From positions 1,230,001-1,262,000 of the forward strand of contig NZ_CP027570.1 in NCBI RefSeq assembly GCF_003010495.1: a DNA stretch of 32,000 nucleotides, written 5' to 3'. The stretch is from Megasphaera elsdenii DSM 20460 (lineage in GTDB: Bacteria > Bacillota > Negativicutes > Veillonellales > Megasphaeraceae). Below are positions 1 through 32,000 of the stretch, one piece after another. Below the pieces are notes generated by a model. That model did no database searches, was not told the DNA's origin, and saw nothing but the letters and a program-made list of their open reading frames with translations. Every line of letters begins with the position of its first letter. Within the stretch, counting starts at the first letter, position 1. A program made the translations under genes and the position numbers.

Positions 1-95
1 ATTATAAGAATAAGCCAATTTTTTATTCCAATGAGTATTTTTTTCTTGTTTCTTTACCGAATAGAGGGATTGCATCAAAAATCAAGGATGCTACG

Positions 96-136
96 GAAGA
101 AACGCAACTTACTGGGGAAGAAACGCAACTTACTGG
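96..136 (+). repeat. Tandem direct repeat: two copies of GAAGAAACGCAACTTACTGG at 21-bp spacing, plus a partial third (AGAAAACG)
   Basis: Read directly. Copies lie at 96-115 and 117-136, just upstream of the small wHTH ORF in a visibly AT-rich segment. The arrangement looks like an iteron or operator. Confidence 0.8.
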
Positions 137-155
137 AGAAAACGTTCATCTCGAA

Positions 156-389
156 GTGTTAATGACTAGTATACGGCAAAAATGTAGAAATAAATTTCGA
201 GCAGGTACAGTAGATAAATTTATAAAATTGTTGATAATTTATGAAGATAAATATCCATTTAATAGACAAATTGTAGCAACTCAATTTGAAATAAGCGAAA
301 ATGCTGCATCCCGACTGCTTAAAAAAGCAATTGATTGTGGTATTGTCAGGAAAGAAAAAAGAGGAGTTTATTATTTTCGGGTTTTGTAA
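156..389 (+). CDS. Small winged-helix DNA-binding protein (77 aa), orphan or possibly a remnant
   Basis: ORF with a GTG start at 156 (ATG at 162). The C-terminal pattern F-x-ISENAASRLLKKAIDCGIVRKEKRGVYYFRVL resembles the wHTH found at the C-terminus of Fic-family proteins, including the one at 18776-19981 (ISENTVYNHLKK...YRYQLRL). The segment is AT-rich relative to the rest of the window. Confidence 0.5.
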   Translation: MLMTSIRQKCRNKFRAGTVDKFIKLLIIYEDKYPFNRQIVATQFEISENAASRLLKKAIDCGIVRKEKRGVYYFRVL

Positions 390-392
390 AAA

Positions 393-776
393 TCAGATTC
401 AGATGCGGCATCGCTGCGATAAACTCAAGATTATGTTATGACCCGGCATCGTCTGTCATAAATTTCGGCTGTACACAGGATTCGCGGCGGGCCGCCCGTC
501 GCTGCTGTCCGTTCTGTTAACCGTCCTGCACCTCCCGATGGTCGGTACCTGTCGGGGTAGAAAGGCTCTGGGCGTCCCCTACGCACAAGGCCGTTGGCCG
601 TGTATTTTTTATGGCCTGCGGACCACGCTTTTTTTCATCGCCTGACTGCGATTCCGTAGGGGCCGTCCCAACGGGCGGCCCGCGTGAATCCTGTGCATAT
701 CCGGAATTTATGACGGACGGCGCATGGTCGTAATACAATCATGAGTCTGTTGCGGCGGGCCGCCGCATCTGATTCG
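393..776. mobile_element. MITE-like non-coding element with roughly 100-bp imperfect terminal inverted repeats
   Basis: The left arm (393-499, AATCAGATTCAGATGCGGCATCGCTGCGATAAACTCAAGATT...CACAGGATTCGCGGCGGGCCGCCCG) is the imperfect reverse complement of the right arm (671-776). The termini share TCAGATGCGGC with the elements at 18358-18731 and 20250-20629. The interior carries REP hairpins. There is no credible ORF. Confidence 0.65.
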
Positions 777-780
777 GCGT

Positions 781-862
781 CGATGAACGATGAACGGCCT
801 ACGACGAACGACATCGCCGATGGCGATGAGTTCCGGCCTGCGGTCTGCGAACTACGGCCTGC
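781..862. repeat. Heptad-periodic degenerate microsatellite
   Basis: The phase is GATGAAC GATGAAC GGCCTAC GACGAAC GACATCG at 782-816 and GGCCTGC GGTCTGC GAACTAC GGCCTGC at 835-862. Confidence 0.6.
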
Positions 863-877
863 GTTATTATTGCGTTA

Positions 878-906
878 TTATCAAGTCCGCTAGTATATGC
901 TATAAT
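878..906 (+). promoter_or_regulatory. Putative sigma-70 promoter with an extended -10
   Basis: TGCTATAAT lies at 898-906 (TATAAT 901-906), with a weak -35 TTATCA at 878-883 and a 17-nt spacer. It sits upstream of the HD-domain gene. Confidence 0.4.
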
Positions 907-950
907 TAGCGTTATAGATGATTTATATTAAGGATATATAGGAAAGGTGG

Positions 951-1766
951 TTGGGCAGTCTGATGGATCGGGATTTTGTGGTATCACAATTTACGCGGTA
1001 TGTCCATGGGTTTGACCAGGGGGAAGAAGGGGTCCGGCTGAAGTATGCTCATTCTTTACGGGTGAGTTCTCTCTGTGAGCAGATTGCGGGAAGCCTGGGT
1101 TTGTCCCAGGATGAGGTAGATTTGGCCTGGCTTATCGGCGTGCTTCACGATATCGGCCGCTTTGAACAGCTGCGGGAGTACCATACGTTTGTCGATTACC
1201 GGTCCATGGACCATGCCAAGTATGGCGCTCATTATTTGTTTGATGACGGTCATATCCGCGATTTTCTCGACGATGGGAGGTTGGATGATGTTATCCGCAT
1301 GGCTATCGACCAGCACAATGTCTATCAGCTGCGGGAGAATTTGACGCCGCGGCAGCGGCTTTTCTGCCAGCTCATCCGCGATGCTGACAAAATCGATATT
1401 TTCCGGGTCTATGTCCTGTATATGAGCCAGAAGAAAAATATTTGGAACGTCGATTGGGCTGATTTTGAGAACCAGCCTATTTCTGACAGCGTCATGGCCC
1501 AGGCCCGCCAGGGGAAGCTGGTGCGGACGCAGGATAAGAAGACTTTCATGGATTTTTATGTCGGTGCTTTGTGTCTGTACTTCGATTTGGTCTATCCCCG
1601 GAGCCGTCAGCTGGCACGGGAGCAAGGCTATTTTGATAAGCTCCTCGATTTCCACTCCCGGAATGTCGATAGTGAGAAAAAATTGGATGAAATCCGCTGC
1701 TTAGTACAGAAAGCGGAAACGTTGCCTCAGCCAACATTTGTTGATACAATGTATAATGACATATAG
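951..1766 (+). CDS. HD/HDIG-domain metal-dependent phosphohydrolase
   Basis: Motifs LHDIGRFEQ and IRDADKIDIF are present. The RBS is GGAAAGGTGG at 941-950. The start is TTG at 951 or ATG at 963. Confidence 0.8.
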   Translation: MGSLMDRDFVVSQFTRYVHGFDQGEEGVRLKYAHSLRVSSLCEQIAGSLGLSQDEVDLAWLIGVLHDIGRFEQLREYHTFVDYRSMDHAKYGAHYLFDDGHIRDFLDDGRLDDVIRMAIDQHNVYQLRENLTPRQRLFCQLIRDADKIDIFRVYVLYMSQKKNIWNVDWADFENQPISDSVMAQARQGKLVRTQDKKTFMDFYVGALCLYFDLVYPRSRQLAREQGYFDKLLDFHSRNVDSEKKLDEIRCLVQKAETLPQPTFVDTMYNDI

Positions 1767-1807
1767 CATAATTGGTATTATAGGATATATAGGGGGAATC
1801 ATAGCTC

Positions 1808-2737
1808 ATGGAAATATTGATTACGGGTGGTGCCGGCTTCATTGGGTCGCATGTTTTAGCACAGTTGAAAGAAATGCCGGATATGGATGTTGTCGTCTTT
1901 GATAATTTGTCTAGTGGGTCCCGGAACCACGTGCCCGATGGAATGGAACTCATTGAAGGCGATATCTGCGATGAAGAAGCTATTGACGCTGTCTTTTCCG
2001 ATCACCATTTTGAGGCTGTCGTCCATCTGGCAGCGCAGACGATGGTCCCGGTTTCGGTGGAACAGCCTGTCCTCGATTGCCAGATTAATTTGGAAGGCGT
2101 CCTTCATGTGCTGGAAGCCTGCCGGGTTCATGGCGTGCCGCACATCCTGTTTTCGTCCAGTGCTGCCGTGTACGGGGATAATCTGAACATTCCCTTAGTG
2201 GAAACGGAACGGCTCGCGCCGACTTCCCCGTATGGTGTTACTAAGATGACGACGGAACATTACCTGCGAGTCTATCATGAATTATACGGTATGGATGCGA
2301 CGGTTTTCCGTTTTGCCAACGTTTACGGCGAACGGCAGGGCGAAAAAGGAGAAGGCGGTGTCGTCAGCATTTTCTGTAAGCTCTTGTCCCATCATCAGGG
2401 GCTTACGGTTTTCGGCGATGGCAGCCAGACTCGCGATTTCGTCTATGCTGGCGATATTTCCCAGGCCATTATCCGGGCGCTGCCGCTCAAAGGCTATCAT
2501 ACGATGAATGTCTCGACGGGCCAGGAAACGAGTGTCAACGATTTGATCCATAGTTTTGAAAAAGCCGTTGGCCATTCCGTAGATGTGACTTATACGGCGC
2601 CTAGGACGGGGGATATTCTGCGGTCGGTCCTCAGTAATGGTGCCTTGAAAGAGAACCTGGATTTTGTACCGGCAATGGATTTGGAAGAAGGAATCCGCCG
2701 GACCTATGAATGGTATCAGGGGCAATGGGCGCAGTGA
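1808..2737 (+). CDS. NAD-dependent epimerase/dehydratase (GalE-like SDR)
   Basis: The N-terminus has the Rossmann motif ILITGGAGFIGSH and the catalytic motif YGVTK (YxxxK). The RBS is GGGGGA upstream of the ATG. Confidence 0.85.
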   Translation: MEILITGGAGFIGSHVLAQLKEMPDMDVVVFDNLSSGSRNHVPDGMELIEGDICDEEAIDAVFSDHHFEAVVHLAAQTMVPVSVEQPVLDCQINLEGVLHVLEACRVHGVPHILFSSSAAVYGDNLNIPLVETERLAPTSPYGVTKMTTEHYLRVYHELYGMDATVFRFANVYGERQGEKGEGGVVSIFCKLLSHHQGLTVFGDGSQTRDFVYAGDISQAIIRALPLKGYHTMNVSTGQETSVNDLIHSFEKAVGHSVDVTYTAPRTGDILRSVLSNGALKENLDFVPAMDLEEGIRRTYEWYQGQWAQ

Positions 2738-2748
2738 GGCATTTTTCC

Positions 2749-2777
2749 TTGACAGGCTTCCCAAAACATGACACAAT
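2749..2777 (+). promoter_or_regulatory. Putative promoter of pyrF-pyrE
   Basis: TTGACA at 2749-2754, a 17-nt spacer, and CACAAT at 2772-2777. Confidence 0.45.
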
Positions 2778-2818
2778 TAATTAGATATGCCTATATTTAT
2801 ATACAGGAGGGGTAGCCC

Positions 2819-3532
2819 ATGGCAGATGATCGCATCATTACGGCTTTGGATGTCCATTCACTGGAGGATATGAAGAAGCTCGTAGAAACCCTTGGCGACA
2901 GTGTTTCTTTTTATAAAGTCGGCATGGAACTGTTTTACAGTGCCGGTCCCGACGCAGTACGGTATTTGAAGGACCAGGGGAAACATGTTTTCCTCGATTT
3001 GAAGGTCCATGATATTCCCAATACGGTAGGCCAGAGCATCCGCGCCCTGACCCGTCTCGGCGCCGACCTCATGACGCTGCACGGCACAGGTGGCCGGGCC
3101 ATGATGGAAGCGGCTGCAGAAGCCGTCCGCGATGAAGCGGCCAAGCTGAATATCGAACGGCCTCGCCTTTTGGCTGTGACGGTATTGACCAGCATCGATG
3201 AAGATGCGTGGAAAGAAATCGGCGGCAAGTACAGCATTGCCGAATCGGTCAAGAACCTGGCTAAACTGGCCAAGGAAGCCGGTATCGACGGGACCGTTTC
3301 TTCGCCGTATGAAGCGAAGGAAATCCGGGAAATGAATGGTCCCGATTTCCTCATCGTCACGCCGGGCATCCGTCCGACCTTTGCCGTAGCCAACGACCAG
3401 AAGCGGTTCACGACGCCGTCCCAGGCTTTGCGCGACGGGGCATCCCATTTGGTCATCGGTCGTCCGATTACCAAGGCTGCCGATCCGAAAGAAGCAGCGG
3501 AAAAGATTTTAGCAGAAATTCAGGGGGTATAA
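2819..3532 (+). CDS. pyrF: Orotidine 5'-phosphate decarboxylase
   Basis: Motifs FLDLKVHDIPNT and LVIGRPIT are typical of the family, as is the 237-aa length. The RBS is AGGAGGGG. Confidence 0.93.
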   Translation: MADDRIITALDVHSLEDMKKLVETLGDSVSFYKVGMELFYSAGPDAVRYLKDQGKHVFLDLKVHDIPNTVGQSIRALTRLGADLMTLHGTGGRAMMEAAAEAVRDEAAKLNIERPRLLAVTVLTSIDEDAWKEIGGKYSIAESVKNLAKLAKEAGIDGTVSSPYEAKEIREMNGPDFLIVTPGIRPTFAVANDQKRFTTPSQALRDGASHLVIGRPITKAADPKEAAEKILAEIQGV

Positions 3533-3538
3533 CCAATC

Positions 3539-4126
3539 ATGATGACAGAAGAAGAAGTAAGACAGTTATTAGTAGAAACGAAAGCCGTTCTCGAAGGCCA
3601 TTTCCTGTTGACGTCGGGCCTGCACAGCCCGCTGTACGTTGAAAAATTCAACGTTCTCCAGCATCCGGAATATACGGAAAAGCTCTGCAAGGAATTGGCA
3701 GAACGTTTCAAGGACCAGAACGTCCAGACTGTCATGGGTCCTATGACCGGCGGCATCCTGCTGGCTCATGAAGTCGGCAAGGCTCTCGGCACGCGGGCTA
3801 TCTTCACGGAACGTGAAAAGGGCGTCATGACTCTTCGCCGTGGCTTCCACATCGAACCGGGTGAACGCGTCCTCATCGTCGAAGATATCGTCACGACGGG
3901 TGGTTCTGTTCAGGAAGTTGTCAACGTTGTCAAGAAAGCTGGCGGCGTCATCGTCGGTGTTGGCCTCCTCGTCGACCGTAGCGGCGGCAAGGCTGAATTC
4001 GGCGTACCGAAAGATAAGGTCCAGGCCCTGCTTCACTTGACGGTTCCGACGTACAAACCGGAAGAATGCCCGCTCTGCAAACAGGGCATCCCCATGACCG
4101 AACGGGGCAGCCACCATCTGAAATAA
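3539..4126 (+). CDS. pyrE: Orotate phosphoribosyltransferase
   Basis: The PRPP-binding motif VLIVEDIVTTGGS is present, and the gene lies 6 nt after pyrF. Confidence 0.92.
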   Translation: MMTEEEVRQLLVETKAVLEGHFLLTSGLHSPLYVEKFNVLQHPEYTEKLCKELAERFKDQNVQTVMGPMTGGILLAHEVGKALGTRAIFTEREKGVMTLRRGFHIEPGERVLIVEDIVTTGGSVQEVVNVVKKAGGVIVGVGLLVDRSGGKAEFGVPKDKVQALLHLTVPTYKPEECPLCKQGIPMTERGSHHLK

Positions 4127-4144
4127 TCTGGATCAGGAGATGTT

Positions 4145-5086
4145 TTGTTCATGGAAATGTTATCGGCCATAGCGCCTTTCTTCATGGCTGGCCTGCTGGG
4201 GACGGTGTTCGCCCGTTTTACGGGCATCAATATGAGCATGTGCGTCCTCCTCATGTTTTTGTACATGGGGGCCAAGCCCGTCGAATGTATTGCCGCTATG
4301 TTGATGTTTAATGTATTCACCTATTTTACGGTGTATTCTCAGCTTCACGTCATGAAGATCAAGAGTTTCACCTTTTTCCCTGGCGTGCGCCTGGCCATCC
4401 CGATTTTGATCACCATTGCCCTGGCTGCGCTCAATCCTTTCATCGGCATCGTCTTTTTCGTCTTCACGTTCCTCATGGAAATCTTCGCCAAGATTTATAA
4501 GGAAATGGATGCCAAGTCGCGTCCGACGAAGGGGAAAATCGGTCAGATGGTCGTCCTCGCCGCTGTCCTGGTGACGATTGGCACGGCTCTCGTCCAGTTC
4601 ATCCCGGAAAATTATTATTACATCGTCGGCGGCGTGACTATTTTGATTTACGCCTTCTTCATGTGGCGGACGGGAGACCGCCGCAAGGGAACGGCCTGGT
4701 GGGATAAGCTGCTCTATGCATCGACGTTCCTCACCGGTCTGAGCGGCATCGACGGGACGGACTGGCTCACGGCGATGCGCCGTAATCCCGAATCGGTCTT
4801 GTCTAAATGCTATCCCATCGTCATCAACGGGGCCATGATCATCGCCCTGCTGGCATCGTATGCTATGTATCAGTATTTCTCGCTGGGTGCCTTGTTTGCT
4901 ACCATCGGTTCGGCCGTCGGCATCCGCCTGTTTGGCTTATATGAACATAAAGAAAAGGGAAGCTTTTCTTACCTCACCTTGGGCATTGCCGTCCTAGCAG
5001 CCCTGGTGTTCATGATCATCCAGCCCGTACCGACAGGATTCCCTGTCGTGCCCATGGCAGATAATGCCGGATTTTTCGATTTTTAG
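4145..5086 (+). CDS. Polytopic integral membrane protein of unknown function
   Basis: There are about 8-9 hydrophobic segments and no motif I recognise. The start is TTG 4145 or ATG 4151, after AGGAG at 4135-4139. It lies 18 nt after pyrE and so is probably co-transcribed. Confidence 0.6.
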   Translation: MFMEMLSAIAPFFMAGLLGTVFARFTGINMSMCVLLMFLYMGAKPVECIAAMLMFNVFTYFTVYSQLHVMKIKSFTFFPGVRLAIPILITIALAALNPFIGIVFFVFTFLMEIFAKIYKEMDAKSRPTKGKIGQMVVLAAVLVTIGTALVQFIPENYYYIVGGVTILIYAFFMWRTGDRRKGTAWWDKLLYASTFLTGLSGIDGTDWLTAMRRNPESVLSKCYPIVINGAMIIALLASYAMYQYFSLGALFATIGSAVGIRLFGLYEHKEKGSFSYLTLGIAVLAALVFMIIQPVPTGFPVVPMADNAGFFDF

Positions 5087-5093
5087 TTTTGCA

Positions 5094-5128
5094 AAAAAGC
5101 GCTGTCTTTTATGGCAGCGCTTTTTTTT
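5094..5128 (+). terminator. Rho-independent terminator (GCGCTG...CAGCGC stem plus a T8 run)
   Basis: The sequence is AAAAAAGCGCTGTCTTTTATGGCAGCGCTTTTTTTT. It belongs to the recurring terminator family seen after carB, argD and the SGNH gene. Confidence 0.85.
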
Positions 5129-5130
5129 GC

Positions 5131-5185
5131 AAGGCTCCCTTTATAGGGGAGCTGGCCGCCGGAGGCGGTCTGAGAGGTTGTTTTT
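5131..5185 (+). repeat. Conserved double-hairpin element, copy A
   Basis: AAGGCTCCCTTTATAGGGGAGCTG-GCCGCC-GGA-GGCGGT-CTGAGAGGTTGTTTTT. It is homologous to the minus-strand copy at 24211-24155, with compensatory changes in the second stem. Confidence 0.6.
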
Positions 5186-5277
5186 AAATATTTGCAGGAA
5201 AACGGCGGGCTTTGTCGAATATATTATATATGCCTTATTTATGACTCAATTTTATTTTATATAAAGGGGGGATCCCT

Positions 5278-5775
5278 ATGAAGAAAAGTATTATCTTAGC
5301 GATGGTCGTAGCGGCTTTGGCTTGCGGGCCGGCCTGGGCTTATGATGAAGGACCGGTCATGGGGCCGTATTCGGCGATTCCCGGATTGACGGCGGTGCAG
5401 CAATGCCAATTGACGGTGGCCGGCAAGGTCATGGACCCGGCAGAGGGGGCTGTTTTACAGGAAAATAATGTGGTCATGATTCCCTTGCGGAAAGTGGCGG
5501 AACAGCTCGGTTATACCGTGACCTGGGATCCTGACGATCAGAGCGTTCGCGTAGAAATGAACATTGCCTATATCATCGTCAAGCCCGGTGAAGACTGGTA
5601 TGAACGGATCGGGACGATCAAGAAGGTCAACTTGAACCACATCTTCCAGTACGGTGCCGGCCCGGTCAATGTCAACGGTACGATGTACGTCCCGGCCCAG
5701 CTCTTTGAAGCCTTTTACAACAGCGTCACCATTACGCCCCAGGCCGTGACCATTACGCCGGCATCGACAGACTGA
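5278..5775 (+). CDS. Secreted protein with a copper-amine-oxidase-N-terminal-like (stalk) domain
   Basis: A signal peptide is present (MKKSIILAMVVAALACGPAWA). The segment VMIPLRKVAEQLGYTVTWDPDDQSVRV is typical of that domain family, from memory. The RBS is GGGGGGA. Confidence 0.65.
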   Translation: MKKSIILAMVVAALACGPAWAYDEGPVMGPYSAIPGLTAVQQCQLTVAGKVMDPAEGAVLQENNVVMIPLRKVAEQLGYTVTWDPDDQSVRVEMNIAYIIVKPGEDWYERIGTIKKVNLNHIFQYGAGPVNVNGTMYVPAQLFEAFYNSVTITPQAVTITPASTD

Positions 5776-5792
5776 AGTCGTGAAAAAACTGC

Positions 5793-5821
5793 TTGACTTT
5801 ATGGGCCTTGGTCGATACAAT
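5793..5821 (+). promoter_or_regulatory. Promoter of the pyrB operon
   Basis: TTGACT at 5793-5798, a 17-nt spacer, and TACAAT at 5816-5821. Confidence 0.6.
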
Positions 5822-5835
5822 ATATAGAAGAATAT

Positions 5836-5968
5836 GTGGCAGTCCCGTGAGGCTGTGCGATTCTAATACTTTCAGATTGTACCTTTAATGTAGTCCGGAG
5901 AGGCTAAAAAGGGACATATTTTGCCATGCTTATAATATGACCTTTGCCCTGCGGCAGAGGTCTTTTTT
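5836..5968 (+). promoter_or_regulatory. PyrR-type transcription attenuator (binding loop, antiterminator, terminator)
   Basis: CCTTTAATGTAGTCCGGAGAGGCTAAAAAGG (5882-5912) matches the PyrR binding-loop core GUCCAGAGAGGCU. A second GTCCCGTGAGGCT lies at 5841-5853. The antiterminator AAAGGGACATATT / AATATGACCTTT overlaps both alternative structures. The terminator GACCTTTGCC-CTGC-GGCAGAGGTC plus T6 lies at 5939-5968. Confidence 0.75.
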
Positions 5969-5982
5969 ACAAGGAGGATTCG

Positions 5983-6927
5983 ATGGTTAGTATACAGGGC
6001 AAAAGCCTGTTGGGGCTCCAGGGAGTACCGAAGGAAGAAATTGAATTGATACTGCGGGTCGCTAAGAAGATGAAGGCCGTCGTCAACAGCGGGAATAAGA
6101 AGTTATCCCTGCTCAAAGGGAAATCGGTGGTCAACATGTTCTGGGAACCGAGTACGCGTACGCGCGGTTCCTTTGAAATGGCTGCCAAGTATCTCGGCGC
6201 TGATGTCATCAACTTTACGCCGCGGGGAAGCTCCATCCAGAAAGGTGAAAGTTTCCGCGATACCCTGCTGACGGTAACCGCTATGGGTGTCGATGCCATC
6301 GTCATGCGTCAGAAACAGGAAGGTTCGCCGTGGTTTGCTGACCGCTGTGTCGACCCGATTATCATTAACGCCGGTGACGGCGCGCACGAACATCCGACGC
6401 AGGGCCTCCTCGACATGTTCACCATTAAGGAAGTCAAAGGTCACATCGACGGCTTGAAAGTTGTCATCGTCGGCGATATCGACCACGGCCGCGTCGCCCG
6501 CTCCAATATCTATGGTCTCAAGACCATGGGTGCCGACGTCCACCTCGTCGGTCCGCGGACTCTGCTCCAGCCGGAATTGGAAGCTATGGGTGTCAAAGTC
6601 CATTACGACTTGAAGGAAGCCATCCAGGATGCAGACGTCATCAACGTCTTGCGTATCCAGAAAGAACGTCAGGGTATCGGCTTCTTCCCCAGTGCCGGTG
6701 AATACAATTCGCTCTTCGGTATCAACCGCGACCGCCTCAAGTGGGCTAAAGACGACGTCCTCGTCCTTCATCCGGGTCCCATGAACCGGGGCATCGAAAT
6801 CGAACCGGATACATGTTACAGTGAATTTTCTTCGATTCAGGAACAGGTCAAGAACGGCGTATCCGTCCGTATGGCCGTATTATATCTGACAATTATGGGA
6901 GGCGATGACGTTGACACTACTCGTTAA
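5983..6927 (+). CDS. pyrB: Aspartate carbamoyltransferase catalytic subunit
   Basis: Motifs STRTR, HPTQ and HPGP are present. ATG 5983 follows AAGGAGG at 5971-5977. The ORF-track start at 5944 lies inside the terminator hairpin, so I rejected it. Confidence 0.93.
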   Translation: MVSIQGKSLLGLQGVPKEEIELILRVAKKMKAVVNSGNKKLSLLKGKSVVNMFWEPSTRTRGSFEMAAKYLGADVINFTPRGSSIQKGESFRDTLLTVTAMGVDAIVMRQKQEGSPWFADRCVDPIIINAGDGAHEHPTQGLLDMFTIKEVKGHIDGLKVVIVGDIDHGRVARSNIYGLKTMGADVHLVGPRTLLQPELEAMGVKVHYDLKEAIQDADVINVLRIQKERQGIGFFPSAGEYNSLFGINRDRLKWAKDDVLVLHPGPMNRGIEIEPDTCYSEFSSIQEQVKNGVSVRMAVLYLTIMGGDDVDTTR

Positions 6928-8197
6928 AGGCGGCAGAGTCGTAAATCCGGCCATGCAGCAGGATGAAATTTGTGACATTCTCATTGAAAATGGTAAAATT
7001 AAGGAAATCGGAGCCAATCTGAGCGCTGACGGCGCCGAAATCTTCGACGCATCGGGCCTCGTCGTAGCACCGGGCTTCATCGATATGCACGTCCATCTCC
7101 GCCAGCCCGGCCAGTCCGGCAAGGAAACGATTGAAACGGGAACGAAAGCCGCTGCTGCCGGCGGCATTACCCGCGTTGCGACCATGCCGAATACCAAGCC
7201 GGTCATCGATTCGGCAATCATCGTCGACGGCATGAAGTATAAGATCGAACGGGAAGCCAAAGTCAAAGTCGAAATCATCGGCGCCATCTCCAAGGGCCTC
7301 CAGGGTCAGGAACTGGCCGCTATGGGCGCCATGGCCAAAGAAGGCGTCGCCGCTTTCTCCGATGACGGCCGTTACGTCGAAAACTGCGATTTCATGCGCA
7401 AAGCCATGGAATATGCCAGCATGTTCCACAAGGTCATCATCGACCACTGCGAAGAACAGAGCCTCGTCGAAGGCGGCAACATGCATGAAGGCGTCGTTTC
7501 CAACGAACTGGGCATCAAAGGCCGTCCGGCTGTCGCCGAAGACATTGCCGTCGCCCGCGATATTTTCCTGGCCGAAGCGACACACACGCCGGTCCACATC
7601 GCCCACATCAGCACCAAGAACGCTGTCGAACTGGTCCGTCAGGCCAAGAAGCGCGGCGTCCAGGTCACGGCAGAAGTCACGCCGCAGCACCTCATCCTGA
7701 CCGATGAAGCCCTGCGCACTTTTGAAACACGGTATAAAGTCAACCCGCCGATCCGCTCGGAAGAACACCGCGCAGCCTGCGTCGCCGGCCTGCAGGATGG
7801 CACCATCGATGCCGTCGTCACCGACCACGCACCGCATGAATGGGAAGAAAAGGACCAGGAATTCAACCTGGCTCCCAGCGGCTTCGTCGGCTTGGAAACG
7901 AGCGTCGGCGCCATGCTGACTTATATGTATCATACGGGTCATATCGACCTCATGACCCTGGTCAATGCCATGTCGACGGCACAGGCCAAGATCCTCGGCC
8001 TCGACGCCGGCGTCATCGCACCGGGCAAGGATGCCGATTTGACCGTACTCGATCTCGATAAAGAATGGACGGTAGATTCCTCGAAATTCTATTCCAAGGG
8101 AAAAGCGTCGCCTTTCGATGAAATGATTTTCAAAGGCAAGGCCGCAGCTACCATCGTCAATGGTAAAATTGTAATGAAAAACGGGGAGGTTTTATAA
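6905..8197 (+). CDS. pyrC: Dihydroorotase
   Basis: Motifs PGFIDMHVHLR and TDHAPH are present, and the 430-aa length fits. It overlaps the pyrB 3' end by 23 nt. Confidence 0.92.
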   Translation: MTLTLLVKGGRVVNPAMQQDEICDILIENGKIKEIGANLSADGAEIFDASGLVVAPGFIDMHVHLRQPGQSGKETIETGTKAAAAGGITRVATMPNTKPVIDSAIIVDGMKYKIEREAKVKVEIIGAISKGLQGQELAAMGAMAKEGVAAFSDDGRYVENCDFMRKAMEYASMFHKVIIDHCEEQSLVEGGNMHEGVVSNELGIKGRPAVAEDIAVARDIFLAEATHTPVHIAHISTKNAVELVRQAKKRGVQVTAEVTPQHLILTDEALRTFETRYKVNPPIRSEEHRAACVAGLQDGTIDAVVTDHAPHEWEEKDQEFNLAPSGFVGLETSVGAMLTYMYHTGHIDLMTLVNAMSTAQAKILGLDAGVIAPGKDADLTVLDLDKEWTVDSSKFYSKGKASPFDEMIFKGKAAATIVNGKIVMKNGEVL

Positions 8198-9255
8198 TGA
8201 AAGGTGTCCTCATATTAGAGAATGGACAGAAGTTTTATGGCAACATGCTGATGGATGAACCGGCTGTCGGCGAAGTTGTCTTCAATACGGGCATGACAGG
8301 CTATCAGGAAACGTTCACCGATCCGTCCTATGCCGGTCAGATCATTACCATGACCTACCCGCTCATCGGTAACTACGGTTTGTTCCACGAAATCGAACAG
8401 GCCGACCGTCCCTATGCTGCCGGCTTCATCGTCAGCGAGCTCTGTGAAGAACCGAGCAACTGGCAGAACGAAGGCAAGCTGTCTACCTTTATTATGACAC
8501 ACCACATCCCCTGCCTCTACGGCGTCGATACGCGTGCCATTACGCGGGCCATCCGCAGCCAGGGCGTCATGAAAGGCGTCATCGTGCCGGAAACGATGGA
8601 AGAAAGCGCTATCAAGGAACTCTTCGATACGCCGCTGGAAACGCAGCTCGTCCGCCGCGTCACGACGCGTGAAATCAAGCACATGGGCGATGGCCGCTTC
8701 CACGTCGCCGTCATGGATTACGGCGCCAAAGCCAACATCCTGCGCGAACTGGTCAACAGCGACTGCCGCCTGACCATTTTCCCGGCTGAAACCAAGGCTG
8801 AAGAAGTCCTGGCCGTCAATCCGGACGGTATCTTCCTGAGCAACGGCCCTGGCGACCCGAAAGACGTCCCGTACATCGTCGAAGAAGTCAAGAAGATGAT
8901 CGGCAAGAAACCGATTTTCGGCATCTGCCTGGGTCTTCAGATGCTCGGCCTGGCCCTGGGCGGCAAGAGCCGCAAGCTGACCTTCGGCCACCGCGGTGCC
9001 AACCATCCGGTCAAGGATATCCGCACGGGCCGCGTCTACATCACGTCCCAGAACCACGGCTATGTCATCGACGAAGCCTCTCTGCCCGATGACGTCGTCA
9101 TCACCCATCGCAACCTCCACGACAACACCCTCGAAGGTTTTGAAGTTCCGTCCAAGAAGATCATGTGCGTCCAGTACCATCCGGAAGCTTCGCCGGGACC
9201 GACTGATAATTTGTATCTGTTTACACAATTCGTCAAGATGATGGAGGAAAACTAA
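8197..9255 (+). CDS. carA: Carbamoyl-phosphate synthase small (glutaminase) subunit
   Basis: The glutamine amidotransferase motifs GICLGLQ and the HRGANHPV region are present. There is an ATAATG overlap with the pyrC stop. Confidence 0.93.
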
Positions 9256-9256
9256 C

Positions 9257-12460
<3,204 letters not shown>

Positions 12461-12464
12461 CTTA

Positions 12465-12558
12465 TAGTTTGTAGTATGGAGTTTGTAGTTTGTAGAAGCT
12501 GATTTTAAATTTTTTACCATTTTCTGCAAACTAAAAACTGCAAACTAAAAACTCAAAA
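12465..12558. repeat. Inverted pair of heptad arrays
   Basis: TAGTTTG TAGTATG GAGTTTG TAGTTTG TAGAAGC lies at 12465-12499. It faces CTGCAAA CTAAAAA CTGCAAA CTAAAAA CTCAAAA at 12524-12558, which is an approximate reverse complement. Confidence 0.75.
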
Positions 12559-12590
12559 GGCACTGTCTTAATGCGACAGTGCCTTTTTTG
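12555..12590 (+). terminator. Rho-independent terminator of the pyr/car operon
   Basis: GGCACTGTC-TTAATGC-GACAGTGCC followed by T6. Confidence 0.9.
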
Positions 12591-12629
12591 TCGTATAATA
12601 AAGGCATACTTTGAAGGGAGGTTTTTGGT

Positions 12630-13103
12630 ATGAATATGAAACGTGGGTTAATGATTTTATCATTAGGGGCCGCGGTGGCTCTCGGAGGTTTTGGCAGCGG
12701 TCAGGCTTTTTTCAACAGTCCTTTGGCTGCGAATAGTCATTACAGGCCGATTAATTTTGGCATGGGTTATGAAATGTACGTCGATTTAAGTTCGCTGGAA
12801 ACCGTGAAGGATGACGGTCAGGGATGGACTTTTAAGGTCAATCTCTTCCGGTCGCCAGAGGATTCGGGGAATATTGAAGGGACGTATACCCTGACTTATA
12901 AGGTGGCTCATGGCCAGGCCTGGCTGTATAATGATTCGACCCATAGCTGGCAGGAAATCCCTATGCGCAAGAAGGAAATCAAGCACAATCAGATTGCCGA
13001 TTTCGTCGCCGTCAATCTCTGTTACAAGCAGAAGACGGGCCAATATCTGAATGACGACTATGGCTATGCCAAGGGCATGGAGCGTTATTACAAGGGGGAG
13101 TAA
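12630..13103 (+). CDS. Small secreted hypothetical protein
   Basis: The RBS GGGAGG is followed by an ATG. An N-terminal signal peptide is present (MKRGLMILSLGAAVALGGFGSGQA). I recognise no family. Confidence 0.6.
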   Translation: MNMKRGLMILSLGAAVALGGFGSGQAFFNSPLAANSHYRPINFGMGYEMYVDLSSLETVKDDGQGWTFKVNLFRSPEDSGNIEGTYTLTYKVAHGQAWLYNDSTHSWQEIPMRKKEIKHNQIADFVAVNLCYKQKTGQYLNDDYGYAKGMERYYKGE

Positions 13104-13240
13104 CGGCGGGAACGGCTCTTCGGGGACCGGCACTGCACCGCGGCGACTGCATCGGCATCGCAGCGCCGGCCACGCACGATGAAGGCCAGGATATTTCTGA
13201 GGCCGTAGCTAGGCTGGAACGGGCCGGTTATCGCGTCAAG

Positions 13241-14029
13241 ATGATGCCGACGGTCACTGGGAATTATGGTTTCTTTTCCGGGACCGATGCGGAACGGGCC
13301 CGCGATATCAATGCCTTGTTCCACGACGATGATGTCAAGGCCATTATCTGCCTCAATGGCGGCTACGGCTCGGCGCGTATCCTCGATAAGCTGGATTATG
13401 ATTACATCGCGTCTCATCCCAAACTGGTCGTCGGCTTCAGCGATGTGACGGCCTTGCAGACTGCCCTTTGGGAAAAATGCCGCTTAGTCACAGCCAATGG
13501 ACCGCTCATGGTCACCCTCGGCGGCTCCGATGCCTATACGGCAGGCCAGTTCTTCCAGGGCCTTACGACAGATGCATGGCAAGGCCCCCTGGCCCTGCCG
13601 GCCGGGCGGAAGCTGACGACCGTCGTTCCGGGACAGGCGGAAGGGCCGATCGTCGGCGGCAATCTGACGGTCCTCACATCCCTTGTCGGTACGCCTTATG
13701 CCCTCGATGGGACGGGCTGCATCCTGGTCCTGGAGGATACTGGCGAAGATGCTTACCGCATTGACCGCATGCTGAACCAGCTCTGGCAGAGCGGCCTTTT
13801 GTCCCGCGTCGCCGCCATCGCTTATGGCGATTTCACCGACTGCCCCAACGACCCGGGCGACTTCACGACGGACCAGGTCCTGGATTATTATGCCCATCTG
13901 GCTGGAAAAACCGCCATCAAAGGACTGCCCGTCGGCCATACCAAGGATAAGGCCTTCGTGCCTTACGGCGTCAAAGTCCGCCTCGATGCCGACAGGGAGG
14001 GCGCATCGCTTACCTTTATTGATGTTTGA
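13241..14029 (+). CDS. LD-carboxypeptidase (peptidase S66, LdcA/MccF-like); the 5' end is problematic
   Basis: The Ser nucleophile context VVGFSDVTAL is present, as are LEDTGE and GHTKD. Family-like sequence (LRGPALHRGDCIGIAAPA) continues in frame upstream to about 13118, with no ATG/GTG/TTG between the in-frame stop (13052-13054) and 13241. Confidence 0.75.
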   Translation: MMPTVTGNYGFFSGTDAERARDINALFHDDDVKAIICLNGGYGSARILDKLDYDYIASHPKLVVGFSDVTALQTALWEKCRLVTANGPLMVTLGGSDAYTAGQFFQGLTTDAWQGPLALPAGRKLTTVVPGQAEGPIVGGNLTVLTSLVGTPYALDGTGCILVLEDTGEDAYRIDRMLNQLWQSGLLSRVAAIAYGDFTDCPNDPGDFTTDQVLDYYAHLAGKTAIKGLPVGHTKDKAFVPYGVKVRLDADREGASLTFIDV

Positions 14030-14057
14030 TGTTTGCGGTCCAGGGACCGCGTTATCA

Positions 14058-14170
14058 ACGGGATTCAGGCGGGCCGCAGCCTCTGCTGTCCGTTCTGGCA
14101 ACCGTCCTGCGCCTTCCGTTGGTCGGCACCTGACGGGCCAGAAAGGCCCTCTGGGACGGCCCCTACGGTT
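14058..14170. repeat. Partial copy of the interior of the 393-776 element, plus a REP hairpin
   Basis: CTGCTGTCCGTTCTGGCAACCGTCCTGCGCCTTCCGTTGGTCGGCACCTGACGGG...GGGACGGCCCCTACGG parallels 500-592. Confidence 0.6.
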
Positions 14171-14207
14171 ATTTACGATTATTTATGTAAAAAATCGTGC
14201 ATAATTC

Positions 14208-14236
14208 TTGACAAAATATTAAAATGCATCTATAAT
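14208..14236 (+). promoter_or_regulatory. Consensus sigma-70 promoter of the arg operon
   Basis: TTGACA at 14208-14213, an exactly 17-nt spacer, and TATAAT at 14231-14236. Confidence 0.8.
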
Positions 14237-14251
14237 GAATAAAAATTCAAA
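14234..14251 (+). promoter_or_regulatory. ARG box (ArgR/AhrC operator)
   Basis: AATGAATAAAAATTCAAA fits wNTGAATwwwwATTCANw and the Bacillus consensus CATGAATAAAAATTCAAG. It overlaps the -10 box. Confidence 0.75.
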
Positions 14252-14294
14252 GAATAGTCAGGGCACAGCCCATGTGATATAGGAGTGATGAAGT

Positions 14295-15239
14295 GTGAAA
14301 ACGAAAGTATTCATTGATGGTCATGAAGGGACGACGGGCCTTCGGATTCATGAACGGCTCAGTACCCGCCAGGATATCGAATTGGTCCCCATTGCCGACG
14401 ATGTCCGCAAGGATCCCGACGCCATCCGGGCCTGCATGAAACAGGCCGACATCGCCTTCCTTTGTCTCCCTGACGGTGCTGCAGCCGAAGCCGTAACGCT
14501 GGCTGAAGGTTGTGACGTCCGCCTCATCGATACGTCGACGGGCCGGCGGGTGGCACCGGGCTGGACTTATGGGTTCCCCGAATTATCGCCGCAGCAGGCC
14601 GAAGCTATTGCCAAGAGCGACCGCGTCGGCAATCCGGGCTGCCACGCCAGCGGCGCCATTTCTATCCTGCAGCCTTTGACGGCAGCCGGCATCGTTCCGG
14701 CCGATTATCCCGTAACGGCGTTCTCTCTGACCGGGTACAGCGGCGGCGGCAAGAAGATGATTGCCCAGTACGAAGGCGACAAGAGCCAGGATTTATATGC
14801 ACCGCGTCAGTACGGCCTGGTCCAGCAGCACAAACACTTGCCGGAAATCGTCACGATCTGCCATTTGACGCAGGAACCGGTCTTCACGCCTATTGTCGAT
14901 GATTATTACAGTGGCATGGAAGTCATGATTCCTTTCTTCAGCCAGTTGCTGGCCAAGAAAGTGACGGCTCAGGACGTATGGCAGGTTTTGGCCAGCCATT
15001 ACGACGGCTGCCCCTTTATCCATGTCCTGCCCTTCGGTGAAGACAAGGGCGGCTTTATCGCAGCCAATGATATGAGCGGCTACGACGATATGGAAATCCT
15101 AGTCACTGGTAATGACCAGCGCATCATGGTTACGTCCTTGTTCGACAACCTCGGCAAAGGCGCTTCCGGTGCAGCTATACAGAATATGAACCTTATGATG
15201 GGCATTGATCCCACGACAGGGCTTAATTTAAAGTATTAG
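14295..15239 (+). CDS. argC: N-acetyl-gamma-glutamyl-phosphate reductase (short type)
   Basis: GTG start 9 nt after AGGAG. The active-site region GNPGCHASG is present, and the protein is 314 aa. Confidence 0.9.
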   Translation: MKTKVFIDGHEGTTGLRIHERLSTRQDIELVPIADDVRKDPDAIRACMKQADIAFLCLPDGAAAEAVTLAEGCDVRLIDTSTGRRVAPGWTYGFPELSPQQAEAIAKSDRVGNPGCHASGAISILQPLTAAGIVPADYPVTAFSLTGYSGGGKKMIAQYEGDKSQDLYAPRQYGLVQQHKHLPEIVTICHLTQEPVFTPIVDDYYSGMEVMIPFFSQLLAKKVTAQDVWQVLASHYDGCPFIHVLPFGEDKGGFIAANDMSGYDDMEILVTGNDQRIMVTSLFDNLGKGASGAAIQNMNLMMGIDPTTGLNLKY

Positions 15240-15266
15240 ATGAATAAGATGAAAGGTGGAGTCAGT

Positions 15267-15992
15267 ATGAGTCAGGTTTATGATAGCCTCAGCGTACCGC
15301 AAGGATTTCAGGCTGCCGGTACGTATAGTGGATTATGTAGCAGCCGTGTGAAATTGGATGTCGCTATGATCGTAAGCCGACGGGACTGCTCCATCGTTAC
15401 CGCTACGAGTCAGGGCCTGATGACTCAGGAAGGTAAGGTACTGCTCCTGCACAACGGTACGGCCCTGCCCGATGGGCCCCGGGGCCATGAGATTTCTCAG
15501 GAAGTCTGCCAGGCTGCGGGGAAATGCATGGATGAAGCGCCCGAAGATATCGCCTTGGTTGCCAGCGGGGCCAAGGGCCAGTATTTCCGGCCGTCCCTGC
15601 TCATCCACAGTCTCAAGACGCTGACAGCTGGGTTAGGGAATGACAGTCAGCCGCTGGAAGCGGTTCTGGATAACTCCGGTGATGTCACAGCTTATCAGGT
15701 CGCCTTATCCAGTGGTACGCCGGGCTGTTCCTTGAGCGGTATTGCCGCTGACGGCACGGCCGACAGCGATGGCCTTTGCGTCATCATGACCGATGCCCAG
15801 GCCGGCAGTGCTGTCATCGAAGGAGCCCTGGCTCAGGCCAAGGCAGCTATCGATACGGAAAACTTTACGTTCATCGTCATGGCCAATGGCATGGCCGGCA
15901 GCGGCCCTTGCAGCCAGGAAGATCTGGCCGCAGGCATGGAAGATTTGTTGAAAAAATTAGGCTTTCAAAATTCGTTGAAAGCTTGCAGTTAA
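15267..15992 (+). CDS. Degenerate ArgJ-like protein (truncated, lacking the autoprocessing Thr motif)
   Basis: The N-terminus VPQGFQAAGTYSGL...DVAMIVS parallels the ArgJ pattern PKGFxAxGxxxGl...DLxlI. The protein is about 241 aa against about 400 for ArgJ. There is no ATML site, and the aligned position reads DGLCVIMTDA. It occupies the argJ slot between argC and argB. ATG 15267 has the RBS AAGGTGGAG. ATG 15240 is the alternative start. Confidence 0.6.
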   Translation: MSQVYDSLSVPQGFQAAGTYSGLCSSRVKLDVAMIVSRRDCSIVTATSQGLMTQEGKVLLLHNGTALPDGPRGHEISQEVCQAAGKCMDEAPEDIALVASGAKGQYFRPSLLIHSLKTLTAGLGNDSQPLEAVLDNSGDVTAYQVALSSGTPGCSLSGIAADGTADSDGLCVIMTDAQAGSAVIEGALAQAKAAIDTENFTFIVMANGMAGSGPCSQEDLAAGMEDLLKKLGFQNSLKACS

Positions 15993-16919
15993 ATGGGGGA
16001 ATCTATTGCGATGTTTAAAAGAATCGAACTTGTCTCGGAAGATGTCAAATCCGTAACCAATGCCCAAAAGGCACAGATTTTGATGAACGCTCTGCCGTAC
16101 ATCAAGAAATACAGCGGCAAAATCGTCGTCGTCAAGTACGGCGGCAACGCCATGATCAATGAAGACCTGAAGAAATCAGTCATGGGCGATATCGTCCTCT
16201 TGAACCTCATCGGCGTCAAAGTCGTCCTGGTCCACGGCGGCGGCCCGCATATCAAGGAAACGCTGAACCGCTTGGGCATGGAATCGAAGTTCCTCAACGG
16301 ACTGCGCGTGACTGATGCGGAAACGATGAAAGTCGTCCAGATGGTCTTGGCCGGCCAGGTCAACAAGGATTTGGTCAACCTTATCGGGACGATTGGCGGC
16401 AAGGCTATCGGTCTCTGCGGCTTGGACGACCAGATGATCAAAGTCCAGAAGCAGAGCGATGAACTGGGCTATGTCGGCCGCATTACGGACGTCGACGTTT
16501 CCATTATCAAGGATAACCTGGACAAAGGCTATATCCCGGTCATTTCGACTATCGGCACCGACACCAACGGTCAGGCCTACAACATCAACGCCGATACGGC
16601 AGCGGCCAAGATTGCCGGCGCCCTCAATGCGGAATGTATGCTTTCCATGACCAATATCGATGGCGTCCTCAAAGATAAGGACGATCCCGATTCGCTGCTC
16701 ACGGAAATCACCCTCGAACAGGCACGGCAGCTGGAAAAAGACGGCATCATCGCTGGTGGCATGATTCCTAAGGTCCAGTGCTGCACTGATGCCATCAAGG
16801 CTGGCGTCAAGCGCGTGTTCATCATCAACGGCACGGTTCCCCATGCCATCCTCATCGAAATGCTCACCGAAGAAGGCCTGGGCACGATGTTCGTAGGGCA
16901 TTATTCAATCGGTAAATAG
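15993..16919 (+). CDS. argB: Acetylglutamate kinase
   Basis: ALPYIKKYSGKIVVVKYGGNAM and VLVHGGGP are present. The likely true start is ATG 16011, downstream of GGGGGA. Confidence 0.92.
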   Translation: MGESIAMFKRIELVSEDVKSVTNAQKAQILMNALPYIKKYSGKIVVVKYGGNAMINEDLKKSVMGDIVLLNLIGVKVVLVHGGGPHIKETLNRLGMESKFLNGLRVTDAETMKVVQMVLAGQVNKDLVNLIGTIGGKAIGLCGLDDQMIKVQKQSDELGYVGRITDVDVSIIKDNLDKGYIPVISTIGTDTNGQAYNINADTAAAKIAGALNAECMLSMTNIDGVLKDKDDPDSLLTEITLEQARQLEKDGIIAGGMIPKVQCCTDAIKAGVKRVFIINGTVPHAILIEMLTEEGLGTMFVGHYSIGK

Positions 16920-16983
16920 TCTTAGCAAAGACTATTTACGCCGTTCGCTCCCAGCATAATTACAAGAAAGAAGGAATCCCCCA

Positions 16984-18156
16984 ATGGCAGAAGATTATAA
17001 AACCCTTGATAAAGAATATATCGTTAATGTATACAACCGGGTCGGTGCTGTGTTGGACCACGGCAAAGGCGCTGTATTATATGATGTCGATGGCAAGAAA
17101 TATATCGACCTCAGTGCCGGCATTGCCGTCAACATCTTCGGTGTCTGCGATGATGTGTGGATCAAAGCCGTCGAAACGCAGCTCCATAAATTGAGCCATA
17201 TTTCCAACGTCTTCTTTACGGAACCTCAGACCGTCTTGGCTGAAAAACTCTGCCAGAAGACAGGCATGAAGAAAGTCTTCTTCTCCAACTCCGGTGCCGA
17301 AGCCAACGAATGTGCCATCAAGACGGCCCGCAAATATTCGTACGACAAATATGGCGACGGCCGTTATACCATCGTCACCTTGAAGAACAGCTTCCACGGC
17401 CGGACCATTGCCACCTTGACGGCGTGCGGCCAGGACTCGCTTCATGAAGATTTCGGCCCCTTCGTCGACGGCTTCGTCTATGCCGAACCCGATGATTTTG
17501 CCGACATGAAGCGGCTTTGCGAAGAAAACAATGTCTGCGCTATCATGATGGAAATGGTCCAGGGCGAAGGCGGCGTCCATCCTCTCGACAAGGAATACGT
17601 CCAACAAGTCGTAGAATATGCTCACGCTCATGATATCCTGATTATCGTCGACGAAGTCCAGACCGGTAATGGCCGGACGGGCTATCTCTATTCCTACATG
17701 GGCTATGGTATCCAGCCCGATATTGTCTCGACAGCCAAAGCCATCGGCGGTGGCCTGCCATTGGGCGCTACGATGTTCGCCGATTCGACGCAGCATACCC
17801 TGACTAATCACACCCATGGCTCGACCTTTGGCGGCAACCCGATTTGTACGGCTGGCGGCATTTCCATCATCGACCGCCTCGACGACGACCTTATGGCAGA
17901 AGTTCGGGAAAAAGGGAAATACATCAAAGAAGAACTGGAACAATGCGAACACGTCGACCACGTATCGGGCATGGGCCTCATGATCGGCGTCGCCCTCAAA
18001 AATAAAGCCCTCATGGACGTCGTAGAAGGCTGCGTAGACAACGGTGTCCTCGTCCTCACAGCCAATGGCCTCCTGCGCCTCCTGCCGCCGCTCAACATCC
18101 CTTGGGACGAATTGAAAGAAGCCATCGGCATCGTTAAGAAGGTCATCGATAAATAG
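16984..18156 (+). CDS. argD: Acetylornithine aminotransferase (class III PLP)
   Basis: FSNSGAEANE, the IVDEVQTGNGRTG motif, and the PLP-lysine context TAKAIGGG are present. Confidence 0.9.
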   Translation: MAEDYKTLDKEYIVNVYNRVGAVLDHGKGAVLYDVDGKKYIDLSAGIAVNIFGVCDDVWIKAVETQLHKLSHISNVFFTEPQTVLAEKLCQKTGMKKVFFSNSGAEANECAIKTARKYSYDKYGDGRYTIVTLKNSFHGRTIATLTACGQDSLHEDFGPFVDGFVYAEPDDFADMKRLCEENNVCAIMMEMVQGEGGVHPLDKEYVQQVVEYAHAHDILIIVDEVQTGNGRTGYLYSYMGYGIQPDIVSTAKAIGGGLPLGATMFADSTQHTLTNHTHGSTFGGNPICTAGGISIIDRLDDDLMAEVREKGKYIKEELEQCEHVDHVSGMGLMIGVALKNKALMDVVEGCVDNGVLVLTANGLLRLLPPLNIPWDELKEAIGIVKKVIDK

Positions 18157-18172
18157 AATATAGTTTGTAGTG

Positions 18173-18210
18173 AAAAAAGGCGCTGTCGCATGAAGACAGC
18201 GCCTTTTTTG
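18173..18210 (+). terminator. Rho-independent terminator of the arg operon
   Basis: GGCGCTGTC-GCATGAA-GACAGCGCC plus T6. It is preceded by TATAGTTTGTAGT (18159-18171), which is identical to the 13-mer after the carB stop. Confidence 0.9.
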
Positions 18211-18235
18211 CAGCCAGCGGTTAGCTGTTAGCAAA

Positions 18236-18345
18236 AAATACACGGCCAACGGCCTTGTGCGTAGGGGCTGTCCCGCTGAGGGCAGCCCGCTGCGAAATTC
18301 GACCACACCTATTCGAGTATAATGGTAGGTTTTTACGAACCACGA
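18236..18345 (+). repeat. REP unit of about 110 bp
   Basis: AAAAAATACACGGCCAACGGCCTTGTGCGTAGGGGCTGTCCC...GGGCAGCCCGCTGCGAAATTCGACCACACCTATTCGAGTATAATGGTAGG, then heptads ACGAACC ACGAACT ACGGCCT. Related copies lie at 18512-18625, 20118-20230 and 20405-20525, and in reverse at about 560-610. Confidence 0.7.
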
Positions 18346-18357
18346 ACTACGGCCTTT

Positions 18358-18731
18358 CCTCGGACTCAGATGCGGCGTTCCGCCGCGACAGGCTCAAATT
18401 AACAACGACGCTTCGGGAAATCCTCAGCGCGTAGCGGGACGCCCTCCGGAATATCCTCCGGGACGTCCCCTACGAAATCGCATACAGGCGATGGGAATGA
18501 ACGCAGTTACAGGGCACAAAAAAAAACACGGCCTGTGGCCGTATGCGTAGGGGACGTCCAAAGGGCGTCCCGTTGTGATATTCGACCACAGCCCATTCGA
18601 GTATAATGGCAGGCTTTTACGAGCCACGAACAATGAACCACGAGCCACGATTTTTTCCACGAGCCGAGGGTTACTCGAGGCGATGTCGTCATTCTGAGCC
18701 TGTCGCCGCGTAGCGGCATCTGAGTCCGAGG
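18358..18731. mobile_element. MITE-like element, copy 1 (374 bp)
   Basis: The left TIR is CCTCGGACTCAGATGCGGCGTTCCGCCGCGACAGGCTCA (18358-18396). The right TIR is TGAGCCTGTCGCCGCGTAGCGGCATCTGAGTCCGAGG (18695-18731). The interior carries REP hairpins and 5 heptads (18619-18653). Confidence 0.75.
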
Positions 18732-18775
18732 CGGCCTGCGAACGGCGAACTGCGACCGGCGGGGCCGTTAGGCCC

Positions 18776-19981
18776 TTATAATCGCAATTGGTAGCGGTAT
18801 GGCCGTATTTCTTTATTTATCCACAGATATTCTTCAGGAATTTTTTTCAGATGATTGTAGACTGTGTTTTCAGAAATGTTTAGAGTTTCTATGATTTCTT
18901 TTACGGAAACGCCGATGTCGGAAAAGATAGCCGCTTGCAGCAGGATATCGCAAATGGCAGCAGTGGTTTTATTTTTTGTTGATAGGGACGGCGTTTGGGC
19001 AAGTTTTTCTTTGGCTTTTTGATAAGTTTGATATTTGTGTTTGAGTGTATGGTGTGTAAAAAGCGTGGCCTGTTCGATGAACTGCAAAGTCCCTATGATG
19101 AAGGGGGTCAAATCTCCGCGATTGATATCGGCATCGGTATGTGAAAACAGGTCGTAGTATCTTTTGCGGTATTTTTTGATTAAGATAGAAACTTGCAGGG
19201 CTATTGCGGGATGTAAATGCAATGCCAACAAATAAGACGTGATAAATCGCGCCATTCGGCCATTTCCATCATAGAAAGGATGGATGTAGCCAAAGAAATA
19301 GTGAAAGATAGCAACACGAATTAAATAAGGGATGGTCTTGTCATTCAGCACATCGAGAGCTGCGTCCATCATCTCGATGATAGCTGATTCCGGGTAGACT
19401 CCTTGATGGATAGTTTTTTGTGCCGGTGAGACGATGTCGACACGATCCTTATGAAAGATTTTCCCATCAGGGAGATTTTTGGAGTCATCTCGTTTAATTT
19501 CATCGGCCAGAAAATCGTCGAAAAGCTGGCGGATATCCTGGCTGGTAGTTAAAGGGATGTATTCTTTTTGAATGATTTTGATGTATTTGTTGACGATGCT
19601 GCCCAACCGGTAAGATGACTGTTCCGATTCGGGGACGGAAAAAGCCATCAAGATCTCTTTCCTCGTACTGCGGACGCCTTCAATGTCATTGGTCGATTTG
19701 ATTTCATCAACTAGGGACATATGCAAAAATTGTGATATAGCGGCCGGTGGGACTTGATGTATAATATCGAGACAGTCCATGACTTCGCTGGCAATTTTTT
19801 CCAAGGATAAGGCGATTTCTTCAGTATAGCAGAAAAATGCTGGATGGCTTTGCCGACGATGATACTGCTTTATGGCCAAAGGCAAATGACGGCTAAAAGG
19901 GCTGTGAAACCGTTCCTGATATACTTTTTCCCATATTTGGTTGTCTTTGTAATAGAGTGAATACAGAGATTCATATTTCAT
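18776..19981 (-). CDS. Fic-family protein (class II, AMPylase-type) with a C-terminal wHTH
   Basis: The complete Fic motif HPFYDGNGRMAR is present. The N-terminal inhibitory motif TNDIEG fits (S/T)xxxE(G/N). The C-terminal wHTH is present. ATG 19981 lies 6 nt after GAGGTG, and I rejected the longer ORF-track start at 20077. The gene is visibly AT-rich relative to its flanks. Confidence 0.88.
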   Translation of the reverse strand: MKYESLYSLYYKDNQIWEKVYQERFHSPFSRHLPLAIKQYHRRQSHPAFFCYTEEIALSLEKIASEVMDCLDIIHQVPPAAISQFLHMSLVDEIKSTNDIEGVRSTRKEILMAFSVPESEQSSYRLGSIVNKYIKIIQKEYIPLTTSQDIRQLFDDFLADEIKRDDSKNLPDGKIFHKDRVDIVSPAQKTIHQGVYPESAIIEMMDAALDVLNDKTIPYLIRVAIFHYFFGYIHPFYDGNGRMARFITSYLLALHLHPAIALQVSILIKKYRKRYYDLFSHTDADINRGDLTPFIIGTLQFIEQATLFTHHTLKHKYQTYQKAKEKLAQTPSLSTKNKTTAAICDILLQAAIFSDIGVSVKEIIETLNISENTVYNHLKKIPEEYLWINKEIRPYRYQLRL

Positions 19982-20117
19982 GGCAGTCACCTCAAAAAAA
20001 GCGAATTTTGCTATCTGATGATTCTGAGACCTCAAAAAATGGAAATTTTGAGGTTTCACTTTTATTATACTCGGCAATTGATAATATGAACAGTATAGTG
20101 CTCAGATTGCAGGTGGC

Positions 20118-20230
20118 CGGTCGCAAAAAAACGGCCAGCGACCGTATAGGTAGGGGACGCCCGGAGGGCGTCCCGCTGTGATATTCGATTGCAGCCTATT
20201 CGGGTTTAATGGTATGCTTTTTGATTACGA
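20118..20230 (+). repeat. REP unit (diverged copy)
   Basis: AAAAAAACGGCCAGCGACCGTATAGGTAGGGGACGCCCGGAGGGCGTCCCGCTGTGATATTCGATTGCAGCCTATTCGGGTTTAATGG. Confidence 0.65.
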
Positions 20231-20249
20231 ATAACGCGCCGCGGCCTTT

Positions 20250-20629
20250 CCTCGGACTCAGATGCGGCGTTCCGCCGCGACAGGCTCAAATTAACAACGA
20301 CGCTTCGGGAAACTCTCAGCGCGTAGCGGGACGCCCTCCGAAATATCCTCCGGGACGTCCCCTACGAAATCGCATACAGGCGATGGGAATGAACGCAGTT
20401 ACAGGGCACAAAAAAAACACGGCCTGTGGCCGTATGCGTAGGGGACGCCCAAAGGGCGTCCCGTTGTGATATTCGACCACAGCCCATTCGAGTATAATGG
20501 CAGGCTTTTACGAGCCACGAGCCACGAACAACGAACCACGAGCCACGATTTTTTCCACGAGCCGAGGGTCACTCGAGGCGATGTCGTCATTCTGAGCCTG
20601 TTGCCGCATAGCGGCATCTGAGTCCGAGG
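20250..20629. mobile_element. MITE-like element, copy 2 (380 bp), in direct orientation relative to copy 1
   Basis: It is near-identical by eye to 18358-18731, with a handful of substitutions, and has 6 rather than 5 heptads (20510-20551). The shared flank continues to about 20676 (compare 18775). Confidence 0.75.
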
Positions 20630-20785
20630 CGGCCTGCGAACTGCAGCCTGCGACCGGCGGGGCCGTCAGGGCCCAACATACTATTTGCGAAATATTTTTC
20701 TTGCTATTCATGGGGGAATTGCGTACAATAGGGCTGTACTATTTTACAATATCAATGCAAAGGAAGAGGATAGGGAGAGAAGAAT

Positions 20786-22945
20786 ATGAAACATTTGAAG
20801 ATAGCTTACAGCTTTGATGTACAGTATTATTTCGTTGACAGCGACCGGGAAATCGTTCCTATTGAGCAGACGGATTTCACCGATGTGGCCGTAGCGGTTA
20901 TTTCGGACCAGGATTTTGCCTACATCGACAAGATCGATGAAACGGGATTCGGAATTCCCATCATGGTCATCATGCCGGGCGGCGAGAAGATGCCGGACCA
21001 ATATATTGATAAAGTCGATGTCGTCTTTACGGAAGAAATGGTCAATAAGAGCCGCTGCATTTCGACAGCCGAACGGTTGGCCAGCCGTTATGAACATGCT
21101 GTGCTGCCGCCGTTTTTTGCCGACCTCGTCGATTATGTCAGTGAAAAGAATACGCCTTTTGACTGCCCGGGCCACCAAGATGGCCTGTTTTTCAAGAAGC
21201 ATCCGGCAGGACGCTATCTTTATGATTTTTATGGACCTCATATTTTTCAATCCGATATCTGCAATGCCGATGTAACCCTTGGTGATTTGCTCATTCACGA
21301 AGGGCCGGCCTTGGAAGCCCAGGATTTTGCAGCCCAAGTCTTCCATGCAGACAAGACTTATTTCGTCCTCAATGGGTCTTCGTCGTCTAATAAGGTCGTC
21401 ACCAACGCCCTTTTGACGCCAGGGGACCTGGTCCTTTATGACCGCAACAATCACAAGTCCGTGGCCCTCGGGGCCCTCATCCAGGCCGGGGCGACGCCGG
21501 TTTATTTGGAAACGGCCCGCAATCCCTATGGTTTTATCGGCGGCATTGACGCCCATTGCTTCGATGAAACGTATCTGCGCCAATTGGCAGCCGAACGGGA
21601 TCCGGAAAAAGCTAAGGCCCAACGACCTTTCCGCCTGGCTGTTATCCAGCTCGGTACTTATGACGGGACGCTGTATAATGCCCGCTATGTCGTCGACCGT
21701 ATCGGTCATCTCTGCGATTATATCCTCTTTGATTCGGCCTGGGTCGGCTATGAACAATTCATTCCTATGCTCAAGGACTGCTCGCCGCTGCTCCTCGATT
21801 TGCATGAAGATGACCCGGGAATCATGGTCGTCCAGTCGGTCCATAAGCAGCAGGCCGGTTTTTCTCAGGCTTCGCAGATTCACAAAAAGGATAATCATAT
21901 CCATAACCAGTCACGCTACTGTAACCACAAGACTTTCAACAACGCCTTCATGGCCAACGCCTCGACGAGTCCTTTTTATCCTATGTTCGCAACGATTGCC
22001 GTCAATGCCAAAATCCATGCCGGTGCGGCTGGCCGCAAGATGTGGATGGACTGTGTGAAAATGGGTATCGAAGCCCGCAAGGATATCCTGCGCCGCTGCC
22101 ATTATATCCGGCCTTTCGTAGCGCCGACGGTCCACGGCAAACCCTGGCAGGATGGCAATACCGATGACATGGCCAATGACCTGGCTTATTTCACCTTTGA
22201 ACCGGACGCCAAATGGCATGCCTTCGAAGGCTACGGGCCGGGACAATATCTCGTCGACCCGTGCAAGCTCCTCTTGACGACGCCAGGCATCAACGCCGAA
22301 TCGGGACAGTACGAGGATTTCGGCATCCATGCCAATATCTTGGCGACGTATCTGCGCGGCAACGGCGTCATTCCGGAAAAATGCGATTTGAACTCAATCC
22401 TTTTCTTGCTGACACCGGCTGAAAATAAGAATAAGATGCGCCTCCTCGTATCCCAGCTGGTCCGCTTCGAACGCTTCGTCGACCATGACGTCCCCATGCA
22501 GGAAGTCCTTCTCGGCGTCTACAACTCGCATCCGGACCGCTATGCAGGCTATACAATCCGCCAGCTTTGCCAGGAAATGCACGATTTCTATAAGGTACGG
22601 AACGTCAAGGACCTGCAGAAGAAACTTTTCCGCCGCCAATACTTCCCGGAATACGCCATGAATGCCCAGGAAGCGCAATACGCCTTTATCCGTGGCCAGG
22701 GCGAACTCGTGCCCCTCGATGAAATCGAAGGCCGTATCGCCCTCGAAGGGGCCCTGCCCTATCCGCCGGGCGTCCTCTGCGTCGTCCCGGGTGAACGCTG
22801 GTCCCATACGGCCGTCCAGTACTTCAAGGCATTGGAAGAAGGCCTCAATGAATTGCCAGGTTTCGCCTCGGAAATCCAGGGCGTCTACCTGGAAAAAGAA
22901 GACGACGGCCGCATCCACGCTTATGGGTATGTGCTGAAGGAATAG
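20786..22945 (+). CDS. Large PLP-dependent Orn/Lys/Arg decarboxylase (SpeC/CadA/AdiA family)
   Basis: It is 719 aa with an N-terminal wing-type domain and the PLP-lysine motif SVHKQQAGFSQAS. The substrate cannot be assigned from the sequence alone. Its position next to the arg genes hints at ornithine. Confidence 0.85.
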   Translation: MKHLKIAYSFDVQYYFVDSDREIVPIEQTDFTDVAVAVISDQDFAYIDKIDETGFGIPIMVIMPGGEKMPDQYIDKVDVVFTEEMVNKSRCISTAERLASRYEHAVLPPFFADLVDYVSEKNTPFDCPGHQDGLFFKKHPAGRYLYDFYGPHIFQSDICNADVTLGDLLIHEGPALEAQDFAAQVFHADKTYFVLNGSSSSNKVVTNALLTPGDLVLYDRNNHKSVALGALIQAGATPVYLETARNPYGFIGGIDAHCFDETYLRQLAAERDPEKAKAQRPFRLAVIQLGTYDGTLYNARYVVDRIGHLCDYILFDSAWVGYEQFIPMLKDCSPLLLDLHEDDPGIMVVQSVHKQQAGFSQASQIHKKDNHIHNQSRYCNHKTFNNAFMANASTSPFYPMFATIAVNAKIHAGAAGRKMWMDCVKMGIEARKDILRRCHYIRPFVAPTVHGKPWQDGNTDDMANDLAYFTFEPDAKWHAFEGYGPGQYLVDPCKLLLTTPGINAESGQYEDFGIHANILATYLRGNGVIPEKCDLNSILFLLTPAENKNKMRLLVSQLVRFERFVDHDVPMQEVLLGVYNSHPDRYAGYTIRQLCQEMHDFYKVRNVKDLQKKLFRRQYFPEYAMNAQEAQYAFIRGQGELVPLDEIEGRIALEGALPYPPGVLCVVPGERWSHTAVQYFKALEEGLNELPGFASEIQGVYLEKEDDGRIHAYGYVLKE

Positions 22946-22959
22946 TGCGGTACGAAATC

Positions 22960-23100
22960 TCGTCAAATGCGTAACGGGCTCGCCACGTGCGAGCCCCTAC
23001 ATCGAATACGGGATTCCTGCAAATACTTTTTTATGTCAAATGGGAATTGTCCCCAAACAGCGTAGGGGTCGCCATGTGGGCGACCCGCGTGAATTTTGTG
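22960..23100. repeat. REP hairpins plus a fragment of the 393-776 element arm
   Basis: GGGCTCGCCACGTGCGAGCCCC and GTAGGGGTCGCCATGTGGGCGACCCGCGTGAATTTTGTGTATAGCCTGAATTTATGACA. Compare 656-715. Confidence 0.6.
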
Positions 23101-23120
23101 TATAGCCTGAATTTATGACA

Positions 23121-23170
23121 AAAGGGATTGTACATGATGACGTTTGCCATCATGTACAATCCCTTTTCGT
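23121..23170. terminator. Bidirectional terminator between the convergent decarboxylase and metF genes
   Basis: A 16-bp perfect stem, GGGATTGTACATGATG / CATCATGTACAATCCC, is flanked by an A-run and a T-run. Confidence 0.85.
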
Positions 23171-23179
23171 GTGTTTTTT

Positions 23180-23252
23180 ACGATGAACGAACTGTGGGCC
23201 GCCGTTATGGCGGCCCCTACGATGAACGACGAACGGCCTACGATGAACGATG
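23180..23252. repeat. Heptads flanking a REP hairpin
   Basis: ACGATGA ACGAACT, then GTGGGCCGCCGTTATGGCGGCCCC, then TACGATG AACGACG AACGGCC TACGATG AACGATG. Confidence 0.6.
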
Positions 23253-23256
23253 CCCT

Positions 23257-24111
23257 CTACAACAATGTCTTGACAGCTTCGGCGATTTTTTTTGCGATAT
23301 ACGGGTTATTCATGGTGTAGACGTGGATGCCGTCTACGCCGTTAGCCAGGAGATCGGCAATCTGGTCGACGGCGTAGGCGATGCCGATATCGCGCATGGA
23401 TTCGGGAGTGTCACCGTATTTGGCAATGGCCCGCTGGAATTTGATGGGGAGCGTGGCGCCGCACATGGTGACCATGCGTTCGATTTGAGCTTTGTTAGTG
23501 ACGGGCATGATGCCGGCTTCGATGGGAACATTGATACCGGCAATTTCACAACGTTCGAGGAAGCGGTAGAAAAGGGCGTTGTCGAAGAAGAGCTGGGAAA
23601 TGAGTTCGCTAGCGCCGGCGTCGACTTTGGTCTTCAAGTTGCGGATGTCGGCGGCCAGGGTCTTAGCTTCGGTATGCCCTTCAGGGTAGCAGGCGCCGAT
23701 GACGTTGAATTCCGGCGCTTGTTCTTTGATGAAGGCCACAAGGTCGCTGGCGTGTTCGAAGTCGTGCGCCCGTTCGCGGCCCGGGACTTCATCGCCACGC
23801 AGGGCCAGGATGTTTTCGATGCCGGCTTCTTTCAGTTCTTTCAGGTCCTGCAAGGCTGCTTCTTTCGTCAGGTAGATGCAGGGCATGTGAGCGGCTGTTT
23901 CGCAGCCCAGGGCTTTGATGCGGCTGGCGACTTCGACCGTGCGGTTGCCGCCGGTACCGCCGGCGCCGCAGGTGACGCTGATGAAGTCCGGATGGAGTTT
24001 GCTCAGTTCTTCCAGCGTCGGATAGACCGTTTCGATGGGAATATCCTTCTTCGGCGGAAAGACTTCAAAAGAAAAGACCGTTTTTTTGGCAAAAAGCTCG
24101 TTCGTATGCAT
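23257..24111 (-). CDS. metF: 5,10-methylenetetrahydrofolate reductase
   Basis: It is 284 aa with an N-terminus FSFEVFPPKK, and the segments ISVTCGAGGT, ALRGD and GIHVYTMN are typical of MetF. The RBS is GGGGGA. Confidence 0.9.
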   Translation of the reverse strand: MHTNELFAKKTVFSFEVFPPKKDIPIETVYPTLEELSKLHPDFISVTCGAGGTGGNRTVEVASRIKALGCETAAHMPCIYLTKEAALQDLKELKEAGIENILALRGDEVPGRERAHDFEHASDLVAFIKEQAPEFNVIGACYPEGHTEAKTLAADIRNLKTKVDAGASELISQLFFDNALFYRFLERCEIAGINVPIEAGIMPVTNKAQIERMVTMCGATLPIKFQRAIAKYGDTPESMRDIGIAYAVDQIADLLANGVDGIHVYTMNNPYIAKKIAEAVKTLL

Positions 24112-24154
24112 ATATTGTTTCCCCCTTGATTTTACAGAATTCCGTGGACTGCAT

Positions 24155-24211
24155 GATGAAAAGCAACCCCTCAGTCAGCTGCGCTGACAGCTCCCCTATT
24201 AGGGGAGCCTT
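24155..24211 (-). repeat. Conserved double-hairpin element, copy B (in the metF 5' leader)
   Basis: The minus strand reads AAGGCTCCCCTAATAGGGGAGCTG-TCAGC-GCA-GCTGA-CTGAGGGGTTGCTTTT, which parallels 5131-5185. Confidence 0.6.
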
Positions 24212-24309
24212 CCAGACAATAATCATTGTAAACAAAAGGACCGCCGCGAGCGCGACAGCCCTTTTCGGATACTTTCATTATATGGGATAACGAAGTCAAT
24301 GTCCAGCTG

Positions 24310-25140
24310 TTAGAAGCTCGGCAGGATAGCACCCTGGTATTTGTCTTCGATGAATTTCTTGATTTCCGGAGACTGGAGGGCTTTGACGAGTTTCTGGATT
24401 TCCGGACGGTTTTCATCACCTTCGCGGATGACGAGGACGTTGGCATACGGCGAATCCTTCGGTTCCAGGAAGAGCGCGTCTTTCAGCGGATTGAGACCGG
24501 CTTCCATAGCAAAGTTGGTATTGATCAAGGCGATGTCTACGTCATCGATGGAACGGGGAATCTGAGCGGCTTCGAGTTCGACGAACTGGAGGTGTTTATC
24601 GTTCTTTTCGACGTCCTGTACGGTCGACGTGATGTTACCGCCATCTTTCAAGCCGATGAGGCCGGCACTCTGCAAGATGAGGAGGGCGCGGCCGCCGTTG
24701 GTCGGGTCATTGGGGATGGCGACTTTGGCGCCGTCAGCGACGTCTTTCAAGTCCTTGACTTTATGGGAATAAATGCCCATTGGTTCGACGTGGATCTTAG
24801 CGATGGCTTTCAATTTTGTGCCGTGTTCGCTATTGAATTTGTCGAGGTACGGTGAATGCTGGAAGAAGTTGGCGTCGATTTCCTTATCGTTCAGGGCCAG
24901 GTTCGGTTTGACATAGTCCGTGAATTCGACGACTTTCAGGTCGACCCCTTCTTTGGCCAGGAGCGGTTTGACTTCATTCAGGATTTCACCGTGCGGTACG
25001 GGCGTGGCGCCGACGGTGACTGTCGTGTTCTTGGAAGACGAGCCGCTGGAAGCGGAATCACTGCCGCAGCCGGCAGCCAGGACGGCGATGGCCAGCAGGG
25101 CTGAAGCGGCGAGAATGGAAAGTTTCTTGAGATTTTTCAT
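24310..25140 (-). CDS. metQ: MetQ/NlpA-family methionine-binding lipoprotein
   Basis: The lipobox LAAGCGS is present, with family-wide similarity to the paralog at 26971-27804 (IPNDPTNGGRAL, EAAQIPRS). The RBS is AGGAGG. Confidence 0.88.
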   Translation of the reverse strand: MKNLKKLSILAASALLAIAVLAAGCGSDSASSGSSSKNTTVTVGATPVPHGEILNEVKPLLAKEGVDLKVVEFTDYVKPNLALNDKEIDANFFQHSPYLDKFNSEHGTKLKAIAKIHVEPMGIYSHKVKDLKDVADGAKVAIPNDPTNGGRALLILQSAGLIGLKDGGNITSTVQDVEKNDKHLQFVELEAAQIPRSIDDVDIALINTNFAMEAGLNPLKDALFLEPKDSPYANVLVIREGDENRPEIQKLVKALQSPEIKKFIEDKYQGAILPSF

Positions 25141-25169
25141 AAAGATTCCTCCTAATGATGTAGTATAGA

Positions 25170-25400
25170 CTTTTCTGTTCCGTCATTATCCTTGAACCTC
25201 TCCCGCTTATAGAAGCGGGAGATTCTTGAGAAATTTGATACATGGACTAACGCCTGACAGCCTATTCCAAAGGAGTTAGCTGTCAGGATATCCTTATTCT
25301 CAAAGGGCTGTCCAAAAGCCCCTTACACAGTCCCTCGAAATCGAAGTTCTGCTTACTTTTACGGAGTATGTTGTATGCTCCATTCACATCCGCGTTGGCC
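25170..25400 (-). ncRNA. Putative omega/reRNA of TnpB (3' end of tnpB plus RE); not demonstrated
   Basis: This is by analogy with characterised TnpB systems. Hairpins lie at 25253-25287 (CCTGACAGC...GCTGTCAGG, spanning the stop codon) and at 25199-25222. Confidence 0.3.
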
Positions 25401-26700
25401 ATCCTGCCATCGGCGAACTGGTACAAGCCACGGTGGATACGCTTCCCACTGAACGTGCCAGTATACGGCTGTTCAGGATTATAGACAGGAATATCGTCTA
25501 AATCCAAGCAACTTGCTTGAGAAGTGTAAGATTCTTCCTGTTCGATATATCGCATACCGTAACGCTCGCAAAGTCCTTCCAGTGTTTCACGCAGATTACC
25601 GAAACTGATTTGCGTAAACTGCTGGTTGGTTATCCTACCCAGGTCGATACTACGTTTAAAGTCACCGTTATAACCACAGACGATGGTTCCGATACGGTGT
25701 TCGATACAGTAGTTGATGATATAGCGGGCAACCTTGCGGAGGTAGTCCTGTGTCCGATTATTACGTTTTCTTGCTAAGGCATAGAGCCTGTGCGTTTTCT
25801 TCTGTCCTTGTTTGTCGGCAATCCCCTGATAGTAGGCTTTCTGCTTGTTCCAATACTGGTTGATTGATTTAAGTTTACGCCCGTCCATGATGAACGCCGT
25901 CCCGGTGTTGGTCACGCAAGTTGCCAGATTTTCAAGACCGATGTCGATAGCAAGGACATTGTCCGGTGAAACGTCTTGAGGTTCTTTCTCCTGAAGATAG
26001 TAATACTGGATTTTGAAGTATCTGCCATTATATATGGGACAGATACGGACTTCCTTGATGGTTTTCTCTTTCAGTCTTGCAGGGAAAGGGATTTTGATTG
26101 GCTTACGGCCATGCCGTTTAGAAAATCCCCGACTCATGGGGATCGTCAAGAATCCATCTTTTACGTTTATGGCGTTCGTGGAGAGAATCAGGTTGAACAT
26201 GCCGCCTTTTTCCCGATAGTGAGGCATTTTGATGTCCTTGAAGCGATATTCTCCTGATTTTGCCTTTTTTATGAGATTGAAGAATGACTTGAAACTGCGG
26301 TCAGCCACCTTCAATATCTGCTGAGACACGCCAGCCTGCAACAGACCGTAGTTTTCGTTTTCCTTGCAGACATGGTAATTTTCTTCGTATTTCAAGAACT
26401 TCTTCTCTTGGAAATAGTATTGCCTGATGTTGTAGAGAGCCACGTTGTAGAGGTTGTTGCTGTATTGGCACATCTCCCGCAGCATGGCATATTCTTCTTT
26501 GGAAAGATTTCTGATGACATTTGATTGAGTAAGATACACATTTTTCACCTCCTTTTTTATTATATGATTATTATGTGGGAAATAGTGATGATTTTTAAGA
26601 TGAGTTACAGCGTTTTTGTGCTTTTTACGGGCCTTGGACCCACTCAAGCACCGCCATTCATCCCCCACCTAAGAGGTGGGAGTCTTCTGGCGGGAAAAGA
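25192..26700 (-). mobile_element. IS200/IS605-family TnpB-only (IS1341-like) element; ends are approximate
   Basis: tnpB is flanked by related CTCCC-type subterminal hairpins: the LE side at 26662-26682 and the RE side at 25199-25222. There is no tnpA. GC content is lower than in the flanks. TTCAA lies just outside the RE hairpin. Confidence 0.75.
25283..26539 (-). CDS. tnpB: TnpB (IS605 OrfB) RNA-guided endonuclease family protein
   Basis: The RuvC-like residues are in LAIDIGLEN, EESYTSQ and NADVNGAYNI. The GTG start at 26539 lies 8 nt after AGGAGG. The longer ORF-track start at 26668 has no RBS and runs into the LE hairpin. Confidence 0.88.
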   Translation of the reverse strand: MYLTQSNVIRNLSKEEYAMLREMCQYSNNLYNVALYNIRQYYFQEKKFLKYEENYHVCKENENYGLLQAGVSQQILKVADRSFKSFFNLIKKAKSGEYRFKDIKMPHYREKGGMFNLILSTNAINVKDGFLTIPMSRGFSKRHGRKPIKIPFPARLKEKTIKEVRICPIYNGRYFKIQYYYLQEKEPQDVSPDNVLAIDIGLENLATCVTNTGTAFIMDGRKLKSINQYWNKQKAYYQGIADKQGQKKTHRLYALARKRNNRTQDYLRKVARYIINYCIEHRIGTIVCGYNGDFKRSIDLGRITNQQFTQISFGNLRETLEGLCERYGMRYIEQEESYTSQASCLDLDDIPVYNPEQPYTGTFSGKRIHRGLYQFADGRMANADVNGAYNILRKSKQNFDFEGLCKGLLDSPLRIRIS

Positions 26701-26736
26701 TAAAAAAGACCTCTTTCCGAAAGAGAAAGAGGTTTG
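26701..26736 (-). terminator. Expression-platform terminator of the SAM-I riboswitch
   Basis: The minus strand reads ACCTCTTTC-TCTTTCG-GAAAGAGGT followed by CTTTTTTA. Confidence 0.85.
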
Positions 26737-26745
26737 ATGGCTGAT

Positions 26746-26840
26746 TCTTTATCTCTCGGAATAATCCGCAGGAATTGGCACCGTCGTTATCGGTTGCCGG
26801 GCTTCATAGGGCCAGTCCCTCCACCACTCTGGATAAATGT
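26746..26840 (-). promoter_or_regulatory. SAM-I (S-box) riboswitch aptamer
   Basis: The minus strand reads TTATCCAGAGTGGTGGAGGGACTGGCCCTATGAAGCCCGGCAACCGATAACGACGGTGCCAATTCCTGCGGATTATTCCGAGAGATAAAG. This matches the S-box consensus almost position for position. Confidence 0.92.
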
Positions 26841-26864
26841 CGTTCTAAAGTTGTCTTGATTCTT

Positions 26865-26892
26865 AGTTTATCATGGATAGGCTATTTGTCAA
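26865..26892 (-). promoter_or_regulatory. Putative promoter driving the riboswitch
   Basis: On the minus strand: TTGACA (26892-26887), a 16-nt spacer, TAAACT (26870-26865). Confidence 0.4.
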
Positions 26893-26909
26893 GGTCTATC
26901 TTAAGGGCA

Positions 26910-26938
26910 TTGACAAAACTATACTAAAAGCGTAGTAT
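26910..26938 (+). promoter_or_regulatory. Putative divergent promoter of the second metQ
   Basis: TTGACA at 26910-26915, a 17-nt spacer, TAGTAT at 26933-26938. Confidence 0.45.
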
Positions 26939-26970
26939 TTAGACAACAATCTAAAGAGGGGGAATCAGTT

Positions 26971-27804
26971 ATGATTCAATGGAAAAAGAAATTTTTACCG
27001 CTTGCCTTATTAGCCGTATTGGCTGTCGGCCTTGCCGGTTGCGGCGGTCAGGGGGATAATGGCCAGAGTGCCGGCAGCAGCGACAAGGAAATCAAGATCG
27101 GAGCCACAGCGGGTCCTCATGCTGAAGTCGTCGAAGCCGTGGCTAAGGAAGCAGAAAAACAGGGGATTCACATCAAAGTCGTCGAATTTTCCGACTACAT
27201 TACGCCGGACAAGGCCCTGGCTGATGGAGATATTGACTTGGTCAGCTACCAGCATAAGCCATTCCTGGATAATTTCAATAAGCAGAATGGTACGGATTTA
27301 GTACCTATTGGCAACACGATCCTCATGCGCATGGGGATTTACAGCGATAAATATAAGAGTGTCGACGCTTTGCCCGACGGAGCTGTCATTGCTATCCCCA
27401 ATGACCCGACTAACGGCGGCCGCGGCTTGGCGCTCCTTCAGCGCGCAGGGCTGCTGAAACTTAAAGAGGGCGTAGGATTCAAGGCTACGCCGGCTGATGT
27501 CGTCGATAATCCCAAGCATTTCCAGTTCAAAGAAATCGAAGCGGCCCAGCTGCCGCGCAGCCTCGGTGACGTCGATGCGGCTGTCATTACTATGAACTAC
27601 GTCATGAGCGCCGGCCTTAACGTCAAGGAACAGGGCATCTTCTTGGAACCGAAAGACGAACCGCTGGCCGTCATGGTCCTGGCTGTCCGAGCTCAAGATA
27701 AGGATAATCCGACATACAAGAAGATTGCTGAAATCTTCCATTCCGATGGCGTCAAGAAATTCATTGCCGACAAGTACAACGGTACGATTGAACCGGCTGA
27801 ATAA
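26971..27804 (+). CDS. metQ: MetQ/NlpA-family lipoprotein, second paralog
   Basis: The lipobox LAGCGG is present, along with IPNDPTNGGRGL and EAAQLPRS. The RBS is GAGGGGGA. Confidence 0.88.
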   Translation: MIQWKKKFLPLALLAVLAVGLAGCGGQGDNGQSAGSSDKEIKIGATAGPHAEVVEAVAKEAEKQGIHIKVVEFSDYITPDKALADGDIDLVSYQHKPFLDNFNKQNGTDLVPIGNTILMRMGIYSDKYKSVDALPDGAVIAIPNDPTNGGRGLALLQRAGLLKLKEGVGFKATPADVVDNPKHFQFKEIEAAQLPRSLGDVDAAVITMNYVMSAGLNVKEQGIFLEPKDEPLAVMVLAVRAQDKDNPTYKKIAEIFHSDGVKKFIADKYNGTIEPAE

Positions 27805-27816
27805 GCGGTGTAAGGC

Positions 27817-27846
27817 TTGACAATGAGCGCCTGACAAGTATATAAT
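27817..27846 (+). promoter_or_regulatory. Promoter of the T-box operon
   Basis: TTGACA at 27817-27822, an 18-nt spacer, TATAAT at 27841-27846. Confidence 0.6.
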
Positions 27847-27852
27847 AAAGCA

Positions 27853-28136
27853 AAATCTAAATGGATTTGTCGATGAACGAAACGAGTATATCTGATGTGG
27901 CAGTTCCAGCGAGCCGATGGCAGTGGGAGTTCGGCACGGACCGGCGGATAGAATGGATTCGGGAGATGCGGCCTGAACGGTGACCAGTAGGGTGCGACGG
28001 TGTATTTCCACCGCTATCAAAGAAACGTGTATCGCTATGGGCCGTACATGTAGAGCTGGACTCACTGAGTCAATCTGGGTGGCACCGCGGAAGAAATCGA
28101 ACCTTTCGTCCCTGTATAGGGACGGAAGGTTTTTTG
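27853..28136 (+). promoter_or_regulatory. T-box riboswitch, predicted Trp (UGG) specifier
   Basis: The Stem I base is CGATGAACGAAACGAGTA. TATCTG (27889-27894) pairs with CGGATA (27945-27950) and is followed by GAA-TGG-A (TGG at 27954-27956). The T-box sequence AATCTGGGTGGCACCGCG lies at 28072-28089. The terminator ACCTTTCGTCCCT/AGGGACGGAAGGT plus a T-run lies at 28099-28136. Confidence 0.85.
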
Positions 28137-28164
28137 TTGTCTTCAGACAGAAGGGGAGAGAAAG

Positions 28165-28980
28165 ATGCTGGAAATGAAAGATGTCAGTTTCAACTACGGC
28201 AACGGCGTACCCGTATTGGAACACATAAATGTAAAAATCGGTGAGGGCGAATTTATCGGCCTCGGCGGCCGCAACGGCTGCGGCAAGACGACGGTGACGC
28301 GCCTGCTCATGGGATTGGAAAAGCCCGTATCCGGGGAGATTCTCTATGACGGAAAGGTCATCAACAACGACGATGCGTCGGTACGCAGCCATTTCATAGG
28401 CTACGTCTTCCAGCGGCCAGAACGGCAGATGTTCCGGCCGACGGTCCGCGAAGAAGTGGCCTACGGGCCGCAGCAGCTGGGCATGAGCCGCGATGAAATC
28501 CGCCAGGCCGTCGACGAAGCCTTAGCTGCGACGGAACTGACGGAACTTTCGGAAGCTTATCCGCCTAACTTGAACCGCGGGGAAAAGCAGCGCGTCGCCA
28601 TCGCTTCGGCCATCGCCATGCATACGAAATACATCGTCCTCGACGAACCGACGAGCGGCCAGGATAGTGAAGACAAGGACCAGCTCATGGCCTTGCTGAC
28701 GGACCTCAATAAAAAGGGGATGACTATCCTCATCATCAGCCATGATATGGATATCTTCGCCGAATACTGCCAGCGCGTCCTGGTCATCGGCAATCATACG
28801 AAAGCCTTTGATGGGACGCCGCAGGAATTGTTCACGCAGCGCGACGATTTATATGACCTGGGATTGAGTCGGCCCGACGCCGTTACCTTGTCCCTGGCAA
28901 TCCCGGATTTTCCTTACTGTAAGTCGATGAAAGAATTCACAGCAGCCATGCTGGAACGGATGGGAGGTACCCGCAAATGA
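28165..28980 (+). CDS. ECF-transporter ATPase (EcfA-type) with a degenerate signature motif
   Basis: Walker A is GRNGCGKTT, Walker B is IVLDEPTSGQD, and the H-loop is ISHDM. The signature reads LNRGEKQR instead of LSGGQKQR. Confidence 0.85.
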   Translation: MLEMKDVSFNYGNGVPVLEHINVKIGEGEFIGLGGRNGCGKTTVTRLLMGLEKPVSGEILYDGKVINNDDASVRSHFIGYVFQRPERQMFRPTVREEVAYGPQQLGMSRDEIRQAVDEALAATELTELSEAYPPNLNRGEKQRVAIASAIAMHTKYIVLDEPTSGQDSEDKDQLMALLTDLNKKGMTILIISHDMDIFAEYCQRVLVIGNHTKAFDGTPQELFTQRDDLYDLGLSRPDAVTLSLAIPDFPYCKSMKEFTAAMLERMGGTRK

Positions 28981-29663
28981 TGAAGAACCTGGTTCCTGTT
29001 ACAAAATTGATTGGCACCTTTGCCTTTTCTTTCTGGGCCCTGGTCATGCATACGACCTTGCCCTTAGTGATTTTAGTCGTTATCGAACTCATTCTCTTAG
29101 GCTTATGCGGCAGCTTGGCGCGCAATATCAAGGCCGTCTTCAGCCTGGCCGTCTTTGCCGTTTTCCTGGCTGTCGTCCAGCTCCTGGGCGGCGGATCGTT
29201 AGAATCGGCTTATGTGACGGGCCTGCGCATGCTGGCCATGACGATTGTCTTCATCATCTTGTTGACGACGACGCGCCTGCAGGATTTGACGGCGGCCCTG
29301 GTAAAGCAGATCAAGATTCCTTATGAATATGCCTTCATGTTCACGGCGGCTTTGCGCTTCGTGCCGGATTTCATCGCTGAAAGCAAGGCCGTCCAGGAAG
29401 CTCAGGCCTGCCGGGGGTTGTCGACGAAGGGCAATGTCTTTAAGAAAGTCATCAATTATATGAGCGTCGTCCAGCCGCTGATGCTCAAATCGTTAGGCCG
29501 GTCGGAAACGATGGCCCTCAGCCTGGAACTGCGCGGCTTCGGCAGCAATGAACACAGCTTCATGAGCAATGTCCGTCCGAAAGGCCGGGATTATGTGGGC
29601 ATCGTCATCATGCTGGCTTTGAGCTGCTTTGTCGTCTACTTGCGCTTGCAAGGTTTGGTTTAG
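28977..29663 (+). CDS. ECF-transporter transmembrane T component (EcfT/CbiQ family)
   Basis: It is polytopic, with the C-terminal coupling-helix-type motif ALSLELRGFG. There is an ATGA overlap with the preceding ATPase gene. Confidence 0.8.
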   Translation: MMKNLVPVTKLIGTFAFSFWALVMHTTLPLVILVVIELILLGLCGSLARNIKAVFSLAVFAVFLAVVQLLGGGSLESAYVTGLRMLAMTIVFIILLTTTRLQDLTAALVKQIKIPYEYAFMFTAALRFVPDFIAESKAVQEAQACRGLSTKGNVFKKVINYMSVVQPLMLKSLGRSETMALSLELRGFGSNEHSFMSNVRPKGRDYVGIVIMLALSCFVVYLRLQGLV

Positions 29664-29675
29664 GAGGGGAACACG

Positions 29676-31151
29676 ATGAAAACTGTGGCAGATATTTCCA
29701 AATTAGAATTCCATCATCGCCAAGGCGGCCAGTTCCGCTGGATTACCATTACGACGCTCATGTTGGCCATCGGTACGATTTTACACCTCGTCTCGCCGAG
29801 CGTCGGTGGCGTTACACCGAACTGGACCATCGCCACTTATTGCGTTGCCATTTGTCTGACCAAGCCGAGCTACAAGCAGGCGCTGGGCATCGGCTTAGTC
29901 GCCGCTTTAGTCAACGTCCTGACCTCGAAGTCGGGCTTCCCTTACGGCAACCTCATCAGTGAACCCCTCGGCGCCCTGACTTGTACGTTCATCGTCAAGA
30001 ACCTGGCCTTCATCAAGTTCAAAGGCCATTCGTGCCTGCCCGTCCTGACCGGTTTTGCAGCGACCTGCATGAGCGGCGGCGCTTTCGTCACGATACTGAA
30101 GTTCGTCATGAATTTGCCGACGGTCGTCTATGTTACGGCCATGCTGCCCCTGGTCGTCGTCATCGGTGCCTTGAATGCCGTTGTCACACCGCTCATGTAT
30201 TTCCCGGCCCTGCGCCTCTTCGTTTCCCGGGGCATCCTCGATTCCCTGGAAGAACAGGAAGTCACGTCGGACCACAGCATGTATGATTTGAAGCCGACCC
30301 AGGATGGCCTCATTTCCATGGAACATTTGTCGTACATCTATAATAAGCAGAAGACACCCGTCCTGGATGATGTCACCATGACCGTAAATAAAGGTGACTT
30401 CCTGGTCATTACCGGTGAAAGCGGCAGCGGCAAGAGCTCCCTGTGCATGGCCATGACCGGTGCCATCCCGCATTATTTCGGCGGCGTCATGAAAGGGATG
30501 GTCTATGTCGACGGCCAGGCGACGACACAGACGACCATTTCCCAGTTGGCGACCCGCGTCGGCGCCATGCTCGATGACTACGACAGCCAGCTTGTTGCCA
30601 TGACCGTCGAAGAAGAAATCGCCTTCAGCCTGGAAAACCAAGGCGTTGCACCGGATAAAATAGGCCAGGCCATTACGGAAGCCCTGGAAAAGGTCAACAT
30701 GACGCCGTACCGCCACCGCCAGGTCACCAAACTGTCCGGCGGTCAGCGCCAGCGTCTGGTCATCGCCGACGTCCTGGCGACTAATCCGGATATCCTCGTC
30801 TTCGACGAACCGACGTCGGCCCTGGACCCGGAAGGAACCCATGAATTCTATGAATTGATTCACGATTTGAACGTCAAATACGGCCATACCATCGTCGTCA
30901 TCGAACATACGCTGGAAGCGGCCCTGCCCTATGCCAACCGGCTGGTCCTCATCGACCACGGCCACATCCTCAGCGATGCCGATGTGGAAACGACGCTGCG
31001 CTATATGTATGACCATAATATTTGTACCAGTGCCATCCCGAAAATCTTCGCCTGCCAGATGGACCTGGAAAAAGCCGGCTGCCATTTCGATGCCCCGTGG
31101 CTGTCGACGGACGTTGCCGTAGCGGCTGTCCAGAAAGCCGTCCAGCCGTGA
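29676..31151 (+). CDS. Fusion protein: six-TM S-component-like domain (TrpP-like by inference) plus an EcfA-type ATPase
   Basis: Residues 1 to about 195 form six hydrophobic helices. Residues from about 210 to 491 form an ABC ATPase, with GESGSGKSS, LSGGQRQR, ILVFDEPTSALD and IEHTL. The RBS is GGAGGGGA. Confidence 0.8.
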   Translation: MKTVADISKLEFHHRQGGQFRWITITTLMLAIGTILHLVSPSVGGVTPNWTIATYCVAICLTKPSYKQALGIGLVAALVNVLTSKSGFPYGNLISEPLGALTCTFIVKNLAFIKFKGHSCLPVLTGFAATCMSGGAFVTILKFVMNLPTVVYVTAMLPLVVVIGALNAVVTPLMYFPALRLFVSRGILDSLEEQEVTSDHSMYDLKPTQDGLISMEHLSYIYNKQKTPVLDDVTMTVNKGDFLVITGESGSGKSSLCMAMTGAIPHYFGGVMKGMVYVDGQATTQTTISQLATRVGAMLDDYDSQLVAMTVEEEIAFSLENQGVAPDKIGQAITEALEKVNMTPYRHRQVTKLSGGQRQRLVIADVLATNPDILVFDEPTSALDPEGTHEFYELIHDLNVKYGHTIVVIEHTLEAALPYANRLVLIDHGHILSDADVETTLRYMYDHNICTSAIPKIFACQMDLEKAGCHFDAPWLSTDVAVAAVQKAVQP

Positions 31152-31717
31152 AACTCCTATGCTTGGGCGATAGTCTGACGTATGGTTTTGCCGTCCAGCC
31201 TGACCAAAGCTGGACGGCCCTGGTCTCGGCTAAAAGTCTGATTCATATCGACAACGAAGGTCAATGCGGCGATACGACGACGGGCATGGTCTATCGCCTC
31301 CATCAGTTCGACCTCAGCCGGTATGACGCCTTCTTCGTCATGGGCGGATCCAACGACATTCTCCTCGACGGGGACTTGGAGAATATCTGCCGGAATATAC
31401 GGAATATCGTCACGACGTTCAAGGCCCAGGGAAAACCAGTATATCTGGGCATCCCGCCGCTGACTACGATGGAGAGTGCCATGTACGGTTGGCAGAACGC
31501 CAGAGACGTAGAAAAACACAATGACCAACTGCGTCAGTATCGGCAATGGCTCCTTTCGTATGGCAAAGAAACGGGCTGTCATATCATCGACTTCTATGAA
31601 GCCCTGTTCAATGCCAAACGGCGGACTGGCCGTAACCTCTACGCCGACGGCGTCCATCCCAATGCCGAAGGCTACGCCGTCTTGGCCCGGGAAGTACTGA
31701 AAGTGATGGGGGGTTAG
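31148..31717 (+). CDS. SGNH/GDSL-family hydrolase
   Basis: The N-terminus is KLLCLGDSLTYG (block I Ser), followed by GGSND and DGVHPN (block V). The GTG start overlaps the upstream stop (GTGA). Confidence 0.8.
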   Translation: MKLLCLGDSLTYGFAVQPDQSWTALVSAKSLIHIDNEGQCGDTTTGMVYRLHQFDLSRYDAFFVMGGSNDILLDGDLENICRNIRNIVTTFKAQGKPVYLGIPPLTTMESAMYGWQNARDVEKHNDQLRQYRQWLLSYGKETGCHIIDFYEALFNAKRRTGRNLYADGVHPNAEGYAVLAREVLKVMGG

Positions 31718-31752
31718 TGGCTCGTGATTCGTGGTTCGTAGCTCGTAGGGGC
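31718..31752. repeat. Heptad array directly after the stop codon
   Basis: GTGGCTC GTGATTC GTGGTTC GTAGCTC GTAGGGG. Confidence 0.7.
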
Positions 31753-31781
31753 CGCCCAAAGGGCGGCCCGCCTGATTCACT

Positions 31782-31814
31782 AAAAAAGCACTGTCTTTAT
31801 GACAGTGCTTTTTA
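31782..31814 (+). terminator. Rho-independent terminator (same family as the carB and argD terminators)
   Basis: AAAAAAGCACTGTC-TTTAT-GACAGTGC followed by TTTTT. Confidence 0.88.
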
Positions 31815-31821
31815 TGAACTA

Positions 31822-31945
31822 TAGGGGCGCGCATGTGGCGCTCCTACAATGTGGGCTACGAACCACCAGCCACTAGCCACTAGCCACTAGCCACTGATTT
31901 ACGGGATTCCCACAACGGGCCGCCCTTTGGGACGGCCCCTACAGT
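31822..31945. repeat. REP hairpins and a perfect AGCCACT x4 microsatellite
   Basis: AGGGGCGCGCATGTGGCGCTCCT lies at 31822-31844. AGCCACT x4 lies at 31868-31895, in inverted orientation relative to the 31718-31752 array. GGGCCGCCCTTTGGGACGGCCCCTAC lies at 31917-31942. Confidence 0.75.
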
Positions 31946-32000
31946 GACATCACAGATGTCGTTAATGCCCGGCTGTAGGCTGGACAGTGGCCTTTGCATC

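Follow-up and report, generated by a model that had tools for sequence, protein, structure and literature searches.

When considering a lone low-GC gene bracketed by two nearly identical repeats, one question has to be settled before any other: did the repeats bring the gene in? The question is raised by a locus of Megasphaera elsdenii DSM 20460 that lies within a 32,000-nt stretch of contig NZ_CP027570.1 (hereafter, the window). The spacer between argD and an Orn/Lys/Arg decarboxylase gene, both of them core genes, houses here a single intact class II Fic gene on the minus strand, and two modules in direct orientation, 18233-18775 and 20118-20673, enclose the 1.34-kb low-GC segment that contains it. 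The initial annotation of this DNA described each module as a REP unit plus a MITE and suggested that the gene had been acquired or mobilized through them; the two direct modules, with one extra heptad in the right copy, are indeed present.

The segment between the modules (18776-20117) has a GC content of 40.8%, compared to 57.8% and 58.6% in the modules and 52.4% in the whole window, so the AT-rich character ascribed to this 1.3-kb cassette holds when measured. The Fic coding sequence stands apart from 24 other coding sequences both in overall GC (41.3% versus 53.5 ± 3.1%, z = -3.9) and in GC3 (45.5% versus 66.0 ± 5.8%, z = -3.5). The borders are sharp: the last base of the left module, 18775, is one base ahead of the Fic stop codon (TTA on the plus strand, 18776-18778), and the right module ends at 20673-20676, adjoining the decarboxylase upstream region (20674-20785, plus strand), which has a promoter-like site of its own, TTGCTA-17-TACAAT (20701-20729). 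On the other side, argD is followed by an intrinsic terminator, as read from the sequence (GGCGCTGTC-loop-GACAGCGCC, then a T-run; 18179-18209, plus strand), which is 93-100% conserved in sister lineages, including those that lack Fic; similarly, the decarboxylase upstream region is, from 20679 onward, 100% identical to that of the Fic-less lineage L030 (strain MSK.21.52). The whole locus is 100% identical to HE576794.1.

The two modules share a core of ~425 nt that, according to the repeat search and MAFFT alignment, runs from ~18350/20243 to 18775/20673 and is ~96% identical between the copies, with the repeat families D1-D3 within the modules at 94-95% identity; the core differences include the extra heptad of the right copy (7 nt, ACGAGCC) and a change of 1 nt within an A-run. 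The outer, A-type REP units, both on the plus strand, are ~65-70% alike, with indels. The left one (18233-18352), delimited also by a survey of GTAGGGG sites, contains, on the minus strand, a hairpin resembling a terminator; it also has a GC-rich palindrome with a GTAG head, a promoter-like TTCGAC-N17-TATAAT and heptads, and a unit of this left type comes after the argD terminator in the Fic-less L030 as well (87% identity); the right one (20118-20244) has a minus-strand terminator-like site at 20131-20145. Each outer unit is followed by a plus-strand B-type inverted-repeat element, the "MITE", recognized by its terminal inverted repeats and fold: 385 nt on the left (18353-18737, within which an A-type REP unit is nested at 18519-18650) and 391 nt on the right (20245-20635, nested unit 20410-20541). 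The reported near-identity of the two is confirmed (95.9%), but not their size, which had been put at 374-380 bp. The terminal inverted repeats are imperfect (57 nt, 74% complementary, with the core CCTCGGACTCAGATGC...GACAGGCTCA); the arms I1/I4 span 51-57 nt at 71-74% complementarity, the core being far better, and the single-stranded element has a predicted folding energy of -103.9 kcal/mol, with a z of -8.3 against shuffles. Both copies end in a tail, GGCCTGCGAAC...GGGGCCGT; the heptad-like left tail (GCGAACGGCGAACTGCGACCGGCGGGGCCGTTAGGCCC; 18738-18775, plus strand) abuts the Fic stop codon and is 84% identical to the right one (20636-20673, plus strand), as delimited by MAFFT and copy comparison. 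The first terminator downstream of the Fic stop codon is the minus-strand terminator at 18526-18544 in the nested left unit. Neither copy has a target-site duplication (the flanks read ...ACTACGG/CC...GGCC/TGCGAAC and ...GCCGCGG/CC...GGCC/TGCGAAC, with slashes at the edges). An 86-aa ORF within the right module (20209-20469), used as a proxy for copies of the MITE elsewhere, is not on record, and an Rfam scan of the window at gathering thresholds returned a SAM riboswitch alone, with no match within the modules.

What kind of repeats are these? Two dispersed REP-type families make up the composite modules: the A family, in which a GTAG-headed REP hairpin is accompanied by heptads, a terminator and a promoter-like site, and the B family, a REPIN-like inverted repeat. 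All 14 GTAGGGG sites of the window (at 582, 656, 14166, 18261-18547, 20150-20438, 23000-23220 and 31745-31942) are intergenic, with an intergenic share of 17.7% of the window (chance probability ~3e-11). The sequence after each site is GC-rich and, by eye, palindromic, an automated hairpin check allowing one mismatch being passed by 6 of the 14. Other spacers of the window also hold REP units. Composites of A and B occur at further loci (L111, L112, L118, L120 and L121). Among the loci compared, the full 385-nt form of the "MITE" is found at the Fic locus only; elsewhere its arms are single, beside REP units, or form a doublet of ~210 nt (L112, 169-379; L120, 6356-6566), which is the dispersed form; away from the Fic locus, the MITE is not a discrete unit. 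A scan of metagenomes for the pattern of the terminal inverted repeat returned 16 stretches, 11 of them from the Fic locus itself, which is too few to estimate the copy number. No autonomous insertion sequence matching the "MITE" was found; two IS605-type elements, one in the window (25192-26699) and one in L021, have unrelated ends.

The REP affiliation of the modules leads to the RAYT genes. In two sister lineages, L058 and L021, the orthologous site carries a gene flanked by A and B units whose product matches the NCBIfam model REP_Tyr_transpos (1.9e-17 and 1.6e-17, respectively) far better than IS200; the proteins carry the HVHFIV and YIENNP motifs, and many of their homologues bear the source name RayT. 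A RAYT paralogue at a second locus (P0124, L140; M. elsdenii according to NCBI/UniRef) lies between direct A+B modules of like kind. The module-gene-module layout is the usual housing of RAYT genes in this group. The window itself holds neither a RAYT nor, as judged from a tblastn search with RAYT, a remnant of one, and therefore the description of the Fic locus as a former RAYT slot rests on the sister lineages.

A similarity to the RAYT loci is seen just upstream of Fic. The 5' region of the gene, denoted X (19982-20117, minus strand), comprises a GAGGTG Shine-Dalgarno sequence, a hairpin in the 5' UTR and a TATAAT (-10) box. The part of it at 19982-20070 has its homologue, in sister lineages, right behind the RAYT gene: X is 86-94% identical to L021 7642-7758 and L058 10218-10298, each located directly after the RAYT stop codon. 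A plus-strand terminator-like hairpin in X (20025-20058) fits the 3' end of a RAYT gene rather than Fic. The cassette had been annotated as the Fic gene with its promoter; the gene is there, but the promoter and its use are a prediction from a perfect minus-strand TATAAT (20061-20066) with a weak -35, and a consensus promoter scan made no call for Fic.

The Fic gene (18776-19981, minus strand) starts with the ATG preceded by GAGGTG and encodes a 401-aa protein of SoFic-like architecture, as assigned with Pfam, PADLOC, AF2 and Foldseek; the alternative 433-aa ORF that opens with TTG is an over-extension. The protein matches the Pfam Fic family at 8.7e-14 and has the Fic motif HPFYDGNGRMAR at aa 234-245, which fits HxFx(D/E)GNGRxxR, and, N-terminal to the Fic core, the alpha-inh motif TNDIEG at aa 97-102, which closes a predicted helix (79-101) and falls opposite TSAIEG in a profile alignment to Coxiella Fic2 (8CIL). 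Across 38 homologues, H234, P235, F236, Y237, G239, N240, G241, R242 and R245 are invariant and D238 is nearly so, and E101 and G102 of the inhibitory motif are invariant, too. A C-terminal wHTH is indicated by weak Pfam HTH matches at aa 348-382 together with the AF2 model (pLDDT 93.1, pTM 0.91), so that the intact protein with active-site motif, inhibitory motif and wHTH described initially is corroborated. In Foldseek comparisons, the model matches SoFic (3EQX) with a TM of 0.64-0.70, wHTH included, and 3EQX and 3ZEC over ~360 columns with a TM of 0.61-0.70. The PADLOC SoFic model is matched at 3.5e-36 (123 bits) by aa 51-384, over 315 of the 361 model positions, whereas the NCBIfam SoFic equivalog model yields 47.8 bits against a cut-off of 550. 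As judged from these profiles, the protein is a member of the SoFic superfamily, with its architecture, and not an equivalog.

PMC12249575, with reference to Millman et al. 2022, describes SoFic as an anti-phage defence system that consists of a single class II Fic gene. The Megasphaera protein resembles SoFic (Shewanella SO_4266 / E. coli EcSofic) in the combination of the alpha-inh (S/T)xxxE(G/N) with the Fic motif, in the fold over the full length, C-terminal wHTH included, and in being encoded by an accessory gene with relatives in defence or mobile contexts. Unlike SoFic, it is only ~18% identical to that protein, far under the equivalog cut-off, its N terminus is longer by ~30 residues, and its gene is not followed by a small AS1-like gene: the REP module begins one base past the stop codon, and downstream of Fic there are only spurious ORFs inside the repeats, with no AS1-like antitoxin gene among them. 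The 75-aa ORFs downstream of two distant Fic homologues, considered as antitoxin candidates, are unrelated to each other. Some Fic homologues adjoin type I-C CRISPR-Cas and another sits in an integrase island; relatives on plasmids, a temperate phage and phage satellites are 30-37% identical (at most 37.5% in the plasmid and phage collections). The protein is most probably an auto-inhibited AMPylase that would act as a single-gene toxin in anti-phage defence of the abortive-infection type, with both activities predicted from homology and genomic context. A literature search for Fic in M. elsdenii produced nothing relevant. The hope that homology would point to a donor lineage was disappointed: no recent donor was found, the best homologues outside Megasphaera (Acidaminococcus) being 64-66% identical.

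The comparison of related genomes indicates where, and in what company, the gene occurs. Among the 30 matches listed within M. elsdenii proper (10 each for the exact Fic, ArgD and decarboxylase proteins, several of them on the same contig), Fic is present at this site in all, and no Fic-less allele was seen among the listed contigs with an identical ArgD or decarboxylase protein. The gene is, however, accessory in the genus, as had been anticipated: the outgroup species of Megasphaera lack it, as do three lineages within the M. elsdenii complex. L030 has one REP+half-MITE module between argD and the decarboxylase gene, 85-87% like those of DSM 20460, and no Fic; this solo module may represent the pre-insertion state instead of a deletion product. 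Also without Fic, L058 has the RAYT gene at the site and L031 a YadA-like gene (853 aa), whereas L021 combines RAYT, Fic (81% identical in amino acids), an IS605-type tnpB and YadA, with a separate copy of X for RAYT and for Fic. The RAYT and YadA cargo of the sister lineages is low-GC and unrelated. In M. intestinihominis (L032), Fic is present and the right MITE absent; L003, L025 and L110 have this MITE in incomplete or rearranged form. The right tail is kept beside the decarboxylase upstream region even where, as in L032, the MITE is gone. Outside the complex (M. massiliensis, M. cerevisiae and other Megasphaera), the argD-decarboxylase gap measures 152-420 bp in seven genomes (L034-L038, L039, L041) and ~1.2 kb in L040; no Fic was found in these genomes, and neither module parts nor the core of the terminal inverted repeat in those checked. 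The strain comparison, thus, yielded the expected presence/absence polymorphism and a solo-module allele, but not a Fic-less allele within M. elsdenii proper. As for the direction of gains and losses at the site, it can be given only as we infer it.

Could the cassette, nevertheless, have been acquired, and be mobilizable, as a unit via the two direct REP+MITE modules, with ready loss by recombination between the copies? It could have moved as a circle of the cassette and one module that integrates at a resident module, or in the manner of a composite transposon, and both a direct pair ~96% identical over ~425 nt and the Fic-less solo-module allele of L030 would suit such movement. The distribution of the pair does not. 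Direct flank homology of at least 410 nt at 93-96% is seen in M. elsdenii proper only, whereas in at least five other lineages with Fic it is much weaker or almost nil (26-229 nt in L025, L110, L122, L032 and L021), and M. intestinihominis has the gene without the right MITE. Therefore, the long pair is younger than the residence of Fic and, consequently, is not what brought the gene in, contrary to the original proposal. Two contigs could be taken as snapshots of mobility. The metagenome contig L123 (2014 bp) has the circularly permuted order Fic5'-X-module-Fic3', and its ends overlap by 127 nt, which reads as a 1887-bp circle of the cassette with one module; with a coverage of 1.3 and an overlap of k-mer size, as expected when a direct repeat of any kind forms a loop in a de Bruijn graph, we reject it as evidence of excision. 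L029 connects Fic and the right module to another locus, the AA_permease/RAYT2 nest, its permease side being 97.9% identical to the RAYT2 locus L140; this junction, the only one seen with a second locus, passes through a shared terminal inverted repeat of ~50 nt and may stem from chimeric assembly. Given also that none of the 30 listed matches within M. elsdenii proper lacks Fic and that no target-site duplication is visible, movement as a unit appears unlikely.

That the duplicated modules themselves are an assembly artefact, a collapsed or mis-joined repeat, deserves a brief consideration, because the longest Fic-carrying contig is shorter than 2 kb in 54 of the 102 index blocks, and repeats do confuse short-read assemblers. 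The two-module architecture, with substitutions specific to each copy, is, however, found in three complete chromosomes (HE576794.1, CP198969.1 and CP199043.1) as well as in many independent metagenome assemblies, so that this explanation is effectively refuted. The frequent placement of Fic on contigs below 2 kb in short-read assemblies is due to the flanking repeats.

The opposite extreme would be an old, vertically inherited Fic gene, with the repeats as mere decoration of a long spacer, the absences as deletions and the low GC as the composition of the family. It accords with this that argD and the decarboxylase gene flank Fic in every lineage that has it, that the catalytic and inhibitory motifs are conserved, that REP units populate other spacers of the window, and that in L025, L110 and L032 the Fic DNA is 92-96% identical as compared to 91-95% for the flanks. 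This concordance breaks down elsewhere: in L021, the Fic DNA is 76% identical versus 93-94% for the flanks, and in L122, the Fic protein is 86% identical versus 99% for the decarboxylase; across the alleles, Fic proteins are 81-99% identical versus 98-99% for the decarboxylase. With Fic identity so far below that of the flanks, the L021 and L122 alleles must have a history different from that of their surroundings. In addition, the sister lineages have unrelated low-GC cargo at the same site, the gene and the repeats are both absent from the outgroup species, and the homologues are typical of defence or mobile contexts. Purely vertical descent is, accordingly, unlikely.

We consider it likely, on balance, that the locus is a REP-repeat slot with turnover of low-GC cargo, occupied here by a SoFic-like Fic gene for which the recent pair was not the vehicle. 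The argD-decarboxylase spacer would have been colonized, in the M. elsdenii species complex only, by REP-type repeats and alternative low-GC cargo; Fic would sit in a RAYT-type slot, with the former RAYT 3' flank serving as its 5' UTR and promoter region and the terminator within the left module ending its transcription. Insertion of Fic beside a RAYT gene that was subsequently lost and straightforward replacement of that gene appear equally plausible. The turnover itself can be envisaged as homologous recombination through the conserved flanks and the repeats, which would yield the Fic, RAYT, YadA, combined and solo-module alleles of the sister lineages. Recombination at the repeats does take place in nature: the spacer on the argD side varies from 619 to 1147 bp among strains via extra partial modules, and in L003 a lineage breakpoint lies inside the right module, with argBD at 99.9%, Fic at 100% and the decarboxylase at 94.4% (the flank trees are neighbour-joining trees of recombining sequence, with no support values). 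The near-identical 0.43-kb direct pair would be a recent, lineage-specific duplication or conversion that permits a 1.89-kb deletion but was not what delivered the gene.

A bolder version of this turnover, to which we assign a small chance, holds that REP/RAYT nests serve to exchange accessory genes: Fic, as a defence-type gene, would have displaced or joined a domesticated RAYT, and the modules could then move the cargo from nest to nest or swap it, perhaps helped in trans by a RAYT of the second nest. Fic would then have inherited the RAYT 3' flank as its promoter and 5' UTR and the REP modules as terminators and insulators, and the L029 junction would be a real example of such an exchange. 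If so, RAYT housings would be previously unrecognized small gene-capture sites in Negativicutes.

REP/REPIN-RAYT systems have been described (Nunvar 2010; Bertels and Rainey 2011, PMC3116915; Bertels 2017, PMC5581495), chiefly in Proteobacteria, with Group 1 RAYTs reported in Clostridia. The Megasphaera repeats share with them the GTAG-headed GC-rich palindromes, strictly extragenic, the inverted-repeat (REPIN-like) doublets and the repeat-flanked RAYT genes (L021, L058, L140) encoding Y1 transposases that score as REP_Tyr_transpos. They differ in their host, a Negativicute, in being long composites with a terminator, a promoter-like site and heptad runs, in belonging to two families, A and B, and in that the slot in the window is occupied by Fic instead of RAYT. 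The resemblance to MITEs or composite transposons consists in the terminal inverted repeats of ~45-57 nt, the non-coding nature and the strong predicted hairpin; unlike those elements, the B-type element has neither a target-site duplication nor a matching autonomous insertion sequence, and its arms are separate elsewhere.

Hotspots of defence and other accessory genes between conserved core genes are familiar from pan-genome studies of E. coli and Pseudomonas. The fixed flanks, the alternative unrelated low-GC cargo in close relatives and the recombination breakpoints at the site are all found here, whereas the Megasphaera site is very small, one to four genes, and is built of REP/RAYT repeats rather than being an integrase- or tRNA-associated island. 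It is, therefore, a well-documented but fairly ordinary accessory-gene hotspot, with components all of known kinds and none new in kind. What it offers is a concrete case of how a Negativicute of the gut and rumen accommodates and turns over a single gene for a putative defence-type toxin, along with flanking repeats that define a 1.89-kb deletion. In addition, it puts on record the presence in Megasphaera of GTAG-headed REPs, of REPIN-like doublets and of at least two RAYT nests, outside the Proteobacteria, to which most work on such systems has been devoted.

The Fic gene of Megasphaera elsdenii DSM 20460 is intact and SoFic-like, belongs to the accessory genome and has a foreign base composition; it sits in a REP/RAYT (REP-associated tyrosine transposase) nest between two core genes, namely argD (Aminotran_3; 16984-18156, terminator at 18179-18209) and a gene for a 719-aa Orn/Lys/Arg decarboxylase (20786-22945, preceded by its upstream region). 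Between them lie a left repeat module of 0.54 kb (18233-18775), which ends one base short of the Fic stop codon, the Fic gene itself (401 aa; 18776-19981, minus strand), the 136 nt upstream of it (19982-20117, hereafter X), and a right module in direct orientation relative to the left one (20118-20673). The entry HE576794.1 (Megasphaera elsdenii DSM 20460) is 100% identical to the window throughout this region. The initial annotation had described an AT-rich Fic cassette within a direct repeat pair, and both features were borne out: repeat comparison recovers the pair, and the GC gap persists when measured (40.8% in the cassette vs 58% in the modules and 52.4% in the window). The Fic coding sequence, with a GC content of 41.3% and a GC3 of 45.5%, falls 3.9 and 3.5 SD, respectively, below 24 other coding sequences.

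The outer units of the two modules are only ~65-70% alike; identity is ~96% between ~18350/20243 and 18775/20673, where the copies are distinguished by a single 7-nt heptad, one A-run base and scattered substitutions. Each module consists of (i) an A-type unit, (ii) a REPIN-like, B-type inverted-repeat element, the arms of which start with CCTCGGACTCAGATG and continue through a small palindrome into GACAGGCTCA (folding z of -8.3 vs shuffles), (iii) a second A-type unit nested at the centre of the B element, and (iv) a heptad-like tail. The A-type unit carries an intrinsic-terminator-like hairpin on the minus strand (ACGGCCnnnGGCCGT and then a T-run); next come a GC-rich palindrome with a GTAG head (GTAGGGGACGYCC-nnn-GGGCGTCCC), a plus-strand promoter-like site, TTCGAC-N17-TATAAT, and CACGAGC-type heptads. 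Palindromes with a GTAG head are the defining mark of REPs. The window has 14 GTAGGGG sites, every one of them intergenic, the intergenic share of the window being 17.7% (~3e-11 by chance), and at least five further spacers hold such sites. The modules show no visible target-site duplication. When metagenome contigs were scanned for the TIR pattern, 16 stretches were found, 11 of them at the Fic locus; the five other loci show A-units followed by single B arms or a ~210-nt B doublet. Hence, although the repeats themselves are as first described, the presumed 385-nt "MITE" is a composite peculiar to this locus, made up of dispersed parts of REP type.

Site content differs between close lineages, as can be judged from genome contigs scanned with ArgD and from metagenome contigs. 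Outside the M. elsdenii species complex, argD and the decarboxylase gene are 152-420 bp apart, with no Fic gene, in seven genomes (L034-L038, L039 and L041, from M. massiliensis, M. cerevisiae and other Megasphaera), the gap in an eighth, L040, being wider (~1.2 kb); no module parts were found outside the complex in the genomes checked. Within the complex, where lineages are ~85-94% identical to the window over aligned DNA, Fic is present in L025, L110, L122, L032 (M. intestinihominis) and L021, with protein identities to the window Fic of 95, 94, 86, 98 and 81%, respectively. Three lineages of the complex are Fic-less. L030 (M. elsdenii MSK.21.52) has a 541-bp spacer that comprises, in this order, a terminator, an A-unit, an extra REP hairpin, a B arm (85%), a diverged tail and an inverted REP, after which the decarboxylase upstream sequence is identical to that of the window; L058 has a RAYT gene at the site, and L031 has an 853-aa YadA-like gene. 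The L021 site holds a RAYT gene, Fic, an IS605-type tnpB element and a YadA-like gene, and the order in the contig L113 is Fic, module, YadA. The alternative cargo all has a low GC content (43-48%). The YadA-anchor (trimeric autotransporter-like) genes, which occur as alternative or additional cargo at this site (L031 9985-12546, L021 1753-3732 and L113 1985-4254; GC 44-45%), have internal repeats of 42 nt and 255 nt. Neighbour-joining trees built from the flanks place the Fic-less L030 and L058 within the Fic-carrying lineages and put L031 together with L021 at the base; since the region recombines, these placements are suggestive only.

The anticipated variation in Fic presence between strains is thus seen in L030, L058 and L031, but not in M. 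elsdenii proper, the lineage of the window, where the gene is present at all 30 places listed for proteins identical to the Fic, ArgD or decarboxylase of the window (10 for each, some sharing a contig). Breakpoints and copy-number changes are located inside the repeats. In M. elsdenii proper, the length of the argD-side spacer varies between 619 and 1147 bp owing to additional partial modules. In L003, where the right MITE is partly missing, the decarboxylase is 94.4% identical vs 99.9% for argBD and 100% for Fic, which puts a recombination breakpoint in the right module.

Did the two modules deliver the gene, as the initial annotation proposed? When the two spacers flanking Fic were compared with each other inside each lineage, direct homology of more than 410 nt at 93-96% was found only in M. 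elsdenii proper. It amounts to 192 nt at 89% in L025 and L110, 229 nt at 82% in L122, 48 and 26 nt in L032, and only a 117-nt X duplicate in L021. Given this much shorter and weaker flank homology in the other Fic-carrying lineages, Fic must have been resident before local duplication or conversion gave rise to the long direct pair. A pair younger than the gene cannot have brought it in, and delivery by the two modules is contradicted as the route of acquisition. The long pair is a substrate for a 1.89-kb deletion, and Fic may yet be lost through the two modules.

A different connection is indicated by the Y1 transposases of 150-160 aa at the orthologous argD-decarboxylase site of sister lineages. 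These match the NCBIfam model REP_Tyr_transpos at 1.9e-17 and 1.6e-17, vs 1e-4 to 1e-5 for IS200, carry HUH (HVHFIV) and YIENNP motifs, and have many homologues named RayT by the sources. The 90-117 nt directly 3' of the RAYT stop codon are 86-94% identical to positions 19982-20070 of the window, which abut the Fic start codon. The terminator-like hairpin at 20025-20058 is on the plus strand; it would make sense as a RAYT terminator and none for Fic, which is transcribed in the opposite direction. Furthermore, a RAYT paralogue, P0124 (RAYT2; on contig L140, labelled M. elsdenii in NCBI/UniRef; sharing 48% identity with the argD-site RAYT), located between an AA permease gene and queC (L140 1916-3227), is flanked by direct A+B modules, two upstream and one downstream, in the same architecture as that around Fic. 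Module-gene-module is thus the standard RAYT housing in this group, and Fic occupies such a housing in the window, where no RAYT remnant was found. In a 4785-bp contig, L029 (from GCA_022675345.1), sequence from the AA_permease side of the RAYT2 nest (97.9% to L140) runs into the promoter-side module of a 95% Fic allele through a ~50-nt shared TIR; the contig reflects either a genuine rearrangement between nests or a chimeric assembly. That RAYT nests are slots for gene capture and exchange, with L029 a real inter-nest transfer, we consider improbable.

The Fic protein itself conforms to expectation. The Pfam Fic domain is matched at 8.7e-14, and the complete active-site motif HPFYDGNGRMAR (aa 234-245) and the inhibitory TNDIEG (aa 97-102) are both conserved in 38 homologues. 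The predicted wHTH is likewise upheld as part of a SoFic-like fold: the Pfam HTH matches are weak (aa 348-382), and the AF2 model, built with a homologue alignment (pLDDT 93, pTM 0.91), has SoFic (3EQX/3ZEC; TM 0.61-0.70) as its top full-length structural match. A profile search aligned aa 44-397 to Coxiella Fic2 (8CIL), with TNDIEG opposite TSAIEG; the PADLOC SoFic model matches at 3.5e-36 over aa 51-384, the score for the NCBIfam SoFic equivalog being far under the cut-off. SoFic, a class II Fic, is reported as a single-gene anti-phage system, and EcSofic as toxic and counteracted by AS1, a 47-aa protein encoded downstream (PMC12249575). Unlike EcSofic, the window Fic has no AS1-like partner downstream at the locus. 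One homologue (66%) adjoins a type I-C CRISPR-Cas system, another (60%) lies within an integrase/Bro-N/AAA+S8 island, and relatives with 30-37% identity occur in Clostridium plasmids, a Faecalibacterium phage and streptococcal phage satellites. The homologue search that was to reveal a donor names no recent one: the nearest matches beyond Megasphaera, from Acidaminococcus (64-66%) and Selenomonas (50-60%), are also from Negativicutes.

Transcription of Fic can be envisaged as starting from the TATAAT in X, proceeding via a hairpin-containing 5'UTR with a GAGGTG Shine-Dalgarno sequence, and ending at the first minus-strand terminator (18526-18544), inside the A-unit nested in the left module. 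The product would be an auto-inhibited AMPylase working as a toxin or in abortive-infection defence. Gain, loss and allele replacement would proceed by homologous recombination through argD, the decarboxylase gene and the repeats; L021 (Fic 76% identical in DNA vs 93-94% for the flanks) and L122 (Fic protein 86% vs decarboxylase 99%) exemplify allele replacement. Class II Fic/SoFic genes, REP/REPIN-RAYT systems and core-gene-flanked hotspots are all of known kinds; mildly unusual are the Negativicute host, composite REP units that contain terminators along with promoter-like sites, and the placement of a defence-type gene in a RAYT housing.

The flanking repeats routinely isolate Fic in short-read assemblies: the longest Fic-carrying contig is below 2 kb in 54 of 102 collection blocks, vs 10 of 119 for ArgD and 0 of 77 for the decarboxylase. 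A human-gut contig, L123 (2014 bp, coverage 1.3), reads as a circularly permuted Fic5'-X-module-Fic3', its ends overlapping by 127 nt to give a 1887-bp cycle; given the direct repeats, it is most likely a graph loop, although it formally resembles an excised circle.

Two IS605-type tnpB elements were observed. In L021 (4506-6000; left end CAAATTGCGGG..., right end ...GTAGTTGAC), the insertion lies exactly between the ATG and the Shine-Dalgarno sequence of the 81% Fic allele, without duplication, and probably uncouples Fic from its translation signals. The tnpB-only element of the window (1508 bp; 25192-26699, minus strand) has hairpins at both ends. L030, L025 and L110 lack it and show uninterrupted flanking sequence; it is also missing from L058, but there the flanks are not cleanly rejoined. 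The insertion lies immediately past the T-run that ends the terminator of an S-box (SAM) riboswitch (26746-26839) and separates this leader from the metQ-like lipoprotein/MTHFR genes, which should be its targets.

Runs of 7-nt repeats (CACGAGC, CGATGAA and CCACTAG types) lie beside REP hairpins at 18592-18650, 20483-20541, 780-811, 23180-23250, 31720-31745 and 31860-31895; heptad number differs between copies and strains (5 vs 6 in the window modules), and the runs are candidate slippage-prone tracts downstream of the A-type promoter-like site. A third dispersed intergenic repeat, CTGCTGTCCGTTCTG..AACCGTCCTGC..CCGATGGTCGG.., adjoins GTAG REPs at 502-569 and 14083-14150 (the two copies being 85% identical) and also occurs within the right module of L025.

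Follow-up and report, generated by a model that had tools for sequence, protein, structure and literature searches.

The window, a 32,000-nucleotide stretch of Megasphaera elsdenii DSM 20460, contains a complete tnpB-only insertion sequence (IS) of the IS200/IS605 family lodged between a SAM-I (S-box) riboswitch and the methionine genes metQ and metF. The element begins immediately after a TTTAT motif (26704-26700) that constitutes the final five bases of the T-tract of the riboswitch terminator. The explanation that we consider highly probable is that it inserted 3′ of this TTTAT, leaving metQ-metF partly uncoupled from SAM. Because the motif coincides with the terminator tail, both the sensor and its terminator are intact, and the transcript under riboswitch control now has the element as its first ‘gene’. 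The insertion is real and cleanly documented, yet of a kind that is ordinary for transposons. A prior sequence-only reading of this stretch had already placed the promoter, aptamer, terminator, tnpB, hairpins, and the ribosome-binding site (RBS) and ATG of metQ at or very near the positions given in Table 1.

Table 1. Features of the metQ-metF leader and the inserted element (window coordinates).
Feature	Coordinates	Strand	Basis or detail
Sigma-70-type S-box leader promoter, TTGACA-16-TAAACT with TG extension	26865..26892	-	10/12 matches
SAM-I (S-box) aptamer	26746..26839	-	RF00162 covariance model
Intrinsic terminator, riboswitch expression platform	26700..26733	-	stem 26733-26709, then CTTTTTTAT T-tract
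Complete non-autonomous IS200/IS605-family (IS1341-type, tnpB-only) IS, 1508 bp	25192..26699	-	operon-sense orientation
Left-end subterminal imperfect hairpin CCGCCAGAAGACTCCCACCTCTTAGGTGGGGGATGAATGGCGG	26651..26693	-	fold; CTCCC..GGG core resembles right-end hairpin
Element-borne promoter upstream of tnpB, TTAAAA-17-CATAAT	26570..26598	-	promoter scan
tnpB, 418 aa, GTG start, RNA-guided nuclease family	25283..26539	-	family models
ωRNA-like scaffold overlapping tnpB 3′ end and IS right end	25192..25359	-	13 diverse copies aligned
Scaffold hairpins	25287-25253 and 25222-25199	-	fold; terminal TCAA 25195-25192
Right flank, predicted ωRNA guide portion GGATAATGACGGAACAGAAA and native metQ leader start	25172..25191	-	sequence; guide transcription inferred
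metQ, MetQ/NlpA methionine-binding lipoprotein	24310..25140	-	ATG at 25140; RBS AGGAGG 25153-25148
metF, methylenetetrahydrofolate reductase (MTHFR)	23257..24111	-	TIGR00676, 325 bits, above cutoff

The test of an insertion, set beforehand, was an allele without the segment, in which the riboswitch adjoins metQ, and two relatives, the uncultured Megasphaera UMGS1114 (L033) and Megasphaera sp. WILCCON 0056 (L036), possess it. In both, the metQ leader follows the terminator without a gap (…GGTCTTTTTTAT/GGATAATGACGG…; in a fuller reading, ...GGAAAGAGGTCTTTTTTAT/GGATAATGACGGAACAG...AGGAGGAATCTT(T/C)ATG), and the joint at the target motif reads TTTAT/GGATAATG. This joint equals the window minus 26699-25192, without target duplication, and the homology of the window to these alleles breaks precisely at 26700/25191. 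L033 is close enough to the window for MetQ and MetF to show 99.6% and 100% identity, respectively, over aligned residues. Among the relatives L033-L043, a SAM-I riboswitch stands directly upstream of metQ in 10 (L033, L036, and eight more) in which tblastn found no TnpB; an S-box leader ahead of metQ(-metF) is the ancestral state. Removal of the element brings the AGGAGG of metQ to 37 nt from TTTAT and ~46 nt from the terminator stem, in line with the figure of about 50 nt between terminator and RBS that the sequence-only reading had anticipated. Every M. elsdenii contig shown has the insertion, its tnpB intact.

The limits of the element, whose sole gene is tnpB, are set to the base by independent copies elsewhere. 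More than 12 such copies, none with a riboswitch, share homology restricted to ~26707-25192; what had been proposed as a TnpB-only IS wedged in the leader is a bona fide IS200/IS605 element, and the limits first suggested (~25192-26700) lie within one base of its true ends. The copies occupy at least 13 distinct left-flank contexts, phage contigs included. In junction alignments of 13 distinct insertion sites, the left flank is TTTAT at 10; the variants are TTTAA, CTTAT, and, in one ambiguous case, TTTAT+AT. The right end invariably reads ...GGTTCAA, with a terminal TCAA as in IS608. The TTTAT at 26704-26700 is the transposon target motif and presumably also the TAM of TnpB. A family preference for terminator tails was considered and set aside: only ~2-3 of the seven left flanks inspected are terminator-like, so that what the family favors is TTTAT itself.

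The element has no terminal inverted repeats and bears subterminal hairpins near both ends with related CTCCC..GGGAG cores. The left-end one had been recognized in the sequence-only reading as a CTCCC-type hairpin but drawn too short, its actual extent being 26693-26651. This hairpin is conserved in all family copies and is kept in miniature derivatives (L121-L125), which consist of the left end joined to the right-end scaffold block, and both end hairpins (26693-26651 and 25222-25199) show compensatory changes across copies. The lower GC content noticed at the outset also holds, at 0.37-0.48 within the segment versus 0.50-0.58 in the flanking genes. A Y1 tnpA was found neither in the IS nor beside any copy examined; mobilization in trans is therefore assumed, and the many copies and the existence of miniature derivatives imply that a transposase acts in trans. 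The insertion in the M. elsdenii lineage would have proceeded by the single-strand, Y1-transposase ‘peel-and-paste’ route.

The same locus also appears filled in a lineage that has the empty allele. Contig L013 encodes an identical TnpB and retains homology to the window over 26928-25192, riboswitch and promoter included, with another gene downstream. Its left flank is 99.4% identical to the empty-site L033, that lineage's own deletions included, such that this sister lineage possesses both an empty (L033) and a filled (L013) allele. The L013 and window elements are ~5-fold less diverged from each other than the host flanks are, and elements may have landed repeatedly at the TTTAT of the riboswitch terminator.

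A few contigs depart from the standard arrangement. In L013 and L015, the riboswitch-plus-IS left side is joined to other right flanks, at junctions that could reflect either genuine rearrangement or chimeric assembly; near 26584-26595, L016 and L010 diverge or end, and they were treated as an assembly chimera or contig end.

Upstream of the element, the leader has all the parts of an S-box switch. The aptamer, described in the sequence-only reading as a textbook SAM-I, passes the RF00162 covariance model with 79.7 bits (gathering score 44.4; E = 2e-17) over the full-length model (positions 1-108). The terminator, a stem of 10 pairs with its T-tract, is found in the MFE folds of filled and empty alleles alike, and a 16-nt antiterminator-type alternative pairing (26715-26730 with 26746-26761) unites the 3′ side of P1 with the terminator 5′ arm. 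The aptamer is intact across all strains compared. The S-box promoter hexamers of the L033 and L036 empty-site alleles are identical to those of the window, and TTGACA/TAAACT-like hexamers lie upstream of the riboswitch in L034. The score, the antiterminator/terminator platform, and the met-gene context all place the leader in RF00162, with a response to SAM being predicted.

The TnpB protein is recovered by the Pfam models OrfB_IS605 (PF01385) and Cas12f1-like_TNB (PF07282) and by the NCBIfam model guided_TnpB (NF040570; 187.6 bits, cutoff 100). A single-sequence search of PDB sequences retrieved nothing, and profile and fold searches were needed: Foldseek with the AF2 model (pLDDT 91.6) finds Cas12f/TnpB folds at TM 0.63-0.72, among them AsCas12f (0.67-0.69) and the ISDra2 TnpB (TMt 0.72). 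The canonical RuvC D-E-D triad is not preserved, as the RuvC-II Glu is replaced by an invariant Gly289 (IVCGYN). Across thousands of family members, D199, G289, and D384 are invariant and E336, which follows the beta-strand 330-335 in the model, is at least 90% conserved; the protein is without the CxxC zinc finger. Rearranged clades with a RuvC-II E-to-G change and a compensating Glu have been described and judged active (Altae-Tran et al., 2023; PMC10691335), and the C4 zinc finger is reported there as lost in only some branches. As Gly289 and the conserved alternative Glu336 fit these published clades, we classify the protein as a rearranged-site rather than a canonical TnpB. From its conservation and structural model, it looks active rather than dead. 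The tnpB SNPs among the M. elsdenii contigs comprise 16 synonymous and 6 non-synonymous changes.

The 3′ end of tnpB overlaps a 168-nt block that, in 13 diverse copies, forms 34 consensus pairs, compensatory changes being seen in 10; its fold z-score is -4.5. Its homology ends sharply at TCAA, with variable flanks beyond; this alignment shows the 3′ scaffold to be a conserved structure. The flank next to it, the predicted guide portion, differs at every insertion site, and the 32-kb window contains neither a second match to the predicted guide nor a second IS right end. Because this flank directly follows TTTAT in the empty alleles, TTTAT plus the flank is the reconstituted donor joint. The ωRNA guide would thus comprise the first ~16-20 nt of the metQ leader, and with TTTAT as the TAM the nuclease would cut only the empty (excised) joint, favoring retention of the element. 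Donor-joint cutting is the established retention mechanism of ISDra2 and IS608-type elements.

This anatomy bears directly on the expression of metQ and metF, whose products are still intact. With the riboswitch terminator left as it was, transcripts begun at the S-box promoter would, at high SAM, still halt ahead of the element. At low SAM, read-through would pass the left end, then tnpB and the ωRNA, and, as the terminator scan of the minus strand from 26700 to 25140 predicted no intrinsic terminator, would continue into metQ-metF; levels of tnpB and ωRNA would accordingly rise under SAM limitation. The element also has its own promoter (Table 1), which carries one weakening change per hexamer relative to the TTGAAA/TTGTCA-17-TATAAT found at this position in aligned relatives, with no variation in the hexamers among the M. 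elsdenii contigs compared. It would add a SAM-independent tnpB-ωRNA transcript that probably reaches metQ-metF. As the element supplies a promoter but has no predicted terminator, transcription of metQ-metF probably runs through it, in part under SAM control and in part not, and we infer that the two genes are partly, not wholly, uncoupled from SAM. Rho-dependent termination, or ωRNA processing that severs the metQ mRNA, might limit such read-through. The sequence-only reading had offered two possible outcomes, SAM uncoupling or the expression of tnpB and its guide RNA by SAM-dependent read-through; from the anatomy, each seems to occur to some extent. As for a SAM-independent metQ promoter predating the IS, the promoter scan flagged no promoter-like site in the short native metQ leader. 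A TATACT at ~25166-25161 was considered as a hybrid or native metQ promoter and discarded, having no acceptable -35 by eye.

Other accounts of the locus differ either on its regulation or on the nature of the insert. Uncoupling might be complete, with the riboswitch gating only entry into the transposon and metQ-metF being expressed solely from element promoters (P_tnpB or that of the ωRNA). The promoter conserved within the element would permit this; the structured 1.5-kb insert, with its hairpins and possible TnpB-mediated processing of the ωRNA, could block or cut read-through; and the presence of the insertion in all M. elsdenii contigs shown indicates that it is tolerated. We nevertheless regard complete uncoupling as rather unlikely: no intrinsic terminator is predicted along the path to metQ, the window's element promoter is weakened in both hexamers compared with close relatives, and the aptamer has stayed intact in every strain compared. 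A selectionist extension of partial uncoupling, in which the riboswitch now regulates the RNA-guided nuclease, with read-through at low SAM or methionine raising tnpB and ωRNA and hence retention and homing, metQ-metF receiving a basal SAM-independent supply from the weakened element promoter, and the arrangement being kept by selection instead of merely tolerated, strikes us as distinctly improbable.

With respect to the insert itself, tnpB might be a domesticated, nuclease-dead TldR-like repressor fixed here to regulate the methionine genes. The replaced RuvC-II Glu and absent zinc finger agree with such a role, as do the fixed position of this copy across M. elsdenii and its mostly synonymous polymorphism. 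However, the invariant Gly, D199, and D384, together with E336, form the published rearranged and probably active pattern; the family is mobile, as seen from its many flanks, miniature derivatives, and copies on phage contigs; and its guides are site-specific, that of the window being without another match therein. No repressor-type guide target was detected in the 32-kb window either. On the family-wide conservation of G289/E336 and the published precedent, we reject a dead or TldR-like TnpB as very improbable. The riboswitch could alternatively be cargo of the IS, a riboswitch-regulated tnpB moving as one unit, as L013 might suggest, given that its homology continues through the riboswitch and promoter and ends at a different downstream gene. 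Its left flank, however, is the same chromosomal locus as L033, the more than 12 independent copies begin at ~26707 without any riboswitch, and the empty sites retain the riboswitch while losing only 26699-25192; the chance that it is cargo is thus exceedingly small, and we reject it. Finally, 25192-26700 holds a constant position in all M. elsdenii contigs shown, as would a native, conserved long metQ leader, a reading to which we attach practically no weight. It is refuted by the joints of L033 and L036 with their breakpoint at 26700/25191, by empty sites in L034 and seven more relatives, and by occurrences of the segment at unrelated loci and in phage contigs.

Literature searches on TnpB/IS605 with riboswitches and on M. 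elsdenii with TnpB recovered no prior description of the locus. It offers a clean natural example of how a TnpB-only IS200/IS605 element can re-wire a riboswitch operon, with neither partner destroyed, and it documents TTTAT as a target of a large TnpB family of the Negativicutes whose RuvC site is rearranged and whose zinc finger is missing, a record that may interest those mining for compact genome editors. It does not overturn current understanding. As genomes of both states are available, filled in M. elsdenii isolates (the type strain apparently among them) and empty in Megasphaera sp. WILCCON 0056, how the insertion affects methionine regulation and the expression of tnpB and ωRNA is directly testable.

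The components of this locus can each be related to known systems. In its aptamer, its antiterminator/terminator platform, and its downstream metQ and metF, the leader is like the classical S-box leaders of Firmicutes methionine genes, and the empty-site relatives have the normal geometry; the window differs in the 1.5-kb transposon that separates the terminator from the first regulated gene. The TnpB resembles the RIIr clades (e.g., RIIr-5; PMC10691335), in which the RuvC-II Glu has likewise become Gly with an alternative Glu after the next beta-strand, but the window family is without the C4 zinc finger. With the TldRs it shares the loss of the canonical RuvC-II Glu and a fixed genomic position within one species, whereas its family keeps an alternative catalytic set, is mobile, and has variable guides. 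As in the IStrons, which combine an IS605-type element with a group I intron, a sense-oriented, TnpB-bearing IS200/IS605 element lies within a host transcription unit; in contrast to them, the window element has no Rfam match to a group I intron and hence cannot splice itself from the host transcript. The closest parallels are IS608 of Helicobacter pylori and ISDra2 of Deinococcus radiodurans, which share the subterminal hairpins without terminal inverted repeats, the insertion 3′ of a short specific motif with no target duplication and seamless empty sites, and a tnpB with a 3′-overlapping ωRNA. IS608 targets TTAC and ISDra2 TTGAT, whereas the window element targets TTTAT, is without a tnpA of its own, and encodes a TnpB that has a rearranged RuvC-II and lacks the zinc finger; the copy described here resides inside a riboswitch-controlled leader.

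On the minus strand, all the features that the sequence-only reading had placed between the promoter and metF are present in the proposed order, including a SAM-I aptamer that clears its covariance-model threshold by a wide margin and belongs to the sole Rfam family scoring above threshold anywhere in the window. The middle segment also has the lower GC content (0.37-0.48) noted in that reading, relative to the flanking genes (0.50-0.58). A 16-nt alternative pairing of the P1 3' side with the terminator 5' arm would give the usual antiterminator logic at this SAM-I platform.

Features of the riboswitch-tnpB-metQ-metF locus in window coordinates
Feature	Position	Strand	Support or remark
Promoter-like TTGACA-16-TAAACT with TG extension	26892-26865	minus	
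SAM-I aptamer, full-length	26839-26746	minus	RF00162, 79.7 bits (gathering score 44.4), E = 2e-17
Intrinsic terminator	stem 26733-26709, then CTTTTTTAT	minus	
Imperfect hairpin	26693-26651	minus	
Element promoter TTAAAA-17-CATAAT	26598-26570	minus	9/12 matches
tnpB, 418 codons	26539-25283	minus	Pfam OrfB_IS605, Cas12f1-like_TNB; NCBIfam
Two further hairpins	25287-25253; 25222-25199	minus	
AGGAGG	25153-25148	minus	upstream of metQ
metQ	25140-24310	minus	
metF	24111-23257	minus	

The proposal that an IS insertion has separated the riboswitch from metQ-metF is supported by the element ends, by seamless empty sites and by the gene order in relatives, which were found by a MetQ scan of species-representative genomes. 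Two of these carry the empty-site allele, with the riboswitch abutting metQ: the uncultured Megasphaera UMGS1114 (L033), whose MetQ and MetF are 99.6% and 100% identical to those of the window over aligned residues and whose right flank shows 95.3% DNA identity, and Megasphaera sp. WILCCON 0056 (L036), with a MetQ identity of 95%. In both, the terminator runs directly into the metQ leader (...GGAAAGAGGTCTTTTTTAT joined to GGATAATGACGGAACAG...AGGAGGAATCTT(T/C)ATG), BLAST homology to the window breaks off precisely at 26700 and 25191, and the joint equals the window minus 26699-25192. TnpB was undetectable by tblastn in L033-L060, and metQ is immediately preceded by SAM-I in L033-L043, including M. 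cerevisiae, Colibacter and Veillonella. The empty sites and this adjacency indicate, on comparative grounds, that the ancestral arrangement is an ordinary S-box metQ(-metF) operon. The insertion in the window is precise, lying 3' of TTTAT, and did not duplicate its target; because TTTAT constitutes the final five bases of the terminator T-tract, the terminator was left intact, its tail now reading TTTTTTAT and then CTTTT.

The element was delimited by comparison with independent copies (70-95% DNA identity) on other Negativicutes-type contigs and phage contigs, whose homology to the window is confined to ~26707-25192. The left flank is TTTAT at 10 of 13 distinct sites, the others being TTTAA, CTTAT and an ambiguous TTTAT+AT, and the element then starts with C(T/A)..., leading into the CCAGAAGACTCC hairpin. 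Copies close enough for alignment through the right end terminate in ...GGGAGAGGTTCAA, and divergent ones still in TCAA, with flanks beyond that differ between copies. These shared junctions place the element at 26699-25192 (1508 bp), agreeing within one base with the ~25192-26700 originally proposed. With subterminal hairpins that are related to each other, tnpB as its sole gene and no inverted terminal repeats, all of which it shares with the IS200/IS605 (IS1341-type) elements, it is by its anatomy in sequence a non-autonomous member of that group. Miniature derivatives in phage contigs (L121-L125, IMG/VR) lack tnpB, retain ~55 nt of the left end (hairpin) plus the terminal 170-220 nt (right end with the ωRNA scaffold), and are inserted after TTTAT or CTTAT; they argue for a transposase acting in trans. 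TnpB belongs to a very large family: below 1e-10 there are 6017 matches in a database clustered at 90% and 2859 representatives in one clustered at 50%. Many of the matches lie on ~1.5-kb contigs, as expected of a repeat. One family copy is convergent with a metF (MTHFR) gene (L019, 2336-3848 and 4447-5316), and in a Selenomonadaceae MAG (L091, ~4250-4480, minus strand) a metQ homologue is followed by a right end bearing an ωRNA-like scaffold; since the target is AT-rich and intergenic, this proximity to methionine genes is probably coincidence.

The tnpB ORF matches the NCBIfam 'RNA-guided endonuclease TnpB family' at 187.6 bits (cutoff 100), and its profile aligns with Cas12f and ISDra2 TnpB chains. 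Its AlphaFold model (pLDDT 91.6, pTM 0.85) has AsCas12f (TM 0.67-0.69) and ISDra2 TnpB (TMt 0.72) as top structural matches. Across 47 aligned members of the family (29-88% identity), D199 (RuvC-I) and D384 (RuvC-III, NADVNGA) are invariant, the canonical RuvC-II glutamate position is an invariant glycine, G289 (IVxGxN), and the glutamate of QEESYTS, E336, is kept in at least 90%; the consensus has no CxxC zinc-finger cysteines. In the model, G289 lies within strand 283-290 and E336 directly after the next core strand, 330-335. Loss of the RuvC-II glutamate could suggest a dead regulator resembling TldR, the nuclease-dead TnpB-like repressor; this is unlikely, given the conservation of G289/E336 across the family and the match of this pattern to large 'RuvC-II rearranged' TnpB clades, in which Gly takes the place of Glu and a RuvX-like position supplies a compensating Glu, and which are judged active (Altae-Tran et al. 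2023, PMC10691335). The window TnpB is accordingly like these clades, and from alignment and model we read it as probably an active nuclease with a rearranged site. Its start codon is GTG in the window (26541-26539, AAAAATGTGTATCTT) and ATG, in ATG TAT CTA, in L019 and L029 (~83% and 77% DNA identity); gene callers across strains variously give 400, 409, 418 or 421 aa.

Within the family, no non-coding-like block is more conserved than the 3'-terminal 168 nt of the element (25359-25192), which the miniature derivatives retain. A consensus fold from 13 diverse copies has 34 pairs, 10 of them with compensatory double changes; such pairs occur in both the terminal hairpin and a long-range stem that brackets a variable insertion. 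Folding of the single sequence gives a z-score of -4.5. In characterised TnpB systems, the guide is the flank adjoining the right end of the element. As homology among copies ends at TCAA, the guide predicted by this analogy would be GGATAATGACGGAACAGAAA (25191-25172), which has no second match elsewhere in the window. Together with TTTAT, it is exactly the empty joint of L033 and L036 (17 or more identical bases), and direction of the guide at the empty joint is the known self-retention logic of TnpB-bearing elements.

How the insertion affects expression depends on whether transcripts cross it. At high SAM, transcripts should still stop at ~26700, because riboswitch and terminator are intact. 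Antiterminated transcripts would cross tnpB and the ωRNA scaffold into metQ-metF, since a scan flagged no minus-strand terminator-like site between 26700 and metQ. The scan also found no promoter-like site in the native 51-nt metQ leader. The element carries its own promoter, located in relatives ~35-70 nt before tnpB, where TTGAAA or TTGTCA is separated by 17 nt from TATAAT; the window copy has one weakening change per hexamer, with hexamers invariant among the M. elsdenii contigs compared, and would add a low SAM-independent contribution. A serious alternative is that metQ-metF are fully uncoupled from SAM, and Rho-dependent termination or ωRNA processing of the long transcript is conceivable. 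Our best reading, inferred from these signals, is mixed control of metQ-metF by SAM-responsive read-through and a low SAM-independent input, with tnpB/ωRNA expression rising when SAM is limiting.

Exact-protein look-ups retrieved genomes and gut or rumen metagenome contigs with 99.4-100% identity over 24900-27100, among them CP198969.1 (100%) and HE576794.1, which we take to be the Megasphaera elsdenii DSM 20460 chromosome. Every site-spanning contig of this set has tnpB at the identical place. The gene is intact in all M. elsdenii contigs, with 16 synonymous to 6 non-synonymous polymorphisms, a ratio that fits ongoing purifying selection or homogenisation with other copies. In the sister lineage, a MAG contig (L013, GCA_022778065.1) matches the empty-site L033 at 99.4% identity along its left flank, shares the deletions of that lineage in the divergent metQ-like gene, and carries the element at the same TTTAT. 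Its TnpB is identical in protein sequence to the window's, and over 1508 bp the two elements are separated by 9 mismatches and a single 9-bp indel, versus a difference of 3-7% in the host flanks. Its right flank (2140-3434) holds a 423-aa ORF with no Pfam match instead of metQ, and that of another contig, L015 (4137-4619), the interior of a GntR-like regulator; either IS-mediated rearrangement, such as recombination between copies, or chimeric assembly through the repeat could account for these. Provided that its left junction is genuine, L013 would show that this lineage is polymorphic at the site and that the element was acquired or exchanged once the lineages had separated; this one contig hints at TTTAT as a recurrent target site. 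A bovine metagenome contig (L016, 1-475) loses window homology upstream of 26584, continuing as low-GC, foreign-looking sequence with a promoter-like TTGCAA-17-TACAAT; L010 begins at 26595, and family members L114-L116 likewise diverge in the stretch from the left-end hairpin to the tnpB promoter.

Divergent from the S-box promoter region lies a second MetQ/NlpA-family lipoprotein gene (26971-27804, plus strand; ~48% identity to metQ), with its own promoter (TTGACA-17-TAGTAT, 26910-26938) and no riboswitch; its orthologue in L037 has its own SAM-I riboswitch, and in L033 and L013 it is mostly deleted. The 360-nt gap between it and an ABC/ECF-type transporter cluster (ABC_tran, CbiQ, TrpP-ABC fusion) holds a full-length T-box leader match (27864-28116, plus strand; 87.7 bits, just short of the 93-bit gathering score; E = 5.6e-19); in L034 the orthologous site exceeds the threshold (94.2 bits). 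Elsewhere, a ~440-bp direct repeat (18333-18775 and 20225-20673; 94-95% identity; partial copy at 20122-20253) brackets a region that has a Fic-domain gene in orthologous loci and is strain-variable, with different spacing in L002 and L010.

Literature searches turned up neither an earlier account of this locus nor any report of a TnpB element behind a riboswitch. IS insertions into operon leaders are commonplace, and the kinds of components here, namely an S-box leader, a tnpB-only IS200/IS605 element and a RuvC-II-rearranged TnpB with its ωRNA, are already known. Their combination makes a clean natural example, open to experiment, of a metabolite riboswitch lying upstream of a predicted RNA-guided nuclease and documents a TTTAT target for this TnpB family.

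Follow-up and report, generated by a model that had tools for sequence, protein, structure and literature searches.

A tryptophan-codon T-box operon of Megasphaera elsdenii encodes an ECF-type transporter whose S-component domain is fused to one of two ATPases

In the group I ECF systems BioMNY and CbiMNQO the genes for S, T and A lie together and serve one substrate, the A component is homodimeric and the S-component is held non-covalently. TrpP (YhaG) of Bacillus subtilis, the founder of the Pfam family TrpP (PF17099), is a six-helix membrane protein of the S-component type. Its gene stands alone and is under the control of TRAP, not of a T-box, and the protein would use a shared (group II) EcfAA'T module. 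Work on B. subtilis treats it as a candidate ECF S-component (PMC11487621). Gene fusions within the ECF module are represented by the A-A fusions (YkoD type) that are familiar from the literature (PMC3971661) and by A.A.T fusions, of which we found an example (P0244); both join soluble or scaffold parts that stay together in the transport cycle. As regards regulation, the B. subtilis rtpA/anti-TRAP leader is a T-box with a UGG specifier that responds to uncharged tRNA-Trp (PMC10327191).

The window analysed here (32,000 nt of Megasphaera elsdenii DSM 20460, NZ_CP027570.1, positions 1,230,001 to 1,262,000) carries a T-box leader followed by ecfA2 (28165-28980), ecfT (28977-29663) and an ORF of 491 codons (29676-31151), all on the + strand and in the order given in an earlier note made from the sequence. 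Here the substrate-binding membrane subunit of a vitamin-type (ECF) ABC importer is covalently joined to one of its two ATPases. As in BioMNY and CbiMNQO, S, T and A are encoded together, but there are two distinct A components and one of them is attached to S. Compared with B. subtilis TrpP, which belongs to the same Pfam family, the S-domain is fused to its own ATPase and lies in a dedicated T-box operon, and in contrast to the A-A and A.A.T fusions an S-A fusion tethers the sole subunit that moves or leaves in current models. The T-box shares its RNA family and the logic of the UGG codon with the rtpA/anti-TRAP leader, although that leader regulates a regulatory protein and this one a transporter; there is nothing unusual about the RNA itself. 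A single promoter and T-box precede translationally coupled genes for S, A and T with one S-component, and the layout is kept in 80 species. Taken with the RNA anatomy and covariation, the domain identities and folds, the orthology and the conservation, this makes it probable that the operon encodes a dedicated (group I-like) ECF-type ABC importer for tryptophan that is turned on and off by the charging of tRNA-Trp. It is a real system with an ordinary function and an under-appreciated variant architecture. Its features are as follows.

27817..27846, + strand: sigma-70-type promoter, TTGACA, 18-nt spacer, TATAAT (12 of 12 consensus positions)
27864..28116, + strand: full-length T-box leader, RF00230 (87.7 bits, E 6.9e-20, model positions 1-219)
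27870..27966 (approximate limits), + strand: Stem I with GA/K-turn region, specifier loop and distal loop (CM alignment; RNAalifold consensus of 22 leaders)
27954..27956, + strand: specifier codon UGG (Trp), inside GAA-UGG-A at 27951-27957
28077..28089, + strand: T-box core GGGUGGCACCGCG (direct read and CM alignment)
28080..28083, + strand: UGGC bulge for acceptor-end pairing, variable base C at 28083 (direct read and CM alignment)
28099..28138, + strand: intrinsic terminator, 15-bp stem (28099-28132), GUAU loop, U-tract (z = -3.6; 0 of 200 shuffles fold as well)
28165..28980, + strand: ecfA2, free ECF ATPase, 271 aa (Pfam ABC_tran; best NCBIfam TIGR04521 ECF_ATPase_2)
28977..29663, + strand: ecfT, T (scaffold) component, 228 aa (Pfam CbiQ PF02361)
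29676..30230, + strand: fusion gene, S-component domain, residues 1-185, six TM helices (Pfam TrpP)
30231..30311, + strand: fusion gene, linker, residues 186-212 (about 28 residues; low pLDDT, 51-63)
30312..31151, + strand: fusion gene, EcfA1 ATPase domain, residues 213-491, and stop codon (ABC_tran; best NCBIfam TIGR04520 ECF_ATPase_1)

The promoter is the sole perfect sigma-70 site between 27700 and 32000. A metQ-like lipoprotein gene lies upstream of the T-box transcription unit and outside it. A covariance-model search for RF00230 matched the leader end to end at about 5 bits below the Rfam gathering threshold of 93 bits, so that a scan of the whole window at the gathering threshold missed it. 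Orthologous leaders from three related loci (L001, L003 and L006) reach 98.6-113.2 bits. The window misses the threshold by a small margin, and membership is decided by the other T-box features. The specifier had been given as GAA-UGG-A in the earlier note, and this reading stands: GAAUGG is invariant in 22 distinct orthologous leaders, it is bracketed by covarying helices and the codon is followed by a purine. Among these 22 leaders double changes are seen in 19 of the 22 Stem I pairs, and 96.9% of cells are paired compared with 25-40% when the partners are slid, values that none of 500 shuffles reached. Compensatory change of this kind across species indicates purifying selection on the structure. 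The UGGC bulge lies in an antiterminator that competes with the intrinsic terminator, the 5' arm of the terminator and the 3' strand of the antiterminator overlapping in UUCGUCCC.

Is the leader still a switch, or is it a decayed, non-regulatory remnant with the operon driven constitutively by its strong promoter? Decay would be in keeping with the bit score under the gathering threshold, with the single-sequence MFE fold of Stem I, which does not recover the canonical form (z = +1.1), and with the V. parvula group, which has lost the leader altogether. We nevertheless consider it highly unlikely, as the conserved T-box elements are all intact, Stem I shows extensive compensatory change and the terminator is strong and overlaps the antiterminator. 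As the V. parvula-group orthologs have no T-box in front of the operon, Trp-responsive control is not universal in the fusion family. The variable base of the bulge had been given as C, pairing with a G73 discriminator, and C is indeed present at 28083, but 13 of the orthologous leaders carry U. Over the T-box motif hits of the related loci, all of them operon-adjacent, the count is C in 27 and U in 13, an alternation that would be what a G73 partner tolerates (G-C or G.U). A scan of the window and of 40 related loci found no tRNA-Trp gene.

The fusion gene has a GGAGG ribosome-binding site at 29663-29667. The earlier note saw in the N-terminal part of its product a membrane domain with the size and helix pattern of an S-component, resembling TrpP, and both points were borne out. 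PF17099 matches residues 22-175 at 33.2 bits against a cutoff of 27.2 (model positions 4-161 of 169), a cutoff that orthologs and distant fusions exceed as well; none of the NCBIfam models matches the S-domain. A sequence-profile search with this domain returned no PDB relative. Its AF2 model (pLDDT 86.8, pTM 0.80) is a small membrane protein with six helices in residues 21-184 and the S-component fold, and the top eight PDB matches found by Foldseek are all ECF S-components (TM 0.5-0.6, probability 0.94-1.0, with weak E-values of 0.1-0.4), the best being RibU, BioY, the S chains of 4HZU and 4HUQ, YkoE and ThiT. The rest of the protein is, as had been claimed, a complete ABC ATPase: ABC_tran covers residues 230-381, the catalytic motifs are all intact (Walker A 247-254, LSGGQ 353-357, Walker B/E 373-378) and the fold is closest to EcfA and to CbiO of CbiMQO (TM 0.81-0.89 over about 290 residues), with an ECF-type C-terminal domain present. 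The full-length model, in which a linker of low confidence spans residues 185-212 and the ATPase begins at residue 213, has a pTM of 0.63 and its domain arrangement is uncertain.

A six-helix domain in front of an ATPase would also be expected if the protein were a conventional TMD-NBD half-transporter (an exporter or another ABC protein) and the CbiQ and ATPase genes belonged to a separate system, since such fusions are typical of bacterial ABC exporters, and in Foldseek the full-length model does align with exporters across some 450 columns. These alignments have an rmsd of 17-21 A, however, which means that only the NBD fits, and the isolated domain matches nothing but S-components at TM >0.5. 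The domain is also short, at about 185 residues, whereas the membrane domains of the matched exporters, whose chains run to 565-590 residues, have about 300. Where its orthologs are unfused they stand first in S-A-A-T operons. The ATPase has the ECF-type C-terminal domain and its best matches are CbiO and EcfA, and translational coupling links the genes within one T-box operon. We regard a half-transporter as extremely improbable and treat the N-terminal domain as an ECF S-component.

The remaining two genes supply the other parts of the ECF module. The start of ecfT overlaps the stop codon of ecfA2 (ATGA), and EcfT scores 74.1 bits against PF02361 (cutoff 25) but only 45 bits against the NCBIfam CbiQ equivalog (cutoff 112), so it is not of the cobalt-specific subtype. 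The two ATPases have TIGR04520 and TIGR04521 as their best NCBIfam models, at 215 and 218 bits, which is below the equivalog cutoffs of 315 and 330. The signature motif of EcfA2 is degenerate (LNRGE, residues 136-140), and more so than the LSKGQ of its Pelosinus counterpart; judged from this motif, one of the two ATP sites of the transporter may be non-canonical.

A sequencing or assembly frameshift around 30230-30300 had been named as a concern, and more generally the fusion might be an artefact of such an error or of read-through between two genes that are really separate. Some database entries are indeed short (about 190-340 aa, 78-99% identity), and in a V. montpellierensis-like MAG (L003) the gene is called as two. 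Many of the short entries lie on contigs of about 1-2 kb, as would be expected if they were cut off where the contig stops. The split in the MAG comes down to one in-frame TGA; apart from it the gene is fused and 96% identical, and the coverage of its contig is 4.8x. Against this, the ORF is continuous from residue 1 or 7 to residue 487 in the genomes of 80 species from Megasphaera, Anaeroglobus, Colibacter and Veillonella, each assembled independently and complete chromosomes among them, Dialister carries the fusion too, and more than 100 protein clusters of 488-498 aa contain it. The linker is conserved in its motif SDHS (residues 198-201, nt 30267-30278), which is kept in the Megasphaera-group fusions and in V. 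montpellierensis and reads SNHS in Dialister. The residue at which the ATPase domain starts, M215 here, is I, V or L in the orthologs, and there is thus no conserved internal start codon. The continuity of the ORF, the clusters and the conserved linker refute an artefact for practical purposes, leaving it a negligible chance; the fusion is genuine and is conserved across a whole bacterial order.

Whether the fusion is new is a separate matter. The earlier note knew of no described covalent S-component-EcfA fusion, and in the literature searched, the coverage of which was without Rodionov 2009 and Eitinger 2011, we likewise found no published description of, or experiment on, any S-A fusion. 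It is, however, not rare, as the databases contain it in Veillonella, Dialister, Megasphaera, Anaeroglobus and Colibacter, where NCBI names the protein 'tryptophan transporter'. Nor is it unique, as a survey of domain architectures revealed S.A.A proteins of the QueT (Nitrospira, WP_312644268.1), RibU-like (Carnimonas, WP_435639420.1), TrpP-like (Euryarchaeota MAG, MCL2459772.1) and ECF_trnsprt families. Like the Veillonellales protein these have an N-terminal S-component followed by ECF-type ATPase, but they hold both ATPases in one chain (670-940 aa) and belong to other S families or lineages, whereas in the Veillonellales the fusion is S.A and A2 is a protein of its own; the S.A.A fusions arose independently of it. 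In other respects the locus agreed with what had been noted from the sequence, each observation holding at its coordinates: a Trp T-box, a dedicated ECF transporter and a TrpP-type S-component fused to EcfA are supported by Rfam, covariation, Pfam, folds and conservation. An error at the fusion junction, a non-ECF membrane domain and a different specifier codon were each looked for and none was found.

The unfused counterparts of the operon indicate how it may have been assembled. In Pelosinus sp. IPA-1 (L001) and in a MAG locus (L087) the order is trpP-ecfA1-ecfA2-ecfT behind a T-box, the Pelosinus leader having the same GAA-UGG specifier and UGGC bulge as the window and the MAG locus a T-box core motif upstream. 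Like the operon of the window, both are of the dedicated (group I-like) kind, with orthologous modules (in Pelosinus 55% identity for S, 46% for A1, 46.5% for A2 and 50% for T), but S and A1 are separate genes, whereas in the window they form one polypeptide with a linker of about 28 residues and the order has changed to A2-T-[S.A1]. With 46% identity to the first Pelosinus ecfA and 32% to the second, the fused ATPase is the ecfA1 ortholog; for the free ATPase the pattern is reversed (46.5% to the second, 30% to the first). In Pelosinus the A1 gene begins on the final base of the trpP stop codon, and in L087 trpP and ecfA1 overlap by 29 nt. In an S-A1-A2-T operon where trpP and ecfA1 adjoined or overlapped, the two genes may have fused once, at the base of the Veillonellales; the fusion tree is a neighbour-joining tree without support values. 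A single ecfA2-ecfT pair is flanked by two different S.A1 fusion genes, diverged to 65% identity, in M. sueciensis and M. paucivorans, and the order in the window appears best explained by two steps: within the Megasphaera group the fusion gene would have been duplicated to the end of the operon, and most species, this one included, would then have lost the upstream copy, whereas M. sueciensis and M. paucivorans would have kept both.

That the substrate is tryptophan is suggested by the UGG specifier of the T-box and by the name of the Pfam family. A T-box reports the charging of tRNA and not the identity of the cargo, and the importer might instead carry a precursor or relative that restores charging of tRNA-Trp (indole, anthranilate, a Trp-containing compound or a Trp analogue); the two diverged paralogs in one operon of M. 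sueciensis and M. paucivorans hint at two specificities. We think this unlikely, though less so than the other alternatives considered here. Every ortholog examined has UGG as its specifier, tryptophan itself is the simplest cargo for a Trp-starvation regulon and the S-domain falls in Pfam TrpP, whose founding member has reportedly been linked to tryptophan uptake, on evidence that is itself indirect.

With tryptophan as the preferred cargo, the operon could work as follows. Transcription would start at the strong, constitutive-looking promoter and by default end at the terminator of the leader. Once uncharged tRNA-Trp builds up, the anticodon of the tRNA would pair with the specifier UGG of Stem I and the free NCCA end with the UGGC bulge, stabilizing the antiterminator and letting RNA polymerase read into ecfA2-ecfT-[trpP::ecfA1]. 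The products would form a 1:1:1 complex of EcfA2, EcfT and the fusion protein, in which the TrpP domain would bind tryptophan outside and topple against the coupling helices of EcfT, while the tethered EcfA1 domain would dimerize with EcfA2 so that ATP is bound and hydrolysed. The conserved linker would allow the S-component to undock and re-orient but not to diffuse away from its motor. The earlier note held that such a fusion would fix the stoichiometry and rule out S-component sharing, and the latter is too strong: the presence of two S.A1 genes beside one A2-T pair in M. sueciensis and M. paucivorans suggests that the A2-T half-module is shared there.

The operon consists of three translationally coupled genes in the order that an earlier note had proposed (EcfA, EcfT, then a 491-aa protein), with which both gene calls and Pfam agree. 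The features of the operon and its leader are as follows.

27817–27846, + strand: sigma-70 promoter (TTGACA, 18-nt spacer, TATAAT; 12 of 12 consensus positions)
27864–28116, + strand: T-box leader, RF00230 (87.7 bits, E = 6.9e-20, model covered from first to last position)
27951–27957, + strand: 3′ side of the specifier loop, GAA-UGG-A, placed by the model alignment, with the lower Stem I helix directly after it
28077–28089, + strand: T-box core GGGUGGCACCGCG with UGGC bulge
28099–28132, + strand: 15-bp terminator hairpin (z = −3.6), then a U-tract
28165–28980, + strand: ecfA, free ATPase (ABC_tran, 271 aa)
28977–29663, + strand: ecfT (CbiQ, PF02361, 228 aa), its start overlapping the ecfA stop as ATGA
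29676–31151, + strand: 491-aa fusion ORF with a GGAGG ribosome-binding site ahead of it

In the 491-aa protein Pfam places TrpP at residues 22–175 (33.2 bits against a cutoff of 27.2) and ABC_tran at residues 230–381; NCBIfam has no model for the S-domain. The AlphaFold2 model (pLDDT 83 over the full length; pLDDT 86.8 and pTM 0.80 for residues 1–196) has helices at 21–39, 50–62, 66–83, 91–109, 121–145 and 149–184, a low-confidence linker at 185–212 and the ATPase from residue 213. The best eight PDB matches to the S-domain model are all ECF S-components (TM 0.5–0.6 and probability 0.94–1.0, with weak Foldseek E-values of 0.1–0.4), including T. maritima RibU, BioY and the S chains of 4HZU and 4HUQ, then YkoE and ThiT, and all non-S-component folds lie at TM ≤0.35. 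A sequence profile of the S-domain found no solved relative among PDB sequences, the link to S-components being through the fold alone, but as S-component sequences diverge widely (PMC11109136) both this and the weak E-values are usual here. The Pfam match above cutoff, the six predicted helices and the fold matches together agree with the suggestion in the note of a six-helix S-component resembling TrpP/YhaG. The remainder, which had been read as a complete ABC ATPase, keeps Walker A, Q-loop, LSGGQ, Walker B with the catalytic Glu, D-loop and H-loop, and its best fold matches are CbiO and the EcfA/EcfA′ subunits of solved ECF complexes (TM 0.81–0.89 over about 290 residues). An exporter-type transmembrane domain was considered for the fusion and rejected, as the full-length Foldseek matches to exporters cover the nucleotide-binding domain only, with an rmsd of 17–21 Å.

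A frameshift or assembly error at the junction was considered, and the distribution of the joined gene speaks against it. When one genome of each GTDB species was scanned, a continuous match running from residue 1 or 7 to residue 487 was found in 80 species of Megasphaera, Anaeroglobus, Colibacter and Veillonella, including complete chromosomes of V. parvula, M. hexanoica and M. sueciensis, and both domains occur together in more than 100 protein clusters (488–498 aa, 62–97% identity). M. elsdenii MSK.21.52 encodes a 98% identical protein in surrounding DNA that is 93–95% identical, and Dialister invisus also has the fusion (P0349, WP_330072064.1, named ‘tryptophan transporter’ in the database). 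The linker is itself conserved (…RG.LD…SDHS.Y.L.P…), its SDHS at residues 198–201 (nt 30267–30278) being kept in the Megasphaera-group fusions and V. montpellierensis and appearing as SNHS in Dialister. The joined gene is thus real, and the Veillonellales fusion of the S-component to EcfA1 (S.A1) is a genuine variant architecture conserved across an order. An internal translation start at M215 that would release free A1 was rejected as a conserved feature because orthologues have I, V or L at this position. A MAG contig that might have passed for an ancestral unfused operon (L003) was also set aside: it carries a V. montpellierensis-like fused gene in which one in-frame TGA (2916–2918) replaces an Arg codon at the start of the linker, the rest being 96% identical to the fused V. 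montpellierensis gene (L040). The TGA leaves a TrpP of 187 aa with a separate ATPase ORF after it, and the 187-aa protein is present in a second sample as well. With a contig coverage of 4.8×, the TGA could be either a natural re-split variant or a low-coverage error.

The note had begun its account of the leader at 27817, which is precisely the first base of the promoter. A default scan of the whole window at the Rfam gathering threshold reported the SAM riboswitch alone and no T-box, because the leader scores 5 bits below the curated cutoff of 93 bits for RF00230; it was found by a local Rfam search on E-value. The single-sequence minimum free energy fold of Stem I was non-canonical and no better than shuffles (z = +1.1), so the register was tested comparatively on 22 distinct orthologous leaders from Megasphaera, Anaeroglobus, uncultured Veillonellaceae, the V. 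montpellierensis-like MAG and Pelosinus. RNAalifold recovered a canonical Stem I with compensatory double changes at 19 of its 22 pairs (3–6 after the partners were slid by 1–3 columns) and standard pairing in 96.9% of cells (25–40% after sliding), values matched by none of 500 shuffles. As GAAUGG is unchanged in all 22 leaders and lies between two covarying helices, the specifier is UGG, the Trp codon, in agreement with the RF00230 alignment. UUCGUCCC is common to the terminator and the 3′ strand of the antiterminator, which is the standard mutually exclusive arrangement, and with the full-length model match and the UGGC-bulged core it bears out the T-box hallmarks that the note had seen in the leader.

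The variable bulge base at 28083 is C, as had been read, and it is C in 27 motif hits (that of the window and 26 related ones) and U in 13 (L013–L016, L021, L023, L024, L026, L027, L032, L034, L036 and L050), the U-bearing bulge occurring in M. massiliensis, M. hexanoica, M. hominis, M. cerevisiae, M. micronuciformis and Anaeroglobus. The alternation within one genus shows that the position is not strictly Watson–Crick constrained there and would be compatible with a G73 discriminator on tRNA-Trp (G-C or G·U); a scan of the window and of 40 related loci found no tRNA-Trp gene from which G73 could be read. A motif search found no T-box at the fusion operons of the V. parvula group (L048 and other loci, L042–L086), and neither did Rfam, searched by E-value, in L048 (V. 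parvula f34); in region 5063–5992 of this locus a ParE-toxin-like ORF (5529–5849) lies just upstream of the fusion operon. The T-box is retained in V. montpellierensis and two uncultured Veillonellaceae.

The valid unfused comparators are Pelosinus and a second MAG locus, L087. Both Pelosinus sp. IPA-1 and L087 have the operon trpP-ecfA-ecfA-ecfT, with a stand-alone TrpP (189–198 aa, 53–55% identical to the window S-domain) encoded first and the leader being a full T-box with UGG specifier in Pelosinus and carrying the T-box core motif in L087. By BLASTP the fused ATPase is 46% identical to the first Pelosinus ecfA product and 32% to the second, whereas the free ATPase is 46.5% identical to the second and 30% to the first; in NCBIfam the fused domain matches ECF_ATPase_1 best, and the free ATPase ECF_ATPase_2. 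The fused ATPase is therefore the orthologue of the first ecfA and the free one (A2) of the second, indicating that the adjacent S and A1 genes were joined. The trpP stop and ecfA start abut in Pelosinus, and L087 has a 29-nt overlap between these genes. The L087 TrpP (P0135) ends in …VSDHSSKL, akin to the fusion linker, and as this SDHS motif (L087 4570–4597) is present in the tail of an unfused protein, the linker may have evolved from a cytoplasmic tail that was there before the fusion, and may have a function and not be a passive spacer.

Three layouts of the fused operon were found. S.A1-A2-T occurs at 47 loci of Veillonella and uncultured Veillonellaceae (counting L003 with its in-frame stop), S.A1-A2-T-S.A1 in M. 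sueciensis and M. paucivorans, and A2-T-S.A1 in the window, other Megasphaera, Colibacter and Anaeroglobus. In the two-copy operons (L031 2998–7470, M. sueciensis CP116939.1; L029, M. paucivorans; also L005 and L006) fusions of 498 and 489 aa, 65% identical, flank a single ecfA2-ecfT pair under one Trp T-box. In a Pelosinus-rooted neighbour-joining tree without support values all fusions are monophyletic, and the upstream copy of the two-copy species is sister to all downstream-position copies. In the simplest history the genes would have fused once, at the base of the order, the fusion would later have been duplicated in the Megasphaera group, and most species would then have lost the upstream copy. 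Such a duplication and loss would explain the gene order of the window; as the tree has no support values, we only infer this order of events.

The S-ATPase linkage extends beyond this order. In all, 1.84 billion representative proteins were searched exhaustively with HMMER. The 150 best matches were Pfam-scanned and their names looked up, and among them were further TrpP.A proteins (P0202, 505 aa, 39% identity, and P0208), TrpP-like.A.A (674–790 aa, one in a euryarchaeotal MAG), QueT.A.A (804–938 aa, Nitrospira), RibU-like.A.A (820 aa, Carnimonas), ECF_trnsprt.A.A (794 aa) and an A.A.T fusion. As S-A fusions make up at least 15 representative clusters, with S.A and S.A.A forms across at least four S families, covalent S-A linkage arose repeatedly, and the Veillonellales fusion is, judged from sequence, one of several independent cases and not unique. 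The note was aware of no described S-component–EcfA fusion, and the searched literature contained no description or test of one (the fusions named in reviews, in general terms, are of the NBD-NBD and TMD-NBD types only; PMC3971661), although an earlier mention in comparative-genomics surveys is possible and the proteins are already in databases from several lineages. Their names there are inconsistent (‘tryptophan transporter’, ‘ECF ABC transporter ATP-binding protein’, ‘cobalt import ATP-binding protein’), which matters for annotation; S.A and S.A.A fusions recur yet are uncatalogued in the searched papers.

With a T-box switch and a predicted Trp ECF importer, the system is conventional in function and in regulation, and the main interest is the architecture; the overall reading of a Trp T-box, a dedicated ECF transporter and an S-A fusion is supported by the RNA, domain, fold and conservation evidence. 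On Trp limitation, uncharged tRNA-Trp would stabilize the antiterminator and the operon would be transcribed, its three products presumably assembling 1:1:1. The TrpP domain would capture Trp and topple onto EcfT, with the attached A1 and free A2 forming the ATPase dimer, and the linker, about 90 Å at most when fully extended, would keep the S-domain tethered yet free to undock and re-orient. In ECF models the S-component topples, and in group II systems it is expelled from the motor on ATP binding, but S-components of dedicated systems have been suggested not to separate far from the module (PMC10368641), with which the tethered S-domain would fit. The naturally joined S-A1 is a ready test case for how far S leaves the motor in dedicated systems, with unfused Pelosinus orthologues and the nonsense-split variant (possibly natural) at hand as controls, and it is conserved throughout an order whose members (Veillonella, Dialister, Megasphaera) are abundant commensals of humans and animals. 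That fusion would rule out S-component sharing, as had been argued, needs qualification in view of the two-copy operons, which suggest that two S.A1 units, possibly differing in substrate specificity, share one A2.T half-module, on which they presumably alternate.

The signature of free EcfA2 is LNRGE instead of LSGGQ (residues 136–140, nt 28570–28584); across the loci A2 has LNRGE in 30 ORFs, LRRGE in 48 (for example in a Veillonellaceae MAG) and LSKGQ in unfused Pelosinus, and fused A1 has LSGGQ in 86 ORFs. The degeneracy of A2 appears to be further advanced in the fusion-bearing lineages, and because of it the ATP site formed from the A1 Walker A and the A2 signature may be non-canonical. 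Taken jointly, these proposals make a picture that we hold tentatively and think rather unlikely to be right in every part. If it is, the substrate-binding subunit would complete capture and toppling while permanently attached to the motor, the SDHS-containing linker would be a functional element and not a passive tether, the exchangeable unit in two-fusion species would be S plus A1 docking onto a common A2.T half-module (a mode of modularity not described for ECF transporters), and decay of the A2 signature from LSKGQ to LNRGE or LRRGE would make the motor asymmetric, with a non-canonical site at the fused A1.

Downstream, an SGNH/GDSL-family hydrolase gene (31148–31717, probable start GTG at 31148) overlaps the fusion stop as GTGA, and because there is no terminator between the two genes, transcription of the Trp operon probably extends into it in M. 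elsdenii DSM 20460; it is not a conserved operon member, as DNA similarity to M. hexanoica and M. cerevisiae stops before it. Upstream lie two further features.

26839–26746, − strand: SAM riboswitch, RF00162 (79.7 bits)
24310–25140, − strand: metQ-like lipoprotein gene, the would-be target of the riboswitch

Exactly between them is a 1.5-kb IS605-family element (25192–26699) with a minus-strand tnpB ORF (25283–26668), whose product has OrfB_IS605 and Cas12f1-like TNB domains, i.e. is a TnpB. Four related Megasphaera genomes lack the insertion and have its two flanks directly joined, and as the riboswitch now reads into tnpB, either metQ regulation may be disrupted or tnpB may be SAM-controlled. 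A second metQ-like (NlpA lipoprotein) gene (26971–27804, + strand) directly precedes the T-box promoter; M. elsdenii MSK.21.52 has it too, but it is largely missing at this position in M. massiliensis-group genomes, and in M. sueciensis its place is taken by a brnQ-type branched-chain amino-acid transporter gene.
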